A stretch of 43,938 nucleotides of DNA, taken from assembly GCA_900128395.1 (NCBI GenBank), contig LT649295.1, positions 1 to 43,938 on the forward strand, given 5' to 3'. The notes beneath the pieces were generated by a model. It had not been told where the DNA came from. It ran no database searches and saw only the letters and a list, made by a program, of their open reading frames with translations. Source of the stretch: Stramenopiles sp. TOSAG23-2 (Eukaryota). Shown here piece by piece: positions 1-43,938 of the stretch. Made by a program: the position numbers and the translations under genes. Position 1 is the first letter of the stretch. Each line of letters starts with the position of its first letter.

Positions 1-2
1 AT

Positions 3-983
3 TTAACACCAATTGGTAAATTAGCATTTAATATATATCCAATGGGTATATTAATATTAATATGCTGGCCAATATGTATTTATATATTTCGTAACAATGA
101 AAAAAGACGTGCAAATTTTGGACCAGCAATAACGACATGTTTATTATCATTATATGCATCAATAACAAAATTTTTAATTCAATTGGTACATTGTCGAAAA
201 GTTGGAAATAAATTAATACTTCATAGTGCTCCTAAAATTATTTGTTTTGAAGATGCAAGTTGGATTTGGCAATTATTTGCAATTATCGGTATTATTGGTA
301 TTGCATTGGTACCGTATTTATTATATCGTTATTCAAAATTAAAGCGCGAGGCAGGTGGTGTAAAGAACAATCGATGGATGCTTGTAGTTACAAAATCGTA
401 TCGTGAAGATTGTTGGTGGTATACTTCAGTGGATATGGGACGTCGATTATTTTTAATTAGTATTGCTGCATTGCCAATAGACCATGAAAATAAATTGGTG
501 ATGCTTCTGTTGGGGTTTTTGTTAGTACGTACTGTGCATTCTAATTTAAAACCATTTCCACACGTATATTTAAATCATGCAGAAGATATTTGTTTGGGTT
601 TACTGGTTTTAATATCCGGAATCGCATCTTCTAGAGCTGCAAGTTTACGTAAAAACGCAGATGGCACGTATGATCATCCGATGGATTTATTTCTTTTAAT
701 TTTAGTGATGTGTCCATTTGTTGGTAGTATATTCTTTTCCGCTTGGTACACGTATATGGAACGAAAGAAAAAAAGTAAAAGTGAAGAAAATACATCAGGA
801 GATAATGTAGTGAATCGTACATGGGCACCAAATCCATTAGAAAATGCAAAGAAGAAGAAGAGTGGAGAAAGCAGAAGAACAAAAACAAACCACGCACGTG
901 ATATAGAATTAGTTGTTGATGGTCTTGGCGAGTTTCATGTTGATGCATTGAAGAAGTATAATGATGGAGAAAGAACAGATTAA
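3..983 (+). CDS. 5'-truncated multi-pass membrane protein (C-terminal ~7-TM region of a larger protist receptor-like protein)
   Basis: The frame is open from base 3 (LTPIGKLAFNIYP-MGIL...), so the gene starts before the window. It has several hydrophobic helices, a C-x(n)-ICF loop, Y-R-x3-WWY-x2-VDMGRR and KPF motifs, and a basic cytoplasmic tail. Confidence 0.75.
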   Translation, partial: LTPIGKLAFNIYPMGILILICWPICIYIFRNNEKRRANFGPAITTCLLSLYASITKFLIQLVHCRKVGNKLILHSAPKIICFEDASWIWQLFAIIGIIGIALVPYLLYRYSKLKREAGGVKNNRWMLVVTKSYREDCWWYTSVDMGRRLFLISIAALPIDHENKLVMLLLGFLLVRTVHSNLKPFPHVYLNHAEDICLGLLVLISGIASSRAASLRKNADGTYDHPMDLFLLILVMCPFVGSIFFSAWYTYMERKKKSKSEENTSGDNVVNRTWAPNPLENAKKKKSGESRRTKTNHARDIELVVDGLGEFHVDALKKYNDGERTD

Positions 984-1113
984 AGTGAGAGAAAGCGTGG
1001 GTTTGTTTTGAATTTTTTTACGAACGTACATTTATTCAGGGGGTATATTTTTTTTATTTTTTATCTTTTTCACACGCCCTCGCACACACACGAAAAGAAC
1101 ACACACCACATTT

Positions 1114-2904
1114 TCACAACTTTGAATTCTTTGCTGTATTATAATCCTCATTTAATTTTTCGATTCCTGCTGCTGCTGACTTTTGTACATCATCATCATT
1201 GTTGTCACGACGATTCACACTCATCTCATCAATACGTTGATTAAATAAATGAATTGGTATACTACGTCCTTTCCCTGGTTTACTCATTACTTTCACATGT
1301 GTACCTTTGGATATAATTGTTTCTGTTCCATCATTTTCAATATTATACATCGTCATACTTAAAAATGCTAACGACCCACCAGCACGATCAACACATGCAC
1401 GAGCATAAACAGTTTTACCAGGTTTTCCACCACTTAAATAATCAATATTCAATGAAACCGTACCACGATCTCTAAATTCAATTGTTTTTGTTTTTTTCCC
1501 ACTGTTGTTTAGATCATCATAAAATTGTTCATGTGCTTGCGCAGCAGATAATATCGTTGTTGTTAATGTATCTACTAATGTAGCTTGTGCACCACCATGC
1601 ATTGCTTTCATGGAATTTTGCAATGTAGGAACAACTTCTAATTTAAAAATACCAACATCTCCACCAATTTTACCTGTACCTATTGTATCTTTCCCACGTG
1701 TTGTACTAACTACTTGTAAATTTGGTGGAATTAATCCTTTATTTGCACGATTCCATTGACTAGATGATGCTCGAGCATGGCAAAAATAAGTTGCAAGTTG
1801 AAGAAAACTATGTTGGGATGTGGAGCTATGATCATTACCATTATTATTGCTAGTAGTACCTGACGACGATGATGATAAAGATAATGAAGCAGATGTGGAA
1901 GAAAAAAAATCATTACACATATTGATAATAAGATCTGGACGTTGTTGTGGAACAAAATGTGTTAATCCATCGATTTCAATATCATTTACCTTGACTATAT
2001 TGTGATTAAAACATTGTATTAATAATGGATCACATGCACTACGTTCTTTTGCACGTATTAAATCAATATTTGGTACTGTAATCTTTGATAACAATGTTCG
2101 TATATTTGCATCAGGTAAACATTCAGTTGCATACCATTCTGATTCAATATTTGGTGGACATATCAATTCATAATGAACATTATTATTAGTATTAGTATTA
2201 TCCGTATTATCATTAACATTTCTTACAACCATCACTTGTTTTAATCCATAATATATATAATCTGCTAATATAGATTTATTCCATACCGCATATGGCATTT
2301 TATTTTCAAAACGTTTATACATTTCATTTTTTTCTAAAAATTGATATTTACGTTTTAATGTACCTTTACTTGGCATGGAAAAAATAGGATCATTTCCATA
2401 TCCATTTTGAAATTTTAAATAATGTTCATTTGTAAATATTACAGGATCTAATAATACAATACGTTTAAATATTATATTTGTAGGATCAAGACCTGCTGCT
2501 GTTGCAAGAGCATGCCCACCAGCTGAATGTCCAATTCCTATTACATTGTTTATTATATTTAATTTATATAATACTGTTAAAATATCTTTACCATTATAAC
2601 CCCATAAATGTTTGTAATTTGGATATTTATTGTGAAATGTAGTTGATAGAAATTGTGATGTAGATTTACCATGTCCACGTAAATCAATTGTAAGAATACG
2701 TATATGTAATGGAATCTGATCAATTAAAAAATCCCATGTCCGGGAATGGGTACCGGTACAATGAATTAATAATAATGTTGTTGTTGTTGTTGTTGTTGTT
2801 GTTACATTGTTGGAATTGTGATAATCATATACAGCTAATTTTATATCTGGTGCAACTTCAATGGAATGTAGTTTATATGGTCTGGTGGGATTGGTTGTTT
2901 TCAT
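1114..2904 (-). CDS. Alpha/beta-hydrolase fused to a C-terminal PaaI/ACOT13-type hotdog thioesterase, with PTS1 (SKL)
   Basis: Hydrolase motifs: IHCTGT, IDLRGHGKS, nucleophile elbow GHSAGG, LLDP and THFVPQ. After a Ser/Asn linker come the hotdog motifs LQNSMKAMHGGAQATLVD and VSLNIDYLS. The protein ends ...NSKL*. The first ATG is at 2904; the track start at 2925 is a GTG. Confidence 0.85.
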   Translation of the reverse strand: MKTTNPTRPYKLHSIEVAPDIKLAVYDYHNSNNVTTTTTTTTTLLLIHCTGTHSRTWDFLIDQIPLHIRILTIDLRGHGKSTSQFLSTTFHNKYPNYKHLWGYNGKDILTVLYKLNIINNVIGIGHSAGGHALATAAGLDPTNIIFKRIVLLDPVIFTNEHYLKFQNGYGNDPIFSMPSKGTLKRKYQFLEKNEMYKRFENKMPYAVWNKSILADYIYYGLKQVMVVRNVNDNTDNTNTNNNVHYELICPPNIESEWYATECLPDANIRTLLSKITVPNIDLIRAKERSACDPLLIQCFNHNIVKVNDIEIDGLTHFVPQQRPDLIINMCNDFFSSTSASLSLSSSSSGTTSNNNGNDHSSTSQHSFLQLATYFCHARASSSQWNRANKGLIPPNLQVVSTTRGKDTIGTGKIGGDVGIFKLEVVPTLQNSMKAMHGGAQATLVDTLTTTILSAAQAHEQFYDDLNNSGKKTKTIEFRDRGTVSLNIDYLSGGKPGKTVYARACVDRAGGSLAFLSMTMYNIENDGTETIISKGTHVKVMSKPGKGRSIPIHLFNQRIDEMSVNRRDNNDDDVQKSAAAGIEKLNEDYNTAKNSKL

Positions 2905-3171
2905 TGTATAAATATGATAATACACAATGAACTTTTAAAAACTCTATTGTTATCTTTTAAATTATTATCTTCAAAAAAATTCATGACTCAAATTATACAA
3001 ATATCTATATCTATATATACCATTCCCTCTCCATAAATCCTTTTCCATTTATATACCGTCTTCCAGTCTTACCAGCTACCACAGCTTACCCAATAATTAT
3101 TTTGATGATAGGTGCATAGTAATAGTGCTGGAGTGCATAGAAGAATTTTTCAGCAGAGTATAGTTCGTCGA

Positions 3172-3180
3172 CGATCGATC
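3172..3180. promoter_or_regulatory. Candidate palindromic upstream motif CGATCG(A), also at 4211, 13831 and 16816
   Basis: A CpG-containing palindrome recurring roughly 90-270 bp upstream of four start codons in AT-rich intergenic DNA. Function is inferred only. Confidence 0.3.
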
Positions 3181-3192
3181 AAAAATCACTCA

Positions 3193-3466
3193 GTGCAAAT
3201 CAATAAAATGTGTAAAATTGATACTCTAATTTTCCATTCAAGTACAAATTATTCCAATTATTGGTCATTTGATAGGTGAAATGGTGAAAATGTGAAAATC
3301 AATAAAATGTGTAAAATTGATACTCTAATTTTCCATTCAAGTACAAATTATTCCAATTATTTGGTCATTTGATAGGTGAAATGGTGAAAATGTGCAAATC
3401 AATAAAATATGTAAAATCAATATTCTAATTTCCTCTTCAAGTACAAATAATGTGTCATTTGATAGG
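3193..3466. repeat. Intergenic tandem repeat, ~99-100 bp unit x ~2.8
   Basis: Units start at 3193, 3292 and 3392 (GTGCAAATCAATAAAATGTGTAAAATTGATACTCTAATTTTCCATTCAAGTACAAA...). The first two are nearly identical; the third is diverged and shorter. Confidence 0.9.
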
Positions 3467-4333
3467 ACAGAATCTAACCCTAATCCTAAGCATCCCTCAA
3501 ACCACCCAAGAAAGCACCCAACCCAATCGGAGGAAATTGTATTTCCATAAACAATTAAGTACAATATTCCGTATTGTCCATGATATTGGATCTTTGTGTA
3601 TCATCAGCACCACTAATTATTAATTTTAAATAAGACACATCAAATATGTTAATTTTAACATTACTATGGAAATAGTATTATAATCAACCTTCCCCACAGT
3701 TACTCACCTACCTCCTTTCAACTTATTATACCATTATATCATTTTTAATTAGAAATATCCGCAATTATATCGGGACACGCGGAGCTTTTATGAGCTATTA
3801 CAATTACATAGCATCGGAATACCATATTTTGATGACCGAAATTACATAACTAATTGATTTTTATATAAATATCCGGTAGTATAAAGCTTTCCACTTTCCA
3901 AATAGCATATGCTCAGGTCGGAACACACGACTATCACAGCACAATTTTCGTTCCGCTTTAACCCTACTCTACAACTCTAGTCTAATGTTATTCGTATCCT
4001 ATTTTCGCATAATCTACCTAAGGCATGGATTTTGTTTTTCCCACGGACGGATTTCCATCTCCCAGATCTCTAGTTCGAAGTAGGCCTTAGTATGGTAATG
4101 ATAATAATTTCATGTATAAAAATCCATGATATTTCAATATAAAACCACCTTCATCTAGATATGCATCAAATCTATTTTTTATAGTAAAAATGCATTGTTA
4201 ATTGAATGAACGATCGACACCGACAGATGTAGAGAGAGAGAGAGAGATCAAGAACACGCACACATTTTCAATATAGTAATATAATAATAACAATTCAAAG
4301 AGACCCATATATATATTGTATAATATAATAATC

Positions 4334-5947
4334 ATGTTTAATCAAGTTGTGAAACGAACGGCGACCAGTGTCGGTGCAAGAACATTTGTAACAAAATCCA
4401 TGCCAGCACTTAATATCTCCGCTGGGGAATTAAGTTCTATTTTGGAATCCAGAATCAGTAACTATGGCAAAGAAGCATCTGCAGCTGTTGATGAGATCGG
4501 TAAAGTTTTCTCCGTTGGTGACGGTATTGCACGTGTATACGGTTTGGACAAAGTACAAGCAGGGGAGATGGTTGAATTCAGTTGCGGTATCAAAGGTATG
4601 GCACTTAACTTGGAAAACGATAACGTAGGTATCGTTATCTTCGGTGATGACCGAGAAATTTTGGAAGGTGACGTTGTGAAACGTACCAAAGCTATTGTGG
4701 ATGTACCAGTAGGCATGGGATTATTAGGCCGTGTGGTAGATGGTTTAGGGGAGCCAATTGATGGCGCTGGACCAATCGATGCAGCAAGCCGCCAACGTGT
4801 AGAAATCAAAGCACCAGGTATCTTGGCACGTAAATCCGTACATGAGCCGGTACAAACTGGTTTAAAAGCTGTTGATTCTTTAATCCCTATTGGACGTGGA
4901 CAACGTGAATTGATCATTGGTGACCGTCAAACTGGTAAAACTGCTGTTGCCGTAGACTGCATGATCAACCAACGTGCATTGCACGACGCTGGCGATGAGA
5001 GCAAATCGTTGTATTGCTTATACGTTGCTGTTGGACAAAAAAGATCCACCGTTGCACAAATCCAAGCCACTTTGGAAGAAAAAAATGCTTTTGGTTATTG
5101 TGTTATTATTGCAGCAACTGCATCTGATAGTGCACCATTGCAATTTTTAGCACCATACACTGGATGTACCATGGGTGAATATTTCCGTGACAATGCAAAA
5201 CATGCAGTTATTTTCTACGATGATTTAAGTAAACAAGCTGTTGCATACAGACAAATGAGTTTATTATTGCGTCGTCCACCAGGCCGTGAGGCATACCCAG
5301 GGGATGTTTTCTACTTGCATAGTCGTTTATTGGAACGTGCATCTAAAATGTCCGATGAACTTGGTGCTGGTTCCTTGACCTCCTTGCCAGTTATTGAAAC
5401 ACAAGCTGGTGATGTATCGGCATACATTCCAACCAATGTTATTTCCATTACCGATGGACAAATTTTCCTTGAACAAGAATTATTCAATCAAGGTGTACGC
5501 CCAGCTGTAAATGTTGGTTTATCAGTTAGTCGTGTTGGTTCCGCTGCACAAATGAAAGCTATGAAACAAGTATCGGGTACTTTGAAGCTTGACTTGGCAC
5601 AGTACCGTGAAGTTGCTGCATTCGCACAGTTCGGTTCTGATTTGGACGCTGCTACACAACAACAGTTAAATCGTGGTGCACGTCTTGTTGAAATGTTAAA
5701 ACAAGACCAATATGTTCCTATGGACATTGCAGAACAAGTTGTACTTTTATTCGCTGGCGTTCGTGGTTACCTAGATACCGTTGCTGTTGAAGACATTTTA
5801 ACTTTTGAAACATCATGGATTAAATTCGTCAACTCCAACCATTCAGATATCTTAGATACAATCAGAAAAGAAGGAGAAATCTCATCAGCATTGGAAGAAA
5901 AATTAGGTGGTATCTGCCAAAGTTACGTTGATAGTTTCACTGCATAA
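4334..5947 (+). CDS. ATP1: Mitochondrial F1 ATP synthase subunit alpha, nucleus-encoded with an N-terminal presequence
   Basis: Walker A GDRQTGKT, plus [34 protein letters not shown] and GLSVSRVG. The N-terminal extension [18 protein letters not shown] is rich in Arg/Ser/Thr and has no acidic residues. ATG at 4334; the track start at 4316 is a TTG. Confidence 0.97.
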
Positions 5948-6445
5948 GTAGTTTTTTTTTTCATATATATATATATATATATGTAAAATGTTATTTCTTT
6001 TGTATGTGTGTCGTTTTCATCACACGGATATTTTTTAAAGAATACCACATCTATATATATATACATGATAATATGAAAAAAGTACAAAAAGTAGTGTTTG
6101 GTAAACGTTTTAAAATATATGTTTACAAAAATATGGATAGTATTAAAAAGGAAAAAAACAAAAATAAAACAATTAAAACAACACACCAAAAAGAAAAAAA
6201 TTTAAAAAATAATAATATAAATTAAATTAAAAGTGTTGTATTATTGATAATAAAAAAGTTTTCCGTACGTTTTATTTATATTTTATATTCTACTTGTGTA
6301 CATACACTCACCCAACAGAGTAATATCCCCAGTATTTTTATATAAAATTTCTCCTCTCGTTCACCACCGTGCACTTTTATCCCTATCTTTTCATTAATAC
6401 ACACTAAACAACCTCTGCCCTCTAAACGCACATCATCACCAACAC

Positions 6446-8377
6446 TCATTGGTTTAATAAATTCTTTACATGCCTTAACACTTTTGATAATTTATATCGT
6501 TTACTAGGATTAGGTCGTAACATGCATGTAATTAAATCACAAAATTCAATGGAATATTCATTACCATATGGGGAACATCGATCCTCTGGAAATGGTGCAT
6601 TCCCATTTAATAAAGCTAATTTCATAAAACCTTGTGTTCGATGTTCAAATGGCGAATGACCAAATGCCATGGCAAATAATGTTCCACCTAAACTAAATAC
6701 ATCACTACGTCCATCAACATCTACATCTAATTGAACTTCAGTTAATTCTGGTGCACGATAAGGTGGACTGCATTTCGATGCAGCTAAATCTTGTAAATTT
6801 AAAACATCTTTTCTGGTCCTAACTTGTACTTTTAATTGTGCCGTACTGCCTAAGTCCATTAAAATTGGTATCATCCTTTCCGATGGCTGACCAGTCTCTT
6901 GATCATAATCAAATAATAATACATTATGTGGTTTAATATCACGATGTGCATATCCTTTTTTATGCATGAATTTCACAGCTTCGCAAATTTTTTCAAACAA
7001 ACGCAATGCTTCCATTTCTGGAAATGGCCATCCTTTCCCATTATTATTACTTCTTTGATTTTCCAATGCATCTTCAATTAAATCAAACAAGGAACCATGT
7101 TTTGCTAATGGCAATAAAATATTAATTTCTTGCATATTTTTACTACGTGGAGATGGTAAAATAGATGCATCAACGATTTTCATGATATTTGGATGATCTA
7201 ATTCACGATGTACTTTCATTTCCCATTTTGCTTCATCCAATTGTTCCCTTGTTTGTGCAACCATTTTTTTCAATGCATATTTACGTCCATTCCCAGTTTC
7301 ATCATCTCGTACTAAATATACTTTTGAAAAACCACCTTCCGCTAATTCTTTTTCTACAATCACTTTATATCTACCAACTTGTACAGATTCATCTTGTGAG
7401 ACGACGGATAATACAGAACCAGCAATTGCTTTTGTTGCACTAAATACATTCCAAAATCCTTTTTTCACTGTTTCAACTGTTGATGAACCATCGTTATTCT
7501 GATTATTGTTGCTGTTATCACTATTATCATTCGTCGTCGTCGTCGTCGTCGTGGCAGTAGTATTATATTTACGTTGTAATGTTGCAAAAAGTTCATCTTC
7601 CCTACCAGCAAATCGTTCTAAAATTTCATCAATTGAATTTATTTTTTCTGGATTATGAACCGAATAAAATTGATATAATTGACGATAATACCTATCTCGA
7701 TCTTCCGCGGTTGTTTCTTGTCGTTGTCTACTACCATTATTTTTATTATTATTTTTATCAGATTGTTTCTTTTTTTTTTTATTACTTTTTTTACTACTAC
7801 TTTTAAATTGACTACTAATTTTACCACTTATAGAAGAGGCAACATTTTTAATACCAGTCTTTAATTTATTTGCATTTGCAGCAACATTTGTTGCTGCATT
7901 GCTTGAAAAATTAGCCCATCCACTATCATTACCAATTGCATCTTGTACAATACTATTGGTATCGACAAAATTATTAGTGCCAGATAGACGACGTGGGATG
8001 TTATTTCGTTGTCCTTCTTGATTATCATTATTTTGTACAAAACCTTCATTATCAGGCATTTTAACTTGTGCAGCAATTGTACCATTTTTTTGAATAGGTA
8101 ATGGTGTAGTTGGATCAGTTATTTGTACCCATATACTTTTTGATTCTTTTGTATTATCTGGTGGTGCTTTAAATGTAAAAATTAACTTTTCCCCATACCC
8201 ATGCAATGGAAAACAACGTAAAAAATCACGATACAACACTACGGAATTTCTATCACTTTTTATTTTAAAAGCATTGTAACCATTTTTTTTTACATCTTCA
8301 TCATCTACATTTATAATTGTATATAATACACATGTTGTTTTAAAACCTTCACCACCAGATGCTGATAAAGATGCCAT
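6446..8377 (-). CDS. NAK-family (STK16/Env7-like) Ser/Thr kinase with an N-terminal DIX-like domain and an FY-x2-HNPEK helical module
   Basis: Kinase motifs LAEGGFSKVYLV, YALKK, HRDIKPHNVLL, MDLGS and AASKCSPPYRAPEL match STK16-type kinases. The N-terminal ~100 aa follow a DIX/ubiquitin-like pattern. The central motif is YYRQLYQFYSVHNPEKINSIDEILERFAGREDELFATLQRKY. Confidence 0.88.
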   Translation of the reverse strand: MASLSASGGEGFKTTCVLYTIINVDDEDVKKNGYNAFKIKSDRNSVVLYRDFLRCFPLHGYGEKLIFTFKAPPDNTKESKSIWVQITDPTTPLPIQKNGTIAAQVKMPDNEGFVQNNDNQEGQRNNIPRRLSGTNNFVDTNSIVQDAIGNDSGWANFSSNAATNVAANANKLKTGIKNVASSISGKISSQFKSSSKKSNKKKKKQSDKNNNKNNGSRQRQETTAEDRDRYYRQLYQFYSVHNPEKINSIDEILERFAGREDELFATLQRKYNTTATTTTTTTNDNSDNSNNNQNNDGSSTVETVKKGFWNVFSATKAIAGSVLSVVSQDESVQVGRYKVIVEKELAEGGFSKVYLVRDDETGNGRKYALKKMVAQTREQLDEAKWEMKVHRELDHPNIMKIVDASILPSPRSKNMQEINILLPLAKHGSLFDLIEDALENQRSNNNGKGWPFPEMEALRLFEKICEAVKFMHKKGYAHRDIKPHNVLLFDYDQETGQPSERMIPILMDLGSTAQLKVQVRTRKDVLNLQDLAASKCSPPYRAPELTEVQLDVDVDGRSDVFSLGGTLFAMAFGHSPFEHRTQGFMKLALLNGNAPFPEDRCSPYGNEYSIEFCDLITCMLRPNPSKRYKLSKVLRHVKNLLNQ

Positions 8378-8759
8378 TGTCTATATATGTATATATGTAT
8401 GTATGTATATTGTTATTCAAAACTTAATTATCTTGTTTTGTTAATATGATGATATAATGATTATTATTGCAATATATTATTGATTTATCCTGTTTTTGTT
8501 TCTGTTTTCTCCTCATATATCTATATTTTCCTATACCACTTCTTCTTCTTCAATTTTTTACATAAAAAATGGTTCTTTTCCGTGTGCATGCATAGAAGAA
8601 ATAGATCTCACAAGAGATACAATCATCGGATACACCACTAGGGAACACATCAACTATACATATATATTATCATTGGAACTATTTTATGTTGAATATACAA
8701 CCGACGTTAAAATAAAAACCAAGATAGATATATTTTGGTTTCAACGAAAGAAGAAAAAA

Positions 8760-8798
<39 letters not shown>

Positions 8799-8806
8799 TA
8801 ATAAAG

Positions 8807-8899
<93 letters not shown>
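8760..8899. repeat. Compound (TA)n microsatellite with a duplicated CAATTAATAAAGATT spacer
   Basis: About 140 bp of TA dinucleotide. The 15-mer occurs at 8795 and again at 8900. Confidence 0.9.
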
Positions 8900-8903
<4 letters not shown>

Positions 8904-8959
8904 TAATAAAGATTCATTCTTCAATTCGACAATTTGTTTTAAAAATAATATATAATAAC

Positions 8960-9895
8960 ATGTTTCAAAGGAGGACGATAATGATGATGATGAAAAAGAA
9001 ATCGAAAACAAATAATATTCATAATCATATTATAAATAATAATGTTGAAAAACGAAGAATGTTTAGTTTAAATAGTAATAATGAATATATTGTATCTGAG
9101 GAACAAAAACAAGCATTTCATGAAAATGGTTATATAACATTAACAAATGTATTAACTGAAGAGGAAATGATAGAACTTGAACAAGTCTATGATGAATTTA
9201 ATAAAGGGGAAAGAAATTCCAATATTGATTTTGGAAAGGATATCGGGGACATGTCACAAGGTCAAGACACTGCAAGGGAAGATTTTAATATGATTAATAT
9301 TAACATACCATGTACACATGATCCATCATGGGCGAACAATATCTTTGAACAAAAAGCAAGAATAATATCAAAACAACTTCATGGTTCCAATATGGAAAAA
9401 GATTATGAACAATTATTAACTAAATTACCTAACCGTCCAAATGCAATCTTTCCAATGCATCAAGATATGGCATATTGGCCGAAGCAATCAAATATACGAA
9501 CCGATACATGTACAGTTAGTTTAGCATTAAATGATGCAGGAATTGAAAATGGTTGTTTAGTTGTATTGCCATCGTCGCATTTAAATAAACAATTATATGG
9601 TGATCATTTTGCAATAGTAGAAGAAGGTGAAGGGGAACGTGCGATTGAATTGAAATTAAAAGATGGTGATGAAGATCGTTTAATTCCATGCCCAGTCAAA
9701 CGTGGGGATGTTACCGTACATGATGAATGGATTGTACATGGAAGTAGTGGAAATTCAAGTAATGTACCACGAAAAACATATGTAGTTGCATTTCGAGATA
9801 ATGAAATGATTGAATATGAACGTAAACATGGATTTCATCATTCGTATAACGATGAACCAGATGTATTGCAAAATATACGAAAAGGTGTTATATAA
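8960..9895 (+). CDS. Phytanoyl-CoA dioxygenase (PhyH) family Fe(II)/2-oxoglutarate dioxygenase
   Basis: Motifs F-x-ENGY, HQD iron ligands, VSLALND, ENGCL, GDV-x-VH-x4-HGS-x2-N-x5-R. The first ATG is at 8960; upstream in-frame sequence is microsatellite. The basic N-terminus (…KRRMFS) may be a mitochondrial presequence. Confidence 0.9.
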
Positions 9896-10124
9896 AAAAT
9901 GAATTTTTTATGCGCATATCATACGAAGTAGATTTTAACTTTTTTAACACATGCACATTATTTTAGAGTTTTAAAAGTTTTTAGGTTTACCCCTTTTTCA
10001 CACAATCCCTCAAATCATTATCATCGTTTTCTACTCCTCTCCCTTTTGGTCGTTCGCTCTGCATCTCATCAGTCTTTTTCAATTTACTGTGTGTGTGTGT
10101 CATTAAATAGTGTTGTCTCTAAGA

Positions 10125-11855
10125 TCACCCAGGCGATCGTTTGAAAGCATCATTCTTATTTATAAAATAATCTTTTTCTGGGGTATTAAATGGTTGTTGC
10201 TGCTGTTGTTGTTGTTGTTGCATTTGATGATGATAATACCTCCTCTCCATTTGCAATCGATATAAACTATTATAATAAAAATATTGATATAGTTGCCTTT
10301 GATATTGTGGATTATGCATCATCATCATATGTTGTTGTTGTTGTTGTTGTTGATGTGGATGTTGTGGTGGTGGTGGTGGTGGCACCAGCGGTGATTGTAT
10401 TGATGGCATTAAATCGTTTTCTTGACGTGATACAGTTCGATTATTCTCCTCATCATTATTAACATTTACCATTTCTTCTTCTTCACGTCGTCTCCTATCA
10501 TCATTGCCAGTTGGTTGATTATCTTCTGATGTATTATTATTATTATCAGTATTCACCACATTATCATTATTAACAACAGCAACATTAACATTATTATTTC
10601 GACGTACAATATAATTAACATTTCCTTGTTGACGATGTATCACAACAACTGGTACAATAGCTTGACGACAACAACTAAATGTCCAAATCACATACACAAA
10701 GATTAAATCTTTATATAAACTAAAATGATCCACATCTAATTTACTTATTGAAAATAAATCACCAAATATTGCCCATATCAAACCATACAATGTAAATGTA
10801 TAACAACATAGACGAAGTACACTTAAATAGGATGGGAATCCATAACCACGATAATTACGATATGATGCAAAACAACAAATTGCATATGCAGGTATGGACA
10901 TGACAACAATCGCACATAATGATTCTAAAAATGTTAAAACAAAAAATAAACCAATTGAAATCGATGCAATCAGTAATATAGGCATTGCCAGTTGCATTGT
11001 ACTTGTATAAATATTGAAAATATTTTCATTCTTCAATTTTTGTTTAAAGACTTTTTTAATCATAAACAATTTATTTTTAACAATTTCTTTCGTACATCGA
11101 TATTTAAACTTCTTTGTTGAACTTGATGATGATAATACTGTTTTTTTACAAAACATTTTCACAAATGTATCTAAATGATTAAAATGAGAGGTATATTCCA
11201 TTTCAACCATACGATCAAATAAAAGTATTTTTTGCTTCTTATGTTTCATTCGTTTATTGTTTTTATCCACATTTAAAACAATTGTCCACCAATTATCAAA
11301 TAAAGTAATATCATCATGTTTATTTTTTAAAATATTTGGATGTTTATCTAAATAATCCAATTGCATTGCTTTATCATTTACAAATAAAATTCTTGGACTT
11401 GGCAACATATTTTGAACCAGCGTTGGATTGACACTATACCGTGTTGCTAAATATGTTAAAAAAACATTTATACCATTTCGATAAAATGTTGGCATGTCCA
11501 TGATAAAAGGTGTTGGCATTTTATTATGATCTATTAATATTTCTTGTGTAAAATCATCTAATGATAATATTAAATTTTTTGGATATGTATCAGCCATGTC
11601 TTGTAAATAATCTGTTTTGAATATTAATTTTGTGATATTTTCATTTTCATAAAATAATGTTTTCGATAATAATAACATTTCCATAATCATCGATACAAAA
11701 AAAACATGAAAAAAAGCACTGCAACATGATTGGCGGTTTGGATGTCGTAAAAACCCAATGTAAAAATTTGGCCTTAATGCATTTATTACTAATACAGATG
11801 CATAAATTGCAATACCAAGCAAGATTAACGAGCAGGAATAGACAAATAATACCAT
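10125..11855 (-). CDS. Unknown multi-pass membrane protein with an Asn/Pro/Gln-rich C-terminal tail
   Basis: 576-aa ORF with 2 N-terminal and ~4 central hydrophobic helices flanking a soluble domain. No family recognised. Confidence 0.7.
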   Translation of the reverse strand: MVLFVYSCSLILLGIAIYASVLVINALRPNFYIGFLRHPNRQSCCSAFFHVFFVSMIMEMLLLSKTLFYENENITKLIFKTDYLQDMADTYPKNLILSLDDFTQEILIDHNKMPTPFIMDMPTFYRNGINVFLTYLATRYSVNPTLVQNMLPSPRILFVNDKAMQLDYLDKHPNILKNKHDDITLFDNWWTIVLNVDKNNKRMKHKKQKILLFDRMVEMEYTSHFNHLDTFVKMFCKKTVLSSSSSTKKFKYRCTKEIVKNKLFMIKKVFKQKLKNENIFNIYTSTMQLAMPILLIASISIGLFFVLTFLESLCAIVVMSIPAYAICCFASYRNYRGYGFPSYLSVLRLCCYTFTLYGLIWAIFGDLFSISKLDVDHFSLYKDLIFVYVIWTFSCCRQAIVPVVVIHRQQGNVNYIVRRNNNVNVAVVNNDNVVNTDNNNNTSEDNQPTGNDDRRRREEEEMVNVNNDEENNRTVSRQENDLMPSIQSPLVPPPPPPQHPHQQQQQQQHMMMMHNPQYQRQLYQYFYYNSLYRLQMERRYYHHQMQQQQQQQQQPFNTPEKDYFINKNDAFKRSPG

Positions 11856-12173
11856 GTGGGATGTGATGTGATGTGTGTGTGATGTGATGTTTGTCGTGGT
11901 GTATTATATATATATGATACAATTGTATAAATATAAATATGCAACTAAATGGTGGTTCTAGCTTTGGTTATTGTCATGACCTTGCTTTATTTGCTGTTTT
12001 TTCTACTTTTGTTTTTACATATATATATAAACGTATGCACGTATATATTCTTCAGTGTGTGTTTATTGATGAGAGATTTATTATTAGATGAATATATAAA
12101 TAGGTTTGGTGTAGTTTCTTGGTATATAGGGATATTGTAGTTGGTAGTATATAAATATATATTATATTAATTA

Positions 12174-13042
12174 TTATGCGTATATCCCAAACCCTTCCAC
12201 TTGTTGATACCCGTTTGATCCATCTCTTTTATATTGTTGTATATCCCATAATTGTGATTTCATATTATCACTAAGTTGATTATTCTCTAGGCGCAAGAAA
12301 TCTAATGTATTGTTTGTTTTTAATCCATCAATAATACTTTGTATTCCACTATCATCAGTAATATTATTATTATGTAGGGACAATAACGTTAATGTACTGT
12401 ATTGTTTGTTTTTAATCCATCAATAATACTTTGTATTCCACTATCATCAGTAATATTATTATCAGATAGGTCCAATCTCTCTAATGTACTGTTTGTTTTT
12501 AATGCTTCACCAATACTTTGTACATCAGTAATATTATTATAATGTAGGTACAATATCTTTAATGTATTGTTTGTTCTTAATGCTTCACCAATACTTTGTA
12601 CATCAGTAATGTTATTACCATATAGGTTCAATCTCGTTAATGTATTGTTTGCTTTTAACAATTCACCAATAGCTATTGCATCCTCATCCGTGAGATTCTT
12701 TCCCATCAAATCCACTTCCGTCTTTCCATCAAATTCTTTTTCCCATTTAATATATGCAGCAAGTTTCTTTTTATTATTATTATTATTATTCACGAATAAT
12801 TGTTGCATCGCTTTTATCTTAAAACGCTGCTCTTTTAATTTTAACTCCATCTCCTTCAATTTTAACTCCATCTCCTTCAATTTCTTCGCCATCTCCTGGT
12901 CTTTCATAACATAACTAATCAATAGTGCAGAAATGATTGTAAACAAAATATAACCTTCTTTCATAACATACCTAATCAATAGTGCAAAAATGATTGTAAA
13001 CAAAATATAATAAACATTTTCATCTGTTGTTAACGATGCCAT
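12174..13042 (-). pseudogene. Membrane-anchored RI-like/NLRC3-like LRR gene split by a 5-bp insertion (pseudogene or assembly error)
   Basis: Repeats of 26-28 aa (LKTNNTLxxLxLxxNNITD). Removing GTACA (plus-strand TGTAC at 12393-12397) joins ORFs 12389..13042 and 12174..12383 in correct LRR register. The N-terminus has a duplicated TM segment and an LKEMELK coiled coil. Confidence 0.8.
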
Positions 13043-13538
13043 TCTTGTTTTCTTTATTGCAAATAGGCGAAAAGTGAAAGAATCAATTATGTATCTATAT
13101 TATTTATAAACTTTCACAAATATTAAATAATAACTAGAGACGACTATTATAACAGTAAATTTAGTTGAGATCGTAAAACTAGAAAGTATTTATTATCTGT
13201 ACACTCTTCTTTTATCTCGTCTGCACATGTGTTTGTTTTCTGTTTATGTATATATGTTTGCACATGTCATATATTAATAAGTTGTGGTGGTATTTACCTG
13301 CTATTCTAATGAAGTCACTGGCAAAGATCGTGAGTACAGTATGGGAATATCATTGGGGCTCATCGATGTACACATCCGTAAAATGGATCTTATCAACCTC
13401 CTTTTTTGTGTTTGTTGGTTCAAAGGTCCTCACCATATACAAGTACATAGCATTGTATAATGATATTCTTATATTATATCTAACCGTTCGTACTTATTAT
13501 ATACTAAATATTATATTATATCTATCAAATAAATACAA

Positions 13539-13685
13539 CCATAGTGAATAGTTTTAATATGTTAAAAATCATAAAATATAGAAATTTAGAATTATTTCCC
13601 CCATAGTGAATAGTGTTAATTTGTTAAAAATCATCATAAAATAGCAATTTAGAATTATTTTCCCCATAGTGTATAGTGTTAATTT
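13539..13685. repeat. Intergenic tandem repeat, ~62-63 bp unit x ~2.3
   Basis: CCATAGTG(A/T)ATAGT...TTAAAAATCAT...ATTTAGAATTATTT units start at 13539, 13601 and 13664. Confidence 0.85.
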
Positions 13686-14011
13686 ACTATCCTATCATAT
13701 AACAGTAGACTACCTGGTACGACAAATAAACCAATCAAAACACAGAAATAAACACACCGTTATAATAACACATATGGTAACAAGTGATGCAAAACAAAAT
13801 AGACAGATTCATTTCGTGTTACATTCATTTCGATCGATCAATTGTACACACGAATTATTTTTTTTTTTGCATTGTATTGGTATATAATTTATTCTCGTTG
13901 CTGTATCATTTTATCATTTTTCTTTTTTTCTTTTTTTTTTGTTAAATCATCATCATCATCATTTTATAAAGACCCACCCCAAAAAAAAAAATAGATTATT
14001 TATATAAAAAA

Positions 14012-15967
14012 ATGAAACACATATTATTATTATTATTACTAATATTAAATATAATCATCACAACCACCAATGCGAATAATACAAATGAAATTAAATGTAT
14101 ACGTGGTCAATATATGGATCGGGATTTAAAAAAATGTATTGCATGCCCTGCTGGTAGATATGGTAGATCCTATGGATTAACAAGTCCAAATTGTGATGGT
14201 TTATGTGACGTAGGTCATTTTTGTCCACCAGGTAGTACTAGTAAAAAAGAACAACCATGTCCATCTGGACGATATGGAAATGCACGTGGTTTAACAAATG
14301 CACAATGTTCCGGGCCATGTGAAGCTGGGTATACATGTAGACCACGTTCAACTACAAGTCGTGAACAACCATGTGGAGAAGTATATCATTATTGTCCACA
14401 AGGTAGTGGGGAAAGACGTGATGTTTCAATAGGTAGTTATACAATAGGTAACGATGAATATACACGAATAGGACAAATAGAATGTGAACCAGGATATTAT
14501 TGCATCAAAGGTGTGAAATATCAATGTGCTGCTGGTAAATATGGAAATAGTACTGGTTTGCATACTAGTGATTGTGGTGGTTGGTGGGTTGATTCCGTTC
14601 ATAATATTCGACATTGGGTCAATGGTACTTGTCCAATTGGTAAATATTGTCCAATTGCATCAACAATACCAACCGCATGTCCAGCTGGTAGATATGGTGG
14701 AACAACGGAATTAAAAGATGCAACATGTTCTGGTCCATGTGCAAAAGGTTTTTATTGCCCATCGTCTAGTATTTATATCAATCAAACAGCATGCCCAAAA
14801 GGTAGATATGGAAACGTAACAGGTTTACAAACAAAAGCATGTAATCCAGATTGCCATGAAGGTAAATATTGTTTAGGACAAACAGAAATTTATGCGACGG
14901 ATGGTAATTATTTATTACCAATTGGCCATCCTGATTTTGTCGGTATACCCGATGATTTATATGATTCAAATACAAAAGCAACTATGTGTGATGCTGGGTA
15001 TTATTGTGAATTGAATTCACCATCATCTAGGCAATATAAATGTGGTGGGTCGAATAAATTTTGCCCATCTGGATCATTTGCTCCTACATTTGTTAGTGAA
15101 GGGTATTATACCGTTGGTGGTGGTCCTGGTGTAAATGATGAAAGTGGTAGTGAGGAAACGAGACATAGTCAAAAAGAATGTCCACAAGGGCATTATTGTA
15201 TCAATGGTATTCGAATCGAATGTCCAAAAGGTAAATATGGCACAACGACTGGATTATCCACAAGTGAATGTGATGGTGATTGTGATCCAGGATATTATTG
15301 CGATCCAGCATCGCCATCTCAACGACAACATGAATGCGATCATCCATCTGTCTATTGCCCAAAAGGTTCGTTTACACCAACTAAAGTTAGTGTAGGATAT
15401 TATACAACAAATGGTGAACCACGTACTCGTTCAAATCAATCTATATGTGAACCTGGACGATATTGTGTAAATGGTATTAAACGTATGTGCCCTGCGGGTA
15501 AATTTGGATCCACATATGGTTTATCAACAAACGATTGTAGTGGCGATTGTTTCATTGGACATTATTGTCCAACAAATTCAACCAGTGGCGAGGAAGTGAA
15601 ATGTCCAGCTGGTAAATATGGTGGGGAACGTGGTTTACGTACACCGTATTGTAGTGGACCATGTGATGAAAATTTTTATTGTCCACTTGCATCTATTAGT
15701 GCACAAGAATTAGATTGCCCTGGTGCAGATTTTATTTGCCCCATTGGTAGTGGTGCGCCTATTAGTGTCCAAAGCGACGAGACGTTGATATTAGATACAA
15801 CAAGGCGTCATGTATATGAATGCGATAAAGATGCTGCCTTGCATGGTATTTGTGCAGATAAAGTATTAGCAACGAGAGATCCAGATATTAGTGTAAGAAG
15901 AAAAACCGATTATGAATATTTAGATATTGAAAATGAAAATTATCAATATTTAGATAATATTGATTAG
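14012..15967 (+). CDS. Secreted cysteine-rich repeat protein (GCC2/GCC3, ephrin-receptor-like CPAG repeats)
   Basis: Signal peptide MKHILLLLLLILNIIITTTNA, followed by many CP(A/K/S)G(R/K)YG-x3-GL-x4-C(S/D)G-x-C-x2-G-x-(Y/F)CP units. No TM segment. Confidence 0.85.
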   Translation: MKHILLLLLLILNIIITTTNANNTNEIKCIRGQYMDRDLKKCIACPAGRYGRSYGLTSPNCDGLCDVGHFCPPGSTSKKEQPCPSGRYGNARGLTNAQCSGPCEAGYTCRPRSTTSREQPCGEVYHYCPQGSGERRDVSIGSYTIGNDEYTRIGQIECEPGYYCIKGVKYQCAAGKYGNSTGLHTSDCGGWWVDSVHNIRHWVNGTCPIGKYCPIASTIPTACPAGRYGGTTELKDATCSGPCAKGFYCPSSSIYINQTACPKGRYGNVTGLQTKACNPDCHEGKYCLGQTEIYATDGNYLLPIGHPDFVGIPDDLYDSNTKATMCDAGYYCELNSPSSRQYKCGGSNKFCPSGSFAPTFVSEGYYTVGGGPGVNDESGSEETRHSQKECPQGHYCINGIRIECPKGKYGTTTGLSTSECDGDCDPGYYCDPASPSQRQHECDHPSVYCPKGSFTPTKVSVGYYTTNGEPRTRSNQSICEPGRYCVNGIKRMCPAGKFGSTYGLSTNDCSGDCFIGHYCPTNSTSGEEVKCPAGKYGGERGLRTPYCSGPCDENFYCPLASISAQELDCPGADFICPIGSGAPISVQSDETLILDTTRRHVYECDKDAALHGICADKVLATRDPDISVRRKTDYEYLDIENENYQYLDNID

Positions 15968-16129
15968 AGGAGGGAGAGGCAAGGAAGAAGTGTTTTTGTT
16001 GTAAATTACAAGAGCAAAGAGCAGATATATTTATAACATATCTCAAGCGTTTCCGTATTTTGAATTTGTTGATGTAATAATATATTTTTTATTCTCTCAC
16101 TGCAGCAGATAAAATCTAGTCAAATTGTT

Positions 16130-16287
16130 TTAGTAAAATAACTCATCTTCTTCTTCTTCATCGATAAAACCACCACTATCACCTCCATTATTCTTATTCG
16201 TATTCGTCATATTCTTATTTAAACGTAGACGACTACTGTTTCCACCATAATTATTGTTGTTGTTATTATTTTTATTATTGCTTTTCT

Positions 16288-16324
<37 letters not shown>

Positions 16325-16723
16325 ATTATTATTACTTTTTGATTTTCGTTTCTTTACAATTTCTACTTTTTCAATTTGACGTAATAAATCTTCTCTTCTT
16401 CGAAATAATAATTTTACATCATCTTGGTTAATATTGACTCGTTTTGCATGTTTTGCAAATGCAAACATGTCTTTTGTCATTGTTCCAGCATGTTGAAATA
16501 AACATTCTGTTAATGCATGTACGACTGATTTATCAATTTGTAATTTTTCATCATCCAACGTTTCAAATGCGCCTTGTTCACTATTTTTTTCATGTTCCAC
16601 TATTTTACCAACTTCTACTAATAAACTTTTTCGTAACTCTTCTTTTAATTTTTCATTTTGTATAAACTGTTCATCATCATTTCCACCACTAGCATAATTA
16701 AAATTTTCATCTACATCATTCAT
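16130..16723 (-). CDS. CENPS: Centromere protein S / MHF1 histone-fold protein
   Basis: L-x5-VGKIVE...ALTE...KDMFAFAKHAKRVNINQDDVKLLFRR matches the CENP-S histone fold (DLExFAKHAKRxTIxxDDVxLLxRR). Low-complexity tail. Confidence 0.85.
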
Positions 16724-17144
16724 TTTTTTTTTTCACCAACACAATTGTTTTTTTAATTTTACTTTTTTTCACGGTAGTATAGTCGTTTAAATAATGAGTA
16801 ATGTAATATATATATCGATCGATAAACACAGTTTTGATCACTCTTATTGTATTTTCAAAAAAGTACCTCTCTGTTGTTCATCATTTGTATATATACACCT
16901 TTTCTATTCAATGTATACATACTCGTGGATTTTTTCATCCGTCTTATTGTTAAGGCTTATACGGACAATTTCCTTTTTCGATTGATCGATTGATATACCT
17001 ATTACGCATTATAGATTATAGATCTTCATTTAAAATATATTATTTTCCTTAATTTCGAATTAATAATAAATGCAACACAATTCAACAACAGAATCTTATA
17101 GTTCCGGGAAAAATCTTCTTAGTTCCGAGATGTAGATACATAAA

Positions 17145-17224
17145 AAGCGGAAATATTAAATTATAAAATGTGACTAAGTATAAAATGTTACTAAGCGGAA
17201 ATATTAAATTATAAAATGTGACTA
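17145..17224. repeat. Perfect 32-bp direct repeat, period 48 bp
   Basis: AAGCGGAAATATTAAATTATAAAATGTGACTA at 17145-17176 and 17193-17224. Confidence 0.9.
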
Positions 17225-17650
17225 CTTCCATGATATTCAGCAGCTATAGTTTGTTGACCAGTACATAATATAACAATTTACAAAATTTTAAATTTTAAAT
17301 ATTTATAATTTGGAAAAATAGGTAAGCGAAAATAAATTCTCCGGGCATAATGCTATTCACCTGCTATAATTTAAGGTTTTAATTATCTCCAGTTTTTTTT
17401 TCTCTAACAATCGACACAAGTGCACAAGTAAAAGTGAAAGATATTGTTTGTTTGCTTCGAGGCGCTCTAGTCGTTCGGTCGTCCATTTTTGAAATTTTGT
17501 GTGTGAACTAATTCTTTTAATTCTGTAATATCATTATTATCGGTTATTGTAGATTTAAAATTCGGATCAAAACATTATACAAGTATTGTTTGTCATCACG
17601 AGAAAAAAAAAAACTCTTAATTTTTAGAAATTAATTAAAAAAAAACAAAA

Positions 17651-20600
17651 ATGAAAAATTACTTCAATAATGGTATGCCAACGTCAATGATAATAATATC
17701 TGTAATGATGTTTTATTTTACCTCCATTATTACCAACAGTATTCTTATGGTTGCTGCTGCAAATCCAACAGCTAATTTCGTTTTGCCAAATCGTGGTTCT
17801 ATTACGGGTGGAGGTTATATAAATATCTACGGAAAGGATCTATTGCCGTCAAAGGATAAAAAAGGTGGAGCATTATTTGATGCAGGAATAAAAGCAAAAT
17901 GGGGTGTTGGCCCAAATTCTTCCATTTCCTGTGACCCTATCAATTACCTATCAAACGATGGTAAAATTGTATGCGTTCCAAGTGCACTTGATAATAAATT
18001 GAATGGAAGAGAAATTTCTACGTTATCAAATTGCGATGGACGCCAATTGTATCTTAATGCACCACCACCCATGACATTATGGGTTGATAATGTTGGCGGC
18101 CCTTTACGCCACCCTAATTATCCTACAGCATCTACGTCGTTACTTGGTAAATGTGGTGGTGGTGGTGGAAAAAAAAATCGGATATGGCAATGTAGTCGTG
18201 AGATAATGATCGGATCGACACCAATACTTGCATCTGTTGTACCTCGTGCCGTTCATGCTGGGGATTTAATAACAGTATATGGCCAAACATGTTTTGGCGA
18301 TGATTTTCAATATATTAAAGATGAAAAAATATCATTAAAAAGTGATTTCTCAATGAGTGGGGAAGAAACCAGAGATCATTTTGGTTTAAAATCGGATATT
18401 ATACGAATACGAGTTGGAAAATATATATGTGAAACTAAAAATAGTGCTGGTCGATATTATCGATCGAACAAAGGACATGTAAAAGGACGATGTTCTTCTT
18501 TTTCAAGTTGGTTTCAATGCCGATTACCTGAAGGAATTGAACCTGGTAAATACCCAATACAATTTGAAACTGTTAATAATGGGCATTCCATTACAAGTAT
18601 AAGTGGATATGGTTTCAACATTAATAATGCTAGCGAAGCATTTTCGGTACAGGTATTGCCAAAATCAACGAAAAAAATATCCATTTTAAATATTACAAGT
18701 GTAGCAAATACAAATGTATTACGAGTACATGGAAAGCATTTAAATGAATCAAATGTGCAAATTAAATGGGGTGGTCAAAGTTGTACTAAAAATTCAATTA
18801 AATATAATGAAATTTTATGTACAAAAAGTACAAATACAGCATCAACGGGAAATAAATATTATTTAGGGCCTATTGCATGGTTGAGGGAAAAATATGTATT
18901 TTTCAAAGAGAGCGATATGGCATACGCTTTGGCTGGAGAGGCTTGGTCAACTGCAATTGAAGGCTTTAAAATGAATTCAAGGCCATCCCCTGGTGAAATA
19001 ATGGATAAATTAAGGACAGGAACATTAAAAACTGGATATGCTAAAATTCGCATTTCTAGTTTATTGCCTGGAAGCCACGCTGGAACACCGTGGGAGTACC
19101 AAAGCGAAAATCCAAGTATCGATTTGAAACAAACATATGGAAGACGCGGTGCAATTTTTCAACGTGTAAGTGGTATTTACAAGGCTACTCACAACGGTTA
19201 TCTTCGCATGGTATCAAGACATACGGCTGGTAATTTAATGACGGTAAGGGTATGTAATACGGTGAATCCTGATTTATGCTATGAAAATTCAGATAAAATA
19301 ATAATATCGGAAACATTACATTTTAATGATATATCTGTCAGAACTCCGTGGTTTCAAGTTGTAAAAGATAATTCATACTTAATTGAACTTTTAGTTAAAT
19401 ATAATCCCCAGCACAACAGAAAATGGGGTGGTTTTAATGTTGATTTTGATTTTTCATATAAAGGTAATGATAACGATGGAGAAACAGCACAAAGCAATGT
19501 AGGTTACACTGGCCCATATACACCAAGGCGAGCTAGAAATGCACAGTACGTGTTAAGAACATCTGGTATCGCTGCAGATACAATTACCATAGTAGTTCGT
19601 AAAGGGGAATCGAACATATTTGATTTAAGCTTAGCCAACGGCACGGTCCCTATTCCGGTACGTGGTGTGCGTTTTCCACCACGTTATTTTAGAAATATTA
19701 TACGTGACAGTTTGAAATGGGCAACATGCGATGAACTGCCTGCAAGATCAAAGAAAATGGAAGTCTTCAGGTATCACCAAATACACCCATTTGACGTTGA
19801 AGGTCGGTGGATAATGGCAAAAGATACAAATGCATTTATCACCAATTCGCTTCCTAAAAGTACGAAAGTTGGTGGTATATCAGGGGCATCGATCGATTAT
19901 TCCACGTCTTACTGTGGATCACTGAGTCAACATATTAACTTAAATGCTATTCCAGATGGCCGGGTTATTGTCCCACCGTTGTCTATTTCCGCGCACGGAA
20001 AAGATTACCCTTACTTGAATTTTGCATACAAGTTAACGCCAAATGCTCGAGTAACAATGTTGCTCCGGTTATACATGAGAAAAAGATTTTTCACATGTGC
20101 AGTGTTGTTGACCCATCCTGAGCCAGCTAATGGTGTGACTGCTCATCCAACTTGCATAAATCTGCAAAATCAAATTGTTGCTGATGGTGCATGGCATGAA
20201 TTGTCGTTCAACTGGAGAAGCTTGTTGACAAGCGAGAGTAATGCTTTCAATGCACTGTTCCCATCGATTAATACGGGCGTGCAATTAATGTCGATCGCGA
20301 TTGGAGCTCAAGTTCATCTAAGTTCGTGCCCATCAAAACAAGATAATGCAGATACACATAATGAAGGCAGCGGTTCGTTATCAGGTGAAATGTGGATTGA
20401 TGCCGTTTCAGTGACAAAATCTTCATATTCATTTAATCGACAAAAACGCACGGAAACTCAAATGGCGGGAATGGTAGAGGGAAAATCAGCAGTTACACAT
20501 ATTGACGTGGATACGCAAACAAATGCAGACAAAACCGAAGACAAAGTTACCATTAAATTGTATCGCACTGATCAATGTGTAACTTCTGCAAGCAGTGCTC

Positions 20601-23600
20601 CATCATTAAATGCGTTCAATCCTGTACTAACAGTGCCATACAGGAAGAACCGGATGTTGCCAAAACCTTCCATGTCATTTGTACCTCGTGATACGAGCAG
20701 CAGTCGTGGTAGTGGTGGCACGATCAATTTTATATATGGTGGAATCACTCAATCAATTAGTAATGGCAATAATATTGCCAATGCAGTATCAACTGCTTTA
20801 GGTACCGTATTGGGAAAAGTTTCCAGCAAAAGTATTGTTGTGAAAAAAACATTTGATTTATTTGATATGTGTGGTACCATAGCACATACAGTACAAATGA
20901 GCCATGCTTCTAATATCGAGAATCCACAAATTTCACTATTTGGAACTAGAGGTGGCGTTACTGCGCATGCCATGTCATGGTCTTCAAGAAACGACAAGAT
21001 CAACTTGGCTTCTCCTCAGACAGCCGTTGGTATGTCTTTATCTGTTCAAGTTGATGGAAATGGTGGTGCTGTTATTGGTAACGATGTTGGGGGGGTAGCA
21101 GAATTAGTTGCAAAGGATGAAGTATCCGCTAATGCAGGTTATGTACGTCTTGGCGGTAGTGCCCAAGCAATAAATGTTCGCGTGCAGCATGAACGGGGTG
21201 AAATGCAAACAGCGGTAGTGGAGGATGAAGCAGGCTTTCCTATCCCATGTACTTCAAATGCAGAAGAAGATTACGATGAGACTGAAAATTTTGTTGAAGG
21301 TGCCTTTAGTGGTGATGTTCAGTGTGCATTAGCCATTGAAGAAGAAGAAAACAAGGATGCAAATTTTGGCAAGAATGGCCAAACTCGACGTCGTCTACGA
21401 CATCAAGGTTTGGATACTAAAGACATAAATGATCATTATGATGATGATGATGATGATGTTAAAATAACTTCAAATACTTTACATTTCCCAGGTGAAGATA
21501 CATGGGCAGCGCGCCCCACAATTACAGGAGAGCATCCCTTATTAATTCCAAAAGACCAATTACACAATTTAAATGTCGCAGTACCATTGTTACAGCGAAA
21601 GTACAAATATGGAGAAGTGGTGACTGGAGTTGTTGAAAAGCATTTAAAACAAGAAATGTTACGACGACGAGCATTATCAGGAGATGAAGAAGAAGTAAAT
21701 ACTAATAAACCATCTACCGATAGTGTATACGAGCTGCCACCAGGAAAAGGTAATTTCAATGACCCTTCAACATGGGGAGGAAACCCTGTACCAACTAAAG
21801 ATACACACGATATTGTGTATGTTCCAGCAGGTTTTAATTTAACACTAGACACGGATGCATATATTCGTGTATGGATCATTGAAGGGCGGCTTGATTTTGC
21901 CACAAATAAAGACATACACATGGAGGGTGAATTTATTGTTGTCAATGGAAACGATGCGCATTTTACAATTGGAGAGCCAAATGATCCATATCCAAAGCAG
22001 GCAACTATAACAATGCATGGGCATTGGCGTTCATTAGGTTTACCAAAATTTGGAGTGAAAGTTATAGCGATGACAAGTGGCAAAATGACGTTTTATGGGA
22101 AAGAAGTGGAGCCATGGTCACTTTTACATGCGACCGTGAATGCAGAGGAAAATATTATATACGTACAAGGTGATTTGAGAACGAAAGGCTGGGTTCCCAA
22201 TGCAAGACTTCTCGTTTCATCGACTGGATATGGAACTGAAAGAAATTGCCGTATAGATAGAAAAGATAAATGCCAAACTGAAGAAGTTCAAGTACAATCT
22301 ATAACCATTGTATCGCCTGGGAATGTAATGAAGGTAACACTGAAAAATCCTTTATCGTACACACATTTAGGCGAATCAATAGCAATACCAGGAGCGGAAA
22401 ACGGAGAGACTGTGGAGCGAAGGGCAACAGTAGCTTTGCTTGATAGAAATATAAATGTTAAGGGAACAGATGTAGAAGGATTTGGTGCCCAAACAATGAT
22501 GTTAAGTGGCCAAATGGTCTTAGATTACGTTGAATTTGGACCATTCGTTGGGCAAGCATTTCAATTAGGAAGATACGCAGTGCATTTTCACACTCCGAAC
22601 GAACCACTATTTAAAAATGGTTTACAAACCAGTAATGATCCGAAAATGCAAGGTTCCCATCAAGCATTAAGTCGCGTAAGGGGCTGTGCTATTCATGGAA
22701 GTAACAATCGCGCTATAGCGGTTCATGGATGTCACTTTTTACCAGTCGAACGAAATATTGCGTATAATATAATGGGCCATGCGATGTTTATTGAAGATGG
22801 TATTGAGCAACATAATATTTTGAAAGAAAATGTTGTAATGATGGTGCACCAAGCATGGTCATTGTTAAATACAGACACAACGCCGGCTTGTTTTTGGATT
22901 TCAAATTCTAATAATAGATTTATACGTAATCGTGCAATAGGTTCAACTCATCATGGATATTGGTTTGATCCACCAGGCGGCCCGACTGGACCATCATCAG
23001 GAAGAAAGATCGTTATCACTGAATTCGACAAAGAAATATTCTATTATGACGAATATACTAAGGATAGTTCTGGTAATCCATGGAGTTTTCCAGGTCAAAC
23101 AACAACTAAATACTGCGTCGATAAAAAATATTGCATTAATCTAGAGGAAGTTGTCAAAACAAGATCAGCTCCACTTCTCCAATTTGATAATAATACTGCT
23201 AGCTCAAATGGAGAGCATGGGGTATGGATAGACAAGATTGATTATAAGATATTTAAAAAGCCGAATCCAAAATCAAGGGAAGTATACATGCGGAGAAATA
23301 TGTACATGAACAATGTTTTGGCTTTCAATAACAGAAAGGAAGGAATCGGCGTTGTGATGGGCGTTGGACACTTACAAATTCTCGATGCAATATGCATGGG
23401 CAATGGTGTAAATATTGGCTACATGAAAATGAGTGCGAGTGGATGGGCAACAGCAGAAAATAATTGGCAAGGTCATTTAATTGAGCGGGCTTTAATACGC
23501 GGAGACCCGGGGAGGAGAACGATGGGAATCGGATTACCGCATGGTGCTTGGCTCACTGTCAAAGATACATTATTTAGCAGATATATTAAGGATCTTCCTA

Positions 23601-26600
23601 TCCATCACTGTTTGATTTGTGGAGGGGGTAAGGGTGGCATGGAAATTAGATTTTTAGGGACAAGATTCGTCGAATCGCCAAAGCTGCCACGATTACAATT
23701 CGATGGTTATTGGGGAAGCAATATTATATATGATATGGATGGAAAATTAACAAATACATCAAAACCAACTTGGGCACATTCGGTAAGTGGGGCAGCAACA
23801 TTATTCGATGGCAATTCACCACTGGGGCATTTTCCACCAGAATATTGCCAGTTTAGTAAAATGGTTGATGGTGTAATATGCGATGATCGGGTGTCCATGC
23901 GAGAAGTACAATTTAGGATGATTCTTCCAATGGCTTGGATACCAATAAGACTCCAAACGGGGCCCAAACAAGTGTCTTTACCTGTACCGTACTATAACTA
24001 CGATTCGCAGGGGCGGAGATACAATTGGCATATGACAGTAGTTGTGGTAAAAACTGCAGACGCAGTTCCAATCGTTCACAACATGACATTTTTAATGCAA
24101 CCATGGGAAGTAGATGACCCCGACTCTTGGTTAGGTGAAGTTCGTGAGATGCGACCCAATGAATGGACTATTCTACGTATTCCTACTCTTCGAAATCCTT
24201 GGAAATGGAAATTTGGTAAACATGCAAGTGATCTCTCTACAAATGATTACAAACAATCCACTTATACGTATAATAAAACTGCAGCACCACTTACCTATAC
24301 AGGATTTGTGCACGGCCAATACAGCTATATCCCTGTCAAAGATGTAAAAGATTTTAATGTAATACCAGATCCGGGAATATTAGATGTTTTAATATCTGGA
24401 AAATCGCTTTTAGATAGTGCAGCGAATACAGCTAGTTTTTCAAACGTACCATGGTTTAGGAGTTGGGCGCCAAACGAATACTGGACACGGTATGATGGAA
24501 AATACAATGCCTACCCAATTTGCAATACTGGTGGTGGTTGTTCCGGAGTAACTCAATTGGGTTTCGGTATGAAGCGAACAAATTGTGCTCCAGGAGATTC
24601 CGTGCGATGTTTACCAATGGGTAAGCCTGCTAATTGCTTTTCAGATGCGCCATTTCCTGAGGGTGCGAAAGTGAAACGGACGTTTAAATGGTGCGATACA
24701 ATACCTGGTGAATGGTCTCCTCCAAAATTTGGAGATGATGTTCTAATAAAAGTAGGGTGGACGGTCATTTTGGACGATACATGTTTAGAAACGGAGATTG
24801 TAAGACATTTAGACGTTTATGGCAGTTTATTGCTTCGTGATCCTGGTGCTGGAAAAACTGTAAAATTGAGAGCACAAACGATCCATGTGGCAGCTGGAAA
24901 GGGTTACCTGGAAGCTGGTACTACTACGTTACCAATATCAAATGGAAATGTCCGACTTGAATTGAATGGTAATCGTTACAGCAATCCAAGATATGGGTAT
25001 GGACTCGAGACTAAATATATTGCAGTCTTAGGTAGAATAAGTTTAGTTGGGAAATCCTTAGGAGACCACAATCAAACCACTTGGGGTACGTTACAAGCAA
25101 ATGCAATGAAAGGTGAAACACAATTGAAGATGGAATCATACATTTTTGATGCATGGAAGGTAGATGATGAGATTATGCTCGGTGGTGGGCACATGGAAGA
25201 TGGCAATACTGGCTTTGATTCCGAGGATCGTTGCAAAATCACGTCAGTGACAAAAGTATCAAAACATACTGTAATTGGATGTGAGGAACCTTTTAAAAAT
25301 GATCATAGTGGGCCAAATAATAAAGGTGATATGACGTTTAGAGGGGCACCGGTAACACTTATACATTCAACCAATCACCGCGTCCATGTTGTAGGAATGG
25401 AAGACGATACAAAGGCCAATTCAGTGCAACAATATGGTGTAACACTTCAAGTTTTAGCTACAAAGAAAGGGCCAATGGGAAAAATTGGAAGAAAAGCCAT
25501 TAAAAACAATGCAATTGACCCAGAATCAGCTCGCACACGAGAAGCATTATCAGCTGCAGATTATGTACCGCCAAAAGAGTGCGAAAAAAAACAAGGTGAT
25601 GTTATTGTGATGAACACTGGATTTACACATTGTGGCCAACGAGGTGCACAAGCATGTTTAGCTGTTCGCCCAGGATTTCGAGGCGAATTTAATGTTGATG
25701 CACTTGTTAAACAAGGTATTGCTTCTGTAGCTATGATTAAACATTCCACATTTTCCGATGCTTATTTTACAGGAATTGTAGTTACGGCAAGCGGGGTTAT
25801 TGTCGAAGATAATGCCGTTACTAATACTTATAATGGTGGTTTAAGTATATCTGGATCAAACAACAAAGTGATAAACAACGCTGCTATTAAAATATTTAAT
25901 GACATGTACAGCATGTTTCATGACATGGGGGCAGTAGGTATGGCTTTAAAAGGAAACGGTATATGGAAGAACAATGCTGTTTCTTTGAGCCAATACACTG
26001 GCTTTCAATTAGGTGGAAGGCCGTGTGGAGTTGAAGACAAGTTATCCGAGGCAAGTGGATTTTTGGTTTATTGGGGAGGTCAAGTTGGGGTAGCTCTTAT
26101 GGGTGGTGAGGAAATTGGGTATCCACGCGAACCTGCAGAGGCATACCCGGAAACCGCAAAATGCCGTGAATGGCGAGATATAGAGGTTCAAGGGGCAAAT
26201 ATGTTTGGTGTTCAATCTAGCTCTCATAAAAACAAGTGCGTTCGATTAAATAGATTGGCATTATGGGATACCGGCCTTGGGGTCTCCTTATGGTTATCAA
26301 ACGGTGATTCTGGTCGTGGTTCACGATCAAACTCAGGTGCATTTGCAGAGATTGCAGATTCTACAATAGTTGGTTCCAACTCGAGATGCAGAAACGATGG
26401 AATAGCATTTCCAAATTTTTATGCGGGCACAAAACCATATCGTCCAAGCCAAGGTGTTGAAACCCCATCAAGGTATGGTGGGTCGATCATAAAGAATGTT
26501 AAATTTGTTGATTTTGGTACTTGCAACAACGGCAAAGGCCAGAACTACGCCATGGTCAACAACATGGCGCGTGCAAGATACGCATACGTTTACCACGACG

Positions 26601-28759
26601 TTGCAAATAGTGTGGAAATTTCAGGGTTATCCTTCGAAAATACCCCAGAAGATAATAAACTCAAGATGCTCCCACCACCAAAGGGTAGAATTGGTAATAT
26701 GAAGTGGGGATGTGCACAGATTTACTGTGACGGAGATCGAAGTTTGTTCATCGTTGATAAAGATGGGTCATTGCTTGGCAACGAGGAAACAGGAACATTA
26801 GTTCCGTTTAATGAATTAGGTTGGAAAGAGAAGCTAACGTACGTCGATGCATTAGGCCGAGAAACAATGGAATCGTTGATTCCTTACACAGCACAATGGC
26901 GGGTAGATGGTAGTAGAATTGTTCCATTGCAAGGAGCTGACAAATTGTACGATGAAGCAGGAATTTTACGCGAAGGGTGTACCTTTCAAGACGCTTGGCA
27001 AGCATATAAATGTCCAAATGCAGAACATCGCCAAATAGTGTTTGAATCCCTGGATAGGGATCACAAAATGCGCCGTTTGTCCCCAACGTCAGTATTAACT
27101 CGATTAAATGATAAACGATACATGGCTTTGTACACTGGCCCTGGTCGGTATAAAATCGAGTGGAGTGGGGCTATTAAACGAAGCGTAACATTATGGGTAA
27201 CAGGTCATAAAGGGGCAACGCATGAAGTGCATCATACGAGCACAAATCCTGGTATTCAACGGGTCGGGATGTCTGGAGCAACAATGAACGACGCGGTGCA
27301 CATAAAATTGTACTATGGAGTGGCAAATAATGTAGATTTATACGTAAACGAAGAACTTGTTCCACCATTGGCCAAAGTTACATTTGAAAATCCAGATGGG
27401 CCAGATTTGAGCAACCGTGGCACTTTAAGTGACCAACCCCATGGTGCAAACTATTACGATCGTTTAAATGGTTATATGGAATTTGTATTACGAGGTCCAC
27501 AACCTGTCGTCATCCGCATATCCAATATGATTGTATTGACAGGAACGATAACCGTAACCGAGGATGAATTTTTCGTACCTGGTCTTCTTGGTTTAACGAG
27601 AAATATTGCCTTGTTATTGGGAATCGATGAAAGTCGAATTGCAGTTGCTGGGGTTGGTGATTATAAAGATGCAAAAGAAAAAGCAAGTGTCGGCCATAAC
27701 CGAAGACGCTTAGCAAACGAGCCGGTAACGTTGGACTTTGTCATTACAGAAACCAAACGTGGTGAATTGTCTCAAAACACAAATGGAGAGACATCTACTA
27801 GTGCAGAAGAAGCATTGATGGCTGAATCTGGCAAAGAGTTAAATAATTTTGGCAAGCAATTAATTGACACACCAGAGGCAGAGCTTACAAAGAACACACA
27901 GGTCCAAATTGTTCAATCATTTAAATTGACACAGGAGGCGAGTGTTCCAACGCCTGGTTGGTATGGGTGCGAAGTGAAAGCGTTCAAAGACGGCATTTGC
28001 GATTGTAACTGTGGTCGTTGGGATCCAGATTGCGATGATAGCGATACAAACCAAGATGCAGAAGTTGATCCGCGAGGATGCCCTTCAAGTATTATAGGAA
28101 ATCTTACACATCATGTAGAAGCGTTACGTGAATTTTGTGTCAATTATAAAGACTCAGTCATTTGCGAAAATGTTGAAGAATTTGATTTGTGTGAAGAATG
28201 GCCTTGCCAAGATAAAAATGTATCTGTGGAGCTTAGAAATGAAGTCGCTCGAGCGACATCTTTTGCATCGGTATGCAAAAAAACCAATCCATCAGATCCA
28301 TTGCCTTCAGAAGGATACGTCAACGATGGTAAATGTGCTTTAATTTTCAAATTTGATGCTGTTGAAAAGGAGGAAATTATTGATGAAAAGAAAAATGAAT
28401 CAATACTTTCCAACCTAGTACCAAAAACAATTGGAGGTTGGATCGTTTTTTTGATTGTTGTTGGAATTATAGTGTTTCTCATAGCTGTAACAGTGTGGTA
28501 TTTTAAAGTCTTCAAGCCGAAGAAAAAGAAAGAAGTGAAGAGTGTATTTAGTGCATTTCAAGCGGGAAGACGTGCACAGAAAAATGGTTCCGAGACACAG
28601 ATTGATGATACAGAAATAAATAGTAATGGGATTGAAATGATGACTTCATCAAATAAAAAGAATTTAGCAGTTGGTGGCACATCATCTGCGGTTGTGGCCT
28701 TAGTTATGGATGGTGATGATAATGAAAGAAACAAAGAAAAGGTTGTCGAAACTATATGA
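17651..28759 (+). CDS. Fibrocystin-L (PKHD1L1/PKHD1)-like giant type I membrane protein with IPT/TIG, PA14-like, two G8 domains, PbH1 beta-helices and a TM segment
   Basis: Signal peptide; IPT motif PNRGSITGGGYINIYG; G8 #1 NDPSTWGG...YVPAGFNLTLD...FGVKVI; beta-helix motifs GQAFQLGRYAVHFH, NNRAIAVHG, GHAMFIEDGIE, LLNTDTTPACFWI; G8 #2 PKFGDDVLIKVGWTVILD; TM IGGWIVFLIVVGIIVFLIAVTVWYF followed by KVFKPKKKK. Confidence 0.9.
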   Translation: MKNYFNNGMPTSMIIISVMMFYFTSIITNSILMVAAANPTANFVLPNRGSITGGGYINIYGKDLLPSKDKKGGALFDAGIKAKWGVGPNSSISCDPINYLSNDGKIVCVPSALDNKLNGREISTLSNCDGRQLYLNAPPPMTLWVDNVGGPLRHPNYPTASTSLLGKCGGGGGKKNRIWQCSREIMIGSTPILASVVPRAVHAGDLITVYGQTCFGDDFQYIKDEKISLKSDFSMSGEETRDHFGLKSDIIRIRVGKYICETKNSAGRYYRSNKGHVKGRCSSFSSWFQCRLPEGIEPGKYPIQFETVNNGHSITSISGYGFNINNASEAFSVQVLPKSTKKISILNITSVANTNVLRVHGKHLNESNVQIKWGGQSCTKNSIKYNEILCTKSTNTASTGNKYYLGPIAWLREKYVFFKESDMAYALAGEAWSTAIEGFKMNSRPSPGEIMDKLRTGTLKTGYAKIRISSLLPGSHAGTPWEYQSENPSIDLKQTYGRRGAIFQRVSGIYKATHNGYLRMVSRHTAGNLMTVRVCNTVNPDLCYENSDKIIISETLHFNDISVRTPWFQVVKDNSYLIELLVKYNPQHNRKWGGFNVDFDFSYKGNDNDGETAQSNVGYTGPYTPRRARNAQYVLRTSGIAADTITIVVRKGESNIFDLSLANGTVPIPVRGVRFPPRYFRNIIRDSLKWATCDELPARSKKMEVFRYHQIHPFDVEGRWIMAKDTNAFITNSLPKSTKVGGISGASIDYSTSYCGSLSQHINLNAIPDGRVIVPPLSISAHGKDYPYLNFAYKLTPNARVTMLLRLYMRKRFFTCAVLLTHPEPANGVTAHPTCINLQNQIVADGAWHELSFNWRSLLTSESNAFNALFPSINTGVQLMSIAIGAQVHLSSCPSKQDNADTHNEGSGSLSGEMWIDAVSVTKSSYSFNRQKRTETQMAGMVEGKSAVTHIDVDTQTNADKTEDKVTIKLYRTDQCVTSASSAPSLNAFNPVLTVPYRKNRMLPKPSMSFVPRDTSSSRGSGGTINFIYGGITQSISNGNNIANAVSTALGTVLGKVSSKSIVVKKTFDLFDMCGTIAHTVQMSHASNIENPQISLFGTRGGVTAHAMSWSSRNDKINLASPQTAVGMSLSVQVDGNGGAVIGNDVGGVAELVAKDEVSANAGYVRLGGSAQAINVRVQHERGEMQTAVVEDEAGFPIPCTSNAEEDYDETENFVEGAFSGDVQCALAIEEEENKDANFGKNGQTRRRLRHQGLDTKDINDHYDDDDDDVKITSNTLHFPGEDTWAARPTITGEHPLLIPKDQLHNLNVAVPLLQRKYKYGEVVTGVVEKHLKQEMLRRRALSGDEEEVNTNKPSTDSVYELPPGKGNFNDPSTWGGNPVPTKDTHDIVYVPAGFNLTLDTDAYIRVWIIEGRLDFATNKDIHMEGEFIVVNGNDAHFTIGEPNDPYPKQATITMHGHWRSLGLPKFGVKVIAMTSGKMTFYGKEVEPWSLLHATVNAEENIIYVQGDLRTKGWVPNARLLVSSTGYGTERNCRIDRKDKCQTEEVQVQSITIVSPGNVMKVTLKNPLSYTHLGESIAIPGAENGETVERRATVALLDRNINVKGTDVEGFGAQTMMLSGQMVLDYVEFGPFVGQAFQLGRYAVHFHTPNEPLFKNGLQTSNDPKMQGSHQALSRVRGCAIHGSNNRAIAVHGCHFLPVERNIAYNIMGHAMFIEDGIEQHNILKENVVMMVHQAWSLLNTDTTPACFWISNSNNRFIRNRAIGSTHHGYWFDPPGGPTGPSSGRKIVITEFDKEIFYYDEYTKDSSGNPWSFPGQTTTKYCVDKKYCINLEEVVKTRSAPLLQFDNNTASSNGEHGVWIDKIDYKIFKKPNPKSREVYMRRNMYMNNVLAFNNRKEGIGVVMGVGHLQILDAICMGNGVNIGYMKMSASGWATAENNWQGHLIERALIRGDPGRRTMGIGLPHGAWLTVKDTLFSRYIKDLPIHHCLICGGGKGGMEIRFLGTRFVESPKLPRLQFDGYWGSNIIYDMDGKLTNTSKPTWAHSVSGAATLFDGNSPLGHFPPEYCQFSKMVDGVICDDRVSMREVQFRMILPMAWIPIRLQTGPKQVSLPVPYYNYDSQGRRYNWHMTVVVVKTADAVPIVHNMTFLMQPWEVDDPDSWLGEVREMRPNEWTILRIPTLRNPWKWKFGKHASDLSTNDYKQSTYTYNKTAAPLTYTGFVHGQYSYIPVKDVKDFNVIPDPGILDVLISGKSLLDSAANTASFSNVPWFRSWAPNEYWTRYDGKYNAYPICNTGGGCSGVTQLGFGMKRTNCAPGDSVRCLPMGKPANCFSDAPFPEGAKVKRTFKWCDTIPGEWSPPKFGDDVLIKVGWTVILDDTCLETEIVRHLDVYGSLLLRDPGAGKTVKLRAQTIHVAAGKGYLEAGTTTLPISNGNVRLELNGNRYSNPRYGYGLETKYIAVLGRISLVGKSLGDHNQTTWGTLQANAMKGETQLKMESYIFDAWKVDDEIMLGGGHMEDGNTGFDSEDRCKITSVTKVSKHTVIGCEEPFKNDHSGPNNKGDMTFRGAPVTLIHSTNHRVHVVGMEDDTKANSVQQYGVTLQVLATKKGPMGKIGRKAIKNNAIDPESARTREALSAADYVPPKECEKKQGDVIVMNTGFTHCGQRGAQACLAVRPGFRGEFNVDALVKQGIASVAMIKHSTFSDAYFTGIVVTASGVIVEDNAVTNTYNGGLSISGSNNKVINNAAIKIFNDMYSMFHDMGAVGMALKGNGIWKNNAVSLSQYTGFQLGGRPCGVEDKLSEASGFLVYWGGQVGVALMGGEEIGYPREPAEAYPETAKCREWRDIEVQGANMFGVQSSSHKNKCVRLNRLALWDTGLGVSLWLSNGDSGRGSRSNSGAFAEIADSTIVGSNSRCRNDGIAFPNFYAGTKPYRPSQGVETPSRYGGSIIKNVKFVDFGTCNNGKGQNYAMVNNMARARYAYVYHDVANSVEISGLSFENTPEDNKLKMLPPPKGRIGNMKWGCAQIYCDGDRSLFIVDKDGSLLGNEETGTLVPFNELGWKEKLTYVDALGRETMESLIPYTAQWRVDGSRIVPLQGADKLYDEAGILREGCTFQDAWQAYKCPNAEHRQIVFESLDRDHKMRRLSPTSVLTRLNDKRYMALYTGPGRYKIEWSGAIKRSVTLWVTGHKGATHEVHHTSTNPGIQRVGMSGATMNDAVHIKLYYGVANNVDLYVNEELVPPLAKVTFENPDGPDLSNRGTLSDQPHGANYYDRLNGYMEFVLRGPQPVVIRISNMIVLTGTITVTEDEFFVPGLLGLTRNIALLLGIDESRIAVAGVGDYKDAKEKASVGHNRRRLANEPVTLDFVITETKRGELSQNTNGETSTSAEEALMAESGKELNNFGKQLIDTPEAELTKNTQVQIVQSFKLTQEASVPTPGWYGCEVKAFKDGICDCNCGRWDPDCDDSDTNQDAEVDPRGCPSSIIGNLTHHVEALREFCVNYKDSVICENVEEFDLCEEWPCQDKNVSVELRNEVARATSFASVCKKTNPSDPLPSEGYVNDGKCALIFKFDAVEKEEIIDEKKNESILSNLVPKTIGGWIVFLIVVGIIVFLIAVTVWYFKVFKPKKKKEVKSVFSAFQAGRRAQKNGSETQIDDTEINSNGIEMMTSSNKKNLAVGGTSSAVVALVMDGDDNERNKEKVVETI

Positions 28760-29315
28760 TGGGAAAAGGAAAAGATATTAAAATTAAGGAAGGATGTGGT
28801 TTAGTTGAAACTGAATTAATATTTTGGAGATTTAGCACAAGGATCAAAAACATAGTGTAGTATCATAATGCATTTTTATCACATTTACGAACATATTTTT
28901 ATAATATGGTTAAAATCTAAGTTATAATAATTTTACACTTCTCGTGTTAAAGTAATATGCTCAATACTCAATTCGCAAGAATAATATGCTATCCTACTAA
29001 TAATAAAGCTCTCCTGACGTCGCCGCAAGCTCTCATGCTATTTTCATTAAAAAAAATACTACGTGTGTACGTCGTATCATTATTTATATTTTAAAGTAAT
29101 ACATTTATTTTTGCGAGGGCTCTTTTTTTTCAACACTACGCTTCGTACAAAATTATAAAATACTCGTACGAGTAATATTATGTGTATATACGTTAATTAT
29201 ATACTTCGTACCTCAATGATGTTTTTGTCCATTTCCTCGTTTTGTTTGTTGTTGCCACACTATATGTTACTTCTTTCTGTAACATTCGTATTGTATCTCT
29301 CTACACAGCATTGAC

Positions 29316-29477
29316 ATGTATGATTCCACTAGACATACTCCATTCATCAAGGCAGCAGAAATGGGAAATATGGATCACGTTCGTATATTCATGATGGGGA
29401 ATGACTTTGATATTGATTTGTACGGTCGATTCCTCTTTCCTCTTGACGGAAGCCAAGGTAGACAAACGGTTTTTTAA
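29316..29477 (+). pseudogene. Isolated ankyrin-repeat fragment (53 aa; relic or orphan exon)
   Basis: Translates as MYDSTRHTPFIKAAEMGNMDHVRIFMMGND... then TAA. TPFIKAAEMG-x2-D-x-VR fits the ankyrin consensus. Preceded by the acceptor-like CTCTCTACACAG ending at 29308. Confidence 0.5.
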
Positions 29478-30287
29478 AAGGTATAATCAATTCCCAAAGA
29501 GTATGATGCAGCGATTCCTTTCCATGTTGCAAAATGCAAATGTGTATGCAATGACTTAAGCATCACATGTGTTCAATAATCGTTATAGCACAAACTCTTC
29601 TTATGTTAGTGTAACAAGTGGGTTAATTATTATATTACAAAGGAGATATAGCACATTATAGCTACCTCACAAATCACCTCAACCTCACATGTAATTTTGG
29701 ATCTTCTTCACCAGATTATAGTATGTAAATAGTATTGAGTTCCAATAGCATGCCAATAGCATTACGATACAAATATATATATCATCAATCGAATGAATAT
29801 TATAGATTTATACAATATAATATCATTTACGTACACAGATATCGATCAGAACAGAGCAGAACAATATCAAGAACTTCCATATTTTCAGAGCAAGTTGTTA
29901 AATAAAATAGGAAAGGAAATAACGATTTAGTAGTAGTAGTATATATATATATATAATTTTATTGGACATATCGTTTTTTTGTAATATTGTTTGAATCATT
30001 CTTTTTTTTTTTTTTAGAAATTATATTTATATAACGAAAAAGAAAGCAAATTAATAATATTTAATATAAAAAAGTTAAACGAAATATATATATTCTCGTC
30101 GTTAAATATATATAATATAAACGGATAATAAGCATCTTGATATTTGTAGTCATATTAATACCGAAAGAATAATAATAGAACATCGTATCACGCAACAGTT
30201 TATTTATATACATATAATATATATATAAAAAGATAGGAAACATCATCATCATAAATAAATAGTAAATTTATACAAAAAAATTATAAT

Positions 30288-31574
30288 ATGTCTGAAGATG
30301 AGAAAAAAAAAGTCAATGTATTAATGATTGGTACTGGGGAATATACAACTGGTTTTGTTGGTGGTGGGAAAGCAGATTCGGATAAAGGTGCTGGTGTTGT
30401 TGGTGTTGTCATGTTTGATTTAAGACGACGCGGGAAGGTGGATAAATTGGGTTTAGTAGGGACGAATGGTGAAAAAATGCCACAAATACGCCAACATATG
30501 GAAAACAATATTGGTAAAGTATATAAAGATATGGATTTAACTTGTTCAACATTTCCAGAAGATGGTACTATTGATCGGGAAGCATATTTAAAAGCATTAG
30601 ATACATTTTCACCAGGTGATGCAGTCACTATATTTACTCCTGACAATACACATTGTAAAATAGCATTAGCAGCTATTGAACGAGGCTTACACGTACTTGT
30701 AACAAAACCACCTGTCAAAGAGTTGCAAGAGCATAAAGCACTTGTAGAGGCAGCGAAACGAAAAAATGTGTTAGTATTAGTCGAAGTACATAAACGATAT
30801 GATCCTATGTACGTTGATGCAAGAGATCGTATTAATAATTTAGGAGATTTTTCATATATGAATGCATATATGAGTCAACCTAAACATCAATTGGAAACAT
30901 TCCGTGCATGGGCTGGTAAATCAAGCGATATATCGTATTATTTAAATTCACACCATGTTGATTTTTTAGAATGGTGTGTACGTGATCGTGCACGTCCTAT
31001 ACGTGTCGCTGCATTTGCAGCAACTGGTGTTGCAAAAAGTAAAGGTATTGATACGGAAGATACGATTACATTAAATGTTACATGGAAAAATTTAAAAAGT
31101 GGTTCTATTGGTATTTCCGTATTTACATCATCTTGGATCGCACCTAAAAGTGACGTGCATTCACAACAACGTTTCTTTTACATGGGACATAAAGGCGAGG
31201 TACGTATTGATCAAGCTCATCGTGGTTTTAGTACAGCAACGGATGAATCTGGTTTTGCATCATGTAATCCATTATTTATGAAATATACACCTAGTGATGG
31301 TATGTTTAGTGGACAAAATGGTTATGGATATAAAAGTTTTGAAGTTTTCATCGATGCAGTACGAAGTGTAAATGCAGGTGAACAAAAACCTGAATATTAT
31401 GATGGAAAATTACCAACCATTGCTTCAACATTAGGTGCAACTGCTATTTTAGAAGCAGGTAGAAGAAGTTTAGATAGAAATGGACAACCATATGATATAT
31501 TATATGAGAACGAAGATGATATTAATGCTGAGCCAGTTGGTTTAAAACCTGTTGGTTACGCGCTTAAACATTAA
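30288..31574 (+). CDS. gaaA: Gfo/Idh/MocA-family oxidoreductase, GaaA-like D-galacturonate reductase
   Basis: [16 protein letters not shown]-x3-[21 protein letters not shown] and [30 protein letters not shown] match Aspergillus GaaA as I recall it. Confidence 0.85.
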
Positions 31575-31888
31575 AGGTGTGTTTTGAATGTGTATTTGAG
31601 TAGTTAGGAGATATATATAATTTGCGCGGTACGCGGTAATACTAATTTTACACTCTTTGTACTCGATACAGGTTTTAGCTAGAGAAAGTTAGTGGTTGTA
31701 GCGGAGAGAGTTCTAAAAAAAAAAAATAATTTTTCTGTGACACTCTTTTTTTATTTTCATATTATTTTTATTTTTTTATACGTTCGTATTATTTTTATAT
31801 ACTCGTACTAAAATATGTAATATAAAAAATTCTCTTAAAATTTAAATAATTCGGGGTATATTTCTTTTCTTTTAAAGTTAAAAACAAA

Positions 31889-32512
31889 TCATTCACTACT
31901 CTCGCTCCTCTCTGGATGCACTTTCTTACCACGGCAACATTGCATCAACCCAAACACAATTAACATTCCAATCCATATAAACATCCAAGAATACCTAATA
32001 ATATCCTCTTGAAGCAATCCTTGCCCATTTAAAAACGTATAAACTGACAATACCACTACAAATATATACGATGCTTTGGTCCAGTGGTTTATTGACCATA
32101 AGTATTGACATGGAGATTTTAGATGGATATACAATGCCAATAACAAGTTGCATAATACGACAATAATTAATCGAATCACAGATGATTCCGAAAACACTAC
32201 AGTTGCTGTACCAATTGCCATATCTATACCAATTTGCCATAATTGAAACGATTGAGTCCAACGAACACTAGATGCTTTTGACTTGAAAAATAAATAGACA
32301 GTTTCCTCATCTGATTTAGATTCCATAAATTGGCTACCAATTACAGTAGCAGTTGGAACTAAAAAAATCAAAAGCCCTAATGCTATAGATGCATATAATT
32401 GATGTGTCGAACCCCAACAGATTACGTTGTCATGTACTGCCATGGTAGCAACCACCGTTGTGCTAGTGGACATTACTGCCGTACTATTATTGAACATTGT
32501 CGTACTATTATT
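31889..32512 (-). pseudogene. C-terminal multi-TM fragment lacking its own N-terminus, similar in type to the gene at 3..983
   Basis: ICWG-x2-HQLYASIALGLLIFLVP plus ~5 further hydrophobic helices. The reading frame begins at the junction with the TPR ORF. Confidence 0.55.
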
Positions 32513-33014
32513 TCTCACCACCTTTATCACCTAATTGTGATGCAATTTCTAAAGATTTATGATAATATTTCAATGCATCTTGATAATTTCCAAGATTGCG
32601 ATGGGCTTCACCAATGTTGGAGTATGCTCTACCCTCACCACCTTTATCACCTAATTGTAATGCAATTTCTAAATCTTTATGATAATATTTCAATGCATCT
32701 TGATAATTTCCAAGACGGCCATGGGCTACACCAATGTTTCCGTATGCCATACCCTCACCACCTTTATCACCTAATTGTAATGCAATTTCTAAATGTTTAT
32801 GTTGATATTTCAATGCATCTTGATAATTTCCAAGCTTGCGATGGGCTTCACCAATGTTGCAGTATGCACTACCCTCCCAAGATGTATTTCCTGTTTCTTG
32901 AGCATACGATAAAAAAATCGTAAAATCTTTTAAAGCTCCTTTATAATCACCTTGATCGTCCTTTGCCTGTGCATTGTCAAACAATGCCCATGCTTCATCT
33001 TCCGTTAACGACAT
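32508..33014 (-). CDS. TPR protein (TTC28/GPSM-like 40-aa repeats), truncated mid-array
   Basis: Three near-identical 120-bp units (EG-x-AY-x-NIG-x-AH-x2-LGNYQDALKY-x-HK-x-LEIA-x-QLGDKGG). The ORF stops abruptly at GGEK*. Confidence 0.75.
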   Translation of the reverse strand: MSLTEDEAWALFDNAQAKDDQGDYKGALKDFTIFLSYAQETGNTSWEGSAYCNIGEAHRKLGNYQDALKYQHKHLEIALQLGDKGGEGMAYGNIGVAHGRLGNYQDALKYYHKDLEIALQLGDKGGEGRAYSNIGEAHRNLGNYQDALKYYHKSLEIASQLGDKGGEK

Positions 33015-33054
33015 GTTTCTTTTATAATACTAATCATACAATATATCTATATCC

Positions 33055-33110
33055 CACACACATCTACACACATCTACACACATCTACACACATCTACACA
33101 CATCTATACA
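33055..33110. repeat. 10-bp minisatellite (CATCTACACA) x ~5
   Basis: Directly visible just upstream of the TPR start. Confidence 0.9.
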
Positions 33111-33512
33111 CAAACAAATGGTAAAACAGATTAATATATGACATATGACAATACCATACACACAGCACCACCACACACACACACTATTTTTAGATCCATC
33201 CACATTTTTTGGGCAAAAAAAGAAATGAAGAAAAGAGGACTATCTACGTAATAGATTAACATAAACATAGCATTGATTATTAGTATCAAATAGGACACTA
33301 TATAACTACATTTATATCATATACTCTAACACACAATTTGACTAAATAAATGTATAACGATTTTAGCCATTTTTGGGCCGCGTGAATGGACGAGGAAGTT
33401 TTAAGAGCACAGATTAATACCAATATAGCATTGTTAATCCATACCAAATAGGCAGAAAATGACATGGAAAACAATACTATATTTAATACTACATAATGGT
33501 AATAAGTACAAA

Positions 33513-34022
33513 CTAATGCACACTCTTTCTTCTGCCACGTTTCCTTGGTGTTTTACTAACAGCAATATTCTTCTTCTTCTTCTTCTTCTTCAATCTCTCA
33601 CTTTCATTTTCATCTCCTCTTTGCTCCTTTTCTACGCCCTGATCAATATCATCCTCCTCCCCGTCTTCTTTATCAATCGCAATACCGTCTTCTTCCACAC
33701 CTTTATCATCATCATCACCATCATCCCCACTGCCACCAACGTTACTTTCACTCTTCTTCTTCTTCTTTGTCTCCATCTTACCTTTATTTTTATTATTACC
33801 ACCTCCTATTTTCTGAGTATCTCTTATTTTTTGTTGATTTTTCCCTTTATCTACCCTAAGATCAACAGCTTTTTTTTCTGGATATGCATTTTTTGCATTC
33901 ATTAGCAAACTTGGTTCTAATGCAAGCCATCGATATAATTCTCTTTTCGTTAAATAATCTAAAATTTGATCTCGAACTACTTTACAACAATGTGTAGTAC
34001 ATTTTACACATTGTAAAAGCAC
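33513..34022 (-). CDS. Hypothetical Lys/Asp/Glu-rich protein or gene fragment; possible short first exon 34125-34102 and 67-nt intron 34101-34035
   Basis: 169-aa ORF with a GTG start and NLS-like basic tracts. A GT..AG intron would give MKRHLSDQ|EYQDVLLQC in frame. No family recognised. Confidence 0.35.
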   Translation of the reverse strand: MLLQCVKCTTHCCKVVRDQILDYLTKRELYRWLALEPSLLMNAKNAYPEKKAVDLRVDKGKNQQKIRDTQKIGGGNNKNKGKMETKKKKKSESNVGGSGDDGDDDDKGVEEDGIAIDKEDGEEDDIDQGVEKEQRGDENESERLKKKKKKKNIAVSKTPRKRGRRKSVH

Positions 34023-34137
34023 ATCTTGATATTCCTATAATATCCTTAAATAAAACAAACAACTTAAGCACGCTTTCAAGTATAACATGATACTACTAAA
34101 CCTGATCGGAAAGATGCCTTTTCATCTTCACAATCTT

Positions 34138-34319
34138 TGTTACTTTATTCTGATGTGTATATGCTAATAAATACCTTATATATTGAAGACGAATGGAGAA
34201 TGACCCATTTCATATATATACCAAAAAATTCCAGTTTTACTAACTCGTGAAGGAGTAAAGCAGGATAAACCTTTTGCTATGGCCAGCTTTGATCGATTCC
34301 TCTTCTAAATAACGTAATA
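34138..34319 (+). repeat. 5' LTR (182 bp)
   Basis: Identical to 34617-34798 except the penultimate base (GTAATA vs GTAACA). Confidence 0.95.
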
Positions 34320-34616
34320 GTTTATCAGACCCAGTCTCTAAATGAGCTAATCAAAAATAGTTTACGTAGAAGTAATAAAGAATCAATATATATTAAAGTC
34401 TAAGAAGCCTTAAAAATCCTTCACAAACATGATCCAAAAAGTAGATCAGCCCCGTACCAGAAGCAGTACATTAAACCAAAAATGGTCCAAGGCAGACCTT
34501 AAAATCACATAACTAAAATTAGTTTAAGGGGTTGAAATAACTCTTTGCATAACATCACAATAAGAAATAGACAAATTTCGGAAAACGAAAAATCTCATCA
34601 AAAATTTGAGGGGTTG

Positions 34617-34798
34617 TGTTACTTTATTCTGATGTGTATATGCTAATAAATACCTTATATATTGAAGACGAATGGAGAATGACCCATTTCATATATATAC
34701 CAAAAAATTCCAGTTTTACTAACTCGTGAAGGAGTAAAGCAGGATAAACCTTTTGCTATGGCCAGCTTTGATCGATTCCTCTTCTAAATAACGTAACA
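34617..34798 (+). repeat. 3' LTR (182 bp)
   Basis: TG...CA ends with a 6-bp terminal inverted repeat, followed by the TSD ATCTT. Confidence 0.95.
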
Positions 34799-34987
34799 AT
34801 CTTTGCGTCACCAAAAGGGCCTCACCAACCATTTACATATAATATATATATATATATATCAATGTTGGGCATCGTATTTATATCAATTTTCTGTATTTTA
34901 TGAAAATTTACTCAGAAACGAACACGCAAGACACATATTATTATTGTTATTACTGTTTTTACGAAAATTTTTTAAATATTGTTTTCT

Positions 34988-35026
<39 letters not shown>

Positions 35027-35061
35027 TTTTTTTTGGTATTAACATTTTAAGCAATATAACA

Positions 35062-36297
35062 ATGAAAAACAACCCATTTCAACAAATGAAACAAGCTATA
35101 CTTGATAAATTAAACGCTTCAATATATATTGATAAAAGTCCAAAAGGTTTTTTAGATGCACCTATTGTTGATTTAGTCAACTTGATCAATTCACATAAAG
35201 ATTATGTTACGACATCCTCTTGCAGTGGCAGGATTGTTCTTTTTGCTACTTTAGAGAAAAAATGGATTTTAGCTAAACATGAAAAAGTTGATTTTGAAGA
35301 TGTATTAAATATTTTAAAAACATATCATCAAGAAACAGATTTAACAATACATAACAAAGACGCTGCTAATTTTCCAATTTTATTAAAACATGAACCTTTG
35401 ATCCTTCATGTACAATGTAGTAATTTGAAATCAGCTGAATTTTTATTGCAAATTGCATTGCAAGCTGGATATCGAGAGTCAGGTATTGTATTAGGTAAGA
35501 AAAAAATTATGGTAGCAATACGTACTATGGCTGGTATTATGGAAGTACCACTTGGACAGCATTTTTTTGGCGATGGTTTTATTATTGATGATGTGAATAA
35601 CAATAATAACAATAATTATTTTCTTGATTTTTTACGACAATTAATAGAAGAAGCATGTAATCGATTTGATGAAAATGCGAAACGTACAAATATATTTATG
35701 AATGTTTTAAAAACTGAATTATTTAACAAAGCAAATAATCTTACCATTAATAATAATACGGAAGATGATAATATTATTTTATTACATGATAATTCTGCTT
35801 TATCATATGAATTTGAAAACGAATTTTTAAACATGAATCGTTTTAAACGATGGTCCCATTCAACTGATTCATCAATTGATAATAAATTTATAATAACGTT
35901 TGGCGGCTATGGTATTGCAAAAGATGGACATGTTGGCCGTTTAAATGATTTCATATTTGGTTATATGGATACAAAAAATAAATGTTTAAAATGGAATGTT
36001 TTCGATGAAATAAAAAGCAATACATCATCAGTTATATGGCCTTGTGCAAGAGTTAGGCATACGTTGAGCTTGTTGCCACCAATTGTTTACCAAAAAAAAT
36101 CCACTACCACCACCACTACTAGTGCATTATCGTCGTATAAATTGCCATGTATTTTATTTGGTGGTCGTTCAAGCCCGGAAAAACCTTTTAATGAAGTATA
36201 TTTAGGTATGTTTTCCATGAAAAATAATAAGTTGCTAAACTACACAATTCTAAAAACGGACATGAATGGAAAAAAACATCTAGCGGTTATCAATTAC

Positions 36298-36332
<35 letters not shown>

Positions 36333-38742
36333 AAACAAATTTGATTTAAAGTGGGATTTATTGGAAATGAAATCATTAAAACAAGAATTTCCTAGAAAAC
36401 GATGGAGTCACAGTGCTTCTGTGCTTTGTTGTAGTACTTCATCCTCATTGTCACAAACATCAAACAATAATACGTATCTAAAGTATTGTGATATTATTAA
36501 TACTAATAATGATGATATCGGCGAAACTTATACCATTTGTATATATGGTGGTAGAGACAATAATAATGTATTTGATGATATTTTCTTCTTAAATGTGTAT
36601 CATAGTTCTTATACGAAGGATAACGATAATGATGAAGATGATTCATCAACATTCGGTTGGTGGGAACCAATGACAAATAAAATAAGTGGAAAGTCACCTG
36701 GTCCACGTTTTTCACATACATCAACATTAATCGGGCATAAACATGGAAACACCTCTTTTTCCAATAAATCCATGGTTATTGCTGGAGGGTATACATCTAC
36801 TAATAATGCAAATTTAGCGTTTGCCAATACCTCGATTTATATTCTTAATTTTGATACGATGGCATGGTCTTCCTTGTTTTCCTCTGAAGCAACTGGGGCC
36901 ACAACATTATTGTCTCGTTATTCACATACAGCGTCTGTGTTAGAAGATGACAAGATACTTTTATTTGGTGGTATAAGACATGGTGGTCATAACAATATGT
37001 CAGTAATTGATTTGAAAAAAAAATGTATTTATAATATAAATGATGGCAATGTTGAATCTACATTGGTACGGCATACGATGTCAAAATTATTAATTGGAAC
37101 AAAAGAGGATGGTAAAAAGGATTTATTTGCATTTGTAAAAATAGGTGGTGGTTCACAAGTAAGTTCATTTGGGCAAGCATGGAATGAACCTGTATTATCT
37201 ATGATAAATATTAATAAAATTATGAATTATGAACCAAGACACATCATTTATGAAAAGAATAATCGCAACATAGAAAACATTAGCATGAACGACGTTGTTC
37301 TTGAAAAACAAATTGATATAAGTGAAGCCAGCAGTCATTATGGTGAAATGCAGAAACAAAACAATAATGTAATAGAAACTAACAATATATCAGCAATTGT
37401 CGTCAATCCAAAAAATATTAAAACTGTCAAAGTGGCTTTAGAAAAAATCAAAGGGTTGGATTTAAATTATCGTATAGGTTCGGCAAATAGTTGTAAAGAA
37501 TTGATAGATAGTAATGAAAAATATACCGGAATGAAACTACTACCTTTAACAGCAACATGTAGTGATACGTTGGCAAAGGATTATATCATTAGCAATATTA
37601 CTACTAATAATAATAATAATGGAAATAAGGTTCATAATAATAATCTAAATGAATATTTAGGGACAAAAGTACATGAGTTATTTAGCGAAAACAAATGTTT
37701 TTTTTTATATAAAAAAATCCCAGCAAATATATTCCCAAAAACCAAAGTACCAAGAAATATAAAAAAAATGCAAAATAAGAGCATTGTAAACGTATTACGT
37801 AGAGTATTGGAAAAACACGGGGTGAAAGATATTATACCTCAATTATTAGCATTGGTTCCATTAAAATTTGAAAAACTCGGCCATGATGTGACTGTTTTAC
37901 CGAAAGAAATGTTTCAAGGGAAAAAAGTTGAAGACAATAATAGTAGCGATAATAGATCTGTTTCATGGAAAGAATCATTATCTGAAAAATGTTTATTGGA
38001 GGCTTACAAAAAGATTGCATCTATTCAAAAAACAAGTCGAATATTATGTAGATATGAAATAGATACAGGAATTATGAGGAAAAGTTGTGCCAACCTATTG
38101 TATGATAAAAATAACTTAGGCAGTTGGTTGAAAATTAAGGAAAATGGAGTTGAATATAACTTTGATTGCAAACAAGTCATGTTTTGTACCGGAAATGGAA
38201 CGGAAAAGCGCCGTATGGGTAGTAAAGGTCATGGGGAAATCATTGTTGATCTATATGCAGGTATAGGATATTTTACATTGCCTTTCCTCGTCCATGGTAA
38301 TGCTAAGTATGTACATGCATGTGAAATCAATCCTGATTCAGTAAAGGCATTGAAAAAAAATTTAATAGCAAATGGCGTAGAAGATAGATGCACCGTTTAT
38401 TTAGGGGATAATATTGTATCTGCTAAGAAATTAATTGGCATTGCTAATCGCGTTAATTTAGGTTTGTTACCAGACAGTGTCAAAGGATATGAAATTGCAG
38501 TGGATTGTTTGAATTTAAATAGTGGTGGTATTTTACATGTACATGGAAATTGTTTATCGGTAGAAAGAGAGAAATGGGGTAAACAAGTCGAACAAGATAT
38601 TTTCAATATCATACAAGAAAAAGGTGGTGCAATTCAAGAATCATTTCAATCGGTTCAATGCATACATGTGGAACGTGTTAAATCATATGCACCAAGAGTT
38701 GACCACGTTGTTGCAGATATTGAAATACGTTGTCGTCAGTAG
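35062..38742 (+). CDS. TYW3: tRNA wybutosine-synthesizing protein 2/3/4 fusion (TYW3 - Kelch/TYW4C - TYW2)
   Basis: TYW3 motifs DKSPKG-x-LD and YVTTSSCSGRI, G(Y)RESG. Kelch repeats with FGGR, YGGR, PRFSHT and RYSHTA. TYW2/Trm12 motifs ENGVEY...VMFCTGNGTEK, DLYAGIGYF, RVNLGLLP and VKSYAPRVDHVVAD. Confidence 0.93.
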
Positions 38743-38998
38743 AGAGAGAGAGAGGGGGGGAGGGAGAGAGACTGTGTGTGGTGTGAATTTAAAAAAAATG
38801 ATATTACGAAGAGGGAAGAGGGGTCTAAAAACATACTTGGTACGTGTCCGTATAATATTATACACATAGTAATTAATTTTTTTTAAATCTAAAAATTTAT
38901 TTTTTTTTAAATAATACTCCGTGTGTACCAAAAAATAAATTTTTAAAAAAATATGTACGATCCCGTACATACCCTTTTTTTTTCTTCCGGTCGCCACT

Positions 38999-40118
38999 TC
39001 AAATATATTGTAATGTTCCATCCCATTTCACCCATTCACTGATATGATCCCCCAGAAAGTTACATTTTGGACATGCATTACTTATTTTACCATTCTCACC
39101 CACTGTTTCTCCATGATGCGAGGATAAATCTTCACAATTTCCATGTTCTACTGGGCCGAATGAACATTTTGGGCATTGGTATTGCCGACCATTTTCTAAC
39201 ACCTGCGATAATTGCTCTGGACTCAATGCATTGCATTTTTTACCTTTATGTTGTTTCGCACCACACCGTACGCATATAGCCCAATTACATCTGTTGCATC
39301 TATTGCCATGCTTTGAATCTAAATCAATTGTTGGTACTATTTTTAATTCATCAGCGCAAAATTTGCTTTGACACCACCATAGTGTTCGACTAACACTCAC
39401 CCGTTTGCCTTGTAGTTTAAGATAAAGTGCCTCAAACTCGTCGGGAAACAAAGACTTTACAGATTCTTCATCAACGACACTGTCGTGTTTACAATGACAA
39501 ATGATATCACACTTTGCTTTTGTTTTGCAACAACCGTAAACTATTAATGGGCATCGCAATCCTTTTACTAATGGTTTTCGATCATTTGCATAATTAAATT
39601 CATTCTTAAAATGTGTTGCTAGACATGCCTTACAACATTTATTTTCATATTTAGAATCAACCAGTGTAAATTTTGCTGGAACTTGATTACAGCAAATGTT
39701 ACATTCAAAAGATGTTTTAATAAGTGATTGCCAGTGTGCGATACGATGAACGCAATGACCACGAATTTGACTTCCATTGAGTTTAGATTTGGCTGGTGCT
39801 CTAAAACTGTATTGAATCTTTGGGAATCACTTCGTCAAAACTTGCCTCCCATCCATAATATCCAATAGTATATGTATTTTCATTTACTTCTTTTACAAAT
39901 GCTACGTAATGTTTCGGTCTGTTATCATATTGCATTGCAAATGATGATGCGTAAAATCCAATATTATCACCAACTTTGAATTCAGATGTTTTTGTGATAT
40001 CATGTTCGGAATTATTAATTTCTTCATTTTCAACATTATTATTTTTTTTATTAGATGTAGATGGAGATACGCGTAATCTTGATGGCAACGCTCCCATGTT
40101 CATAAAATGAAAATTCAT
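38999..40118 (-). pseudogene. Tudor-knot/chromo-barrel-like + RING1-IBR-variant RING2 (RBR-like E3 ligase), split by a +1 frameshift at 39803-39806
   Basis: The downstream frame is open from 39826 to 38999 and encodes CNICC...CCKAC...RCP, the IBR WCQSKFC...CNRC...CVRC...H...C, and CPKC...HGNC. The upstream ORF ends YYGWEASFDEVIPKDSIQF-TAG. Deleting one T gives a continuous ~370-aa protein. Confidence 0.75.
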
Positions 40119-40903
40119 ACAGTATATATAGTTAACTTTTTATTGAAATATTGAAAACGATAAAGGTACTACTTCTTTCGTATTACCTCCATATATCTAC
40201 TATATATATTTTTGTCTTGATGGGTATATATCCACAGTAGTATGCTATATATATAGCTATATGCTATATGCATAAAAACAACAACGACAGGGACCAACAT
40301 TTCACATTTTTTTGGGTTTCTAAAATTACCAGGCACATACCATTAAGAAATTCAACTTTTTCTCTCGCTTTTTTTTTTTTGGACCGACACTCTAGAGGGA
40401 AATCAATAAGTATATCTTTAGTATACTATAGATATTTGATAGGTACATATCTTGTGGATCCAAAAATGACCAATGTTAATTAGGATGAAAATATCTAGAA
40501 TATCCGAGTTTATGTGTGTGAAGCTGTGAAGCTTATGTGAATAGAGCAGGTGACATGGTGACACATGGTGACATTAAAAAAATGAACAAATTTCCACGTT
40601 GTATTTACCTTAAATTAGACCATTTTTTTGACCAAATACGAAAACATGCTAAATAATTATATTTCATGTATTATAGTATATATTAAGTACTAAGTAAAGT
40701 GAATGCGATGTACTAATTTTGGTCACTTTTGGTGAAAAGGTGAGAATTGGATGAAATTTACTTCTTCAGAGGTGAACTACAAATATATAAATATATATCC
40801 ACATACATGTATATATCATTAAGATGAAGAAACATAAATAGAAATAGACAACTGGATAGATCATAATTGTCAAAAATATATATCGATATCTAGTACATAT
40901 CCA

Positions 40904-41713
40904 ATGAATATCAACGAAGAAAGGAAACAAGGACATATATCTGAGAGTAAGGAGAAACAACGGAAGAGTACTGCATATCAAAATACTTCTGTTTTAGAAG
41001 TTGAGACAAATCATAATAATAATAATAATAATTTAAATAATTCATTAATTAGTAAAAACGACGTGGAAATTAAAGATTCTACCAAAACAACAAGTTCTTG
41101 TAAAAATAATATGCGAAAAAAATATAAAGTATATATTGGTAATATAATATGTATAGGTCTAATTGTCCTTGGCATAGTGGCATTAGCAGGTGGATTTGGT
41201 AGTATGCGTTCACATACATATGGTGGTGTAGCAGGAAATATTACAGGTACAGAAGAATTAATGAAACAAAAAGAACATGGAACATGCGTTGGTGAAATCC
41301 AAAAAGAACTTCGTTGGCAATGTGATCGTGAAACAGCTGATAGGATCTCATGTTTCAATCGTCATTATGCGGAACATAGTGGTTATTGGGAACAAACTTC
41401 ATTTTTAACTGAGGAAGATGGTAGTACCGGTGAAATTTATTTCTACGATTCCGTGACTGGTAAAGAATTATTTGTTGCACCACGTGGTCGAACATTTCAA
41501 GCATTTATAGATGAATCAAAGGCTCATGGTTGGCCGTCTTTCCGTGATAAAGAAGTAAATCAACAACATGTGCGTATTTTACCAAATGGGGAAACGGTTA
41601 GTATCGATGGAACGCATTTAGGGCACAATTTACCAGATGGAAAAGGCAATCGGTATTGTATTAATTTAGTTTCCATCGCTGGACATTCATCAAAACCAAA
41701 AGAGACATTGTAA
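40904..41713 (+). CDS. MsrB/SelR-like methionine-R-sulfoxide reductase homologue, zinc-free, with an N-terminal TM anchor
   Basis: GWPSF, HLGH and RYCIN motifs are present but the CxxC zinc pairs are absent. TM segment IICIGLIVLGIVALAGG. Confidence 0.8.
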   Translation: MNINEERKQGHISESKEKQRKSTAYQNTSVLEVETNHNNNNNNLNNSLISKNDVEIKDSTKTTSSCKNNMRKKYKVYIGNIICIGLIVLGIVALAGGFGSMRSHTYGGVAGNITGTEELMKQKEHGTCVGEIQKELRWQCDRETADRISCFNRHYAEHSGYWEQTSFLTEEDGSTGEIYFYDSVTGKELFVAPRGRTFQAFIDESKAHGWPSFRDKEVNQQHVRILPNGETVSIDGTHLGHNLPDGKGNRYCINLVSIAGHSSKPKETL

Positions 41714-42652
41714 AAAGTATGATGTAGATATATATTATATATATGTCTGTCTCTTTGTTATGCACTATGCACTTAACTTTAACTTTAAATATATCATATT
41801 TATTTTCTTTTTCATTTTTCTTTTATTTCATTTATCATTATTGTTTTTTTTTAGATCTGCAAGAAATTTTTGGTGATTTAGGTGAGAAGTGTGCAGCTAG
41901 TACACATGTCCACGAGTATCACAAACGTTAAATGTTGCGACCTCCGAAGCATCACAATGCAAATAAATTGCCAGCAATTTGTAAAAATATGAAACATGCC
42001 ACACCTGTGTAAATATGTTGTGATGCTTGTTTCATAAGTCCCTTGGGAGTGCACGTACCTGATGATTTCACTGATTTTTTCTTCTCTGTTACACTGTGAT
42101 GTATAGTCTATATGCATGTGTACATTGTTGTTTTTTTTAGATCCCGCAATAGATTGGTAGGCGTGAATATTCATATTCTAATTTATTATACCCACTGTGT
42201 ATATGTTATGAATACTCAATGTGCCACAATACGCATTAACACTATTAAGTATTGTACCATTGGATATACAATATAACCTATCATTACTAATAATTGTACT
42301 TAGACAATTGATGTCGAACACAAAATTAATATTATTATTAAAATTTACTACCAAAAAACCCCAAAAAACAACAAAAAAAAGAAAAATGAATCAGGCTATA
42401 GTTGTGTATGTGTAAAAAGGAAACAAAAATATTAAATGTATACCCCAGATATACTATATATATATATATAATTTTAAAATTGATTAAAAAACAATAACGA
42501 CAATTATACATACACACACCAATATTTACAATATAATATTTTTAATATTTGTGCAATTAATTAATATTATTTAATTACAAGAATTATAATACAACATATA
42601 TTGATTCAAGATATAATAATAATAAAATATATTATATATACACAACAAAAAC

Positions 42653-43698
42653 ATGGCAACAACAACTACATCATCATCGCAATCAATTGGTGTATTACAG
42701 GAACAAGGTAAGTAAATGTTTTATTTCCCTAAACTTGCAATAGAGACACTCATTAACACATAACATACCTTTTCATACATTTCACAGGTATACCACGTCA
42801 ATCATTTGAACAAGTGTTGAAAGATAATGGTAATTTCAATATTGTATGGAAAGTAACCGAGGAAGAAATTGCAAATACAAGCGATAATGATAAATGTGTT
42901 GCATTAATTACTGTAAACAAACCTATCAATGAAGCAATCTTAAATCAATATAAAAACGTAAAAGCAGTCTTAGTTGCATTTACTGGTTATGGTATACATG
43001 ATCTTGATTTATGCAAAGAAAGAAATATATCTGTATATAATGTACCAGATTATTCAAGTAGCAGCGTAGCAGAACTAGCAATTGGTTTAACATTAGCAGT
43101 CTTGCGAGAAATACCAAAAGGGGAAAATGTATTGCGTAATGGTGGTTGGGCATTTAGTCCAGGTGGAAATGATTTACGTGGTAAAACCGTTGGTATCGTG
43201 GGTACTGGTACAATTGGAATTTGCACTGCTAAATTATTCAATGCATTTGGATGTAAATTAATTGGTTGGAGTAGAAGTGAAAGACAAGAATTTAAAGACT
43301 TAGGTGGTATATATGTATCAAGGGAAGAGTTATTTTCAACGGCAGATATTGTATCATTACATATACCGAATAATAAAGAAACAAGGAAATGTATCGGTGA
43401 AAATGATTTTCAATTATTAAAACCACCATCCATTCTAATCAATACAGCAAGAGGGCAAGTATGTGATCAAGATGCATTAGTGAAATATCTTGTCAATGGT
43501 AAATTCCGTGCTGGTTTAGATGTATATGCAATTGAACCATTACCAGAAGATGATGGTGGATTAAGAAAATGTGATAATGTTGTAATTACGCCACATGTTG
43601 CATATAAAACAAAAGAAGCATTAACACGACGTGCAGCAATTACAGCAAATAATGCTATTAATGCTTTGAATGGAGACGATACAAATCGCGTTGGATAA
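42653..43698 (+). CDS. D-isomer-specific 2-hydroxyacid dehydrogenase, two exons (42653-42707 and 42788-43698)
   Basis: Motifs VAFTG, NVPDYS-x2-SVAE, GIVGTGTIG, INTARG, LDVY-x2-EP and TPHVAY. Splicing joins MATTTTSSSQSIGVLQEQ-G-IPRQSFEQV in frame. Confidence 0.92.
42708..42787 (+). other. Spliceosomal intron (80 nt, phase 1)
   Basis: AG|GTAAGT donor, branch-like CATTAAC/CATAAC, pyrimidine-rich tract and CACAG|G acceptor. Removing it restores the frame to the upstream ATG. Confidence 0.9.
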
Positions 43699-43938
43699 AA
43701 AAAATATTTGTCGGGTGTTTGTTTTGTTTCTATATGTATTATTTATTTCATGTTATGTGTATATCGTCGATAACAAATTAACACTATTCACTATGGGGCA
43801 AAAAAATATTTTATAAATAAAAATGCCATTTTGATTTTTCATAGAATTATAGATTATTTATCCGAACATATATATAGCCCCCCTAATGTTGTAAGTACTA
43901 CTTCCACGACATTATTGATAGGAAATGAAAGTAGTAGT

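Follow-up and report, generated by a model that had tools for sequence, protein, structure and literature searches.

We found that a 661-bp sequence at positions 34138-34798 of the window (the whole stretch of DNA analyzed, 43,938 nucleotides) is a real, recently inserted, noncoding LTR retrotransposon of the TRIM type. It is highly probable that this element belongs to a Ty1/copia lineage of marine microbial eukaryotes and parasitizes it, and the explanation as a whole, in which a TRIM-type parasite of copia elements is combined with priming by half a tRNA, is considered probable. We observed the anatomy of the element, an empty insertion site, near-identical copies in other sequencing runs, and cis signals shared with elements that carry a Ty1/copia reverse transcriptase (RVT_2).

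The element consists of two LTRs and an interior (182 + 297 + 182 = 661 bp), and its parts are as follows.

34133..34137, no strand: 5' target-site duplication, ATCTT, identical to 34799-34803
34138..34319, plus strand: 5' LTR, 182 bp, starting with TGTTAC and ending with GTAATA
34320..34334, plus strand: primer binding site (PBS), GTTTATCAGACCCAG
34320..34616, plus strand: noncoding interior, 297 bp
34606..34616, plus strand: plus-strand primer tract, TTGAGGGGTTG, immediately 5' of the 3' LTR
34617..34798, plus strand: 3' LTR, 182 bp, starting with TGTTAC and ending with GTAACA
34799..34803, no strand: 3' target-site duplication, ATCTT

This anatomy agrees in most respects with a first-pass annotation of the same DNA, which had described two 182-bp LTRs differing at one base. 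The sole difference between 34138-34319 and 34617-34798 lies at LTR position 181, which is T at 34318 in the 5' LTR and C at 34797 in the 3' LTR. The LTR ends are of the TG...CA type, and the TGTTAC/GTAACA ends that had been claimed were found as such in the 3' LTR, the 5' LTR ending with GTAATA. The ATCTT duplication, reported as perfect, is indeed identical on both outer sides, and a perfect 5-bp duplication is expected by chance about once in 1024 cases. The interior had been called noncoding; its longest stop-free frame on either strand was 54 codons, it held no protein or DNA remnant of related gag or pol, and a tblastn search of the gag and pol of related elements against the window gave no match at E <= 0.01. 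The sequence that follows the 5' LTR, GTTTATCAGACCCAG, contains no TGG, as had been noted. One detail had to be amended. The purine tract described as abutting the 3' LTR is present, but its purine run, GAGGGG, sits inside TTGAGGGGTTG and is separated from the LTR by three bases (TTG).

Whether the second LTR might result from an assembly duplication had been asked in the first-pass annotation, and public sequencing runs bear on this question. Part of 33900-35050 was present in 20 of the 22 runs listed, and 3 of the 22 held half or more of the sampled words; six of the 22 listed runs, from five studies, were RNA libraries. Contigs of four runs (X1, X9, X3, and X15; Logan) were compared over 32800-36200, and the shares of the other 18 of 22 runs (0.32-0.92) were not counted as evidence for which part of the region is present. 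All four junctions of the element were supported by contigs of X1. The first of these contigs (33257-34167) spans the junction of flank and 5' LTR, the second (34288-34646) runs from LTR through interior to LTR, the third (34623-34796) covers the LTR body, and the fourth (34767-34981) spans the junction of 3' LTR and flank. X1 is the best-matching run and possibly the source sample of the window, and therefore its support for the junctions is not independent. Moreover, the depth in X1 was 281.9 in the LTR versus 142.4 in the interior, a difference of about twofold that is expected for two LTRs per interior. The junction of LTR end and PBS was also present in X9, X15, and X3, and that of tract and LTR start in X9 and X15; parts left uncovered by the contigs of these three runs are not evidence of absence. 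The T at 34318 was confirmed in X1, with 0 of 142.4 depth carrying another letter, whereas X9, X3, and X15 all read C at this base. Thus, the T is private to the window copy.

The element appears in X9 and X15 as contigs of 509 and 505 nt, which equal the LTR-plus-interior unit of 479 (475) nt and a 30-nt overlap and form a closed graph cycle without flanks. Such a cycle would suit a false repeat made in assembly, a unit of 479 bp in tandem or circular form, or a retrozyme-like circular-RNA element, and retrozymes are described as TRIM-like and as yielding circular RNAs (PMC5680766). However, the same graph is expected of any LTR-interior-LTR element, or of an R-U5...U3-R transcript, with thin flanks, so that a closed 31-mer graph cycle is no proof of circles or tandem arrays. 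Both flank junctions were seen in contigs of X1, and the locus bears the signatures of an integrase, namely TG...CA ends, a 5-bp duplication, and an empty site. The present element resembles retrozymes in that it is small, noncoding, and LTR-bounded and occurs in RNA libraries as a closed LTR-plus-interior unit, but it differs from them in that no hammerhead was found in its LTRs. An Rfam search of 34000-34900 (E <= 10) returned only three chance snoRNA matches (E = 6.9-9), with no tRNA, no hammerhead, and no other ribozyme. We regard an artefact, a tandem or circular unit, and a retrozyme-like element, even taken together, as very improbable.

The element had been proposed to be recently mobile, and an empty site with a single ATCTT had been named as the sign to look for. 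One such site was found in X3, a seawater metagenome. A 335-nt contig of this run, with a depth of 4.4, joins 34128 to 34797; it matches 34013-34128 and then resumes at 34797, the shorter side being 34 letters. In it, a lone ATCTT connects the two flanks, no element is present, and the CACA run that precedes the site is shorter by one CA. This single low-depth contig shows a relative whose target site is unoccupied, and the proposal of recent mobility is supported by it.

Copies of the element itself were found in three of the compared runs. X9, which carries a different organism label and shares study P1 with X1, contained the 509-nt contig over 34292-34798, with 5 differences in 507 nt. The matches of X9 to the flanks were partial and less alike (over 33269-33513, for example, 9 letters differed and 10 gaps were needed), and 68% of its compared contig sequence ran on into unlike sequence. 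X15, a metatranscriptome, contained the 505-nt contig over 34290-34798 at a depth of 36.8 and with a 4-nt deletion, and its depth was 0 in the other 25 of 30 bins. Both copies were about 99% identical to the window element. The element pieces of X3 showed 2-nt and 4-nt deletions, each in part of the depth only, and therefore at least two element variants exist there. The copies in X9, X15, and X3 all lie on contigs without flanks; they could represent the same locus in relatives, library carry-over within one study, or DNA in an RNA library. Contigs cannot reveal strand, transcript ends, or copy number, and DNA can occur in RNA libraries; judged from the sequence data, the element is likely to be transcribed and to be multi-copy. 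The two flanks had depths of 270 and 67 in X1, with the interior (142) intermediate, and no further junction of LTR and flank was listed; the X1 organism may hold a single copy.

These data also bear on the alternative that the sequence arose once, by internal deletion from a full-length copia element, and is a dead remnant that never moved as a miniature and belongs to no TRIM family. The window holds only one copy, a blastn search of LTR and interior across it having found no second one. The depths of X1 are compatible with a single copy, no extra LTR junctions were listed for this run, and none of the four contigs returned by the metagenome pattern scan described below is a copy of the miniature element. 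Nevertheless, the duplication and the empty site mean that what was inserted here either already measured 661 bp or was longer and afterwards lost precisely the stretch between PBS and tract. The 297-bp interior recurs at about 99% identity in X9, with its other label and poor flank match, and in the X15 metatranscriptome, and it occurs in at least two indel variants in X3. Furthermore, the interior carries no remnant of related gag or pol. A one-off deletion derivative is thus judged to be quite unlikely, and the element is treated below as being of the TRIM type.

The call of a TRIM in the first-pass annotation holds on structural grounds. TRIMs are characterized by short LTRs, a short noncoding interior, a PBS, a purine tract, and a 5-bp duplication (PMC4717578, PMC3532108, PMC6934838, PMC4558846), and all of these are present here. 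Two LTRs of about 100-250 bp and a total below about 1 kb are matched by 182 + 297 + 182 bp; the lack of coding capacity is matched by the 54-codon maximum and the null tblastn result; and a PBS, a purine-rich tract, and a target-site duplication are matched by the PBS and the TTGAGGGGTTG tract, both shared with RVT_2-bearing elements, and by the two copies of ATCTT. With regard to the multi-copy nature of TRIMs, the copies at about 99% identity in X9, X15, and X3 are without flanks and X1 is compatible with one copy. The TRIMs of the studies consulted come from plants, an ant, bivalves, and a cestode, whereas the present host is a marine microbial eukaryote, and a literature search for TRIM with "protist" returned no description of a protist TRIM. 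A second difference is that the PBS of the present element is of the internal half-tRNA type. The PBS of the classic plant TRIMs matches the 3' end of tRNA-Met.

Metagenome contigs were scanned with a pattern consisting of the last six LTR bases and the 15-nt PBS, and four contigs (L001-L004) were returned, in which the 15-nt PBS is therefore present by construction. Three of these four contained a Ty1/copia reverse transcriptase (RVT_2). Their features were as follows.

L001: LTR of 153 bp, start TGTTAC, tract TTTAGAGGGAG, no RVT_2 (1003-nt contig)
L002: LTR of 543 bp, start TGTTAC, tract TTGAGGGGTTG, RVT_2 at E = 2e-35
L003: LTR of 536 bp, start TGTTAC, tract TTGAGGGGTTG, RVT_2 at E = 5e-37
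L004: start TGTTAC not found, likely start TGTTAG (by eye), RVT_2 at E = 1.6e-42

All four loci show one LTR followed by the PBS, a pol ORF lies before the LTR in L002-L004, and ORFs lie downstream of the PBS in L002 and L003. LTR elements commonly take this layout when their assembly collapses. In L003, an integrase-type SH3 domain (SH3_retrovirus, residues 165-241) is located ahead of RVT_2 (494-721), which is the copia domain order. In the same contig, a 505-aa ORF after the PBS is followed by an in-frame stop and 36 nt, and the next ORF starts with a D-C-G-A-S protease-like motif (by eye). The reverse transcriptases of L003 and L002 were 45% identical, and that of L004 was 29-30% identical to each of these two. 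The LTR bodies of L001-L004 could not be aligned with that of the window element, and outside the pattern only the LTR start and the tract were alike. Among these, the exact junction of TTGAGGGGTTG and TGTTAC is common to the window element, L002, and L003, and the tract was not part of the search pattern. The reverse transcriptases are diverged, yet the ends, the PBS, and, in two of the loci, the tract are identical, and the same set is found in the window element, which fits a nonautonomous parasite of the lineage. In viral contigs, the pattern of LTR end and PBS had no match.

The copia ancestry proposed in the first-pass annotation was thus corroborated by RVT_2 in three of the four contigs that share the LTR end and the PBS. 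The element itself encodes nothing, so the position of the integrase before the reverse transcriptase can be read in the relatives only (RVT_2 in L002-L004, the integrase order in L003), while the 5-bp duplication and the TG...CA ends of Ty1/copia elements were found in the element. The active autonomous partner claimed there is putative. Autonomous relatives with the same cis signals do occur in metagenomes, but no gag-pol element with the LTR body of the window element was found among the four pattern contigs.

Across the five elements (window and L001-L004), identity extends over GTTTATCAGACCCAG, plus a T (34335) in four of the five, and then ends. Since similarity stops after 15-16 nt, the PBS is 15-16 nt long. 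A 28-nt PBS that would match tRNA positions 10-40, including the D arm, was ruled out by the same limit. The complement of the PBS, CTGGGTCTGATAAAC, contains no CAT, which excludes the anticodon arm of tRNA-Met, initiator and elongator alike. The complement was placed on tRNA numbering by a register test that demanded Y32, U33, and R37, pairing of every stem position in view, and a 3' end at 39-41, and it fitted in one register only, at positions 26-40 with GAT at 34-36. In this register, the stem at 27-31 reads TGGGT, the loop is C-U-GAU-A-A (C32, U33, A37, A38), and the AC of positions 39-40 pairs with 31 and 30, the 3' end being at 40. As background, 4.6% of the 15-mers of the window passed this register test, which is a loose one, and 0.3% passed a stricter one. 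The anticodon-arm fit is suggestive and only moderately unlikely by chance. A PBS of the internal half-tRNA type rather than of the 3'-CCA type, which the first-pass annotation had recognized, is supported by the lack of TGG, by the anticodon-arm geometry, and by a 3' end on the 3' side of that arm's stem.

The same annotation, which called the primer tRNA uncertain, had read the site as an imperfect match to the initiator tRNA-Met, which would prime here as in copia and Ty5. In its position and general look the PBS does resemble the copia and Ty5 sites, and priming of both elements by half of tRNAi-Met is documented (PMC5371799). However, with no CAT in the complement, at least three positions including the anticodon would mismatch. 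Moreover, five elements that have otherwise diverged, with reverse transcriptases 29-45% identical, agree in all 15 nt, which argues for an exact fit to an existing tRNA and is in keeping with selection for it. The reading as an imperfect initiator match was therefore abandoned; priming by an initiator tRNA-Met fragment is extremely unlikely. The GAT anticodon-like triplet that had also been pointed out stands, being present in the sole fitting register, and it is best explained by tRNA-Ile(IAU).

With modest confidence, we take the primer to be a tRNA-Ile(IAU) half, with a C of the PBS placed opposite inosine 34. The loop complement, CTGATAA, differs from the Ile loop only in having G where that loop has I. 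If the inosine model is true, I34 faces the C of GTTTAT-C-AGACCCAG, and CTAATAA is the expected loop sequence of the tRNA gene. No tRNA gene was found in the window or in L001-L004. The inferred arm motif had 0 matches in its G form in viral contigs, and its A form had 1 match there, which was not called a tRNA by ARAGORN. In prokaryote genome contigs, the G form had 10 matches, about the chance number for 18 bases, none of them inside a tRNA. These viral and prokaryote collections are without eukaryotic nuclear genomes, and the counts are thus no argument against a nuclear tRNA. In one of the prokaryote matches (L007), an unrelated tRNA-Thr lies beside the arm motif. Searches for the PBS and arm strings in the full texts of papers gave no relevant match.

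A different account of the PBS would be a genuine tRNA-Ile(GAU) half, another small RNA, or no tRNA at all, with self-priming or a GalEa-like hairpin. The complement literally reads GAT, and a small hairpin, at most CAGAC...GTCTG, was traced by eye over the PBS in three of the five elements, though it is missing in the other two. Unusual sites are also described for other copia groups, with a conserved hairpin in the fungal GalEa elements and a match to an internal tRNA-Lys region in FunCo1 (PMC5445492). On the other hand, the longest LTR stretch complementary to the PBS was 6-7 nt in each of the five elements. Self-priming of the Tf1 type needs about 11 complementary nt, and this feature is absent here. 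The GAT arm motif, with its 10 matches in prokaryote genomes, was in no case inside a tRNA, and the nuclear genomes of eukaryotes usually rely on IAU and UAU rather than GAU to read Ile codons. These other primers, taken together, are possible, though doubtful, and the tRNA-Ile(IAU) half is kept as the working model below.

Among the known systems, hemiviruses (Drosophila copia and yeast Ty5) are similar in that the PBS follows directly after the 5' LTR, is without TGG, and can pair with an anticodon arm. A further likeness is that the primer ends on the 3' side of the stem in that arm. The use of a half tRNA by copia and Ty5 is documented (PMC5371799). The triplet is GAT here versus CAT in hemiviruses, and therefore the tRNA is a different one; the geometry of the internal type is shared, but a PBS complementary to the anticodon arm of iMet was not found.

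In plants, Neumann et al. (2019; PMC6317226) report half-tRNA sites, of Met or Ile, in about 2% of the analyzed elements. In the Bianca lineage of copia (REXdb; 260 elements), 92% have a half-tRNA-Ile PBS and 96% have 5-bp duplications; A34 of the primer tRNA-Ile is edited to inosine, which enables its pairing with the PBS; and the prevailing organization is GAG:_:PROT-INT-RT-RH (PMC6317226). Compared by description, the present element is like Bianca in that its PBS can be read as the complement of half a tRNA-Ile with inosine 34 and in its 5-bp duplication, and its relative L003 is like Bianca in having gag on one ORF and the remainder of pol on another. It differs in that Bianca elements are known from land plants, are autonomous, and are about 6 kb long. 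The half-tRNA-Ile site of Bianca appears to be the closest match in mechanism, whether by shared descent or by convergence.

The following mode of propagation is proposed. The element would keep only the cis signals that the proteins of the lineage act on, namely the TGTTAC...GTAACA ends, the PBS of 15-16 nt, and the tract TTGAGGGGTTG. A transcript from LTR to LTR would be packaged and reverse-transcribed by gag and pol products supplied in trans, and the integrase would then insert the cDNA with a 5-bp duplication, here ATCTT. Minus-strand synthesis probably starts from the 5' piece of a tRNA cleaved within its anticodon stem, with position 40 as the 3' end of the primer, rather than from a 3' CCA end, and tRNA-Ile(IAU), with the PBS C opposite inosine 34, would be its most likely source. 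Mobilization in trans, transcription, and primer identity are the inferred parts of this scheme. Since U5 reaches the progeny only via the RNA of the 5' LTR, the T at 34318 would enter both LTRs of any offspring, and the terminal CA would thereby become TA. Because integrases normally require a terminal CA, the window copy may be ill suited as a parent of new insertions. Noncanonical LTR ends are nevertheless known from some families, e.g., TARE1 of tomato (PMC3701649).

A more far-reaching scenario can be put forward, although we consider it rather doubtful. A copia lineage widespread among marine protists, with a half tRNA-Ile(IAU) primer, either independent of Bianca or anciently shared with it, might have spawned a miniature parasite that is now active in the ocean, being transcribed, polymorphic for presence and absence, and very recently spread or horizontally transferred. 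If this were true, the presence in six RNA runs of five studies would mean transcription, and the identity of about 99% across two differently labeled organisms with poorly matching flanks would mean very recent spread or horizontal transfer. Under the same condition, the closed 479-nt unit without flanks in a DNA run could be one-LTR circles from ongoing reverse transcription.

TRIMs and half-tRNA priming were already known, and the general view of retroelements is not changed by our results. They add a clean TRIM from a marine microbial eukaryote, as well as a tRNA-Ile-like half-tRNA PBS outside land plants, kept across copia reverse transcriptases that are 29-45% identical. The age and spread of half-tRNA-Ile priming thereby become testable. 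In addition, a polymorphic insertion seen in RNA libraries is a possible marker of, and handle on, active retrotransposition in uncultured plankton.

With regard to the genomic setting, the window is AT-rich (23-44% G+C per kb) and contains long uninterrupted ORFs. Its Pfam matches are eukaryote-like and include a TYW3-Kelch-TYW2 fusion (35062-38742), a 3702-aa G8/CEMIP protein, and a protein kinase. Most of the listed runs that contain part of the stretch are labeled as marine or seawater metagenomes, which fits a marine microbial eukaryote. The ORFs on either side of the element lie 2.5 kb apart. The ATG (35062) of the TYW fusion, which has the same orientation as the element, lies 259 bp downstream of it, and the element could affect the expression of this wybutosine-synthesis fusion gene.

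Of the metagenome contigs that match the LTR end and primer binding site (PBS) of the window element, a 661-bp non-coding TRIM-type LTR retrotransposon, L003 is an almost complete autonomous Ty1/copia element. It was located as follows:

L003, entire 5919-nt contig, minus strand: the L003 element

The LTR of L003 is 536 bp long, and its PBS and plus-strand primer tract are identical to those of the window element. Its gag-like ORF (505 aa) gave no match in the Pfam search; it is followed by an in-frame stop and 36 nt, and then by an ORF beginning with a protease-like D-C-G-A-S motif. The pol ORF (1011 aa) contained SH3_retrovirus and RVT_2; the rve integrase core was not matched among the domains reported for L003.

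The two LTRs of the window element differed only at position 34318, where the 5' LTR, at its U5 end, has TA in place of the terminal CA. Other copies, found in X9 (a run from the same study as X1, with another organism label), X3 (seawater metagenome) and X15 (metatranscriptome), carried C at this position. A TA at the integrase end would pass to the progeny of the window copy. The target site was CA-ATCTT-TG (34131-34139 and 34797-34805), so the bases flanking the duplication mimic the CA and TG ends of the LTR itself, which may reflect chance or a target preference. Because of this mimicry, the position of the junction in the empty-site contig, a 335-nt X3 contig joining the flanks with one ATCTT, is ambiguous by 2 nt.

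Other ORFs and repeats noted in the window were:

17651-28759, plus strand: single 3702-aa ORF with G8, CEMIP beta-helix and TIG domains
32508-33014, minus strand: 168-aa ORF composed of TPR-like repeats (GNYQDALKYYHK...LGDKGGEG)
33046-33112: 10-bp microsatellite (ACACACATCT), about 5-6 units, immediately upstream of the 168-aa ORF
35062-38742, plus strand: 1226-aa TYW fusion ORF with TYW3, Kelch repeats and a TRM5/TYW2 methyltransferase domain

The TYW fusion ORF combines domains of wybutosine synthesis and contains long poly-Asn runs. Shortly ahead of its ATG, 127 bp rich in TA repeats (34934-35060) were skipped by one contig (536 nt, depth 101.6) of X1, the best-matching public run and possibly the source of the window; the skip may reflect length variation, or else amplification or assembly. 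In one contig each of X3 and X9, 35616 was joined back to 33701 with an identical 38-letter insert, which could represent a shared rearrangement or a repeat located elsewhere in relatives.
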